Part shown: one piece after another, positions 1-64,000 of the stretch
How the letters are laid out: every line of letters begins with the position of its first letter
How positions within the stretch are numbered: position 1 is the first letter of the stretch
Source of the DNA: Eledone cirrhosa
Taxonomy: Eukaryota
NCBI GenBank assembly: GCA_964016885.1
Contig: OZ024743.1
Coordinates: 224,192,001 to 224,256,000 of the forward strand
Length of the DNA: 64,000 nt
Direction of reading: 5' to 3'
The notes under the pieces: model-generated
The model's database searches: none
The model's input: the letters and a program-made list of their open reading frames with translations, nothing else
Told to the model about the DNA's origin: nothing
Translations under genes and position numbers: made by a program

Positions 1-82
1 GCAAGGAACTGGGCATATCAGAGTATTGACAATATCATACACCTAAACAACATATGTACTTGTCTATACCATACTAATTCAA

Positions 83-137
83 ACTGCCTGAAGAGGTCAC
101 AGCCAAAGATGGCTGTCACTGAAATATATATAGCAGT
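83..137 (+). ncRNA. Minimal type-I hammerhead ribozyme motif (Penelope-like pLTR context)
   Basis: Stem I ACTGC(83-87)/GCAGT(133-137); CTGAAGA core (88-94); stem II GGTCACAGCC/GGCTGTCACT with one mismatch; GAAA (121-124); palindromic TATATA stem III; predicted AUA cleavage after 132; AATAAA follows. Confidence 0.75.
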
Positions 138-284
138 AATAAACAAAGCTAAATTTTAATCATTTGACTTTTATTTAACTTTATTTTACACTACTCCGGA
201 GTAACCAAACCAACCTGCGCACTTCGTCGAGTGCTCCAGCCTGCATACTGAGGTGTTGGTATACAACCAACATAAACTCAAAAT

Positions 285-384
285 CTATATACTTATATAT
301 ATATATACTTATATATGTATATATATATACACATATATATACATATATACTTATATATACTTATAAATATATACTTATATATAT
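285..384. repeat. (TA)n-rich microsatellite
   Basis: Imperfect TA/TATAC tract; similar tracts at ~1765-1885, ~2305-2440 and ~3660-3720. Confidence 0.9.
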
Positions 385-708
385 GGAGGCACATGGTTTA
401 GTGGTTAGAGCATTGGCCTTGCAATCGAAAGGTTGTGAGTTCAATTCTCAGACCATGTGATGTGTTGTTTCCTTGAGCAAGACACTTTATTTCACATTGC
501 TCCAGTTTACTCAGCTGTAGAAATGAGATGATAGGGACCCCAGTCCCTATCATTCCACTGCAAAGTGGTTGTGTAGGTGCCACGGATGTAAATGAGGTTG
601 GTGTTAGGAAGGGCATCCAGCTGTAGAAATCAAGCCAGAATCAGTTCCCGTCCCACCCTTGCAAGCAAGGAAAAGCGGATGTAAAATGATGATGATGATG
701 ATGATGAT
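385..708 (+). mobile_element. tRNA-derived SINE, family A, with (GAT)n tail
   Basis: A-box TGGTTTAGTGG, B-box-like GAGTTCAATTC, 3' tail resembling the RTE LINE ends in this window; near-identical copies at 48140-48486 and 58381-58692. Confidence 0.8.
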
Positions 709-1768
709 ATCCAAAATTAAAATTAAGAGGTGTCATGTCTGAGAGACATGCGCCATATCCACTGTAGAATAAGCTCAAAGATTCCAATGAATAGATCTGA
801 GCATTACATATCAACTAGAAATAGATTGACATATATATATATAAAATAAACATATGGAACAATCACAGGGAATAATTTGTAAAGAATGTAAGCACACATA
901 GCTAGGTAGGTAACTAATTAAAGTTTAACTAGAACTACAAATATAGATAACTTTTAAAATGATTAATCTCCTTTGTATATATTTCTTTAAGTAAGAAATA
1001 TATTTCACCAATTAATCCGTAAATCTTGGATGTTCACCAAAGAAGAAGAAGATAACCATCTGCGTTTACAAAGCAAAAGCAAATCTGTGAATGACTCGAA
1101 CCACGTGTTGCATTTTTTTTAAAAATACACACATTGCACAACGTGAATAGGACCATCGACAGCCAGAAATAGCAGCCGAGTCTATTCAACTGAACGAGCT
1201 CAACAATCAAGGGGCTGTATTTATATCCAAAATTAAAATTAAGGGTTGTTATGTCTGAGAGACATGCATCATATCCACTGTAGAATAAGCTCAAAGATTC
1301 CAATGACTAGATCTGAGCATTACATATCAACTAGAAATAGATTGATATATATATAAAATAAACATATGAAACAATCACAGGGAATAATTTGTAAAGAATG
1401 TAAGCACACATAGCTAGGTAGGTAACTAATTAAAGTTTAACTAGAACTTCAAATGTGTGTATTTTTAAAAAAATGCAACACGTGGTTCGAGTCATTCACA
1501 GATTTACTTTTGCTTTGTAAACGCAAATGGTTATCTTCTCCTTTGGTGAACATCCAAGAATTTGACTGCTGTGTTTTACGGATTAATTGGTGAAATATAT
1601 TTCTTACTTAAAGAAATATATACAAAGGAGATTAATCATTTTGAAGTTCTAGTTAAACTTTAATTAGTTACCTACCTAGCTATGTGTGCTTACATTCTTT
1701 ACAAATTATTCCCTGTAATTGTTTCATATGTTTATTTTATATATATGTCAATCTATTTCTAGTTGATA
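708..1768. repeat. Tandem-plus-inverted repeat unit (possible Penelope-like pLTR arrangement)
   Basis: 708-~942 is repeated directly at 1224-~1454, and 1452-1768 is an imperfect reverse complement of ~809-1135. Confidence 0.75.
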
Positions 1769-1801
1769 TATATATATATATATATATACATACTTTTATA
1801 C

Positions 1802-1834
<33 letters not shown>

Positions 1835-2015
1835 CTTATATATATTTATATATACATATATATATTTATATATATATACTTATATGCAAAAGTTCTATTT
1901 AAATTGTTGGGATACAACAAGTAAATATTTTTATAACTGATATAAAGCACTCAACAAGTATTTGGAGTAGATATACGATATTAATAAATGGAAACTATAT
2001 TTATAAAACCATATT

Positions 2016-2080
2016 TATTTCATTATACATATTTCAGGGATACCAAATTAAATTATGGTATGCCTTCATCAGACAAAATA
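2016..2080 (-). ncRNA. Minimal hammerhead ribozyme motif (mirror copy)
   Basis: Reverse complement of the motif at 2200-2264. Confidence 0.7.
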
Positions 2081-2199
2081 CAATATATAACAGTTTTACA
2101 AATAAGCTTTGACGTACCCTTTTAAAATGCGACCATTATTTTTGGAGGCCATCTGGATAGTGGTACGTCAAAGCTTATTTGTAAAACTGTTATATATTG

Positions 2200-2264
2200 T
2201 ATTTTGTCTGATGAAGGCATACCATAATTTAATTTGGTATCCCTGAAATATGTATAATGAAATA
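2200..2264 (+). ncRNA. Minimal type-I hammerhead ribozyme motif
   Basis: Stem I TATTTTGT/ATGAAATA (two G-U pairs); CTGATGA (2208-2214); stem II AGGCATACCA/TGGTATCCCT; GAAA (2245-2248); TATGTA stem III; predicted AUA cleavage after 2256. Confidence 0.7.
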
Positions 2265-2439
2265 AATATGGTTTTATAAATATAGTTTCCATTTATTAAT
2301 ATCGTATATACTTATATATATTTAAATATACAAATATACATATATATATATATATACATACTTATGTATATTTATATATACATATATATATATATACATA
2401 CTTATATATATATACTTATATATATATACACTTATATAT

Positions 2440-3660
2440 CATCATCATCATCTTTGTTTAACGTCCATCTTCCACGCTAGCATGGGTTAGACGGGAGTTG
2501 TCCCACTTGAGGCAAGGTTGGTCGGGTGACCGTGTCTCGCTCATATAGAACTATCTGGCAGGTTTTCTACGGCTGGATGCCCTTCCTAACACCAACCACA
2601 TTTACAGTGTGGAACTGGGAACTTTTTACCGTGTTACCTACACAGCCACATTACAGCATGGACTGTGTGTTTTTTTATCGTGACACCTACACGATCTCGA
2701 TCTCATTATCTCATTTATTTGGACTGGATGTTGTGGTACCAACTTTACAGAGAGAGGGTGGTGTTGGTGGGAGTGGGAGGATAGGGTAGGGGTGGTGGAT
2801 TTGGGTGTATATTTGGTTGAGAGATGCCTACTGACTTTAGGTTTCGCTTTGTACATAGGCAGTGCGGGTCTTCTGTATTATTGAGTAGCGCCAAAGATCT
2901 CGGTCCAGTGACATTGTCTTAGAGAGGTGCAAGTGTGTAAGGTCGGAATTTATCAGATCGTCCCAGGTTTTTCTGGGTCTACCTACTCCATAACTACAAT
3001 CAATTTTGATCGCCCTGCACTTTTTTTATGCAGCTGTCGTCTTTCATGCGCATCACGTGATCATACCAACGTAGTCTTCTGTCAAGTAAGCAGCATCTGA
3101 TCCCTCTTATTCCTAATTTATCACTTAGTTCATTTATGCTTTGCCGTTCACGTATATTACTATTACACATCCAACGGAGCATGCATGCTTTGTTCCTTTC
3201 CAGTCTGCGCAGGTCCCCTGCACGTAATGCCCATGTCTCACTGCCATGTAGCATTGCTGTTCGTATACAGACATCATACAATCTGCCTTTCATCTTTAGA
3301 GAGAAACCTTTTGTGGCCAACAGCGGTATAAGCTCTCTGAACTTTTTCCATCCCGTTCTGACTCTGGCTACTGTACTTTCAGAACACCTTCCACCACTGC
3401 TGATTTCGTCACCCAGGTAATGGAAAGTGTCTACTATTTCTATAGAACCATCTGGGCAATAGAAGGAATTAGTATCCTGTGGACATTTGCTACTTATTGC
3501 ACCTGAGCATTGGCCACATATAAAGTCTACGTTCTTAGATAGTTTACCTGTGATCCCAATACATCTTTTATGTACCCATACTTTGCATTTGGGACATAAA
3601 ATGGAATTTCTGCCTACTCCTTTCCTACACACTGAGCATGGCCATTTCCCTGAGGGCACC
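2440..3660 (-). mobile_element. RTE-clade LINE, 5'-truncated (RT C-terminus, 3' UTR, (GAT)n tail)
   Basis: ORF 3000-3659 has CSVCRKGVGRNSILC..WVHKRC, FHYLGD, MLHGSETW and RRLRWYDHVMR motifs; (CAT)n at ~2440 on the plus strand. Confidence 0.85.
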
Positions 3661-3961
3661 TATATATATATATATATATATACTTATATATATATATATA
3701 TGTGTGTATGTGTGTGTGTGTGCTCTGAGTACACAAGAGAAATTCCAGAGTAACAAAACTCAAGCTTGGCCTTAATGAAGAATATATTCATCACTACTAT
3801 GGTCATTCTCTTGACCTTTACTAATCAAGTATATCTATATCTCTCTATATATATGTATGTACATATGACTCTCTTAAAATAAATTAGTTACTGATAATTA
3901 TTATACTAAATGCCTATCTTAATTAACACAATTCATAAATTAGGGAATATTTAGTTAATGT

Positions 3962-4410
3962 TAGCATGGGCATGGATTCATTGAAGCTCCAACGTCTGGC
4001 AATGGACTTGGTAAACACCCACAAAGTTATTAACCATCTCGCCAACAACCCTGAGAACCTTTTTGATCTCCATGTGTCTAACACACATGGACATGCCTAC
4101 AAAATCAGAAAACAGCACAGCTCCCATGACTTTCAGAAACATTTTTTCACGCTTAGAGTTGCTGAAGCATGGAACAAACTTTCTGCATCAGTTGTTAGCT
4201 GCCGAGAAACTGCATCCTTTAAAACCCCCATGCTTCCTGAAATTCGCCAAAACTACACCTGATGTCACCCTTCCATACACATGCATATCATGACTCATGC
4301 ACTGTTCATTTTCCTGACGTTTGTCCATTACCCTATGTACTATACATACACTTTTGATGAGTTGTAGTGCACCTGAGAACTGTACACAATATTTTCATTA
4401 TTATTATTAT
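3962..4410 (+). mobile_element. CR1-clade LINE 3' fragment
   Basis: Matches the 3' end of the element at 30450-35003 (HFFTLRVAEAWNKL); ends in an (ATT)n tail. Confidence 0.9.
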
Positions 4411-4411
4411 T

Positions 4412-4605
4412 TGAATTGGCAGTATCGGTAGAGGGTCGGACGCCATGCTTTCCAGCATAGTTACGTCCCTTTGCGGTCAGAGTTCAAATCCTGCCGAGGT
4501 TAACTTTGCCTTTCATCCTTACGGGGTCGATAAAATAAAGTACCAGTAATGTACTGGATAATTGCTGGTCTTGTGCCAAAAGTAGAAACAATTATTATTA
4601 TTATA
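4412..4605 (+). mobile_element. tRNA-derived SINE, family B, with (ATT)n tail
   Basis: TTGGCAGTATCGGTAGA..GAGTTCAAATCC..CTTTGCCTTTCATCC..GTCGATAAAATAAAGTACCAG; many copies in the window. Confidence 0.8.
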
Positions 4606-7242
4606 TATTATCCCAACCTGTACCTTTACTATTTTCTTAGCTTCTTCACAAAAATTCATTATTTATCTAAATAATAAGTCTATTACTATTTCTCCTAATA
4701 TGTGTCCATTTTTTTAAATTTTAGATTGCAAATATTAATTTTTATTGTTTTGATATTTATTTATCTATCTTTTTTGTTGATTTATCTAAGGTTTATAAGG
4801 GGTGCCTTGCTTTAAGGTATATAGAATCGTCATCACCAACATTTTATGTTCACTTTACCATGTGAATCCATTGAATGGATTATCACAGTAAGAGGCAATA
4901 CAAGTTAGGGAACTAGATCTTGTTTACATATCCTGTTTTTTTACATAGCTTCTATAGTTAAAGAAAAAATGGAATATATGCCCAGGATATGGTTCTTCAA
5001 CTCCTCTAGTCACAAACTATGACAATCCATCCAACCCATGTCAGCAAGGAAAAATAGATATAAAATGATGATGACAAAATAGCAGACAACAAAAATAAAC
5101 ATGAATAAAATGAACTGTTCCTGTGTTTCCATTGTATATCTTTCAATTCTCTTTTAATCAATAAACTGAAAGATTTATTTGTGAAATTTTTTTCACAAAT
5201 AATTTATTTGTAAATTTTTTGCAATACCAACCTGCTCCATCACAATAAAGTTTGCATTTAATTGCCACCCATTCATAAATTAGCTCAACAAAATGAGGCA
5301 ATTGAATACACCCTAGCTAGCAAAGAAAACAGATATTAAATGATGGTCATTTAATATACTAAAGTGAAACATATCAGCAGTCTTGTTACCTGTCATATGA
5401 TGAGTAATTTTGAGAACATGTTTGCCACTCTAAATAACAGCAGATAAATATAAATGCATATGTATATAAATATATGAAAGATAAATATAAATAAATGAAT
5501 TTACTAATCCTACATTTTGGCTAAAACAATTCAAACACAATAAATACAGTAAAGTATTTCTTTATCTCTCTCTCTCTCTTTACCTGCCACTCTGGTCAGT
5601 ACATATACTCTTTCAACTCATATGTTAACTTTCTCTCTACATATTGTTAAACTACCATTAGACCAACCAACCAGCCAGCCAGCCAACATATAGAGAATTA
5701 TATATTGGAGATTATAATAAATATAGACTTACTATAATCAGTGAAGGAGCCATGATAAAATGACCCTATTACATTAAGTAAAGTGGTAGTGCTTGAGCTA
5801 CAATAAAATGCATGCAATACACTTTTTTTTTTTTGTAAGTGATTGGCATCAAGCTGTAGATACCATACCAAACATGGAATGTATGAACAATACGTTCTTC
5901 TCCAATCCATCTAATTTCAGATTATTATAGGATATCCAATCCATGCCAGCTTGGAATGTGGATGTAAAAACAATGATGATGATGATGATGATGATGATAA
6001 GTAATCTGAGTATTTCCTCAGTGAAGATGGTTTTGTGAGATGTTCATTGGTTACGTTAAATCTTCAGTGACCATCTCAAAAACTAACTTTCCTGGTGGTT
6101 ATAACAACTTTACACACAAGTAATATTTACTTTAACTTTGCCTTTCATCCTTCCAATGTCAATAAAATAAAGTACCAATCAAGTACTGGGTCATTAAAAT
6201 AAAATACCAATCAAGTACTGGGTTGATATAATCAATTTTTCCCTTCTCACAAAACTACTGGCCTTATGGCTAAATTTGAAACAAATATTTACTTTAACAT
6301 ACTGAACTGTGCCACATTCTATATGGCACTTGGATCTTCTGCTCCTTATTACTAAGTAATACTTTGTTTTTTGCCATCTTAACTTAAATATAAATGCTGA
6401 ATACATTAAAGTATCTTGTCAACTATGTTCATAGCTGGAGAATGTAAAAAAAAGAAGCAACTTGGTCTTTTTGAGTTACTGAAATAAATAAGTTTTATTT
6501 TAGATACTTCTAGCTTAACTAAATGTTGTTATTTCAGGTTTATTTAGTAATACACATGCTTTTAAAATGAAATTATTTTTACATATATATGGAGTGTAGT
6601 TAAGTAAATTTTGTTCGCACGAATGAGCATTTATTAGAAATGCAGACACCATTTTAACACCATCACCCACCAACACTAATGTTTAGTTTTGTCATGTTAA
6701 CTTTCAAGTCATAGTATTCATAAGCCTTTTGATAAAATCCACCATTGGTTCTATGATACAAAGCAATTTATTTTGAAATATCTATAATTATCTAAAAACC
6801 TTCTAATCCATCATAATTTTATATAAGACCCTTTGTTAAGTTATGTTCCAAAAACCAACTCAATATTGATTATTTAAAAAAATTATACAGTGACTTTCAT
6901 TAGAAATATTTTGCTGAAATCTGTTAATAATTTGACCAAAGTTATTACTTTCTTATTTTTCCAGAGAGAATATTGAAAAGAAACGGGCTGTTAGTAACTG
7001 GGTTTTCACTGATGTCACGAACTATTTCAAATATCTGACCACGGTGTATAATTCAGTAACTAATACTTTATCTTACAACTAAAATATCATTGCATACAAT
7101 GATTTTACTTTACACACATACATAACCATAATCAAGAAGCTATATTTGTTGATGAAAGTGAACATTCATTTGACACCAACCACCTAAAACTGCCCCTCAT
7201 TTTGTGATACAAAACTGTCTGTTGCAGTGTTCATACTTATAT

Positions 7243-7447
7243 TAACCCTTTAGCATTCAAACAGGTCATATCCAGCCAGAATTCTTTCACCTCTTTCTGT
7301 TCAAACTGGCCACTCATATTGATGTCAAGGTGTTGTTCTCAAAATAAATAATATCAAAATCTCATAGATTCGATATTATGTGAGATAAAGCATTTACCAC
7401 AAAAATACAATAGTAAATGTAGAGTAATGTATATACTAAAGGGTTAA
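7243..7447. mobile_element. TTAA-flanked MITE (piggyBac-like termini)
   Basis: TTAACCCTTTAG...CTAAAGGGTTAA; related copies in the opposite orientation at ~13818-14032 and ~52008-52278. Confidence 0.7.
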
Positions 7448-10104
7448 ACATTCCATCGAATTGTATGTAATATTTTTTATGTTCCAAATGTCAGCTTACT
7501 AATAAAAAGTTAGTTAATTTATTAAATACCACCCCAATATTTTTTTTATTATTTTCAAAATAAATTGAAACACAGTAGTGTATTTCATTAGAAATATAAT
7601 TGTTTCTACTTTTGGCACAAGGCCAGCAATTACCCAGTGCATTACTGGTACTTTATTTTATCGACCACGTAAGGATGAAAGGTAAAGTTAACCTCAGCAT
7701 TAGAAATATAATAATAAAAACAGTTTAGAACATCAGATAGAATAATTTGTGGTATTTGTTCCAGCTGTGTGTGTTTTGAGTTCAAATCCAGCCAAGATTA
7801 CCTTTGCCTATCATCCGTAAGGAGAAATAAACTACCAGTTCAATACTGGGGTTGATTCTTCCTTTATATATATTTCACACTTTCTTTTATATGTACACAC
7901 ACACATTCTCTCTCTATATATAAGAAATCCACTGTGTTCAGATCAGGAGAGGAATGGTCTATGCCATATTTTAAGTAGCCAAAACATAGAACATATCACT
8001 CCAGCATCCATAAAAATCAATGAGGAGTTAAGGCCACATGGCTGGATAGATGGGTGGATGAATGGACACCATGGTTCATTTGCTGAATGAATCTCTCCAC
8101 ATCATTCCAACATCTCATTTAGTACCAGATTTATGGAGATACCAATGAGACTAGGAACATTCTTGATTACTGAATGGAGTTATCAATAACAATAAATCAA
8201 CCTCATAGTACTAGAAATATAAAGAGGAAATTAGTGATATGTTACACATTAGACTGTAACCAAGCTTGGGAACCATTTTGAAAGTTTTACTTGATCATAT
8301 TGACCATAATACTTATTTTTTTCAAGTCTGGTACTTATTTTGTTAATCTCTTTTTTGCTGAACAACTAAGTAGTGGGGGAATAAACATGCACACACACAT
8401 ATATATATGACATGCTTCTTCAACTTCTGTCTACCAAATTCTACTCACAAGACATTAGTCAACCTGAGAATGTTGGAGAAAACATTTGCCCAAGGTGTCA
8501 TGTAGTGGTACTGGACCTGTAATAATATGATTGTGAAGTATAATCTTTAACCACACAGCCATGCCTGCACTTGTTAGCTAAAATAAAATAACTAATAGTA
8601 GCTGATTTCATGAGGCATGGTCAAGATATATAGTGTAACATGCAAATTCTGAATCTTTTAAGAGATAGGATTCGTAAGAGATATTGAACAGTAAAAAAAA
8701 ATTAACTTCCATGTTATTTTATGCTCATTTCTATTTAATTATGAATACCTTCATTTATTTTCAGGATTTCTTTTTTATTGTATGCAAATTAGCAGAGAGT
8801 ATGTGTCACCTGGGTAGTAATAACTTGCTCCACCACACAGACACGCCCAGGTGTAGCACCAGCTGACACTAACTACCTAGTCAAGACACAACTTTTCAGA
8901 GAATAAAATGATTCTGTATTCCAAACAATTTATTAGTTATTATTTCTACCATTTAATTCTGAATGTCCAGTAATCATTTACCAGGAAATATTATAAAAAG
9001 CATTTGCTAATTCAAATATTCATAGTATCTTTACTTGTGTGCACGTGTGTCTGGGTTTGTGTTTGTCCTTCCCCAAAATTGCTAGCCTTGTGCCAATACT
9101 AGAAAGAATTATAAACCACAAGATCATTTGGCAACCAATTTGCATGTCTAGAAAGTGGTAAAAAAGAAAAAAAAAAAATCAAGAGTTCTTTACATAGTTT
9201 TCTTCTTTCCAAAAAAGACAAGAGCTCTTACTACTAATACTACTATGAAGACAAATTTAACCCTTTGAGTAATGTTTCTGAAGTCACCATCTCTACTATG
9301 ATTACAACTGCTATTAGTGCTACCACTCTGCTGCTGCTACTCCTAATACTGCTACCACTAAGAAGGAAGGAGGTAGACTGAAGTTCATGAGGATCAAGGA
9401 AAACATGCAGATTCAAGCATCTTCACACAGAATGTAGTAACCAAGGAATTATTAAATTAAATATTCTTTTTACTATATATATCATTTTTTTGACAGGTAC
9501 TGTGCTAATACATGCAATAAATCAGGTGAAAACTGTTCCAAGAGCAGTGTTTCTCCTAGTAGTGTTTTGATATTGGGAGGCTAATAAAGGTTAATACAAT
9601 ACTTCATGCATGGCAGACAGAAAAATAAATTCCAGATGTTAAGAAAATAAACCTCCTATTGAATTGGTGTTAAACCTCATAGTCATGCTGACTAATTTAT
9701 CACTATTTATAAAGAAAAGAAAAAACTATTAAATGAAATAATGCTCAGTCGATTTAATCAACTTTCCCCTCCCCCCACAAAAATGTTGTTGGCCTTGTGC
9801 CTAAATCAGAAACCATTACTATTATTATATATTTCATTGAAGCAGAACATAAAACAAACCAAATAAATAAATAAAACAACCAATGTTATATATCTTGACA
9901 TTATATGTTTCAACAGGTTGATGTTGTTACTTATATAGTTCAGTTACATAGTTATTTTACTTTTTTGGGGCAGTAGGGTATCAGATGCATGTGTCCATGA
10001 AACATATATATATATATATGCAAAAGTTCTATTTAAATTGTTGGGATACAACAAGCAAATATTTTTATAATTGATATAAAGCACTCAACAAGTATATATA
10101 TATA

Positions 10105-11020
10105 TATATATAAGGTCTGAACACAAAGGAATCAAACTCACACTGCCACTGACTCTCCTGCTCTTCCCATTTCTCACTATTATGAACAAATGGGGGCCCA
10201 TGTGCTGGCCACCCCACAGCACCGGCAGACAGAATAGACAAGGTGTTTCCCCAGAAGATGGTGAGGGAGATGCGATGGAATAGCCATACCAGCTCACAAG
10301 ACTCACACCTGCAGGTAGCCAACTTATTAAACATTGTTTCTGAAGTATTCACCATGTATACTTTTGCTCCATAGGTTTTTAGTTTTTTTTGCCTGTTTTT
10401 AAAGTCTCTTGTTTAAATTTTTGTGACAAAATTTAAATAAGGTGCCATACTTTATCCTTAAAAAAGGTAATCTAAAATATTCTAAATTAAATTTCAGCAT
10501 TAAAAAATATGGAGGCAAAACCTCTCCACTCACATCCATAAAATGGAAGAGCCAAAGCCGTAGTTTTGCTCATGATAATGAAGCCTTACATCACAGCAAA
10601 CACACCAAATAGGAGTGTGAACATGGAATAGGAACAATGCCATCCCTATCACCACTACAAACACCACCAACGACAACAACAATGAAACAGGCAGTCAAGC
10701 AACGCAATTTTGTTGGTGTACGGGGAATGTGGTGCAGTAAATAAATATATACATATACATCAGGTCCAAACACAAAGGAACTAAACTCTCACTGATTCCG
10801 TCTCTCCTACTCTCCCCATCTCTCACTATTATGAACAAATGGACGCCCACGTGTTGGTTGCCAAAAGTCTCCATTGTTACAGGTTCAATCTTAAACCTGT
10901 CGGAGAACGACCAATATTTGGATAGTTTACCCTCCTCAGCTCGAAGTGCAGCATCGCCTGAGTTAGTCGCAGGCTGCACCAGGTTGATCCTGAACCACTT
11001 GGCAAGGTAGACAACCACTA
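10105..11020 (-). mobile_element. Two 3' remnants of a restriction-like-endonuclease (CRE-like) non-LTR retrotransposon
   Basis: AALRAEEGKLSKY..F.IEPVTMETFG motif at ~10850-10980; shared 3' UTR also seen at 46500-46690 and 61865-62245. Confidence 0.6.
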
Positions 11021-12114
11021 AATTAACTAGCCAGTTTGCTGGTTAATAGACCAGTTAACCAGCAAACCAACATTATATAAAAATTTCCACTCAGCTACTC
11101 AATTTCCTTTGCCAGCATGAAAAAAAATCTTGAAAAGATTAATCTCAGAGAGGAGGAAGTAATGGAGGCAAAGCAGATGGTGTAAAAGGATCAAAGGGTG
11201 AGCCCCAAACCTCAATCATAATGGAAGCACACTTCATTGTAGTGACATACCATACAATTGGAGCGAAGTTACCCTGGGTGGAATGGTCTACGAAGGTCCA
11301 AATCTGAAGGCCTTAGGATGTGTGTGGGGATAAAAATACCCAAATAACCTACAGTAAATGATTTGGGATAGTGGAAATGAGGTTTGCCATTATGCAGGAG
11401 GTCAAATCTCACTCTCTAACACCAGTAAAGATTGAGAGTTTCATCCTAGTGCCATCTTATTGAGGCCAAAGATTGGTAATGATCAGGGTAACCCAGGTAC
11501 TACCTGAAATAGCCATTCCTTAGCTAGTTGTAGCTGTCATCATGGACATGGACAACAAAACGACCATACTGGAGGTCTTCAAAATAAAAAGAGAAAACTG
11601 ATCTGGAATAGGGATGGAGCTACTCATCCAAATGGACCAAGAGTGCATTGAGGCCATCCCCGATATAACAGATCTCTCACATAATAGAATCAACACCAGC
11701 CCCAACAACAATAGTAACATCAACACACATAGAGGAGATACCCCTACCTGACTTCACACAGTTGGATATGGATTGTGGTGAGGGGGACGAGTGGAAAACT
11801 GTCTCCCACAATAAAAGACAAGAAAAGAAAAACATTAACTTTGCCCACACAAAAAAACCCATAATGCACAGAACACCAACATCAACCTTGCTACCACCGG
11901 CAGACACCAACATCTGAAACACAAGACATCCCACATCCCCAACAACAGCAAAGCAAAAAACAATAAAAATAAATCCAACAAGAGTCAAATTACACACCCA
12001 TAAACATAAAAAATGAAAATTAACTGTATCACTTAAACCAACATAAACATTATAGAACATAAATACATCAGGTCAACAATAACTATACCAAAATACATAA
12101 GAATATCATCCAAA

Positions 12115-12292
12115 TAATTGTTTCTACTTTTGGCACAAGGCCAGCAATTACCCCAGTGCATTACTGGTGCTTTATTTTATCGACCCCATAAGGATGAAAG
12201 GTAAAGTTAATCTCGGCGGGATTTGAACTCAGAACGTAAAGGCCATAACTCTATGCTGCAAAGCATGGTGTCTGACACTCTACCGATACTGC
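12115..12292 (-). mobile_element. SINE family B copy
   Basis: Reverse complement of 4412-4605. Confidence 0.8.
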
Positions 12293-12329
12293 AAGACATT
12301 TCCATAAACTTAAAACTGAAATTCCACAA

Positions 12330-13700
12330 TGCAACTAGATATTTCTGAGGGTCCAATTGGCAGTAGAATGAGAAAAGACACAAAGAAAAGGGATCATATT
12401 GATAATTTTAGGCCCATAACTCTGCTAAATACAGAGTTCAACATTTTTGCCATGGTGTTACCATTGAAGTTAACACTTCTCATCAATGGCCGAGTAGGGG
12501 AGGTGCGAACATGCACCATTTCCAAACGATCCATCCACATCATAGAGAGGGTAAGTAAAGAACATGGCACAGGTGGACCCTGATCAATTTAGATCAATCA
12601 AAAGCTTTTGATAGGGTACATGGCAGCTATCCTCAAGGTAGATGGTTTTGGACTTGTTTTACAGATTTCTGTAAAGCATAGTATTATCTGTTTAGTGGTC
12701 ACAGTGAGCTACCACCTATCAGAATAGTTCATACACTTAGTCCATCGAAGCTTCCTCTTCTCCCTGTTGTATCTACTGACTTTAGAGCTACTATTGCACA
12801 AGTTGGGGATGTTGAGGAACATCCCATGTGAACTAGGATGTGGGAGATCAGCATATGCTGAGGTTGTCACTATAGTGGGTTTAAACACCAAACATATCAG
12901 TGTTCAGTCCTACTCCAAGGAAGTACAAGTTGGTGACAGGAGCGAAAATTAACCAGAAAAAGTTGCTCAAAACTACATCGGGGTTTGAACCTGCTTGTGG
13001 ACAAAAACTGGGATGAGGTGACATGCAGGGTGGCCAATCTCCACTTAGGTATTCTATAGAAGGTTAGTGACAGGGTTCTTGGGGACAGTGTGTTGATGAA
13101 TAGCAACTAGACACTCTTTTCTGGAGGTCTTTTCATCTAGGGCCCATGGATAACTCTCAGACATTCCTGGCCAGGCCTGGCAATGCTACCAGGAGGCATT
13201 GCAGGTTTGAGATAAACTCTACAGGTATGGAAGTGCCATCAGCTAGCATGTCCAAAATGTGCACAGAGTGACAAAACTGTCCTGCATACACTTGTCTAGT
13301 GTCAGAGCTGACTTGTAGAATAATGTTGAACACCTGCTGTCGCATATAGGATGGATCTGGTTACTAGCTGAGTACATCGTGAAGTTCTGATAAAATTTTT
13401 CAAGTTTTACTAGGTGGATGAAAGTGGTGAGCATGGTCTGAATAAACAGCCCTGCTCTAAATATGTATCTGTAGGTTGGAAGAGGACAGCTGGAAGGGAG
13501 CACTTGCCTGAGTAGTGGGGGTGGCCATAGCTTTTTGTGGGATTTCCCCAACAAGTAACCCTCAAAAGTCTCCTCTTTATTGGAAATTTTTTGTTTAAAT
13601 TTTGTTTTTGTTATATTTTTACACACAAAAATCACTGTATCATCCTGTGCCATCCTTAAAGTTTTCTTCATGTGAAGCCTTTGTGGTTAATAAAGAAATT
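12330..13700 (+). mobile_element. Degenerate L1/Tx1-like LINE RT remnant
   Basis: NFRPITLLNTE, INLDQSKAFDRV and LYLLTLELLL motifs in broken frames; AATAAA at ~13689. An ORF1-like remnant may extend upstream to ~11100. Confidence 0.6.
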
Positions 13701-13817
13701 ATTTATACTATTATTATTAATTTATTTTAAAAATAAATATCGTATGTAATATATATATATATAAATCTTAGTTCATACTAAATTAGTGAATCATTTTGAA
13801 TACCTTGAGAGATTGAG

Positions 13818-14032
13818 TTTAACTCTTTAGCATTCACATTACTCTATATTTACTATTATATTTTCATGGTAAAAGCCTTACCTCACATAATATCGAATCT
13901 ATGAGATTTTGAAAGTATTTATTTTAAGAACAATACCTTAACATCAGTTTGAGTGACCAGTTACAGCCAGTTTCAACAGAAAAAGGTAGAGAATTCTGGG
14001 TGGTTTGGACCGATTTGAACATTAAAGGGTTT
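13818..14032. mobile_element. TTAA MITE copy
   Basis: TTAACTCTTTAGCATT...ATTAAAGGGTT; homologous to 7243-7447. Confidence 0.65.
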
Positions 14033-14624
14033 AAAGTATATTAGACATCCGAGTTCCAAAACAAATTTTCTGGAAATATACTTTATAGTGTTACTTCAAT
14101 AATTAAAAACTCTACTTAAAATGAAAAATATTTACACCATGAAATAAAATATTTCAATTATTTTCAGCATTTACAAAGATTGTCGACATTTTCAGGAAAA
14201 TCTCATAAAAACTGGAAATTCAGAGGAAGACTTTTTTTTTTTTATATAGTGTTTTTAACTCAGTGAATAAAATAGAAAAGAAAATATATAAAATCAATGA
14301 TTTCATGTGTTCTGTGTTCTTTGATGAAGTGCCTGTATTGAGGAAATGAGACCAATGTTCCAAAACAAATTTTCTATTTTTTGTCAAAGACCCTTTTCCT
14401 TCACATTCTAAGCCCTCTAACATTTTATTTAAGTATTTTATAACAGAAAAGGCATAATATAATTGATAAGAGGATTTTAAAATATCTTTACTAAAATTGT
14501 ATCAATGAATATATCTATAAAAACCTCTTATATTATATTAGAATCAGTAAATTGCAAAATTCATAAGATTAGTTGATAAAAAAAAAATTAGAAGGGAATT
14601 TAAAACACTTCTTTTCTTCACCCA

Positions 14625-14995
14625 GTTATTCCTGAGAGGATTGTGGGGGCAGAATCTTCAAACACTCCTTCCAGCCTGTCCTGTGATCTGGCTGGATTCC
14701 CAAGCATGACCAGACAAGCTCATGGATGTTATCTAACCATCTTGCTTAGGGTCTCCTACCTGTTGGTTTCACCCATAAAATCTGTCCAGTGATTCTTCCC
14801 TAAGACATTCTAACCATATGCCCATGGGTGAATAGCCAAGAAGTATATTCTCGTTTTGTCGACCTTGAAAAGGCATATGACTGCATTCCTCGGGACCTGC
14901 TGTGCAGGAGTATGGGATTGATGATCAGCTTCCTGCTGCCCTGATGTTTCTATACAAATGCCCGAGTAGTTGTGTTCAGATAAATAGTGCTAAAA
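14625..14995. mobile_element. RTE-like LINE fragments (rearranged)
   Basis: Plus-strand FVDLEKAYD.IPRD motif at ~14855-14900 joined to a minus-strand RTE 3' end; related pieces at ~15900-16070, 35690-35850 and 45745-46080. Confidence 0.55.
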
Positions 14996-17900
14996 CTTAA
15001 AATACCAATTCATTAAATTCAATTACTAAAGAACTAATTCCTACTACTATTTCTGATATTACAATAATTATTATGTAAGAAAGTGTCTTTTAATGGCCAG
15101 CTGTATACAAACATTAACTCACCATAATTTCAACCCAGACAATTCCCATTAATTAGAATATATAGCATATGCTTTACTATAATTATGACTCATTTTCTAA
15201 AATTTCCATAAATGTCAAATCTTAGCTTCGAACTGCTTTGGTAATTTTGATCACAAACCAATAGTTATCTTTCCATCAAAATCATTCTTTAACACTTTCA
15301 ACATTACTAATTATACAATTGGATGGACATTAAATAGAATGCAACTTATATAATAATCACATTTTACATAATTAAACTCAATGTGCCAAACCTAGATTAG
15401 TAAATTGTTTCAAATGCATAATCAACTACATTCTGCAACAGACTTCCTCAAATGGATCTTTTAAAAAAGGTAAAGTCTGTTCCAAGTTCAGAGGCTCATC
15501 AGACTAGGGTTTATAACAGTTTCATTGGCAGTACAAGACTTCCTCCTGGAGAGGATGCTAGTCCATTGCAGGATTAATCCTCAGCTACTGCTGCTGGTGT
15601 TCATGTTCAAGAACACAACACACTACTCAGTCCAGGAATTGAACCAATAACATTATGATCATAAACCTAACACCCTTACACAAAGAAAAACCCAGCCATT
15701 TTTCATACATTCAATATAAATTTATATATGAAGCAACAAAATTATGATTGCAAATACAAGTAGCTGAAATAGGGTGCCTCTGAAGGGTCTTCAGAGTAAT
15801 GTTACTTGTTACTCAATAGAGAGCATAGCTCAGAAAACAGGAAGGCGTTGCAAGTAGAGCCCTAACTTCTCTGCATCAAAAGATCAGAGTGCTTACAGGC
15901 ACGTGGTTAAAATGTCTAAGGAAAGAATCACTAGATAGCTAACTGGCAAGAGACCCAGAGGTAGACCATGGGCAATATAGTTAGATAACATCCCTAAACT
16001 CAGTTGCTACTGATAGGACCCCCTGGAAGACATGTCTGAGGACTCTGCCCCAACAACCCTCTACAAAGAAAATTCTTGTGTTAGATTAAATTATAGTAAT
16101 ATACCTAGACATACCAATAATAATCTTTTATTGATCCCATTGGAATAACATTAAAACTCTTTTCTTTGACACTAGATACTTGTTCAGATTGGCTTTTTTA
16201 TTTCATCTTCATAAATGGTATATTTGTATGTATGGACTAGTAACTCCTGCTATAGTTGTAGGGGCGCTGTAGTGACATACAGCATTTTGGGGGGCATTGT
16301 TTAAACCCGGTAGAGCCCATCTCATCTCCAGATCTGAAGTGAGAAAGACATACAGAGGAAGAGTCAACCCCTGTACTGGACTGGTACTTTTTTTTTATCA
16401 ACCTCAGAGGAACGAAAGGCAAAGTTGACCTCAGCAGGCTTTGAACTCAGAACCAGAACAAATACTGCAAAGCATTCTATCCAACGCTCTAACAACTCTG
16501 CCAATTTTCCGCCTTCTTCATAAATGGCATGCTGTTGTTAATTTAAAGTATGTGCAAGTTTTTCCTAATAATGTTAATATATTCAACATTGGGAATGGCT
16601 AACAACTCAAATTCTTGATCTAATTGGTGGTGATTACCGTTGTTGAATGAAGGGAAAATGTTTTTAGATTTAGGTTCAGGCAATGTGGAATCATCATCAT
16701 CATCATCATTTAAGGCCCATTTTCCATGCTAGCATGGGTTAGACGTATTGTGCCATTAGATGTAGGTGACCGTGTCTCACTCATATAGGACTGTTTCTGG
16801 CTAGATTTCTATGGCTGGATGCCCTTCCTAACAACAACCACATTTACAGTGTGTGCTGGGTGTTTTTTGTCATGACTCCAACACGACCACTTTACAATGT
16901 GGGCTAGATGTCTTTGGAATATTCTAATGAAACAAAGGATTTTGGAATGATCATTGGTAAGGACTTGAAGTTCCATAAACACACAACATGTGCAGTCAAG
17001 AAGGCTAATATCAATATCAGATCAAAAGAATATAAATACAAGAATCTTATTCGTGAATTGTGTAAATGAGAGCCAATAAGTTTATATAACCTTAAGAGGC
17101 TAGATTCAAGGTGTTTTGTTTTTCTTTTTTGCTTACAATGATCCATATTGCAGAAGATTTGATACATACTAAATGTAATAACAGTGAGCCTAAAAAGACA
17201 ATGGTTTGGAATTCTATCAGTCATCAAACAAGCTTTTATACATATTAAGAAGTAATACAAGCTAGCTATACTACAAACCTTGATTAAGATCAATGCAAAT
17301 TGGAATCAATTATAAAAGAAGGTGGTCAAGTTTAAGACACCCTAACATTTTAAGAAGGGTCAAAATAAATATTGGCTGGACTTTGGGGAACAAAGGAAAT
17401 AAATAAAAGAACATAAAATACATGAGATTTGAGAAAGGAGCAAAATATATAGAATTTAAAAATGAAAGAGAATCAATACCTGGGTTATAATTGATACACG
17501 TGTTTGCGTTGACATTTATAATGTAATCACCCTCCACCAGCAGTGTGTTCGAGTTGTGGCAAAAGAACGATCAATAGGAGAATATATAGGCTTTATTTTG
17601 AGATGTTTATGCAAAAATGGATTTAGGTGAATCAACATTATATATATATATATATATACATATTGTAGAAAATGTGAAAACAAAATAAGATGTTTTTAGA
17701 CTTCCAAATAATAATTAATTTCGATTTAAGATGATCAGAGATGAACTGTGAGTGAAATCTATAAGCACCGCCACCAAATGAAACAATTCTTTTAAAACTC
17801 AGTCACCTAATTCTGAATGAGTTCATACTAGTATAACTTCTTAATACCACACAATGAAAGTGGAAACATGAACAACTTATACATTATGCATCACATTTCT

Positions 17901-18426
17901 TAGACGCGATATAGTTTCATACGAAGGAATATCTTTAAAATAAAATATTTAAAAAAAACACAATTAAATGTTATCATGTTTTGTGTATTTGCTAAGAATT
18001 TCTCAATATAAATACTATAATGGTAAGAAATGGAGATCTTAAATGTGTGGTGAATGAAAGGATTGGATTTAAATCAGTTTTCTAAATAAAATAAATATAT
18101 CCATTTCAGGATATATCACAATCTTAAATGACACCAAGAGAATAATTTCAAATGCTTCTCAGAAGTGAATGAGAACTGTTTATGTGTACTGTTATGATCT
18201 GAATAAAGGATCCAAACTTAACAAAGTTTCCAAACAGCACTCAAGTAAATTTCACTCACAAAAATTGATGAAAATAAATGAATGTTCCACTCTAAAAGAG
18301 CATAAAATGCGATGTTAATTTGGGCTGTCCAATCACTAACCGAGATCGATATTTGTATACAAACATTTACAGTGATAAATGACTGGAGATGAATATCTAA
18401 GAAAGTTTTCCGATTGTCATTTAGGC

Positions 18427-19143
18427 TCATGTATCATAATCATCGTCTTCTTGTGGCTGTCCTTTCAAATGTGCAGGTGTAAATATCCTAGGTACAGAAC
18501 TTGAAGGAAATAAAACAGGAGCCCGTTTTAAAGAAGACATTTGTGGAAAACCATTACTGCTAGTTTGAGGCACGGGAGGGGTCTCATCTGCAAGTAAAGA
18601 TGGAATGATTTGATAACATTTACTAGCGCTATTTATCTCTTCAGTTTGATCTGTCTCATCACTTTCTGCTTCATCAGTTTCCTCATTATCATCTTCCGGA
18701 ATACCATGACTATCATTTGACATAGTTCTTTCTTTCGTCCTTTGAGGTTCAACACCTATAAAGGAATCTTTTCTCTTCCGAGATCCACGATTTGCAGCGA
18801 CCTTTGCACATTTTTTCCCGGTTTCTGGTAAATTAGTGCTGGTTTCAAACTCCTCTTCCGGCTGGTGATCAGTTATATTGACAACCAAATCGCGAAGGAA
18901 ATCAAACTTTTTTTCAGATTCAATTGTCTGCTTAATATGTGCCGTTGTCAAGGTTTTCGCATGTCGTGCTTGCGTAGTTTCACTAGCTTTTAGAATGAGC
19001 GATTCAATGAAGAGTTCCAGAGCTCGGGATATGATAACAGGTACGGCAGCGGCAACCTTGCCCACATCTTCATCAGTCTGCATTATTTTCTTAATTCTTG
19101 CTGGCGGAAATCTGGCATTATATTTCTTTTTTTTATTGGGCAT
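18427..19143 (-). CDS. DRAP1: Dr1-associated corepressor (NC2 alpha), intronless, 238 aa
   Basis: ATG at 19143; histone fold [45 protein letters not shown]; acidic middle region; C-terminal DDDYDT; TGA at 18427-18429. Confidence 0.95.
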
Positions 19144-19189
19144 AGTTGTCCGAACAGTCACAGACGTAAACAATTGTAGAATAACCGCC

Positions 19190-19480
19190 GTACCTTTAAA
19201 GTTGATTTTTTTTTATTTTGGGGTACAAGCGGAAGTTTGGAAGGCCGAAGCCAGGCGCTTCTTTTCCGTTCGATTTGGTTTCACACGCTTTTTCGGAGCC
19301 GTGTCATCGTATTGAATCTAAACGAGATGAGAGGAATGGGGTTAAGAAGATTTAATAATTGCTTCATACATAGTACATTTTAGTATTTAATAGGTACAAA
19401 TATATTTAAAATAAATTGTAAAACATAATAATAAGATTACGAATATACGGCTACAGCGTGCCGTGTTTACATTAAGCTAT
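19190..19480 (-). promoter_or_regulatory. CpG-enriched putative DRAP1 promoter/5' UTR
   Basis: Local CpG enrichment against an AT-rich background; ETS-like GCGGAAGT at ~19229. Confidence 0.35.
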
Positions 19481-21204
19481 TCAATAAGATATGAAATATT
19501 TCGTTTAAACACGAATTATTATTGTAAATAACACATAAAAAGATTATATGGGTATGAAACAAATGTTGCATGGGAGTTTTTTTTGTTATTTTTCTCTTTC
19601 AACATATTGGGTTTGGCTGCAATAAAAAAAAATATTAAAAACAAGTACTTCAAATGAGAAAACAACAAACCTCTGCTGTTAAAAGAGCCACACAATTGTG
19701 AGTCGACCATAAACAAAACGGAAACTAGAAAGACACTTCGTAGCTTTTTAAATATCAAATTATATCCGGTGTTTGAAGCGTTCCAGTTACTGGTGAGCTG
19801 AATATATGATTCCACACTAATATTTACCCCCAACAAATTATAATGAAATTAAAAATGCTTTAATTTAAAATCAATAGTAACTACAAGATTGTTATTTTGT
19901 TGTTGCTTTTCTACGTGTTAGTATTTTAGTAAAAGGCATTATGAGCAGTTCTTGAATATAGGAGGCCTCTTTCAAAGCTAGTATCATCATTTCATTTAAC
20001 GACCGGCGACTTACTGCTAAACACCAGTTTGTATTTATTATTTATCGTAGAGAGTTCCTGTGAATGTATTTTTATGCGTGGACATTTGGTCTTAACGTTT
20101 TGAACGGGTTCGTGAGACTATTACTGTAAAACCCATAGAAGGACATGTAGAGTCGGCAAAGTCCACTGGTAAAAGCGTTCCAGAAGTTGTAAGGAAGTTA
20201 TTGAATTTCATATTCGGTTTTTATTGTTGCAAATTGTATTTCTTAAGTAAATACTTCATGAGTAAGCGAAGGCTTACCAGTTGTCCGCAAGTTTCCAATG
20301 CCTAGTCTAAAAACAACCATATGTGCAGAAAATATTTTCAGAACGATACAATTTATTTTTTTTTTTAAATGAATTCTTATATTTGGAAATTAGAGGTCTA
20401 TTTTGAAAAAGGATAACCATCAATGGAATTTAAAATGCTATTCTAATTAGAAAAAAAAAATCTCAAAAAGTAGATTTAATGTGATGTTTATTGCAGCGTA
20501 AGGAAAGCATTTCAAATTTTGGAAGTGTTTGCTAAAATAATTTATCTTATTTAGAATTTTAGAAGAGGGAAAACTCCAAATTTAACGTGTGTGCCTTTGA
20601 GAACTCAATACGATAGAAGCTTACCTGTCAACCGTGTCACTTATCACTTGTTGCAACCTGAGTTCAAATTTAGTTAGAGTTAACCTCTTTCCCTTCCATT
20701 TTCACAGAAATAAGTATCAATAGGGGCTGCTATATTCGATTCAATAGTCTGATAATCACACATCACAAGCGTTCTTGTCGAGAATTTTCTGCGAATTATG
20801 CTGTCACTATTTTCAATTTTATTATTTTTTAAAGTTTCACAAACAACGATCCCAGATTCCCAAACCTCTTGTTTTAAGAAACGTTTGAAAGATTTGCTGT
20901 CGAGACGAAATAATAACCTTAATAAATTAAGATTTTTGAGTTGTCTACCCTGACAAGAATTGATCATTGAACTGTTTTTTTTTCTCCTCCGTCTGTTTAA
21001 TCTAAACTATTTCAATTAATGAAAATTGTGCTCACGATGTTAGCATCCATTCAGCTAGTTGTTTTTCATGCAGAATGCGCCTTTAGGTAATTCTTTCTTA
21101 TAATCACTTATTCTCTTCTCTACCATGAAGTGAAACAACTTTGTTAAATAGTATTCTCCTTCTTAATAAAAATTGTTTAATTTGTTTACATCTGCTATAA
21201 TCTG

Positions 21205-21375
21205 CGGGTAGCCAATTCTGTGCCAATGGTGGTGAACAGGGAGGTGACCCTAGAGCCAAGGACACCAGAAGTCTCCACTGCCACGGGCTCGACCGCAAAC
21301 CTGTCGTCGAGCCACCAATATTTGGAAAGTTTACCCTCCTCGGCCTGAAGTGCAGCAGAGCCTGGGTTAGTTTGC
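21205..21375 (-). mobile_element. CRE-like RLE retrotransposon remnant
   Basis: Translates NPGSAALQAEEGKLSKY..RFAVEPVAVETSGVLGSR. Confidence 0.6.
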
Positions 21376-21642
21376 TATAATTTAATCACAATTCCATTTA
21401 AATAATAATGAATAATGAAATTATTGTGTACAGTGCTCAGGTGCACTACAACTCATCAAAGATGCATGTATAGTACATAGAATAATATACAAATGTCAGG
21501 GAAGTGAATAGTGTATGAGTCATGATATAAATGTGTGTATGTGTATGGAGGGGGAATATTAGGTATAGTGTTGGCGAATCTCAGGAAGCATGGAGGTTTT
21601 AAAGGATGCAGTGTCTCGACAGCTAACAACTGATGCAGGGAG

Positions 21643-21876
21643 TGTGGGTATGGTGTGGCGTGCGGGGGGGGGGGGTCGACCGGAAGGGGTTTTTGAGTGC
21701 TCGACCGGAAGGGCCAGGAGAGGGCCTCTCTCTAGTGGTGACCAGCATACGGTGAGGACGCGTTTTGGGCAGCTCCCGGTGTTAAGCAGTCGGACGCACG
21801 TGGAAGAGGAGTACCTGCAGTGGAATTTAGCGGCGCCTGTGAAAAGCGGTAAGTGAGATAGCTTTTACTAACCACA
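21643..21876 (+). repeat. 5' LTR
   Basis: TG..CA ends with a TGTGG/CCACA inverted repeat; 21698-21865 matches 25423-25590 with two differences seen. Confidence 0.8.
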
Positions 21877-21933
21877 AGCTATTTCGGCGACTGAAAAAAA
21901 AAAGAAAACACTTGCCGCAAAACAAATCAGAAG

Positions 21934-22684
21934 ATGGCGACAAGACTACGGATGAACGAAGCTATCAGGCCATTCACCGGGGAAGGTGATGTTGTCGCTT
22001 GGCTGCGGAAGGTTCGGCTGGTCGCGGGCTTGCAGAAGATAGAAGACGTGGCCGGTCTCATTGCATTGTACCTCAAGGGCGACGCATTGGTACTCTTCCT
22101 TGAGTTGGACGAGCACAGCCAAAGAGATGTGCAGAAGATCGAGAGGCGTCTGATGGATGCATTCGCCGAGGGACCGTTGGCGGCTTTTGCTAAGCTGGCG
22201 AGAATCAGGTGGAATGGTGAGCGCGTCGACATTTTCGCAGCGGTTGGCTATGTTGGCGGGTTACCAGGCGGAATGCAAACGCACGGTGCGGTTGGCATTC
22301 ATCAATGGATTTCCGGACGACATAGCGGTGAAACTGCAGCAAGTCCCGGGGTACAAGGAGATGGAAATGCGTTCACTGGTGGAACAAGTCCGGATCATAG
22401 CGGAAGATGCCAAAAAAAGTGTCGCGGCGATAGCGACTACGGAGGCTCAGGACACCTGGCAGCGAAATGGTCAAAGGGAGGCAACCTCGGCACGCGGCCG
22501 TTCGCGAGAATTTAAGGGCCGCTGTTTTAGGTGTCATGACCCGCATATGGCTAGAGACTGTAGAGAGTCGAAGCCGGATATAATTTGCTACCGGTGTAAG
22601 CGACCAGGCCACATCGCTACTAACTGCGACCAGGGAAACGGTCCAAGGGGAACTACTGCGCCGGTAGTTGCCCCTTACGAGTAG
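21934..22684 (+). pseudogene. gag (frameshift near 22240)
   Basis: PFTGEGDVVAWL N-terminus; the second frame carries two zinc knuckles, CFRCHDPHMARDC and CYRCKRPGHIATNC. Confidence 0.85.
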
Positions 22685-25460
22685 CGGCGCTGCCCGTGGT
22701 GGAAGTCTTCGTGAGGGGGAAGCCACAGCGAGCCCTCGTGGATACGGGCTGTACGACGACACTGGTGACCGCGGGGGTGGCGCAGAGGTGGGGAGGGAAG
22801 AGCAGCGTAAGGGCAGTCGACGGCAGGAAAATTGAATGCCGAGGTCGCAGCGAGATGGAAATAGCGGTACGGGGAAGGACGATAAGGCTTTCCGCCATCG
22901 TGGTAGACAGTGTGGTGGATGGGATCGGCGTGGTTATGGGCATGGACGCGATTGGGCGTCACGGTGAACAATGTCAGTGTGTCGTTTGGCGCCGCTGCAT
23001 CGGTATGCGCTGTGAGTGCACGTCATGAGAACCAGAAGGCCCACAAGGAGCAATACCCCGCTTACACTGTACAGGACAAGGACTTCAAGGACGTGTTTGA
23101 TGGGCAGCGATGGGTTGTTGAGTGGTACTGGAAGGGAGAACCACCAACACTGAAGACCAAAGTGGGCTGCTATCAACACACATTGAAGGGAAACGCTAGG
23201 GGCGAGTTCGAGCGAGAAGTAGAGAGATGGATCGAAGAGGGAATACTGCTTCCCTGGAAGGAGGAGGTGAAGTGCGGAGTATTGCCGTTGATGGCGGTGG
23301 TGCAACCCACGAAGAGCAAGGTGAGGCCGGTGCTGGACTATCGAGAGCTGAACGAGCACGTGTCATGCCACACGGGTGGCGAGGTCACGGATGTCTGTAG
23401 GGAAACCCTGCGTGAGTGGAGACGCATGACGGGGGGTTCAGCGATCGTGGATCTAAAGTCGGCTTACTTGCAGTTGCATATAGATGAGAAGCTCTGGCGG
23501 TATCAGCTGGTCAGGTATAAGGGCCGGACATATTGCCTGACCAGGCTCGGTTTCGGGCTGAGCTCCGCAGCGAAGATCATGGCGGCGGTCCTCAAGACCG
23601 CTCTGGGGAGGGCCGACAAGATAAAGAGGGCTACTAACTCCTACATTGACGACATCCTAGTGGACGAGTCGGTAGTGTCGACGGCGGAGGTCACGAGCCA
23701 TTTGCGGAGGTATGGACTGACTGCGAAGCCATCAGAAGCATTGGAGGGAGGAGCCGCGCTGGGACTTAGGCTACGGCAAGATAAGACGGGCGTTTTGGTG
23801 TTCCAGAGGGGAAACGAAGTTCCGGAACTGGGCCCAAGTATGAATAGGCGGGAGCTTTTCTCGGTGTGTGGAAAGCTGGTGGGTCACTACCCGATCGCTG
23901 GGTGGCTCCGGACGGCATGCAGCTATGTCAAGAGACGAGCGGGAGGGGTGACTTGGAGTGACAGAGTGGGAGAGAGAACGGTGGCCATGATGCAGGAGAT
24001 CGTGGGGAGGGTGAAGGCCAACGACCCAGTGCGGGGACACTGGTACGTTCCCAAATCACGGAGCGGGACCGTATGGTGCGATGCCAGCAGCATAGCGCTG
24101 GGTGTCACGTTGGAGATAGGAGGTGTTGAGGTCGAGGATGCAGCCTGGCTTAGAAAGAAGGACGACTGCAGCCACATCAATGTGGCCGAGCTGGACGCGG
24201 TGTTGAGAGGGGTGAACCTCGCCCTGCGGTGGGGGCTGCGCACCATCGAGATACGCACCGACTCGGCTACCGTACTCGGATGGGTAAGATCAGTGCTCAC
24301 CAGTGAGAAAAGAGTGCGAACGAGAGGCGCGGCGGAGATGCTGATAAAGCGCCGCCTGGGAACGTAAGGAGAGCTGGCCACCGAGTTCGACCTGAAGCTG
24401 AGCGTAGTGTTCGTGCCTTCAGAGAAAAATAGGGCGGACATCTTAACTAGAATGAAGAAAGCCTGGATGGAAGCGCCGGAGGAGGTAGAGGATGAGATAG
24501 CTGCCGTGTGTCGGCTGACCGAGTTAGACCTGAAGGGGTTGCATGACATGCACCACATGGGGGTGGATAGGAGCCTGTTCCTAGCCAGGAGAATCGACTC
24601 GGACGTTAGCAGACACAGTGTTCGGGGGGGGGGGGGTTAGAGGCTGCGTCCGATGTCAGTCCATTGATCCCGCCCCGGGTGTACACGAAACGGGAAGCCT
24701 CCCGGTGGATCGCGACTGGAAGCGATTAGCGGTGGATGTGACGCACTACCGGCAGGGAACGTACCTCTCGATGGTCGACTGTGGACCAGGTCGAGTGGCG
24801 ATATGGAGGGAGATGAACACTGGAACGGCCGAGGAAATCGTGCGGACGTTGAGAGAGGTGTTCTTGGAGCGGGGCCCTGTGGATGAACTGCTGATGGGCA
24901 ACAGCGCAGCATTCCGCTCGGAGGCACTGAGGGGGATGCTCGATGGATGGAAGGTGGACCGTTTCTTCAGAGCAGCGCACAGGCCGAGCGGGAATGGAAT
25001 CGTGGAGCGACACCACCGGACGATCAAGACAATGGCGGAGCGGGGCCATATCTCACCAATGGAGGCAGTGTTCTGGTACAATATGTCCCCTCGGGTTGGA
25101 CAGGTCGAGGAATCGGTGCCACACAGAGCAGTATTCAAATACGAGTGGCGGCACCCGTGCACGCCACCACAACGGCCAGTGGGGAGAGAGAGTGCATTCG
25201 TGCAGGTGGGCGAAGAAGTCTGGGTTAAGCCCCCAGATGCACGGTGCACATCTCAATGGGGAAGGGGAACGGTGACGTCCGTAAATTCAAAGAACAATGT
25301 GTCCGTGGACGGGGTACCACGTCATGTCCTGGATGTAAGAAGAATCACTGTATCGATGGACTCCGAGGAAGAGGAAATCCAAGATGAGGTGGAAACCCAG
25401 AAGGGGTCTTTGACCGGAAGGATGCTCGACCGGAAGGGCCAGGAGAGGGCCTCTCTCTAG
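22685..25460 (+). pseudogene. pol: protease, RT, RNase H, integrase (frameshifts ~22960 and ~24630, stop at 24365)
   Basis: ALVDTGC; RPVLDYRELN, DLKSAY, YIDD; WCDAS/ELDA/TDS; HHCC and VDVT..IVERHH integrase core. Confidence 0.88.
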
Positions 25461-25590
25461 TGGTGACCAGCATACGGTGAGGACGCGTTTTGGGCAGCTC
25501 CCTGTGTTAAGCAGTCGGACGCACGTGGAAGAGGAGTACCTGCAGTGGAATTTAGCGGCGCGTGTGAAAAGCGGTAAGTGAGATAGCTTT
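25400..25590 (+). repeat. 3' LTR, truncated at both ends
   Basis: Matches the interior of the 5' LTR but lacks the TGTGG start and the TACTAACCACA end. Confidence 0.8.
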
Positions 25591-26111
25591 GTTTCTGAAA
25601 GTCATGGCAGCTGTGCTGTTTTCTGACTTTGTAGGCATGCCCACAGGTGTTAGACACATGGAAATCAAAAAGGTACTCAGGGTTGTTGTTGGCAAGATGG
25701 TTAATAATTTTGTGGGTGTTTACCAAGTCAGTTGCCAGACGTCGGAGCTTCAATATATCCATGCCCAGGGAAGTAAGGTGTTCTGAGTATGGTAGATGCC
25801 TGATGGAGAGTATTCGCTTGGTTGCACGTCTCTGAACAGTTTCCAGGCAGTCAATGTTCTGAGCAAGATAGGGGTTCCAGACTGGTGATGCAAATTCTAA
25901 GTGTGGCCACACCATAGCTATATACAGCTTTAAATAGATAGCTGGAGAGTAGCTGACAAAGATCTTGCTGAGTGATGCTAAGACACCCTCGGCCTTCTTG
26001 ACAATTTTAGAGACGTGCTTCGTCCAACGCAAATCGCTGCTGACAGTATTGCCCAGGTCACGTTCACAAGAAGACTTCTTGATATTAGTGTTGTTGAGGG
26101 AGTATGTGGAC

Positions 26112-27496
26112 CAGTGGCGTAATAACGGGGGGGGGGGGGGCCTCCCCCGGGCTTTCCTGTCGGTCTAGGTGGGCCCCCTAGGCTATAATTCTAAACACAT
26201 AACTTATTACACGTGTAATTACGAATCCTTAACTACAACAACGTAAAGAAAACGCTTAATCTCTAATAAGACTAGAAGTTAAGACCAATCTCTTGTTTAT
26301 TTAAAAAATATAATATTTTGGATAAAATGGCAACTGCATCTAAAAGGTTTGCTACTAAATGTGAGCAAGTTTGAATTCATTTTCATGTTGAAGTTTTTTC
26401 AGAATTTACTTAAAAAGCTGCATTCTGTTTCACAATATTTGCAGAAGGAAGCTATTGACTTATATTCCTCGGACGTCATGATTAAAAATGTAGTAAAAGA
26501 AATTGAAGACATCCGCTCAAATGAATATTTTGACCGAACATTATCAGACGTTAAAAATCTCACCGAGCAATGTCAAGTTGAACCAGAGTTTACAACAGAA
26601 AAACGGAAAAGAAAAAAGAAGCGTTTTCATGACGAAAATGCCAGTGACGAACCTCATGAGAATGAGTCAGCATTTTACGTTTATTTCACTATCTTAGATA
26701 GAATCATTAGTAGCTTTAACGAACGTTTTGCCGACTTGCATGATCTAGTGAAGGATTTTTCGTCCTTGATACCGGTGCACTTCGACGACGACGACACATG
26801 CAATAGAGAGAGAATCGATAATCTTGTGAAATTCTACGAGGGTGACATCGAAAATTTCACTATCTTCGACGAGTATTTATCATTCAAAGATTTTTACAAG
26901 GAAGTGTATTTAGATAAATACATATCGAGTTCTGAGATCATTCCGTTTATGATTTCTAATGACTTAGATAGAGCCTATCCGAACGTCTTTGCCTTATACA
27001 AAATGTTCATAACTATTTCAGTTAGTATCGGCGCAGGCTGAGCGAACCCTCAGCAGGCTCAAACTGATAAAGAATTATTTGCGTAGTACTATGAGTGAAG
27101 AGCGGTTGAATGCTCTGGCAATGATGTACATAGAGCGAGAACTGGCTGAAAAATGTTCAAAGTAAAACATCGCAAATTAGATCTGTAGAACAAGTGATGT
27201 GAAAGTAAAGTTTTAGATGGACGATTTGTTGTACATACGAATTTTTGTTGGTGAATAATTGATTGCAAAACTAGTTTTATTGGATGTTCTTTTTTTTCTG
27301 AAGATAGACCACCATCTTCGCAGTTAATAAAGTTTTCACGGAACATGCTAACTCTGTAATCTATGATGCTGTCTACTCTATTATAAATTATTATCTATTC
27401 TATATATGTGTATGAACATATTTCCTTGCAGCCGATGGAAATGAGCGTATGGAATTGGTGGGCCCCCTCTGGCTTTAAAAGCTAGTTACGCCACAT
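26112..27496 (+). mobile_element. hAT-superfamily DNA transposon, internally deleted
   Basis: TIRs CAGTGGCGTAA / TTACGCCAC; flanking TGTGGAC duplicated (26105-26111 and 27497-27503); transposase C-terminus at 26349-27140 with a frameshifted dimerisation motif YPN..AERTLSRLKLIKNYLRSTMSEERLNAL. Confidence 0.88.
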
Positions 27497-29183
27497 TGTG
27501 GACGCTGGGTTTTTACTCCCAAAATGCATGGTGGTACACTTGTCGACAGCCAGTTTGAGTTGCCAGTCCATGATCCATTGTTGCATTGTGTGCAGGCAAG
27601 ATCTATAGTGTTCAGGATCTGTCCTTTTTATCTCAAGGTACACCTTGATGTCATCTGCATATTTCAGTACTGTGGCATTCTTTAAGTTGGCATCTATGTC
27701 ATTAATATATGCCACAAACAAAAGGGGGCCAGAACAGATCCCTGTGGTACACAAGATGACATCTCATATGGTGAGGAATGCTGTCCTAGAACCGTGATTA
27801 CCTCTCTTTGACTGAGAATGAAGGACTTCAACCAGTTAAAAAGATCATCCTTCACACCCATTGCAGAGAGTTTTGCCATAAGTCTTTTGTGTGGCACAGA
27901 ATTGAAAGCTTTAGCAAAGTCAAGGTAAACAACATCCACCCATGAGCTGCCATCAGTGATCCGGGTGATGTCTTCAAGAAACTCAATAAGTTGATCACAG
28001 CAGCTGGAGTTAGGGATAAATGTGAGAGTTCCAGAAGTTCCAAAGTGTTTCTCTGACACAGGATTCCATCAGTTTGGCAATGCAGCTAGTAAGATTTACT
28101 CGATGTTCACAGGTGATGTACGGTCACCCTTTTTGAACAGAGGAATGACACTGGCAGTTTTCTACTGTTCTGGAGTAGCACCGTTGTTCAGACAGAATTG
28201 GAAGAAGCGGGATAGCTGGTGCAGAAGAAAGTACCTACCACGTATGAGAAGCAGGTACGTAACACCATCAAGACCAGGAGACGCACAGTTGCATTTATTT
28301 TTTAGGTGACATCGCAGCATTGCAGGTGTAAATTCCATAGTTGTAATAGAATCCGATGTCAGAGGTGGTGGAGACGGTACACTCAGGTCTTCAATAATGA
28401 AAATGCCTGCATAGCATTCCGCAATGAGTTCTGCACATTCCTTGGGGTCGTCAGTTACCTGGCTTGTGTGGGGATTGCAAGGAGGACCAACTGGAGAGTG
28501 AGGCCTCTGCTTTGAGTGAACATACTTTCAGAACACCTTACTCTCAGGGCTGGTTGCTATGCGCTGCTCAAATTCAAGCACTACCTTTTTTGTCACCTGC
28601 TTGAGATGGTTGGATGATTTATTTCGTTTTTTCCTATTAGTGTCTGATTTATACAGTTTGTACTCACGTTCAGCATTACGATGTTCTTTTCTGGCAAGAC
28701 GGACTGTTGCAGTCTCCCAAATTGCGTTTTTTGAATGTTTTTTTCTGTTTACATGCACTGATGCTGCACATGCTGTCCATATTGAGTTCAGGATGTTCTG
28801 GAGTACAGTGTTGACATCCCGAGTCGTAAAACTCAAGCCAGTTTGGACGTTTGCAGTAACAGTTCCAGTCTGCTTTATTCCAGTCAAAGTGAGCAGTTTG
28901 GAGATGGTTGTGGTTTTTGTTACTGCCCATGAGGGATAGATTGGCAATGATCAGTCACCTAAAGGTTCCTCAGTAGTAACACTAATAACCATTTCAGGAG
29001 TAGTGATGAAGAGTAGGTAAATGAGGTAACACTGCACTATTTGATTGACAATCCATTAATATTATGTGTAGAGGATGTTTTATATATACAGGGAATGCAT
29101 GTGGCTTTATGGTTCCATTCTTGGACTGGGCAGTGCATTGTATTAAGCAAGACCCTTCATTTCACATTATGCTTCAAAATGTC

Positions 29184-29382
29184 CATGCTTACCGAAATTT
29201 GCCAACACTACGCCTGATATGCCCCCTCCTTACACACACACACGCATGTATCTGAGTGTATATCATGACTCATACACTGTTCACTATCCTGACATTTGTA
29301 CATTATTCTATGTACTATACATACACCTTTGATGAGTTGTAGTGCACCTGAGCACTGTACACAATTTTCATTATTATTATTT
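29184..29382 (+). mobile_element. CR1 3' end fragment
   Basis: Matches the CR1 ORF2 end and 3' UTR, with an (ATT)n tail. Confidence 0.8.
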
Positions 29383-30516
29383 TTCATGATATGACTGAGG
29401 CCCCAATCTATTAAAAGACCCAAGAAACTTACTACGCTTTATAATCTCATGGGAGGTCAGCTAAATCTACATATGTATGAGCTGTATTCATCTCTATTAA
29501 TACATTTGCTGTTTCAATCAGGTATATAGACATTTTTTTTCTTAACTTATTCATTAGAATTAGGGAAAAGGCCAACAAATTTATTGGTTGGAAGTGAAAT
29601 TTAAAAATTTGAATTGCAAACCAAAACTTACAACTTCAGCATAATTGAATTTACATATTTCTCTGTGGTTTGAAATAATTGTGAATATCATTAATTCATT
29701 GTCAACACTTATTTTTTCAATCTACAGAGAATTACATAAATTTGACATGCTTATCTATTGTATTGTATGGTCGCCATATTGACATACACCATCTTTTGGT
29801 CAATTTAAACCCGGTGGGACCCATCCCTCTCCAGGCCTGAGTGCAGCAGATTTCTTCCAAAGAGAGGAAGAATTGACCCCAGTACTAGACTGGTACTTTT
29901 ATTATTAACCTCGAAAGGATGAATGGCAAAGTTGACTTCGGTGTGATTTGAACTCACAGAGCCAGAACGAATTCCATAAACCATTCTATCCAACGTTCTA
30001 ATGACTGTGACAATTCGCTGCCTGTATATACTCAATATGTATATTTATATACATATTCTGTACAGATATGTATATAAATACATATTAATGTTTAGTTTGA
30101 ACCTTTCAAGGGGAAATATAGGAGAAATGGATGTAATTTTGGAGAAACATGAACAAAATGCAGAGTGAGATATGTGTGGTAAGATAATTGTTTTTAGCCC
30201 CAGGTCCATCCTGATTGAGTCCACTTGTAATCAAAAGCATTCCAGATATAACCATCTCATTTTTTTTTCACACAGCATATCTAGGACTACATTATTCAGG
30301 GTGTTTTTTTTTTAAGATGATGGGGTGTTTGGCTGTTATTTCTAGCAGTTAACAAGTCCTGAGTGCTAACCATTACACCATAGAATCTTCTATAAGATAG
30401 TTGTTGTTTAGTTCCAGGTCAGCCATGATTATAATACACAAAAAAACAGACATTTTATTTCTATCGTAATCAAGTGCGCTAAACCTATATTGTTTACATT
30501 CTGTGTTTTTCTACGG

Positions 30517-31887
30517 ATGGGTAGAAATAACAAAATTGCCATGGTGATATCCATCGATGAAATATGCGACAAAACCGGCCGATGTCCCAAGATAGAACAT
30601 TGCCCAGAAAATCACATCTGCCATATCTGTGCGGAACCCGAAAACTCGTTCCGTAATTGCTGGGTCGAATGTGGAACCTGTCGCATCTCTGTCTGCCTTC
30701 AATGCGCCACAGGCTTCCGGAGGATCCCAGGCCAAAAAAAGAGACATCATAATGCTATGATGGATGGAATATGGGAGATGGTCCAGCTAAAATCCTGGTC
30801 CTTTCAGTGTCTGGCCTGTGTGCCTGCCTCCACGAATGTTATTAATGTTATTGAAAAACAACAACAACAACAAAAACCAATGACTGTGTCTTCCTCTACC
30901 ATTGTTACTGAACAACGGCAAAAACCTATGACACTGGCTTCTACTGTTATTCCTGTGGGAGAACATCAGAAACAACAACAACCCATGTCTTCCACTCCCA
31001 GTACATCTCGACACCAACAACTGGTGACTGTGTCTTCCCCTACCATTCCCGTGGAGGAACATCATCACCAACAACAACAACAGCAACAACCTGCGACTGT
31101 GTCCTCCCCTGCCATTCCCGTGGAGGAACATCATCATCACCAACAACAACAACAACAGCAACAACCTGCGACTGTGTCCTCCCCTGCCATTCCCGTGGAG
31201 GAACATCATCATCACCAACAACGACAGCAGCAGCAGCAACAACAACAACAACAACCGACCAGTACAGATTTTGCGGAACTGCAACTAATGATTTCTGCTC
31301 TGAGAAGGGAAGTTGCAGGAATAGAGGCAAGCATTCGGGTAGGACCCCACAATGAGGGGTCTTATCGGAATGCCTTGCTAAAGAATCTCCCTGTACCTCT
31401 TGCTGGAAAGACTGAAAAGACTGCGGAATCTGCTACCCATGAAGTGATTGCCATTGGGGTACCAGAGGACAAGGCTGATCTTCAGGCATTTGCTGCTAGC
31501 TCAGCCAAAGACCTAGGCTGTGTTCCCCCAAAGGGTGCCCTCCGCCTTGGTCGACCTGGTCCAAAACCCAGACTCATCAGGCTGTCTTTCTCGGACCCCG
31601 CAGAGGCAACCTCATATCATCTGGCCTCTGCTAAAGCTGGGCGTGAAAATCGGATTACCTTCCGAACATGCCCAGGCCTACCACCCCATGTACGTCCAAA
31701 ACTACGTGCTGCAGCTTCCTTGAATCGGAACTCAGCACAAGATGAAAGTTTCAGTCTGCGTGATGATGGGCAGATCTGGAGGTTTGTCAAGGCTGGTGAA
31801 ACGTGGAAGAGAGATACCAGCTGGTCTGAGTGTGATCTACCCACAATAACTGGCAATGTAAAAACTGCTACAACTCTGGGAAACTAA
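30517..31887 (+). CDS. LINE ORF1 protein (PHD-like finger, polyQ/H repeats, CR1-type C-terminal domain)
   Basis: ATG at 30517; CHIC..WVECGTC..CLQC..FQCLAC; RLGRPGPKPRLIRLSF; ends GN-stop. Confidence 0.85.
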   Translation: MGRNNKIAMVISIDEICDKTGRCPKIEHCPENHICHICAEPENSFRNCWVECGTCRISVCLQCATGFRRIPGQKKRHHNAMMDGIWEMVQLKSWSFQCLACVPASTNVINVIEKQQQQQKPMTVSSSTIVTEQRQKPMTLASTVIPVGEHQKQQQPMSSTPSTSRHQQLVTVSSPTIPVEEHHHQQQQQQQPATVSSPAIPVEEHHHHQQQQQQQQPATVSSPAIPVEEHHHHQQRQQQQQQQQQQPTSTDFAELQLMISALRREVAGIEASIRVGPHNEGSYRNALLKNLPVPLAGKTEKTAESATHEVIAIGVPEDKADLQAFAASSAKDLGCVPPKGALRLGRPGPKPRLIRLSFSDPAEATSYHLASAKAGRENRITFRTCPGLPPHVRPKLRAAASLNRNSAQDESFSLRDDGQIWRFVKAGETWKRDTSWSECDLPTITGNVKTATTLGN

Positions 31888-31889
31888 AC

Positions 31890-34710
31890 CAGAACAACCT
31901 GCCACCCTCTACACACCATCATAAACTGCGAGCAGGGTACAAATTGTTGTCCTTAAATGCTCGCAGTTTATGCAACAAGATACATCTGTTCGAATCCTAC
32001 GTCAGAAGCATCGACCCTGACTTCATCACAGTCACGGAAACATGGGCACATTCCTTACTCTGTGATGGGGTTTTCACCATTACTGGGTACAACCTTTTCC
32101 GCAAGGACCGCATTAACCGCCGTGGTGGTGGTGTGATGGTCTACGTTCGTTCAAACTTTTCGGTAATTCCTTGCGTTGATTTGAACGAATCACAGGAAGA
32201 AGTTTTTTTCTGTGACATACGTATGACCATGTCAACACTTCTGCTTGGTGTTGTTTATCGCCCCCCAAACTACCATCAGGACACACAGCTTTGCGATATC
32301 CTCAGAGTTGCTGCCAAGAAAACAGCCACTTATGTGTTTATTGCAGGTGACTTCAATCATCCTGAGATCGATTGGGAAACCTTTCGTTGGCCACAGGGGT
32401 GCAAACGATTTCCTTGAACTAGTGCTGGACTCAAACTGGTCACAAGTAGTCACCTCTCCGACAAGAGGTGACAACACTTTGGACCTGATCTTCACCACTA
32501 CTCCTGAAGTGGTTATCAGTTGTACTACTGAGGAACCTCTAGGCGACTCTGATCATGCTATGATCATTGCCAATCTGGCACTTGAGGGCAGCAACAAAAA
32601 CCAGAGCCATCTCCAATCTGCTTGCTTTGATTGGAAGAGGGCGGATTGGAACTTGTACTGCACTGAGCTACAGCGCCCAAACTGGCATGAGATGTATAAC
32701 TCTGGAGATGTGAACTCTATACTCCAGAGCATCCTGGACTCAATATGGATAGCGTGTGCAGCATCAGTGCCACGGAAGCGGAAAAATAACCACCCCAAAA
32801 GTGCAATCTGGGAAACTTCAGCGGTCCGACTTGCCAGGAAAGAACGTTGGAACGCTGAACGGGAATATAAACTGCATAGATCAGATGCCAACAGAAAAAA
32901 GCGGAATAAATCTTCTAACCATCTCAAGCAAGTGACAAAGAAGGCAGTGCTTGAATTTGAACAGTGCATCGCAACCAATCCTGACAGTAAGGTGTTCTGG
33001 AAATATGTTCATTCAAAGCAGAGACCTCACTCTCCAGTTGGTCCTCTTCGCAATCCCCACACAAGCCAGATCACTGACGATCCCAAGGAATGCGCAGAAC
33101 TCATTGCTGAGTGCTATGCAAGTATTTTTACTGTTGAAAACCAGAATGTACCATCTCCACCATCTCTAACATCAAATTCCATAACAACTATGGAATTTAC
33201 ACCTGCAATGTTGCGACGTCACCTTAAGAATAAGCACAACTATGCCTCCCCTGGTCTTGATGGTGTGACATACCTGCTTCTCAAACGTGGCGGGGATTTC
33301 CTTTTGCGCCAGCTTTCTTTTTTCTTTCAATACTGTCTCAGCAATGGTGCTACTCCGGAGCAGTGGAAAACTGCCAGTGTCATTCCCCTGTTCAAAAAGG
33401 GCAACCGCATGTCACCTGTCAACTATCGTCCAGTCAGTCTTACTAGCTGTATGGCCAAACTGATGGAATCCTGTGTCAGAGAAACACTTTGGAACTTCTG
33501 GAGCTCTCACAGCCTCATCCGGCCCTCACAGTTTGGATTTATCCCTAACTCCAGCTGCTGTGATCAGCTTATCGAGTTCCTTGAGGACATCACCCGGATC
33601 ACTGACAGCGGCTCATGGGTGGATGTTGTTTACCTTGACTTTGCTAAGGCTTTTAATTCTGTGCCACACAAAAGACTTATGGCAAAACTCTCTGCAATGG
33701 GTGTGAGGGATGATCTTTTCAACTGGCTGAAATCCTTCATTCTCAGCCATAAGGAAGTAGTCACGGTTCTAGGACAGCATTCTTCACCATATGAGATGTC
33801 ATCTGGTGTACCACAGGGATCTGTTCTTGGTCCTCTTTTGTTTGTGGCATATATTAATGACATAGATGCCAACTTACAGAATGCCACGGTACTAAAATAT
33901 GCAGATGACATCAAGCTGTACCTTGAAATCAAAAGGACTGATCCTGAAATTTACAACTCTTTCCTACAATCAGACCTGGACACAATGCAGCAATGGATCA
34001 CAGACTGGCAACTGAAGCTGGCTGTGGACAAGTGTACCACCATGCATTTTGGAAGGAAAAATCCAGCGTCCACATACTCCCTCCACAACACTGACATCAA
34101 AAAGTCCTCTTGTGAACGTGACCTGGGCATTACTGTCAGCAACGATTTGCGTTGGACAAAGCATGTCTCTAAGATTGTCAAGAAGGCCGAGGGTGTCTTG
34201 GCATCACTCAGCAAGACCTTTGTTAGCCGCTCTCCAGCCATCTATTTAAAACTGTATACAGCTATGGTGCTACCACACTTGGAATTCGCATCATCAGTCT
34301 GGAACCCCTATCTTGCTCGGAACATTGACCTCCTGGAAACTGTTCAGAGACGTGCAACCAAGCGCATACCCTCCATCAGACACCTACCATACTCTGAACG
34401 CCTTGCTTCCCTGGGCATGGATTCATTGAAGCTCCGACGTCTGGCAATGGACTTGGTGAATACCCACAAAGTTTTTAACCATCTCGCCAACTGCAACCCT
34501 GAGCGCCTCTTTGATCTCCATGTGTCTAACACACGTGGAGATGCCTACAAGATAAGAAAACAGCACAGCTCCCATGACTTTCGCAGACATTTTTTCACGC
34601 TCAGAGTTGCTGAAGCATGGAACAAACTGCCTGCGTCAATTGTTAGCTGCCGAGACACTGCATCCTTTAAGACACTCATGCTTCCCGAAATACGCCAAAA
34701 CTACACCTGA
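31890..34710 (+). CDS. LINE ORF2 (APE endonuclease and reverse transcriptase), with one +1 frameshift at GGGG 32396-32399
   Basis: LNARSL, ETW, RKDR..RGGGV, YRPP, AGDFN, then SDH, NYRPVSL, YLDFAKAF, GVPQGSVLGP, YADD, FFTLRVAEAWNKL. Confidence 0.88.
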
Positions 34711-37439
34711 TGTGCCCCTTCCATACACATGCACACGTGTGTATCATGACTCGTGCACTGTTCATTTTACTGATGTTTGTGCATTGCCCTATGTACTGTA
34801 CATGCACTTTTTTGATGGGTTGTGGTGCACCTGGGCACTGTGCACAATATTTCATTATTGTTATTGTTATTATATCATGACTCATACACTGTTTATTTTC
34901 CTGACATTTGTACATTATTCTATGTACTATACATGCACCTTTGATGAGTTGTAGTGCACCTGAGCACTGTACACAATAATTTCATTATTATTATTATTAT
35001 TATAAGCATTCTTGTCTAATATGGATTTAGATTCATGACTGGATATTCTTTTGTGATTGATGTCTTAATGTCCCAAGTAACACCCATAAGCAACTGTAGT
35101 CTTTTTTATACAGCTGTATAAGGTGTACAGAAATCTTTCCTTACAATCAATGATGTATGACTGTAAGATATGGATGAATTTGTTTACCTGAGCTTGTCCT
35201 TCTAACTTCTGCTGTGCATGAACGATAAAGCACAAATGCACTAAGAGAAAAGCTGGGTATATATAAAAGGAATTAGATGTAGTGTCACAATAAAATGCAC
35301 CCAGTGCAGTTGGTGAAATAGTTGGAATTAGGAAGGACATCCAACTGTAAAAAGCATGCCAAAATATGGATCATATGAGTAAGACATGGTTATCCAACTG
35401 TGACAACCTATGCCAACATGGAAAATGGATGTAAAATGATAATGACGATGTATCTCCTCTTTGTACAAAGATATCTGAGTGCATATTTCTGGTGAAAATA
35501 TACATTGAAAGAGATATTATAGTGAATTTAAACATGAAGAAAAAAATTAGATAACCGGTTCCCCTCAATTCAGGAGCCAGTCATATTTTCCAGGGTTGAT
35601 GGGAAGAGAACTAACAGACTCACCCTTTGTCCTTGGGTTAGAGGTAGATGCCACTATAAACAACCCTTTTTCACATGTAGGATCACTACATCTTCTTCGC
35701 CTACTTATTCCTGAGAGAGTCATGGGGGAAGAGTCCTCAAACACTCCTTACAGCTTATCCTGTCAGAAACAGCCATCTCCAACTGACCAGCCAAGCTCAT
35801 GGATGTTATCCAACCAGCTTGCTCCGGGTCACCGCTGGTTGATGGAATAAATTATTGAAATACCATAATTTATCAGTAAATTGCATTTTTCAGTCTGTTG
35901 CACTTGTGATGTTTAGAGTAGCTTGGTTTAGCTGACAACAGTCTTTATCATCGCTGGCAACTCATCTTAGTGAAGTAACAGCTGATGTTCATGAGGGTGC
36001 TTGGCTATTTCAAGGAGAAGGTTTACTTCTTTCTAATTTATATTGATGTATTTCATTAACGAATTTAATAATTTGGAATGTTTTAATTTGAGGAATAACA
36101 TGAAAAGAAAAGTATAGACGTGAAATGATACAGCTATACGAAATATAAATAAAACCGTGTGGAAATCTGTCAAGAGGTGTAAAAAGAAACTTTTATATAC
36201 AAAGAAAGGTCTGGCTAAGGAGCTCGCTTTGCAACCACGAGGTAACAAGTTCAGTTCCACTGCTTGGGTTGACCAATTCCTTGTGACTGAAATTTGATAG
36301 ATGGAAACTAGAAGCTTGTCTGTCGTACACACCCGTGTGTGTGTCCGCGCGCTTGTGTGTAAGTCCTGTAAGTTATCGGCCCGACAAAAAGTGCTAGGCT
36401 TGGAAAATAAGTACTGTGGTTGATATGATGAACTAATATAGCCCTTTGGTGCGGTGCCCCAACGTGGCCATAGTCAAATGACAGAAGCCAGTAAAAGAAT
36501 AATACACTAGCAAAAATATAAAATAGTTTCATTGCATAACTCGGCTGTTTGATGAGAAGAGTGATGAGCCATATCTTATACGGTGCACTCGAAAAAGGTT
36601 ACCCATGTTTGTTTAAATCATGCAGAAAGCTTTAGTTTCGCATATAAAGTAAGCGTAACTTATATAGCCACATTTTTGCGTTGAAAACAAAAATTATGAT
36701 TTTTTAAAAAAAGCCATTTTAGTATTTTGTAATGTCTGGTATGTTGTTGAAATGAGAAACGGTGTAAATTCCAGAAGAATAATTAATTTAAAATAAGGAC
36801 AGGCATATACGGAGACTATTTTATTTAGATGATAATGTAAGGGAGATAACTATGTTTGATATTGCACAACTCTCAAGTGCGATGCATCAACTGATCTCAA
36901 TGTTTAGATGAGTAGTCGTGTTCCGGAATTGGTTTGTATTTCAACTTAATAAATCATAATCTAGTGTAGCAGTTTAAATTTAATATACTATAAAATAGTT
37001 ACGGTCATATGTATCTTATATATACTGACACTACAGTATATATAAAGAAGCATTAACATTATTCACTCTGAAAAAAGTGTATAGTGCGACGAAACTATTG
37101 ACAAAAAGTAATAAATGTAAAAGTGAAATTAATATTTTTTGTGTTTTTCATGGCTAAAACAACTGTTCTGGGTTGTAATTCCTTTAGTTTCAACATACGG
37201 TCTCTATACAAGTACAACTCAAATATTTTATAATTTTTGTGATACAAACACAAGTTGATCGATTTACGCTGTTTCTGAATCACTTTAAAACCGTACTTCA
37301 TAGACATCATTTTTTTAAAAACCCACTCAGCCCTAAATTTTGACTTACCTCCTTCACAAGGAAAAATTGAAAAAACTATTGTTCTGTGATAAATATTTCA
37401 AAGCAGTAGGAATTAATCAGAAATATAAAACTTAATTGA

Positions 37440-38142
37440 AGTTAATGCTTCTAGCATTTTAGGTTGCCGTAAATTCGAACCTACCTAGAGTTTCTGGTCG
37501 GACTGGGGAAAACTCCGTCAGAAGCACTCGGAATACTGCAGCAAGTGTACAGAGATGAGACGATGTCGCGCTCACGGGTTTTCGCGTGGCACAAAAGGAT
37601 CGAAAAGGGAAGAAAGGAGTTGGAAGACGACCCCAATAGCGGAAGGCATTTAACGAGCAGGACTGAGGTCAACGTTGAGCACACGAGGCAGGTGGTACAT
37701 GGTGATCCTCGGCTGATTGTCCAACTGATCGCAAATGAGCTGGGCATGAACTGTGACAGCGTTTGGAATATTATCACCGAAGATTTGGGTATGCGGAAGA
37801 TCTGCATGAAGAAGGTGCCAAAGCTGCTGAACGATAACCAGAAGGAACAGCACATGCAGGATGTCCTTGAGTGTTTTGAAATCAAATCAGACTTGCTGGG
37901 GACAGTCATCACCGGTGGTGTGTCGTGAATCTTCGAGTACGACCTGTTTTCTGGATGTGAAAGCCATTGATATGGCTGTGACGATGGAACTGCAGAGAAT
38001 CCTTCCATGATTGCATGGAGATGGATGGGAAAGTGCGTTAGAATTTAGGTGGATTATTTCGAAAGGGAAACTTGTAGTTTAGATTTGAAATATTCTTTTT
38101 GCGCCGCCCTCCCCAGTCCTGTTCCTTTTCTGACTCACCATA
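37440..38142 (+). mobile_element. Mariner-like transposase remnant
   Basis: HTH motif QQVYRDETMSRSRVFAWHKR..GR..LEDDPNSGR; KKVPKLL and VITG motifs; internally deleted; TIR-like right end ...TGACTCACCATATA. Confidence 0.75.
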
Positions 38143-38261
38143 TATAAACAATACTTGTAGTGTGTATGCCTTTTCATCTTAATTTCATTGCTATTGCTCA
38201 TTTACTTTTTGTATTCCTAGATATATTGTTTTCCAGTTTTAATATTAATTTACTGGTGAGA

Positions 38262-38370
38262 GTGGTAGATTGGCAGAATTGTTAGAACATCACATAAAAT
38301 ACCCTTGTTGTATTTGTTCTACCACAATAGCATTTTATGTAATGTTCTAACAATCCTGCCAATCTACCAC
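38262..38370. repeat. Inverted pair of SINE heads (39-bp arms)
   Basis: 38262-38300 against 38332-38370, two mismatches. Confidence 0.8.
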
Positions 38371-39094
38371 CCTCCCCATTATGATATTTGTTCTCTTTCT
38401 TCTTAATCACCACCCATCCCAATCAATCCTAGCCTAACCAACGATACAGCAGGATAGTCCTAAGTCCTCTATTTTCCAATATGATTTAATAGTCTGTGTA
38501 TGTACACAAAAATTCTCTGAATGGTTAATATGACACATGCTTTGACTATTTTAGTAATGGTTCTTCATTCACCAGTATGGATAATTGATCATTAACAAAC
38601 CAGTTTCTCAATAACTGAAAGTAGATTTATAGCTGATCTGGCCTCTGGTATTTTTTTATTTTTTTCCTACTCAGCAAAAAAAAAAATTGGCAGGCTCCTA
38701 GTACCTATGTAGCTTCTATCTAGCTTTGTTGATAATATGGTCCTTCGCTTAAGCACTTCTATTTTTCTCAAGCTTCATGTAATCTAATTGTCTGTTTTGT
38801 ACTGGTATCTATGAAACCAAATACTCAAATAGATTCTTTAGTGCCACTTTAGTGCCACTTTAGTTTGTAGGGGCAGCATAACACAACTATTTCCACAATT
38901 ATAAGTTTTGGGATTTAACCCTCCCACTGTTACAAGCAGTCCAGGGAGCTGGGTGTTGAAGTGATCCTTATTCTTTTTTATAAATTTCTAAAAAAACAAC
39001 CTCATTGACCAACATTGCTTTCTTTTTTCAGATGTAAAAGAAAAGAAAACATAACTTATCCGTTGTATTCTAACTAAAAACAACATTTTTTAAA

Positions 39095-39168
39095 ATGGTT
39101 GAGGAATTTGTATCAAAAACATTACAGCTTCTTGAAGAAGAGCGAGAAGCAGAAATACAGGAAAACAG
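39095..39168 (+). CDS. IGHMBP2: IGHMBP2 (SMUBP-2 SF1 helicase) coding exon 1; the 16 exons join to 3018 nt, 1005 aa
   Basis: MVEEFVSKTLQLLEEEREAEIQEN resembles the vertebrate N-terminus; GT donor; all intron phases in the model are consistent. Confidence 0.88.
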
Positions 39169-39452
39169 GTATGTTTATTTTATAATACAAGGTTAAGTCC
39201 CCCCCTCCTTTTTTTATTTTTGTTTTTCAGATTGATTCATTAATTATTGATTTACATATAAACACAATTTATATAATGAATTTAATTTACAATAGAAATT
39301 AATCATTCATTTTTAATATCAATCTATGTTTTAATTTTGTTTTATTAAAGCTATTTTTAATTTATCAAAAAAAAATCTAGCATTTATTTATAAATTAGGC
39401 TTGGCATTGAATTTTAACTTGTTTCTTAAATTTTTTTTTTTGTTTTTTAAAG

Positions 39453-39613
39453 TTATATTTATGAGAAACTTCCTCCAAAACAATTAGAAAAAAAAGGTGT
39501 CTGTCTTCTGAAACTGCATCTTGCTAGCCAAGCATCTGGTTTGTATGGACGCATGATTGTTACACTTCAACCATGGATGAAGAAAGAATTACCATCTCAT
39601 TCATTTACTCCAG
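39453..39613 (+). CDS. IGHMBP2: IGHMBP2 exon 2
   Basis: KGVCLLKL..SGLYGR..LPSHSFTPG; AG/GT boundaries. Confidence 0.92.
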
Positions 39614-39809
39614 GTAAATATTTTACACTTTGAAAGTTCTATTCTCTCATATTGTAAAATATATTGGCAATATTTCTGAAACTCTGAAAAACATTTTAAG
39701 GACTTAGCTCCAATTTCATAGTATTAAATGGATGAGAGAAAAATCTATTGGATAAAATGCTTGTTTATCACAGGTAGCATTCCCAGATGACCAGTTATAT
39801 ATTAAAAAT

Positions 39810-39995
39810 AATTATTGTTTCTACTTTTGGCACAAGGCCAGCAATTATCCCAGTGCATTACTACTACTTTATTTTATCGACCCCGTAAGGATGAGAGGCA
39901 AAGTTAACCTCGGCGGGATTTGAACTCAAACCGTAAAGGGCTGTAACTCTATGTTACAAAGCATGGTGTCCAACTGTCTACCAATACTGCCAATC
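39810..39995 (-). mobile_element. SINE family B copy, followed by a SINE-interrupted CR1 3' fragment extending to ~40430
   Basis: Reverse complement of 4412-4605; CR1 3' sequence at 39997-40070 and 40180-40430. Confidence 0.75.
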
Positions 39996-40572
39996 AAATA
40001 ATGAAAATTATTGCATAGTGCTTAGGTGCACTGCAACTCATCAAAGGTGCATGTATAGTACATAGAATAATTGTTTCTACTTTCGGCACGAGGCCAGCAA
40101 TTACCCAGTACATTACTGGTACTTTATTTTATCGACCTCGTAAGGATGAAAGGCAAAGTTAACCTTGGCGGGATACAAAATTCAGGAAAGTGAATAGTGT
40201 ATGAGTCACGATATACACACAGACACACACACACAAGCATGCACGTGTGTGGAGGGGGAATATCAGGTGTAGTGTTAGCAAATTTCGGCAAGCATGGAAG
40301 TTTTGAAGGATGCAGTGTCCCGACAGCTAACAACTGATGCAAGTAGTTTGTTCCATGCTTCAGCAACTCTGAACGTGAAAAAATGTTTCTGAAAGTCATG
40401 GAGGCTGTACTCTTTTCTGATTTTGTAATGTTTTACTCATAGACACTATGCAATATCTGGTCTGGAAATTAAACCTATGACTTGTGTTTGTAAGCCCAGC
40501 ACCTTACACATTAAGCCAAACATCTTCAAACCAATAGTGAATAGATAATTGAATATATTTTAATTTTTGTAG

Positions 40573-40771
40573 GTGACATTGTTCAACTCAGTTTAAACCA
40601 GAAAAACGATGTGCAATCTGACAATATTGCTGTTGGTATTGTTTCAAAGACTACTTCTTCCAGTATTTCTGTAGCAGCTGATGAATACAATAATGTAGAT
40701 ACCTTGTCTTCCGATGCTCTTTATAAACTTCTCAAAATTGCCAATGATGTTACTTATAAGAGATTAAAATG
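40573..40771 (+). CDS. IGHMBP2: IGHMBP2 exon 3
   Basis: GDIV...YKLLKIANDVTYKRLK. Confidence 0.92.
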
Positions 40772-41686
40772 GTAAGTTCTTATTTTATTTTTTTAATTCT
40801 AATTAATTCCCACTAATCTTGTGTTTTACTCAATAAAAATGTTACTCTATATATTCATGTATAGCATATATACTCATGCAAAAGTTGCACCTCCTATTTA
40901 CATACAATATTTACAATGCACTATTTATTTTGAATTGAAGTTTTGTAGGCCCACTTGATAAGTTAGATTCAGTCTATCTATCCAATCCAATCTGATCCAT
41001 TTCAATTCAATTTGATCTAATTTGAGAGCATTGCTCACAACTAAAGAAAATTAAGATATTACAAGTCTTAGTGAAGCCAGTTTACATTCTGTCAACATGG
41101 AGTTTTAACCCTAAATATATTCTATATTTTATATAGAATTATACACACAGACACACACACAAGCGTGCATGTGTGTGGAGAGGGAATATCAGGTGTAGTG
41201 TTAGCGAATTTCGGGAAGCATGGAAGTTCTATATTTTATATAGAATTATACTACTCTATGGTCTTGCATTGATATTAAAATGATATTAATTGATATATTC
41301 ATTTAAAATCTGGTGACTGAAATTGAATGTGGAGGGAAGTAGAGGAAGGGGAAGACCAAGAAAGACTAAATTCAATGTAATATTTCATTAAGCTTATCAA
41401 ATGGGTCCATGACTGGTTTAAAATATTCTTCTTGTCAAAACAGATTAGTTAGGCAATGAACTAAAGTTGTTAGAGGAAGAAATGAAAGTCATTGGTGATG
41501 GAGGAGATGCAAGCGATAGGGCAAAATAAAGAAGCTTGTCAGGAGTCCTGCAATACTAATCCCTGGTTTAGCAGGAAAATGGCCTTAAAGCACAGGGCGT
41601 TGTGTTGTATTTAAAAATTTTTATATGGAATTATTTTAATGAATTTTTTAAAATCAAATTAATTAATTTGAGTTCAATTATTTCAG

Positions 41687-41784
41687 TGCTATGAAAGGAT
41701 TACATAAAGTGGAACATGGAAGGGCAAGCTCTTTACTGGATACTTTATTTAATCATAAATTCACTCCTTCAGAAAATTATCAAG
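41687..41784 (+). CDS. IGHMBP2: IGHMBP2 exon 4
   Basis: AMKGLHKVEHGRASSLLDTLF; phases fit. Confidence 0.85.
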
Positions 41785-42810
41785 GTACGTAAAATTGACA
41801 TTTTGGTTATCTGTCAATTTAACAGAGATCACACACTGTAGGTTGTTGTTTTTTTGTATGTTTTTGTGTACACATTGTTTGCACTGAATATACAGCTTTG
41901 TATGCACTGTCTACAAAATGGGCAGGATCACTTTTGTGTTTATTTTACCTTTTAAAATTTGGACTCTAAATTTTTTTTTATTATTTTTATTTTTTTAGTT
42001 GCAAAATTTTATCCAGTTGTATAAATAACATTACAAATAAAAAAAATAATAATATAATGCTTACAGAACGAAAACACAAACACATATATATACAAATATA
42101 AATGCAAAAAGCAAGATAAAACAAAGAGTGGTGGGGGGGCAATTCCAGGGTCGAACATTTTTCCACACCTGTTAGACTTTGAAAACCCAGTATTCATATA
42201 AATGTTCCTAGAGTAAACGAGTGCTGAACTCCTGAATCATTCCATGAAAAATTAACATGAAAAATAATTAGCTCCTCAGATTTTCTTTAACTTTAATAAA
42301 TATATCATCCCCTAGATTAAATAATTCCTGCTAAATTTCAGATTTCTAGGCTAATTTTGAGCTTTTGAGAAAATTTGGGTACTACAAGTTCCACAAAAAG
42401 AGTCATAACTTCTTGCATATTTGTTCTATTGACATATTTTTTTAATCATTGTCTGTTTTACATGTTACTTTAAATGTAAAGTGGTTGGCATTAAGAAGAG
42501 TATCCAGCTTTAGAAACCATGCTAAAAATGAATGAATCTGTCACCCAGTTTAACACCACTACTTGATACTTGAGTGCTTTTAGTAGAATCCACTCTGTTA
42601 TAAACATTCAGAACAGGTCTCTGGTTTGAGGATAACTTCCTATCACTGTCCCATAAGCCACAAAGGCTCTAGAAAAAGTCAGGACTAAATCACAAAAAAA
42701 TAGCTAAAAAAGTTTAGGAATGTAGGGTAGTGGAAAATAGTGTCATGAAATCTGTACCTCTCGTGTTACAATGGATTAACAGACTTCCATTATAAACATT
42801 TTTCTTTCAG

Positions 42811-42971
42811 ATTTCAGATTTTTCAACACAAATCTTGATGAATCTCAAAGGGAAGCAGTGAAATTTGTTATGAATCAGAAGAATCTTGCAATAATCCATG
42901 GACCACCTGGTACAGGAAAAACTACCACAGTTGTTGAGATTTTATTACAAGCTATCAAGCAAAAACAAAAG
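42811..42971 (+). CDS. IGHMBP2: IGHMBP2 exon 5 (Q motif, Walker A)
   Basis: [30 protein letters not shown]. Confidence 0.95.
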
Positions 42972-43685
42972 GTACATCTACTAAAACATTCCATTTATAG
43001 AATTTACTGAGAAAGACAGGTAATTCAAGATGTCAGATCTTAAATTTCTACATAGCTACATATGTGTTAGGAAGTAGCATGTTTCATGGGATTGATTCAA
43101 ATATATTTATTACGTTGACCAAATTTTTTCTAAACAAGATTTGAACTCAAAATGTATAGGTAAAAACTGAAAACCATTTAAAAAGAATAAATTGCTGATG
43201 TTAATTATGCATGGAAAGCAAAGTTAGTATTAACATACTTAATGCATTTAGTATAACAAATATTTTTTAAATCATCTTTTTACATCTGATTTCCATGCTG
43301 GCATGGGTTAGACAGGTCATCTCAGTCTTTACAATTTCTGTCTAACAAATTCCACTCACAAGGTGTTGGTCAACCTGAGGCCATGGTACAAAATGCTACA
43401 CAGTGAGATAGAACCTGGAATCATGGTTGCTTAATGAACATTTTAACTATGCAGCCAAACCTGTGCCCATGTTTATCATCATCATCATTTAACACCCACT
43501 TTTCCATGCTGGCATGGGTTAGGCAGTTTGTCACAAGTCTGTACTTAACTGAAGTTACTGACCTATCAGATGGGCCAGCAGTTGTTTCAACACTTTCCAG
43601 AGTACACTGGGTGTATTTTATCTCAGCCCTTTGTTTGACACTGTATGATGTTAAATATATTTATAACTTTTTTTCGTTTTTCTAG

Positions 43686-43886
43686 GTTCTTGTGTGTGCA
43701 CCATCTAATATTGCTGTGGATAATCTTGTAGACCGATTAGCCCTTCTGAAGCAAAATATTCTTCGTATTGGTCATCCAGCTCGTCAGTTACCACATCTAC
43801 AAAGGTACTGTTTAGATGCAATTCTCTCATCAAGTGATGGTGGAAAGCTAATCATGGATGTTAAAAAGGATTTGGATAAAGCTTAT
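43686..43886 (+). CDS. IGHMBP2: IGHMBP2 exon 6
   Basis: [23 protein letters not shown]. Confidence 0.95.
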
Positions 43887-44689
43887 GTAAGTTTGTAAGG
43901 TAGTTTGTATATAATCATCATCATTATCATCATTGTCATCATTTAACATCCACTTTCCCCACTACCAAGGGTTGGAAGGGTCTACAAAGACCAAGTCAGT
44001 ACTGAAGCAGGGCTATTGTGTATATATATCATCATTTAATGTCTGTCCACCCTGCTAGCAAGGGTTGGCCTTGTGTAAATCATACTGCTAATACTTATGA
44101 TGCCCCTTCCACTATCAACCCCTCCTCACTATCTATTCTCCCCCTCCCCATTTCACATCCCTGACTCCTCTTTTGTCCTACCCAAAGGTAGTTACACCTT
44201 CACTGTACTACTGACCATCTTTACTCACTCTTTCTCCCCCTCTCCCCAAGACTACTCTATGACCCAATACTTACTCTCCCTTACCCCATCTCCTTGCCCA
44301 ACCATGCCAACATGGAAAGTCAGGCACATTCCACGATACCACCACTTGCTTCCTTCCATGGGTTAGTAACCGGCAGCTTAAACCCTGCTTTTCTTCCCCC
44401 TTCATTCCCTATTACTGTTTTCCCAGTCCAGAAGGCATCCCTTCACATGTGCACAGGTTGAAGCAAATATCTAGAGGACATTAGTATGCACCGAATCTTC
44501 TCTTCCCTGTCCCTACACCTTCCACATCTAAAATTCCAACCCTGCCCCTTCATCAGTTAAGTACCCTACATTAAACTTCTCCAATCCTCGTCCTGCATAC
44601 ACCCAACACACCCTCCCCCAACCTCCACCTTCCACGTCTGATGCACCTCTCTTGTCCATCTCATGCATAGAAGCATGGAAAACTTGACA

Positions 44690-45170
44690 TGCTCTTCCAT
44701 AATGCTGCTGAAATGGCTAAAAGCACTTAGTTCAACCTGTAAGGTAGTCATGCTGATGACACAATAAAAGCTCCTAGTCTACCATGTAAGGTGCCTGTGC
44801 TGGTGACAACTAAAGAGAACCTAGTTCACCCTATAAGCTGGTCATGCTGGTGACGACAAAAAGCATCCAGTCCACCCTGTAAAGTAGTTGTGTTGGTAAC
44901 ATGAAAAAAACCACCCAGCCCACTCAGTAAGGTGGTCATGTTAATGACACAATGAAAAAGTACCCAGTCCAACCTGTCAGTTGATCATTTTGGTGCACCC
45001 AGTTCACACTGTAAATTTGGTTGCCATTAGGAAGGGGCGTCTAGCTGTAGAAACCTAGCCAGAAACAGTTCTGTATGAGCATGACATGGTCTCCTGATCT
45101 GACTTGTCTCACACAAAACAACTAACACATGCTAGCATGGAAAATAGACGTTAAACGGCAATGATGATGT
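44690..45170 (+). repeat. Degenerate ~45-50 bp tandem array running into a SINE/RTE-type 3' end
   Basis: Recurring AAAAGCACCCAGTCCACCCTGTAAAGTGGTCATGCTGGTGAC-like units. Confidence 0.65.
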
Positions 45171-45374
45171 ATATAAAAGCATTTTTTTCCCTCCTTCTCC
45201 AAAACATCCTTCTTGCTGATGAAGGACTAGTATCTGAAATATTAAGACTCTTTACTTCTCATAAGCATTATACTATCGCACCATTATTGTATTGATTTGT
45301 TCTCTGGTACTGGTTCTTTTCTTTGTTTTTGTCTTATTTTAATATATATAATTATATACATTTTTTTTTTTTAG

Positions 45375-45599
45375 AATCAAATGCTGAAATCAAATAAAAC
45401 TGGTGAAAAACATAAATATAGAGAAGAGGTAAAAGTTTTACGAAAAGAACTTTATCATAGGACATTGCTGGGTAGCAAGGAAGTCCTAAAGAATGCTGAT
45501 ATTATTTTTTCCACCTTAACCAGTGCATCTGATGATGGGCCCCTTAAAGACTTGAAAAATGATTATTTTGACATGGTTGTCATTGATGAATGTTCACAG
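45375..45599 (+). CDS. IGHMBP2: IGHMBP2 exon 7 (Walker B)
   Basis: LRKEL..ADIIFSTLTSA..FDMVVIDECSQ. Confidence 0.95.
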
Positions 45600-46172
45600 G
45601 TAATATTTTTTATTAATTATTAAACACTGTTTTATATTTACCATGTAAATGTTTAATATAATATCCAGATTTTTATATAAGTACTTTTGTATTTGACTTT
45701 TATTTAAAAAAAGTAATCCATGTCTTTGGAGTAATATTACTCAGTAGAGTGTGTAGCTCGGAGATCAGAGAATCACTCCAGGTAGAGCCCTATTTCTCTG
45801 AATTAAGAGATTACAGCTCCGATATCATGGGCGTGTGGTTAGAATGTCTCAGGAAAGAATCGCTGGACAGATTTTACGGGCAAAACCAACCGGTAGAAGA
45901 CCCAGGGGTAGACCCTGAGCAAGATGGTTGGATAACATCCATGAGCTTGGCTGGTCTTGCTTGGGAATCCAGCTGGATCAGTTGGAGACGGTTTCTTCTG
46001 ACAGGACCTGCTAGGAGTGTTTGAGGACTCTGCCTTCATGACCCTTTCAGGAATAAGTGGGCAAAGAAGAAGAAAATGTCTTTGCATGTTGTACGAAGTG
46101 CCAGAAAGGGCATCTAAGCTTTAAATATTTTAAATAAATTAATTTAATTCATTTTTAAAATTTTTGTTTAAG

Positions 46173-46270
46173 GCAACTGAAGCTGCGTGTTGGATACCAA
46201 TTCCTCGAGCTCCTAAATGTGTTTTGGTTGGGGATCACTGCCAGCTTCCACCTACTATTATATCAAAGGA
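46173..46270 (+). CDS. IGHMBP2: IGHMBP2 exon 8
   Basis: ATEAACWIP..LVGDHCQLPPTIIS. Confidence 0.95.
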
Positions 46271-46849
46271 GTATGTATTTTCAAATTTGTATTTTAATTT
46301 TTTCATGTAAGATAATGTATTTTTATAGAGTAGCTTTCCATTATTGTAAACTTTATTTTATGTATCTAAATATCTAAGAACTGGTTCCTGCTTTGGATAT
46401 ACATAAATCAAGTGTTCCAGAATATGGCAATCCAACTTCATAAATAAACAGCTATCTATAGTGTATATTCTGTATGTAACATGTGGTAAATAAATATATA
46501 CATATACACCAGGTCTGAACACAAAGGAACCAAACTCTCACTGCCTCTGTCTCTCCCATTCTCCCCATCTCTCACTATTATGAGCAAATGGGGGCCCACA
46601 CGCTGGCTGCCCCATGGCCCCAGCAAACAGAATAAAGAAGGCGTTTCACTGGAAGATGGTGAGGAGGATGCGCTGGAAAAGCCATTTAATTCAATTTGTA
46701 AACATTCAGTATATGTTCTTAGCATTTACCAATATAACAAAGAAGTTGTATGAGATTATGTGCTAACTGGCAAGACAGCGTTGTAAAGTATTAGGCTTCA
46801 TTCTGGTCTTTGGTTTTATCTTGCTAATTTTTTTCTTCTGTATTTGAAG

Positions 46850-47032
46850 GGCTGCTAGTGCAGGTCTAGAGGTAACACTGATGGAAAGAATGTTAAAAGA
46901 ATATGGAAATAAAGTAAAGAAAATGTTAACTACTCAGTATCGAATGCATCAGAATATTATGGAATGGTCCTCAGAACAGCTGTATGACAATGAACTGATT
47001 GCAGATTCATCTGTTAAAAATCATCTTCTGAC
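46850..47032 (+). CDS. IGHMBP2: IGHMBP2 exon 9
   Basis: GLEVTLMER..LTTQYRMHQNIMEWSS. Confidence 0.95.
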
Positions 47033-47218
47033 GTAAGAATTTATGACATTATTTGAAGAATATCTATTCCTATAACAAATATCTGGTAATCTTTATATCA
47101 TAAAATCACTGTCAACATATTAATCAAATTAAAATTTCTTTTAACCCTTTTGATATCAAACTTCCCCTGGTTTTTTTATACAAAACTGTTTATTCTAATG
47201 TGTTAATATTTATCTATT

Positions 47219-47538
47219 GAAGGTGCATGGCTTGGGGTGGCAATTGAGAGGTTGTGTGTTCGATTCTCAGACCTGGTGGTGTGTTGTGTCTTTGAGCAAG
47301 ACACTTTATTTCACATTGCTCTAGTTTACTCAGCTGTAGGAATGAGTTGCAATGTCACTAGTGCCAAGCTGTATCGGCCATTGCCTTTCCCTTGGACAAC
47401 ATCGGTGGCACGAAGAGAGGAGACTGGTATGCATAGGTGACTGCTGGTCTTCCACAAACAAACCTTGCCCAGTCTTGTGCCTCGGAGGGAAACTTTCTAG
47501 GTGCAAAACCATGGTCATTTGTGACCAAAGGGGGTCTT
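47219..47538 (+). mobile_element. SINE with a family-A-like head and a different body
   Basis: Shares TTGAGCAAGACACTTTATTTCACATTGCT with family A; related element at ~48990-49280. Confidence 0.6.
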
Positions 47539-47774
47539 ATATATATATTTATCTAAAATACCTCCCATCATAACTCTATATAAGAACCTTTGTTAAATTC
47601 CAAACACCAGTTTAATTATGAAAAAGTTAGTTATATTACTAAATCCCTCAAATTCTTGATTATTTTCAAAATTATTTTATAATGATAGGTACTATCTTCC
47701 ATTAAAAATAGAGCAATGAAAGTGTTCAGAGAGTTTTTACAGTTTATATGAATGAATTTAAATTATATTAATTA

Positions 47775-47965
47775 TGGTGGATTGGCAGTATCGGTAGAGG
47801 GTCGGACGCCATGCTTTGAAGCACAGAGTTACGGCCCTTTATTGTCTGAGTTCAAATCCCGCCGAGGTTAACTTTGCCTTTCATCCTTACGGCGTCAATA
47901 AAATAAAGTACCAGTAATACACTGGGATAATTGCTGGCCTTGTGTCAAAAGTAGAAACAATTAAT
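47775..47965 (+). mobile_element. SINE family B copy
   Basis: Matches 4412-4605. Confidence 0.8.
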
Positions 47966-48139
47966 TATAATACATCATACTTTTGGTAGGAAACCTAATG
48001 GCTAAGATAAAATGATTCTCTAAAAATCAGATCTGTAATTCTTAACTTAGAACAAATTCAAAAGATTTATATCATCATCATCATCATCATCACACGTCCG
48101 TTCTTCCATGCTAACATGGGTTATTTTTATCATTAGATA

Positions 48140-48486
48140 AAGGCACATGGCTTAGTGGTTAGAGCATTGGCCTTGCAATCGAAAGGTTGTGAGTTCAATT
48201 CTCAGACCGGGTGGTGTGTTGTTTCCTTGAGCAAGACACTTTATTTCACATTGCTCCAGTTTACTCAGCTGTAGAAATGAGATGATAGGGACTGAGGTCC
48301 TTATCATTCCACTGCAAAGTGGTCGTGTAGGTGCCACGGCAAAATAAGCACCCAGCACTCACTGTAAATGAGGTTGGTGTTAGGAAGGGCATCCAGCTGT
48401 AGAAATCAAGCCAGAATCAGTTCCCGTCCCACCCTTGCAAGCAGGGAAAAGTGGACGTAAAAATGAAATGATAATGATGATGATGA
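48140..48486 (+). mobile_element. SINE family A copy
   Basis: Near-identical to 385-708. Confidence 0.85.
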
Positions 48487-49664
48487 TTAGGATATTGAAC
48501 GCTCAGATTCTAAATCTAGATTACAGTCCTAGGATATCTCAAAAATATTTATTTTAGAGATGATGGTTAAATATAACTGTCCATTTTTTTAATGATCACT
48601 GACTTTTATTGGAGATAAAACTGAGCTCCTTTTTTATTTTTGATATTTATTCTATTTTATTAACTACAGTAAATAAAAGACTGAATCAATTGGAAAACCC
48701 TCCAGAAAATTGTGATCTGTTTTTAGCTCCCAGATTCTATCAGTTTTAGCTGCCTGAGTTCCATCTATGAAGGAAATTATTTATTGATATATCCTAATTT
48801 TATAAAAGTGTGAGACTAGTAAGCTAACTACATCACAAAATAGTTACATGTAAATATATATTAGTCAAATGGAGGTTAATGGAAATTATGTAAGTTAAGG
48901 TGTAATGTAGTTTCTGATGTTTAACAATAAAATCCTTAGTTACAAAGTATCTGTTTCTGTGATATGACAAAAAATAATTTTAGACACTGAAGGGATATGG
49001 TTTAGTGGTTAAGGAGTTTGGCCCACGATCGTAAGGTTGTGAGATTGGTTCTTGGTGGTGTACTGCGTCCTTGAGCAAGACTCTTTATTTCATGTTGCTC
49101 CTAACCACTCAGCTGGAAAAAATGAGTTGTGTCTGTGATTCAAAAGGCCAGCCTTGTCACACACTGTGTCACACTGAATCTCCCTGTAAATTATGTTAAA
49201 GGAATGCATCTCTATACAATACTTGTACATTAATTTCATGAGAAGGTTGTTCTATTGATCAAACAACTGAAACATTTGTCAGAACTGATGGAGGTCCAAC
49301 ACTCACACAATTTTACACATTTTTACGCTAGAATAAATAGGTTCTTGTCATGTCCACAAGAGTATCAGTTACAAAGCTGGACTAGATGTTCTGCCACAGC
49401 TGAACACATTGCTGTCCTTTCTCATTAAATTCTGCCAAGTCCAATGCTGTGCAGGGGTGTTCCAGCAGGGGGCATATCAGGAGGTGCTACGTAGTCTGTG
49501 GTTCAATGCTTCAGTCACACACAACATCCCCATACTTTAAATGACTAGAGCAATAATTCATTATAAGTTTACAAAATTGATTTTTTTCCTCATAGATTTA
49601 ATAATTTAAGCTTAACTTTGTTAAAAAAATTTCAGCATTTAAAAGTTTTCAATAATTTTCTCAG

Positions 49665-49783
49665 GGATCTGAAAGGAATAGAAGAAAATGAACTAACTAC
49701 TGAGCCATTAATATTGGTTGACACAGCCGGCTGTAATCTTCATGAATTGGATGTTCCAGAAGAAATATCAAAGGGCAATGAAG
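49665..49783 (+). CDS. IGHMBP2: IGHMBP2 exon 10
   Basis: DLKGIEE..PLILVDTAGC..SKGNEG. Confidence 0.93.
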
Positions 49784-50428
49784 GTTTGTAGAATTTCCTT
49801 TTGATGCATATACAGTTGAAAAGACAGAAAGAAATAATCTTGTTGAGAAATTCCAACTTATATGAAAGCACTGAGACATTGCATTTGTATATTGTAAATG
49901 ATAGTGATGATGATGATAAATAATGATTAAAACTATAAATCTAGATATAAATTTGAGTGACTTCCATCCGTCACACAGGCAGGGGATGGTGAAAAAGCTA
50001 TAGTAAAACTGCAGCTGGCATTCCATTTACTATGCTTGTGTGAATGTATATGTATTTGTGTGAACCTATGTCTGTGAGTGTGTATTTTTGTAAGTGTGTC
50101 TGTATTTGTGCGTTTATATTTATAAACTCATACATATAAATATATGCACAGACACATATGCATCAGCGTGTTGAAAAAATTCTAGTTCTATATAAATTAG
50201 GTAAGTCATCAAAAAATTATTCTAACCATTGGTTGGTCATATTTACATATACAGACAAGTAAAGTATGTTGGAAAAAGTCAGAAAGTTACATTGTGCAAG
50301 AGATTTATGGTTAATATCTACTTAGAGAGTTTTGTAATATTATATCTTTACAGTTATGTCTCTCTATTACTCTGCAAAAATTACATATTTATTCATGCTA
50401 TATTTTACAATTATTTTTCTCTCTAAAG

Positions 50429-50523
50429 GTGAAGCTGAAATTGTTAATTATCAAGTACGGAAGCTTGTGTCAAGTGGTCTTTCAGTTGAAGATATTGCAG
50501 TTATTGCACCATACAACCTTCAG
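50429..50523 (+). CDS. IGHMBP2: IGHMBP2 exon 11
   Basis: GEAEIV..DIAVIAPYNLQ. Confidence 0.95.
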
Positions 50524-50786
50524 GTATTGTTTATAGGCTTACATTTGTGTATTAAAGTGTTGATTTTTATTTTACTTTTTTATACTATTTGTATTTCTTA
50601 TTACTATTATATCCTTAAGGGCAATGGATTGCCAGAATAGTTAGAGCGTTGAATAAAATGCTTTGTGGCATTTAGTTATGGCCCTCTCACCCTTTGGGCA
50701 GTGGGGCAGGGTTTCCTACAGCTGGATATCATTCCTATCACCAACTACTTTACAGAGTGTACTTTGTGTGTTTATATATATTCTAG

Positions 50787-50910
50787 GTTGAGTTACTACG
50801 GTTGAAAATGAGTTCAGATTTTCCCAAATTGGAAATCAAGTCAGTTGATGGTTTCCAAGGCCGAGAGAAAGAAGCTGTTGTTATTTCTATGGTCAGATCA
50901 AATAACAAAG
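50787..50910 (+). CDS. IGHMBP2: IGHMBP2 exon 12
   Basis: [25 protein letters not shown]. Confidence 0.95.
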
Positions 50911-51145
50911 GTGAGCAAACTTTTCATATTCTCTGCTACCATCTTCTAATGAAACAGAGTAATAAATTTGATTTTATTAATTATTCATTCTGAAGCATAT
51001 GACATCGAAAGTTACTGTTACTAAACAACAAAAGATCTTCTGTGTAGTTGTCCAAACTGTTAGCAGTCAAATCATTCTCATATCACACCTTACTATCTGA
51101 AAAATGAGGAGTATATAAATATAATATGCAGTACATTCTGTAAAA

Positions 51146-51380
51146 TGGTAGTGCTGGCACCATGATAAACTTTACCCAGTACACTCTCTAGAGTGGTAGC
51201 GCTAGCACCATGATAAACTCTACCCAGTACACTCTCTAGAGTGGTAGCGCTAGCACCATGATAAACTTTACCCAGTACACTCTCTAGAGTGGTAGTGCTG
51301 GCACCATGATAAACTTTACCCAGTACACTCTCTAGAGTGGTAGCGCTAGCACCATGATAAACTCTACCCAGTACACTCTC
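51146..51380. repeat. 48-bp minisatellite, ~5 copies
   Basis: Unit TGGTAGCGCTAGCACCATGATAAACTCTACCCAGTACACTCTCTAGAG. Confidence 0.92.
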
Positions 51381-51721
51381 AGCGATGGCCGTAGCCATTT
51401 ATTTGTGCCCTCAGCTGGGCTTTTTAGTTTTAGGATGGTTATAATTTTTTAATTTAATACCTGTATGTATAACTTTTCAATTCCAATTACTTGTGTCAAG
51501 CTAACTTTGATATGTCAAATTGGAGGGGGTGGGGGTATTCTAATTTTTTATGTGTGAGGGGGCCTTCCAAACCTGAAGTGCCCTGGACCCCACAAGATCT
51601 AAATCCAACCTTGCTGGTTTTTAAAATAGTTTTATTTTCAATAATTATTTTTGATCATGTTTAAAAATTAATAGTTGTGCTTGAACGAAATTATAAAATG
51701 TTTTTTGTTTTTCCTTTCTAG

Positions 51722-51898
51722 GCGATATTGGTTTTCTCTCAGAAAGTAGACGTATAAATGTTGCCATAACAAGAGCTCGCCGTCATTTAACTGTTGTTTG
51801 TGATAGTGAAACAATGAGACACGACAAATTTCTTTCTTCATTGATTGATCATTTATTTAATAAAGGACACGTTTATTCTGCTAGCCAGTATATAAATG
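51722..51898 (+). CDS. IGHMBP2: IGHMBP2 exon 13 (motif VI)
   Basis: IGFLSESRRINVAITRARRHL. Confidence 0.95.
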
Positions 51899-52007
51899 GT
51901 TTGTATTAATAGGAATAATTACATATCTGATAATTTGAAATGTTGAAATCCAAGCACAGAAATCGTTATAAATAATAACAGCTTTAGAAAATTGGGTAAA
52001 ACATCCA

Positions 52008-52278
52008 TAACCCTTTAGCATTTACATTACTCTATATTTACTATTGCATTTTTGTGGTAAAGGCTTTATAAATAATAATAATAATGAAATTATTGTGTAC
52101 AGTGCTCATATCTTATATAATTATCTGAAATAATATCGAATCTACGAGATTTCAAATGTTATTTATTTTGAGAACAATACCATAACATCAGTATGAGTGA
52201 CCAGTTACAGCCAGTTTGAACAGAAAGAGGTGAGAGAATTCTGGCCAGATTTGGCTGGTTTACATGCTAAAGGCTTAA
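52008..52278. mobile_element. TTAA MITE copy containing a short CR1 3' fragment
   Basis: TAACCCTTTAGCAT...ATGCTAAAGGCTTAA; CR1 tail at ~52070-52107. Confidence 0.65.
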
Positions 52279-52610
52279 GGACAGAAAACGTAGCCAGCAG
52301 CCACTACAGGGAATTCAAGAGACACAATTTGATGCTCTGTAGTTGCTGCTGGCTACTTTCCCTAAAGCTGTATTATATATATTAATTTTTGTGTTAGGAT
52401 TCCATTTCAAATCATCCAAATGCTTTGATATATCTAATAATTTAATATAGTGATAGTTACATTTGCATAATTCTGAACATATGAATGTGTTGTTATTTAG
52501 AATAGCTGTCTCAATGATCTTTCTGTTTGTTTTAAGATTTTTGTTTTTCTATTGGTAAAGAATGTTTAATTAATCTGAATTTTGTTTTAATTTTCATCTT
52601 TTTTAAACAG

Positions 52611-52719
52611 ATGAAATTGTAGATCGGTCATCTTTAAGAAAACTGGAAGAAATGAAAGGCATTGAAATTGGTAAAAATGCAAACAAAAAGAAACCAAAAC
52701 CAAGTGATGAAAAACAAAA
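52611..52719 (+). CDS. IGHMBP2: IGHMBP2 exon 14 (linker)
   Basis: Open frame with AG/GT boundaries whose phases (1 and 2) bridge exons 13 and 15. Confidence 0.75.
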
Positions 52720-54006
52720 GTACTGCATATTTTTAACGTCTATAAAATTTACTTTCATCATCATCATTGTTTTTCAAACCCTTTTCTACACTAACAGGGC
52801 TGGACAGGACATTTTTCTATGCCTGATTGTCCTTTATTTTATAAGTATGTTATATACTGCTCACCTTCGATGAACTGATATTCTGTGGGACATATTGTTT
52901 ATGCAGGACATAAACAAATGCCACTGCCTGCTTTAAACATTGATATGAAGATGCACATGGTAGATTGAGACACACACCCTTGCAAGCAGGAAAAAGCGGA
53001 CGTAAAATGATGATGATGATGACACAAACATATATGCAGCAACAGCAAGCATTTTAAGTTCATTTTTTTCATGCTAAACCAGGAGTTAACCTTGCTGGAC
53101 CCATGATTGTCTACATGCTCATCATTGAGCCATTTTTTAAGCAATGTTCTACAGCTTGATGCCTTTCCTGGCACCCTTTTAGCCAACTTTTAAGACAAGT
53201 AGAGGTACAGTGTACCTATTCTAAACTGGATACACACAGAAATATATATATATATAAACCACTAAGCCATGTGCCTCCATCAGTTCCTGTCCCTCCCTTG
53301 CAAGCAGGGAAAAGCGGACGTAAAATGATGATATAAACAGTTCTGTATGAGCAAGACATGGTCACCTGACCCGACTTGCCTCAAACAGGACAACCTGTCT
53401 AACCCATGCTAGCATGGAAAATGGATGTTAAATGGTGTTTAAATTAACTCACAGGGCTAGAAAAGACACTTGTTTAAGATATCACACAATGGGATGAAAC
53501 TGAAAACCACATTGTTGTAAAGTGAACTTTTTGACCATTACAGTCATATCTACACTTAGATTATCTTTAGTATGCTACTTTGCAATAGCTAGAACACCTC
53601 ATACCTCTGATCCTCATGTCACAAAACATGTGAAAGCCTCTTTTTACTTCTCCACTTATTGAGTATACCTAATACTGAGCTTTTCTTCTACCTTCTTGGT
53701 AGCCTATTTTCTTCCAGTCATTCTAGGCCTGTTTTTTTTTTAGTTTTTATGGCTCTATCTATGGTACTATTCCATCACAATGTTACCTTCCATCTGGCAG
53801 GAATCTTGCCCTACAGATCTGGTCTGTAGCCTTTAAGAGGTTGTCCACTTTATTATAAATTTCTGTTTCTACCTCCATCGAATCATACACTTACTGCATG
53901 AATTTATAATGGGTGAGGCTCTTCTCCATTCTGCCTCTTATACTCAATATTCATCAATTTGATCTTTGTAAGGTTAGTATGTAATTTTTACATTTTATTA
54001 TTTCAG

Positions 54007-54148
54007 CAAAATATCTAAAGCTGAGAAGGATGCAAAACGACATAATGAACTGCATAAGACTCTGAAAGATTTCTCAAATAATTCAAAGGAAACTGTGAAA
54101 ATTTTCCCAGCTACACTTAACTCTTTTGAAAGAATGTTGGTACATGAA
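54007..54148 (+). CDS. IGHMBP2: IGHMBP2 exon 15 (R3H domain)
   Basis: FPATLNSFERMLVHE. Confidence 0.9.
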
Positions 54149-54402
54149 GTAAGGAAAATATATTTGTAGTATTTCTTTGATTGATTTAATTGACAAGGGA
54201 TTTGTGTTGAAATATTGCGTTTTGGTAATGTTATTAATGTCATAACAATTATAACGCTATACTTGTATTTTATAAATAGTCTCAATCTTGTGAAATATTA
54301 ATAGTATGATAGCTGATATGGTACTCTACTGAATTTGGTAGCAAACCAAAAATCATTTCATATATTTTTTAAGTATTCAATCAGCAAAAAAATTTAAAAT
54401 AA

Positions 54403-54582
54403 TAATTGTTTCTACTTTTGGCACAAGGCCAGCAATTATTCTAGTGCATTACTGGTACTTTATTTTATCGACCCCCATAAGGATGAAAGGTAAAGCTAAC
54501 TTTGGCAGGATTTGAACTCAGAACATAAAGCGCCATAACTCTATGCTGCAAAGCATGGTGTCTGATGCTCTGCCAATCCACT
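54403..54582 (-). mobile_element. SINE family B copy
   Basis: Reverse complement of 4412-4605. Confidence 0.78.
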
Positions 54583-55115
54583 GTTATACAATAATCTCTA
54601 TTAGGTTTATAAAAAGGATTTCTTAGTAACAGGAAAAAATATGCCCATAAAATATCAATACAATTTTATATTGAGATAATTTTATTCCATTTGTGCCTTA
54701 ACTATGCTTTGAACAATGTTTAATTAAGAAGAGAAATATGATATGCATTAGGTACTCGCATGCTAAAAGTGGCTTTGAATGTCACTTGGAGAGATCATCT
54801 GACTAATGAGAGGCTGTATGGGAACCTTCATCCAGTATCAGACACCATCAAAGAGTGGAAAGTCAGATTTGCAGGGCATTTATGGAGAACTAAAGACAAA
54901 ATTGTTAGTGAAGTTCTTTTATAGGAGCCTACACAAGATCTATATCAAGCAGATTTGTGAGATATAAACTCCAATTCCTCTGACCTGCCGAATATGATGA
55001 ACAATAGAATTAGATGGAGACAAAGTGAAGGGAATCTGTGCAAGCAGTGCAACCTATTGATTGATTGATTTTTTTCTGTATATTTTGTCTTTATTTATTG
55101 CTATTTTATTTTCAG

Positions 55116-55967
55116 ATAGCCACCAAATTGGGATTGGTTCATATAAGTGAAGGAGAAGACAAAGACAGGCAAATAATTGTTAAGAAGTCAGATAACAACC
55201 AACAAGAAACTAACCTAAATGAAGCTACAGTTGTAAATAACTCTTCAAAAGACTTGGTTGATAATGAATTTAAAGACAACTGTACTGGAATATCTGTCTG
55301 TTCTTCATCTGACTGTGATGCTACAATGATAAACCAGGCAATATCTGTTGATTCAAGTGAATTGTTTAATAAATCAGATAAAAAGGCAAAGAAAGTCAAA
55401 CAGCAAAATAAACCAGCACCAGCACCAGTTTTGGATTTTGATAAACCTGTGGAAGACACTGAAAAATGTCCTCATTGTTTAAAACAAATTTTAAAAAATA
55501 ATTATGACTTGCATACATTTCATTGTTCCAAGAGTAAAATATCCAATGCTAGGAATCCTAAACAAATGCAAAAGACCAAAAGTAAAACAAAATCCGATAA
55601 GATGTCAAATGCTTTATCTAAGGTTGACTCAGATGACTTTGATGCTTTAATATCAGCAGCTATGGAAGTGAACAATAAATGTAGTTTCCCTAAATGCAGA
55701 GAAAAAACTCAGACACTACGTATTAACTGTGAATTTTGTAAACTTCATTTTTGTTTGTCTCATAGCATGCCAGAAATTCATGGCTGTGGAGCTGAGGCGA
55801 AAGCTCATGCTCGTAAAATAATTTCTCGTGATGGTGTAATTTATAGAGGAAGTGGTGTTCCTTCTAAGTTACCAAATGCACGGAAAAGTGCTCAACTTCA
55901 TAATAAGTTAGATAAAAAGTTGACAGAATTGTCTGATCAGCGAAAACACAAAGAGAAGAAAAACTAA
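55116..55967 (+). CDS. IGHMBP2: IGHMBP2 last exon (R3H end, C2HC finger, AN1 zinc finger)
   Basis: IATKLGLVHISEGE; DDFDALI; CSFPKC..CEFCKLHFCLSHSMPEIHGC; TAA at 55965-55967. Confidence 0.93.
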   Translation: MATKLGLVHISEGEDKDRQIIVKKSDNNQQETNLNEATVVNNSSKDLVDNEFKDNCTGISVCSSSDCDATMINQAISVDSSELFNKSDKKAKKVKQQNKPAPAPVLDFDKPVEDTEKCPHCLKQILKNNYDLHTFHCSKSKISNARNPKQMQKTKSKTKSDKMSNALSKVDSDDFDALISAAMEVNNKCSFPKCREKTQTLRINCEFCKLHFCLSHSMPEIHGCGAEAKAHARKIISRDGVIYRGSGVPSKLPNARKSAQLHNKLDKKLTELSDQRKHKEKKN

Positions 55968-56136
55968 TTATTGTTATTTTTTTGGTTTCCAACATCTAAT
56001 ATCAATTTATGAAGTGTTGGTCTTGGAAAAAAGTTTCATTTTGTTAGGGGATTGAGGAAATCAAATTATGAAAAATCTTTTAATGTTTTGATAAATTATG
56101 AAATTTTATATATTTATCTTCAACTATTTTTGCTTG

Positions 56137-56142
56137 AATAAA
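56137..56142 (+). terminator. Candidate IGHMBP2 polyadenylation signal
   Basis: AATAAA about 170 nt after the stop; a second one at ~56210. Confidence 0.4.
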
Positions 56143-56439
56143 CAAGATACATTTAACCTCTTGATTATTTACTTAAAATGCTTAAAAATACTTAGAAAGT
56201 TATATTAGCAATAAAATCTGCACAATATAATTAATCTATTATATTTTGTATGTAAGATTGTTTCTTTTTTCAGTTTCAGCTGTTCATGTTCCACACAACA
56301 AATTCTGTGTATAAATCATATTTAGTCTTGTAAGATAATTTGGGAATTAAAACGCTGTTAAGACTTACAAACAATTTTCAGTGCAACTCACATTGTAATC
56401 TCATATATATTAGACACAAAATTTTATCATCATTAATAT

Positions 56440-57160
56440 CTTCATCATCATAGTTTTTATGTCCTTTTTTCCATGCTTGCATGGTTTGAACTGCTCCTTC
56501 TCAGCATGGCGTCTCTCCACTTGTCGCATTCTTTCATCATCTCTGAGTCTCGGTGATTTGAGGTCAGTTCTCACAACCTCTGCCCAGATCTTTCTTGGTC
56601 TACCTCTACTGCGGCTTCCTTCCAGGTTTTAATCCAACGATCATTGTCCAAGCATATCATGTCTGTACCAATAGTCTTCTCTCCTGCACACCACCTAAGA
56701 TTCCTCTTAAACCCAGCTTGTCCCTCAACTCGTGCAAACTCTGCCTTTCTCTCATGTATATTGCACATCCAACAGAGCATGGTTGCTTCATTTCTCTCCA
56801 GTCTATGCATGTAGTCTGCAGTCACAGCCCATGTTTCACTGCTATGCAGCATTGCACATCACATAAAAGTGTCATAGTCGTCCTTTTGCACATAGGGAGA
56901 AACCTTTTGTAGTCAACAGTGCGAGTAGCTCTCTAAACTTCTTCCATCCTATCCTTATTCTAGCTATTATGCTCTGAGCACCCACCTCCATTGCTAATTA
57001 CATTTCCTTGATAGCAGAAGCTATCAACCACTTCTATGGGTCCTTCCTGTGACTGGAAGAGGTTTATACCACTGGCTCTCTTCCCCTTAGTAACACCTGT
57101 GCATCTACATAGTCTTCTCATTCTGTTATCCCACTACATCTCTTGTGTATCCAAGATTTA
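56440..57160 (-). mobile_element. Degenerate RTE LINE 3' fragment
   Basis: MLHSSETWA..RLERNEA motif; same family as 2440-3660. Confidence 0.75.
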
Positions 57161-58054
57161 CATTGTCTACATCATATGGAGTTTCTATATATTGAGCAGG
57201 GCCACAAATATATTTAAATGTTTATTGTTTTTGAATTGTAATATGACTAGTATTAGGTTTAAAATTCTATTCTTATTAGTTTGACACCTACTTTTGCATA
57301 TTGGCTGTACATATGGGTTCAGTGATCTTCCATATTTTCTCAACTTATCAAACTGTATCTCAAATTGATAATGCACAGTTATGTTGTTAAGATATTTGCT
57401 ATGTACAACTTCAAGTTGACCAAAGCTATGGGAGTGAAATCTGATAGATGGTAGCTGTGTGGATACCCATCAAAGGAACAATTCCAGTTAGTAGGTGATA
57501 GATTTAATATGTAACCTAATATGCAAGTGCTCTTGTGTTCAAGGATGGGGGGTCATAACTGTGTGTGTATTGGTGATACTTTTATGTGGTATGAAATGGT
57601 GGTTTCTAGTGTAGTCTGTAAGTATTAAAGTATAAGATTTATTTGGTGTGACTTTTAATCTATCCTTATAGAGCCAACATTTTACTTTGTATATATAGTT
57701 GTTGATATCTAGCTATGTATAATAATCAAATGTTGCTATATGTACAATAATCAAATGTTGCTATATGTACAATATTTGGGGATATCAAGATGATATGGTA
57801 ACGAGTTCTTTGATCTAACATCATTACTTTAATAACTGTTTTCACTTTGGCATTGACTGAATGGGTTTACGGTAGTGTATCAATATCTTTTTCACATATT
57901 AGGCTAATCTCACCTGTGGTGTCTAACATTCTCAGATTTCACCTCACCACTACTTATGTTTTTCTTGCTTTGCCTCCACCATGAAAACCCTCCATCATCA
58001 GTTAATATATATATGAAGAAACAGATCGAGACGAAGTGAGAGTGTATTTGAATA

Positions 58055-58370
58055 CCTATAAATATGAGAAAACTCATCACTAGAACAGCCATTAAAACAG
58101 CTAAATGCTGTCAATGACAGCAATGGGCAAAAATGCTTCAGCCAGCAGAGAGACAATCCACAAATTGGGTGACAGGCAGGCCTTTGTTTGTTTTCTTCTT
58201 CCAGTCACTTCTATGCACCAACACCCCTCTCCTCATCTATATTTCATCTGCCTGTCGCCCAGCTTGTGGATGATTGTCTCTCTGCTGGTCTCTGTCCTCA
58301 GGCATTTTTGCCCATCACTGTCATTAACTGCATTTAGCTGTTCTAGCGACAAGTTTTCTCATTTTTATAT
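58055..58370. mobile_element. Foldback/MITE-like element with ~125-bp imperfect inverted arms
   Basis: ~58055-58180 is reverse-complementary to ~58247-58370 (e.g. CCAGCAGAGAGACAATC / GATTGTCTCTCTGCTGG). Confidence 0.7.
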
Positions 58371-58380
58371 GTATATATAT

Positions 58381-58692
58381 CATCATCATTTCATTTTACG
58401 TCCGCTTTTCCCTGCTTGCAAGGGTGGGATGGGAACTGATTCTGGCTTGATTTCTACAGCTGGATGCCGTTCCTAACACCAACCTCATTTACAGTGAGTG
58501 CTGGGTGCTTTTTTTGCAGTGGAATGATAGGGACTTCAGTCCCTATCATCTCATTTCTACAGCTGAGTAAACTGGAGCAATGCGAAATAAAGTGTCTTGC
58601 TCAAGGAAACAACACATCACCCGGTCTGAGAATTGAACTCACAACCTTTCGATTGCAAGGCCAATGCTCTAACCACTAAGTCATGTGCCTCC
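58381..58692 (-). mobile_element. SINE family A copy
   Basis: Reverse complement of 385-708. Confidence 0.85.
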
Positions 58693-59072
58693 AGATTATA
58701 TAACAGGGGTAATCAGTTTGCCTTATATGTTCTTACCTGTGCAGATTAGTTAATATTTTAATGTTCAGTCATAGGTTAAAAATAAAAATTTCATCAGAAC
58801 AATATAAAATATAGGAAAGAACTTTGTTAAATGAAATTAAAAATACAATTGATGATTGAATAGTCTCCTTCAAAATAAATAAATTGATATAAGTTAAAAG
58901 ATCATTTAAATTATTAACAAAATAGGAAATACAAATGTTTTAAATTTTAAGAAAAGCAACGCTTGCTGAATTTTGATTTAACAGCATTATTTTTATGTTC
59001 TAATTTATAATACAGTTTTATTTTATGATAATATTCCAAATCAAATTGATAATTTTTCTGATTTTTTTTCTT

Positions 59073-59215
59073 TTAAGATTCAATGGCATCATTAAAAAAT
59101 TTCACCAGTTTACATAGATCATAATTTACAAGAATGTCTTTCAGAGTTGATAATTTGTTCTTGACATCATGTCCCCTGAATCTATTACTGTCAATAAATA
59201 AATCTGTAATAACAC
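59073..59215 (-). CDS. BBS7: BBS7 last coding exon
   Basis: (S)VITDLFIDSNRFRGHDVKNK..YDLCKLVKFFND resembles the vertebrate BBS7 C-terminus; the acceptor is non-canonical (see findings). Confidence 0.88.
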
Positions 59216-59546
59216 ATAAAATATAGTTAAGGAATTCAATAACATGTATAGATATACAACAAAAAGCAACAACATGACTACAACACTGCCCTATCCTTTG
59301 CATCCTTCTTCACCAACTTCATTCAATTTTTTTTTCTTGTGATCATACATTATTTTATTCTTTCAACTAGTTATTGGTTTCAACTAGTAGACTGCAACCA
59401 TCACCCAGAACATATTCTTTTTTTTAAGCCTGGTATTTATTTCATTGATCTCTATATGGTGGTGTTAGTGTATGTGAGAGATAATTTGTTACAATTACCC
59501 CAAAAAAAAAAAAAAAAGGGAGTAAGATGATTTCAAAAAAGGATAT
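59216..59546 (-). other. BBS7: U12-type (minor spliceosome) intron, 331 nt, predicted AT-AT termini
   Basis: 5' splice site ATATCCTTT at 59546; branch site TTCCTTAAC at 59234-59226, 10 nt before the homology-predicted junction. Confidence 0.82.
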
Positions 59547-59670
59547 TATGAAGTTTATCTATATGAAATGAACTTTGAGAAAATTTCTCTCTGATACTTT
59601 TTGCATTTTCTACAATATTTAGATATTCTTCTGATAGGAAACTCATATCTCTTTCATGGACTTGCAATTC
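59547..59670 (-). CDS. BBS7: BBS7 penultimate exon
   Basis: ELQVHERDMSFLSEEY..HIDKLH; AG acceptor. Confidence 0.9.
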
Positions 59671-60890
59671 CTGGTAAGAAAAAAGATATTTATAAAATTT
59701 TTGGCAGTAACACATCTGAGTTGGACAAGTCTAGAATATAGCAGCTTACCATAAATTTCAGCCTTACACAATCTCACAATATTGTCTCTTTCAGCAACAT
59801 AAAGACACAATCATTGTTTATATGAAAGAAACCATATTTTGGGCAATTTAAAGTCACTACAAATTCTCTGATGATATTTACTAGTAACATAATATGGCTA
59901 AGATTATATCCCAATAACTAACTTTACTCTCCAAAACCAGAATAATACTTCAGTTTTGATCAACTGAAGTATTTTTTAAAAGCTCAAATAAGATTATGGA
60001 GTATACTGCTTCTATATTTGAAATACTATAGATGTTTTTGCTATACAAAAAAATCATAGATCAGATACAAAAGAAAACCATCTGGTTGGTTACCAAGGTC
60101 TTACAGTGCACTACAACTCTTGGTCTATAGACAAGCTGTCTCCTCAGTTTTTATCTAATCTACTACTGCTACATCAGCCTCTGATCTAGCCAGTTGCATA
60201 TCAGTTCCACCTACATTTCTTCTTAACATCACCCATAATGTCTGGCCTCACCAAGTTTTGGATGTTAATCAAACCAGTTTACAGATCTTTAACCTATTGA
60301 TTGCTGCATATATTTTACACAGCTGTGTCATATTTTTTTTCAGTAAAATGAAGTTATGAACTGTTGGAAACGAGTTATCTCATCCGTGGTACATGTTAGG
60401 ATGAGTTATCTCTTCTACAGCAATTTATCAACAGTTCTACATCCAGCAGTAAACATGTATTATGTAATAGAACAAATCTACATTCAGTGAGTCAGTCATT
60501 TAAGCAGTCAAGGATCTTATATCTCCAGCTGTTCTTGCTTTTAATTGCTCCACTGTATCTGATGCACATAAACTAAATAATACAAAAAAAGTTTTGTTTT
60601 TTTTTGTAATCTTGAACCAGAAATTTAGATATAATGTTTAAATTGAAAGATATGTGAATATTTCTGAAAATATCATAATGCATTAACCCTTTTGTTACCA
60701 TATTTATAATGAAAGGCACTAACTTTCTCAGCAGGGAAAACGGATGTTGAACGATGATAATCTGATATTTAGAACATAAAGGTTCTTCCATAAAAGTAAG
60801 ATAGAAATATTACTAATTTAAAATAAACAGCCCAGTATCATAGAACCAAATTTGTTAACTTCTATCATAAACATAGTATAAATTGTTTAC

Positions 60891-60994
60891 CTCCAAGGCA
60901 TCCAATATCTGTACACTTCTGACTAAACTCAATTGCTCTTCCATTTTGGGATGCATAATATTTAGTATGTAAGGTACTAAATCATTATCAACAT
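60891..60994 (-). CDS. BBS7: BBS7 exon
   Basis: IMHPKMEEQLSLVRSVQILDALE; AG/GT boundaries. Confidence 0.9.
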
Positions 60995-61562
60995 CTGAAA
61001 AGAAGTTTTAATGAAATATGAATACTTTACTTCTTCAATTTGTATATTATATCTACTTTAATTTCAACTTTTCAAGAATTAGTAACATTCAAATATTAAT
61101 GGAAGAAAACCTAAACGAATCAAAACATAGCCAAAGAATAATGATTATTATATAACTCTTACATTTTGTAATAATTTCACAGAAAGTATCTAAAAATGAA
61201 TTTGTAAATTAAATGTTTATACCATCTTTATGAGTGGATAATCATTGTGAAAATGTTTAATGTAGTGCTGTGCAGTCATGGTACTGTTTTGTACTTTTCA
61301 AGAATGTCTTACTAATGTGGTTTCATGCAGTATAGGATGTTAAGAGTTAATCTTTGATAGTCATCACAAGCAATAAGAATGTGAAACCATTGATTAGTAC
61401 ATTTCTCTAGGTTCAGGTAAGCACAACAGTCAAGATTTATTATCTAAACACAAGTTACAACTGATACAAAAGAAAGAATTAACTAGTAACACAATATTTC
61501 ACATAAAAAAAAACCAGGAAAATTAAATTTCACATTTGTTTTTAATAAAGTAAAATAATTAC

Positions 61563-61672
61563 CACATGTAATGGTGAGATGGACTTTTTTTTTAGTTGCT
61601 TCTGTTGTGATGAAATCTTTTAGAATAGAAATAGTTGAGATATTTTCTGAACGAAATACCATTTCTCCTTTA
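61563..61672 (-). CDS. BBS7: BBS7 exon
   Basis: [29 protein letters not shown]; AG/GT boundaries. Confidence 0.93.
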
Positions 61673-61864
61673 CTACAATTATGAAAATAGAAGAGAAAGA
61701 GAGAGTAAAAAAAAAAGAAAATGATTATAATAATTATTCAATCGGGTCATTTAAATTTTGTCTTTACTGATTCAACACTTTCAATTTTGAGACAGATGAG
61801 AAAGCAAATATGCATCAATAACATTGGAGATGAATGTTGTAAAGAGAAATGGAATAAAATAATT

Positions 61865-62245
61865 GGGTCTTGTGTTGAATCCAGGCTCTGCTGCACTTCG
61901 GGCCGAGGAGAGTAAACTCTCCAAATACCGGTCACTCTCCAACAGGGTTGCAGTCGAGCCCGTAGCAGTGGAGACTTCTGGTGTCCTTGTCTCTAGGGTC
62001 ACCTCCCTGCTCACCACCATCGGCACAGAGTTGGCTACCCACAGGTGTGAGCAAGCTGGAATGGCTCTTCTAGTGTGTCTCCCTCACCATCCTGCCAGAG
62101 GCATGGTGTGGCTAGTCTGCTGGGGCCATGGGGTGGCTAACACATGGGCCCTCATTTGCTCATAATAGTGAGAGATGGCGAAAACGGGAGAGACGGAGGC
62201 TGTGACGGTGAGAGTTTGGTTCCTTTGTGTTCAGACCTGGTATAT
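61865..62245 (+). mobile_element. CRE-like RLE retrotransposon 3' remnant
   Basis: NPGSAALRAEESKLSKYRSL..VEPVAVETSGVL plus the shared 3' UTR. Confidence 0.62.
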
Positions 62246-63132
62246 ATGTGTACGGACACACACTCACACTAAGACAGTGTAGTTATTTATTTTTAATTTA
62301 TACTTTAGTGATTTAGAGTATATAGTTATGAATGTTTAAATCATGCATCACATGAATTACCCTCAAGTAAATTTCATGCCAGTTACCTATAAAATTGTTA
62401 TATATATTTTTTTAATAAATTTATTTGGAAAATTAAAAAATAAAATGGAAGAGACTGGGTGAGAGAAATAATGGAAGTGAATGTTGAAAGAAGTAGAGGA
62501 AAGACAAAACCAAGAAAGATGAAGGAGGAGGAAATGAAAGTCAGGGAGTTGATGCATTGGGATAGCACAAAATTGGGAAGCTTATCATAGGGCTCACAAA
62601 GCTAACCCCTGATTTAGCTGGGAAGATGACCTTACAATGCTACTACTTGTCGATATTGTTTAAGTAATATGCAGGAGAAATGTCTTTGTACAAATATATA
62701 ATACATAGCAATGGTGACAGGCATTGTCTGGATGCTGAATATGTAGAATATAATGCTTATATATGAATTCATAGACTTCTAAATGCATATATCTAAAAAC
62801 ACACACACAAACATTTGCACACAATCACAGAAGCACATACACACACCTTATGAATTTAAAAACATATCTACATAGAAATATGTAATAGATATGTATGAAT
62901 CTATATATATGCATACATCCACATACAAACACATAGTGCAATAAAGAATGATACAGCTCAAAACAAGAACATTCAATTCTTCTCATGGTATATTAAAATA
63001 TCACTCTTCTGTTTAAATTTATGGACGGGGTCAAGCTGAATGACTATCACCAGTCTACCCACTCTAAGAACTAACTTACTTTCTCTGTAAAATTTAAATG
63101 ATAGATAATATAAATAACTGAATTGTTCTAAC

Positions 63133-63297
63133 CTGTAAGAACACTGCAGCATTGTTTGTTGAAAAGCTGAGATGAAACAGTGAACAGCTGTGTCTTCAAT
63201 GGGAGGCTTTTCTGGAAATTCTGGTAGGCAAGAACTACCCCAAGAGTGAGCTTCTGTAAAGCTAAATTGTCCTTTCAATTTCAAAGAATTAAACGAC
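63133..63297 (-). CDS. BBS7: BBS7 exon (the gene continues beyond the window)
   Basis: SFNSLKLKGQFSFTEAHSW..CLPEFPEKPP..FQQTMLQCSY; AG/GT boundaries. Confidence 0.92.
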
Positions 63298-64000
63298 CTT
63301 TAAATGAAATAAAACAGAATATTTGTTATAAAATTGTCAAATCACGAATGTAGAACAATTAAACAAAAAATATCTAAAAGCTGGTTTGTTAATTCAAACA
63401 TCAACACCTTTTAATGTCTATTTTCCATGCTTCCATGGCTTAGATGAGTTGTAAAGGTGTAAGGCTAGACAGGTCAGATGACCACATCTAGCTCATGTGT
63501 TCTGTTTTTGAAGATAGGTTTACTAATTCAATATGCCACATTTGCCTGAGTGTGGTTGGCAACTATCAAAGCTGCTTCCTGGTCATTCCCAAATGATACC
63601 AGAATGTTTATAGTATCTTTACTAGTAGATAAATCCTTGTGAAAATTTGCAATATTAGTTTAAAGACTTTAATTTTTAATGTAATGCAGTCATAGAGCTA
63701 TTTTATACTATCAAGAATGTCTTGCTAATGGGATTTCATGAGGTACAAGGGTTAAGAGTTAAGAGAAAAGAGATACTGGGTAAATAAATGTAAAACTGAT
63801 GATAATGATGATGATATATGTGCAGGCATGGCTGTGTGGTTAAGGAGTTCTCTTTGCAACCCCATGGTTTTAGTCCCACTGTACAGCACCTTAAGCAGGT
63901 GTCTTCCATTACAACCTTAGGTTGATCAATGCCTTCTGAGTATAATGTAGTAGGCAGAAACTGCAGAAACCTGTCATATATATATACTTAATAATAATAG

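What the first reader, a model, noticed from the sequence alone, without database searches (positions are those of the whole stretch)
59203..59547. BBS7 last intron: U12-type with apparent AT-AT termini
Seen (minus strand): the exon ends CAT A|ATATCCTTTT, a consensus U12 AT-type donor, with no GT at that position. A consensus branch site TTCCTTAAC is followed by TATATTTTAT|GTGTTATTACAGAT. Splicing after AT gives IDKLH-S-VITDLFID, collinear with the vertebrate sequence as I recall it (LERLY-G-MITDLFID). The next AC (10 nt downstream) would frameshift, and the next AG (12 nt downstream, exon start 59203) stays in frame but removes four conserved residues. Known: U12 introns are mostly GT-AG or AT-AC, choose acceptors by distance from the branch point, and only rarely have other termini. 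Inference: a rare AT-AT minor intron with three competing acceptors that could tune BBSome subunit output; gene predictors would probably mis-annotate it.
Basis: partly seen in the sequence, partly recalled or inferred. Interest (0 to 1): 0.75.

Follow-up and report, generated by a model that had tools for sequence, protein, structure and literature searches.

The report
BBS7 intron that switched splicing class
The last intron of this octopus's BBS7 cilia gene is cut out at rare AT...AT ends, likely by the minor splicing machinery, while the same intron is an ordinary GT...AG one in the clam, worm, arthropod and chordate relatives sampled, so it likely changed from the major to the minor class in the squid-octopus line, a direction usually assumed not to happen.

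Summary
Confirmed. The intron is 59546-59216 (minus strand, 331 nt). A spliced contig joins 59547 to 59215 at AT..AT ends with no boundary ambiguity. Three DNA runs list no variant at 59216. Donor and branch site are perfect U12 consensus, the branch A lies at -12, and all four minor snRNAs are in the genome. AT-AT is a known rare subtype (701 conserved animal introns, 0.95%), and this scan has noted AT-AT introns in other genes of other genomes. The three-acceptor tuning idea has no support: only the AT junction appears, in one low-depth contig. The unexpected part is evolutionary. At the same codon and phase, 62 of 62 intron-bearing outgroup loci end in AG. All 42 recovered donors are GT and none has the U12 consensus. 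These loci include bivalve, annelid, pancrustacean, tunicate and fish types. BBS7 is absent from the human and mouse minor-intron tables searched. A cuttlefish gene model reads through as D-I-L, which fits an AT-type U12 donor. Best reading: in-place major-to-minor conversion on the coleoid stem (about 0.55-0.6). Main rival: an ancestral minor intron converted repeatedly elsewhere (about 0.3).

The parts
59547..59670 (-). BBS7 penultimate coding exon (124 nt), ends in the first base (A) of the split Ser codon
   Evidence: covered by the X4 contig with 0 other letters
59216..59546 (-). 331-nt phase-1 intron with AT...AT ends, U12-type by sequence
   Evidence: joint 59215/59547, skips 331, AT..AT
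59537..59546 (-). U12 5' splice site ATATCCTTTT; predicted 8 bp with this genome's U11 and 9 bp with its best U6atac copy
59226..59234 (-). U12 branch site TTCCTTAAC; A59227 (position -12) is the bulged base in the predicted duplex with this genome's U12 snRNA
59216..59217 (-). AT acceptor in use
59206..59207 (-). AC inside the last exon (branch A at -22); would shift the frame; use not seen
59204..59205 (-). AG inside the last exon (branch A at -24); in frame; use not seen here; the equivalent AG is used by one O. vulgaris gene model
59596..59597 (-). cryptic GT in the penultimate exon; joined to the AG at 59204 it would give an in-frame product 21 residues shorter, the same as O. vulgaris model CAI9732051.1; use not seen here
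59073..59215 (-). BBS7 last coding exon up to the TAA stop; AATAAA at 59022; single copy in the genome
60890..60995 (-). preceding BBS7 exon, joined to 59670 in the same contig through an ordinary GT-AG intron
   Evidence: (joint 59669/60890, CT..AC on the + strand)

Best explanation
The last intron of this octopod's BBS7 gene is cut out at AT...AT ends, likely by the minor (U12) spliceosome, and it likely arose by in-place conversion of an ancestral major GT-AG intron on the stem of squids and octopuses. SHOWN: the cut sites, the consensus donor and branch site, the minor snRNA genes, and a GT-AG intron without U12 motifs at the same codon and phase in all outgroup loci read. INFERRED, splicing (about 0.92): U11 and then U6atac pair with ATATCCTTTT, U12 pairs with TTCCTTAAC and bulges A59227, and the acceptor is set by distance (12 nt), so AT is used and the AC and AG further on are skipped. 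The product is full-length BBS7 with no special regulation beyond the slower splicing reported for A-type introns. INFERRED, history (about 0.55-0.6): the ancestral G|GT...AG|G site gained U12 motifs, and the donor became AT before decapodiforms and octopods split. After that the exon's last G was no longer needed for U1 pairing and changed to A, turning Gly into Ser or Asn in octopods only. The order of the single mutations, and whether the acceptor is AT in other cephalopods, is not known.
For: Junction in the X4 contig, with no such joint in DNA runs X1-X3. The gene is single copy, with no retrocopy found. U12, U11, U6atac and U4atac are in the genome and their pairing with this intron is predicted. 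Branch distance is within the 11-13 nt optimum. Outgroups: of 80 metagenome loci, 76 were analysed. Of these, 14 are contiguous and 62 have an intron at exactly this site; 62 of 62 end in AG, 42 of 42 recovered donors are GT, 0 start RTATCC, and 0 have a U12 branch site within 1 mismatch. All 42 have G at -1. A tree and best hits place intron-bearing loci with heterodont bivalves (L029), annelids (L022, L035), copepods, a sister pancrustacean group, tunicates (L032) and fishes (L023, L059). A fish model ends L-Y-G-E, which fits a GT GAR donor (P0199). BBS7 has 0 hits in human and mouse minor-intron tables where the controls TMEM231 and/or TCTN1 are found. The Sepia model ends L-Y-D-I-L: none of the 36 possible 8-mers starts with GT and 4 start ATATCCT, while transcript-derived members of that cluster splice to L-Y-G-I-I. 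The split residue is Gly in 117 of 117 non-octopod proteins and S or N in the 6 octopod ones that have it.
Against: The junction rests on one contig at depth 7.8 from one run whose kind is not on record. Its sample (S2) differs from the DNA sample (S1), so base 59216 was not seen in the RNA sample. Three RAD runs did not cover 59216. U12 dependence was not tested. The 62 loci are redundant (28 distinct last-exon peptides, 23 among those with donors), unnamed, and placed with a short, partly unresolved tree. No intron from a gastropod, Nautilus, brachiopod, or a certain cnidarian or sponge was seen. Five arthropod-type donors are only 2 mismatches from the U12 consensus and could be relics. Published work mostly treats conversion as running minor to major, and a protein-fixed G at -1 is the feature said to favour that direction. 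The cuttlefish donor is inferred from three residues, not read as DNA. Gly is not invariant in distant eukaryotes (82 of 134 aligned), so its loss in fast-evolving octopods may be ordinary drift.
Confidence: 0.6

Rival explanations
1. The intron was minor (GT-type) in the bilaterian ancestor. It converted to major independently in bivalves, annelids, pancrustaceans and chordates, and was kept only in coleoids, where a GT-to-AT change locked it in.
For: Conversion is widely held to run minor to major. A G at -1 favours U1 capture, and Gly fixes it here. AT-AC introns convert less often than GT-AG ones. Five of 42 outgroup donors are T-rich and 2 mismatches from consensus. No certain non-bilaterian intron was sampled.
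Against: [quoted passage not shown] No U12 branch-site relic within 1 mismatch in 62 loci; 33 of 42 donors differ at 4 or more of 8 positions. G|GT...AG|G is the major-type proto-splice context.
Confidence: 0.3
2. One reading: the AT, AC and AG acceptors compete and tune BBS7 output, or a major-spliceosome GT(59597)-AG(59204) event around the minor intron forms a regulated twintron.
For: The sites exist and the AG is in frame. One O. vulgaris model uses the equivalent GT and AG. U12 acceptor choice is reported to be error-prone, and A-type introns show cryptic major-site activation when minor splicing is impaired.
Against: Only the 59215 joint is listed, at a threshold of 1 in 100. The AC and AG lie far outside the optimum distance. 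All other octopod and decapodiform proteins that span the junction are full length. Both alternatives delete conserved residues of the C-terminal hairpin.
Confidence: 0.08
3. The ancestral major intron was lost in early cephalopods and an unrelated minor intron was later inserted at exactly the same site.
For: No sequence likeness remains between this intron's ends and the outgroup introns. Large minor-intron gain is known in Physarum.
Against: It needs two events and a hit on the same nucleotide of a coding sequence of about 2.1 kb. No intron-less cephalopod was seen, and the other BBS7 introns inspected start with GT.
Confidence: 0.06
4. The AT-AT ends are an artefact: an assembly error or private allele of an ordinary AT-AC intron, or a reverse-transcription jump.
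For: The RNA-like run comes from another sample than the DNA runs, and X1-X3 may be the assembly's own reads.
Against: Three DNA runs list no other letter at 59216. The joint has 0 shared letters, so there is no direct repeat for a template switch. It restores the exact conserved protein.
Confidence: 0.04

Closest known systems
AT-AT U12-type (A-type, AT-AN) introns: 6 human and 6 mouse in Sheth 2006 (PMC1557818); 701, or 0.952% of conserved animal minor introns, in Larue and Roy 2023 (PMC10639083); human KCMF1 and HNRNPLL in the tables of PMC8280824
   Same: Consensus AT donor, TTCCTTAAC branch site, short branch-to-acceptor distance, AT end, frequent mis-annotation.
   Different: In Sheth's Table 3 the AT-AT introns have minor-type orthologs (AT-AC, AT-AG, AT-AA). 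Here the orthologous position is major-type in all outgroup loci read, and BBS7 is not a listed minor-intron gene in human or mouse.
Dipteran CG3294/URP (Zrsr2) intron 3, the single U2-to-U12 case in Lin 2010 (PMC2831892)
   Same: A lineage-restricted minor intron where other animals have only a major intron.
   Different: The fly case is GT-AG and a twintron whose old U2 sites still work, made by activating cryptic sites. Here the U12 sites sit on the same codon and phase as the outgroup U2 sites, the old GT and AG are gone, and the donor is AT.
Minor introns with inferred major ancestry and 'minor-like' intermediates such as TM9SF1 (Olthof 2024, PMC11347168)
   Same: Proposes major-to-minor conversion through a state that keeps G at -1; 15-20% of human minor introns were inferred to have major ancestry.
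   Different: Those are bulk inferences for human introns. This is a single case in a mollusc lineage that has gone on to AT ends and, in octopods, has lost the -1 G with a coding change.

Membership tests
U12-type intron | 5' splice site RTATCCTT | tested here: met
   0 mismatches at 59546
U12-type intron | branch site TTCCTTRAC | tested here: met
   0 mismatches at 59234-59226
U12-type intron | branch-to-acceptor distance near 11-13 nt | tested here: met
   A59227 is at -12 for the acceptor in use (optimum)
U12-type intron | no distinct polypyrimidine tract | tested here: inconclusive
   pyrimidine share 0.62-0.67 before each of the three acceptors in an AT-rich region
U12-type intron | host has U11, U12, U4atac, U6atac able to pair with the sites | tested here: met
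   all four above Rfam cut-off; predicted duplexes for U11, U12 and U6atac
U12-type intron | removal depends on the minor spliceosome; lariat branches at the predicted A | not testable with these tools
   needs knock-down and lariat reads
AT-AT subtype | spliced product with AT at both intron ends | tested here: met
   X4 joint AT..AT, 0 ambiguous letters, 1 contig; the intron base was seen only in sample S1
Major-to-minor conversion | same codon and phase as outgroup introns | tested here: met
   62 of 62 intron-bearing loci
Major-to-minor conversion | major type in several independent outgroups, including the same phylum | tested here: met
   bivalve, annelid, pancrustacean, tunicate and fish-type loci
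Major-to-minor conversion | no minor state in deeper or nearer outgroups (sponge, cnidarian, gastropod, Nautilus) | tested here: inconclusive
   no intron-bearing locus could be placed there; the gastropod-like locus L026 is contiguous
U2/U12 twintron of the dURP type | ancestral U2 sites still present and used | tested here: not met
   the ancestral GT and AG positions now read AT and AT; a different GT/AG pair exists but no joint was seen
BBS7 | BBS7 platform and hairpin domains, collinear exons, single copy | tested here: met

The most novel reading that the evidence does not exclude
An ancient major-class GT-AG intron of BBS7 was rewritten in place into an AT-type minor intron on the coleoid stem, with no twintron stage left, and later lost its major-type exon G in octopods at the cost of a conserved Gly. 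This would be a clear, datable major-to-minor conversion that has gone all the way to AT ends, and it may point to a wider set of minor-intron gains in cephalopods.
Probability: 0.55. Interest if true: 0.65.

Novelty: new member of a known kind. Interest (0 to 1): 0.47.

Why it matters
The AT-AT ends alone are a known rarity and matter mainly for annotation: 3 of the 10 named cephalopod BBS7 models seen depart from the full-length protein at or just before this junction. The history matters more. Whether introns can move from the major to the minor spliceosome is an open question. Lin 2010 found one case, Moyer 2020 and Larue and Roy 2023 treat conversion as one-way, and Olthof 2024 argues for occasional gains. 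This intron has a fixed protein anchor and a major-type state in four outgroup lineages, including bivalves. A few public genomes (Nautilus, squid, vampire squid, gastropods, cnidarians, sponges) would settle the direction and could show the intermediate steps. If the rival is true, it is still a clear case of an AT switch protecting a minor intron from conversion.

Tried and rejected
The run search listed no RNA holder on record; X4 was treated as RNA-like only because of its exon-only cover and two joints. RAD-seq runs X5-X7 were laid in the hope that an EcoRI site beside the branch site gave cover; none covered 59216. A search for short octopod proteins showing alternative junctions found nothing (18 candidates, none significant). 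Scans of genome contigs and viral contigs for more BBS7 last exons found none. Four of 80 metagenome loci (L089-L092) were dropped before counting because they match only from residue 12; for 20 of the 62 intron-bearing loci no donor was recovered. The donor step returned nothing, probably from an invalid option in my script, and was redone. A-to-I editing as a rescue of the G-to-A changes at the junction was considered because coleoids edit heavily (recalled) and AT-to-GT editing of U12 donors is reported. It has no support: the contig shows no other letter at 59547, A59547 and A59546 are predicted unpaired, and the region folds no better than shuffles (z = +1.12). Shifted boundaries giving Asn or Cys are excluded by the contig. 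intronIC is not available; mismatch counts to consensus were used instead. Literature: 'BBS7' with 'minor intron' gave 0 papers; none of the 25 papers listed for BBS7/U12/minor spliceosome contains BBS7; the cephalopod search showed no paper on this; one conversion search gave 0 and another listed 13 general papers. The BBS7 intron 18 search listed 5 papers that did not look relevant and were not opened. The per-species intron tables of intronIC, IAOD and MIDB were not in the supplements I could search and may already class the Octopus intron as minor.

Full report
1. Observation. On the minus strand a 124-nt exon (59670-59547) ends one base into a codon and is followed by ATATCCTTTT. TTCCTTAAC lies at 59234-59226, and in-frame coding resumes at 59215 after an AT. 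The two exons match BBS7 chain 6vbu_7 at residues 631-671 and 674-714 and the Pfam BBS7 hairpin at positions 33-73 and 75-114. Exactly one residue is therefore split. Of the in-frame exon starts between 59226 and 59203, only 59215 (AT) and 59203 (AG) follow an A-N dinucleotide, and only 59215 keeps the length. The gene runs about 39 kb, starting upstream of the window, and its last exon is single copy. The closest proteins are from Octopus (85% identity over the last exon) and Argonauta (76%), so the genome is an octopod's.

2. Direct evidence. Run X4 (kind not on record, sample S2) holds a 1611-nt contig that covers only exons. It joins 60890 to 59669 through a GT-AG intron and 59547 to 59215 through a 331-nt skip with ends AT..AT and no ambiguous letters, at depth 7.76, in 1 contig. 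No joint to 59205 or 59203 is listed. DNA contigs of X1-X3 (one sample, S1) span the intron, list no other letter and do not hold the joint. Limits: one contig at low depth; contigs drop rare forms; the intron base was not seen in S2; RAD runs did not cover it.

3. Mechanism. The donor and branch site have 0 mismatches to U12 consensus. The genome has U12 (1 match), U11 (2), U6atac (15) and U4atac (1) above the Rfam cut-off. Predicted duplexes pair U11 with +3..+10, U6atac with +4..+12, and U12 with the branch site, bulging A59227. That A is at -12 for the AT, -22 for the AC and -24 for the AG; the published optimum is 11-13 nt. The simplest reading is a constitutive minor intron whose acceptor is chosen by distance. 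Dependence on the minor spliceosome is inferred, not tested.

4. How rare AT-AT is. It is known: 12 cases in human and mouse; the second commonest non-canonical type in animals, 701 introns or 0.952%; 8 entries in one human table. Earlier notes of this scan report AT-AT or AT-AA introns in TRIT1, CIP2A, OCRL and VPS52 of other genomes, where the mammalian ortholog is itself minor, and none for BBS7.

5. The unexpected part. BBS7 has no entry in the human and mouse minor-intron tables I searched: 12 of 13 files of PMC8280824, 8 files of PMC6717393 and 4 files of PMC7507305, with controls found. A scan of metagenome contigs with an alignment of last-exon peptides gave 80 loci. Four were dropped as partial matches. 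Of the 76 left, 14 are contiguous (transcripts or intron-less, so uninformative) and 62 carry an intron at the same codon and phase. All 62 end in AG. All 42 recovered donors start GT and follow a G. None starts RTATCC, and none has a branch site within 1 mismatch of U12 consensus. The loci are redundant (28 distinct peptides, 23 with donors). A tree of 41 selected loci and 34 reference proteins, together with best hits, places intron-bearing loci with heterodont bivalves (L029; support 1.0 for that group), annelids (0.90), copepods (0.98), a sister pancrustacean group, the tunicate Phallusia (0.94) and vertebrates (1.0); others are unplaced and deep nodes are unreliable. A fish model ending L-Y-G-E fits a GT GAR donor.

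6. Dating. The Sepia pharaonis model CAE1234855.1 stops three residues after the junction with D-I-L, as this window would read N-I-L. After a G, D-I-L can be spelled only by AY ATH YTN: 36 8-mers, none starting GT, 4 starting ATATCCT. None of the 42 outgroup donors reads that way. Transcript-derived members of the same cluster have L-Y-G-I-I. So an AT-type minor donor is likely shared by decapodiforms and octopods, with -1 still G in cuttlefish. The split residue is Gly in 117 of 125 aligned proteins (all non-octopod), Asn in 5 Octopus proteins, Ser in Argonauta, and absent in 2 aberrant O. vulgaris models. The change of -1 from G to A therefore came later, in octopods.

7. Direction. One gain on the coleoid (or cephalopod) stem stands against at least four independent minor-to-major conversions. 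For the gain: parsimony, the absence of branch-site relics, the G|GT...AG|G context, and the stability of minor introns in chordates and molluscs. For retention: the known bias toward minor-to-major conversion, a fixed -1 G that would favour it, the resistance of AT-AC introns, five T-rich arthropod-type donors, and no certain non-bilaterian data. I put the gain at 0.55-0.6 and retention at 0.3; these are judgement, not computed values.

8. Regulation. The AG and a cryptic GT at 59597 could give an in-frame product 21 residues shorter, identical in form to one O. vulgaris model. Whether that model rests on reads is unknown. Nothing here shows regulated use. A-type introns are reported to be spliced less efficiently, and cilium genes are enriched for minor introns in human, so some rate limit on BBS7 is plausible but untested.

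9. What I saw of each paper. PMC1557818: passages and Tables 2-3. PMC10639083: passages, section 30, supplement hits. PMC11347168: passages, section 25, supplement hits. PMC2831892, PMC3584512, PMC9992838, PMC4176328, PMC6865273: passages. PMC7367187 and PMC8280824: passages and supplement searches. PMC7507305 and PMC6717393: supplement searches only. The other papers were seen as search listings only. Dietrich 2005 was seen only as cited. Per-species intron databases were not visible and may already list the Octopus intron.

10. Verdict. The subtype is known, and the tuning idea is unsupported. The likely major-to-minor switch in coleoids is the part worth following, and a few public genomes would decide it. 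Novelty: new member of a known kind. Interest 0.47; 0.65 if the gain holds.

Noticed in passing
L008:7508-7645 and L007:8475-8576 (minus strand, upstream of the window): BBS7 has a duplicated exon pair that looks mutually exclusive. The two forms match Octopus isoforms X2 and X1 (P0005, P0001), both forms occur in decapodiform proteins (P0132, P0010), and the Sepia model fuses both.
   Followed up: partly
L009:3013-4947 (minus strand): Another BBS7 intron has a U12-like donor after AG (GTATCCTC) but a major-type 3' end with a pyrimidine tract and CAG, so it looks hybrid or minor-like. The one outgroup locus with an intron near there (L053) has an ordinary donor.
   Followed up: partly
G000, 15 places (L015-L017 fetched): U6atac is multicopy (15 matches) against 1 U12, 2 U11 and 1 U4atac. 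O. bimaculoides has 45 high-confidence entries in what the coordinate list indicates is the U6atac column of Olthof Table S7. The best copy has an A-rich donor-binding stretch.
   Followed up: no
window 59547, 59546 and the first base of the last exon in Octopus: Three neighbouring positions around the junction changed from G to A in coleoids or octopods (exon -1, intron +1, and exon +1 in Octopus as inferred from Asn). No sign of A-to-I rescue was found.
   Followed up: partly
window 59418-59461: A dispersed repeat of about 40 nt inside the intron, with copies on several chromosomes.
   Followed up: no
window 59301-59312 with 59534-59545: A purine-rich intron stretch is predicted to pair with most of the donor (probability about 0.99 for +4..+10), but the region folds no better than shuffles.
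   Followed up: partly
proteins P0002, P0008, P0126: Public cephalopod BBS7 models CAI9732051.1, CAI9732053.1 and CAE1234855.1 are shortened at or just before this intron.
   Followed up: yes
window about 56600-57050: A decayed stretch that resembles a LINE retrotransposon fragment (recalled resemblance, not tested).
   Followed up: no
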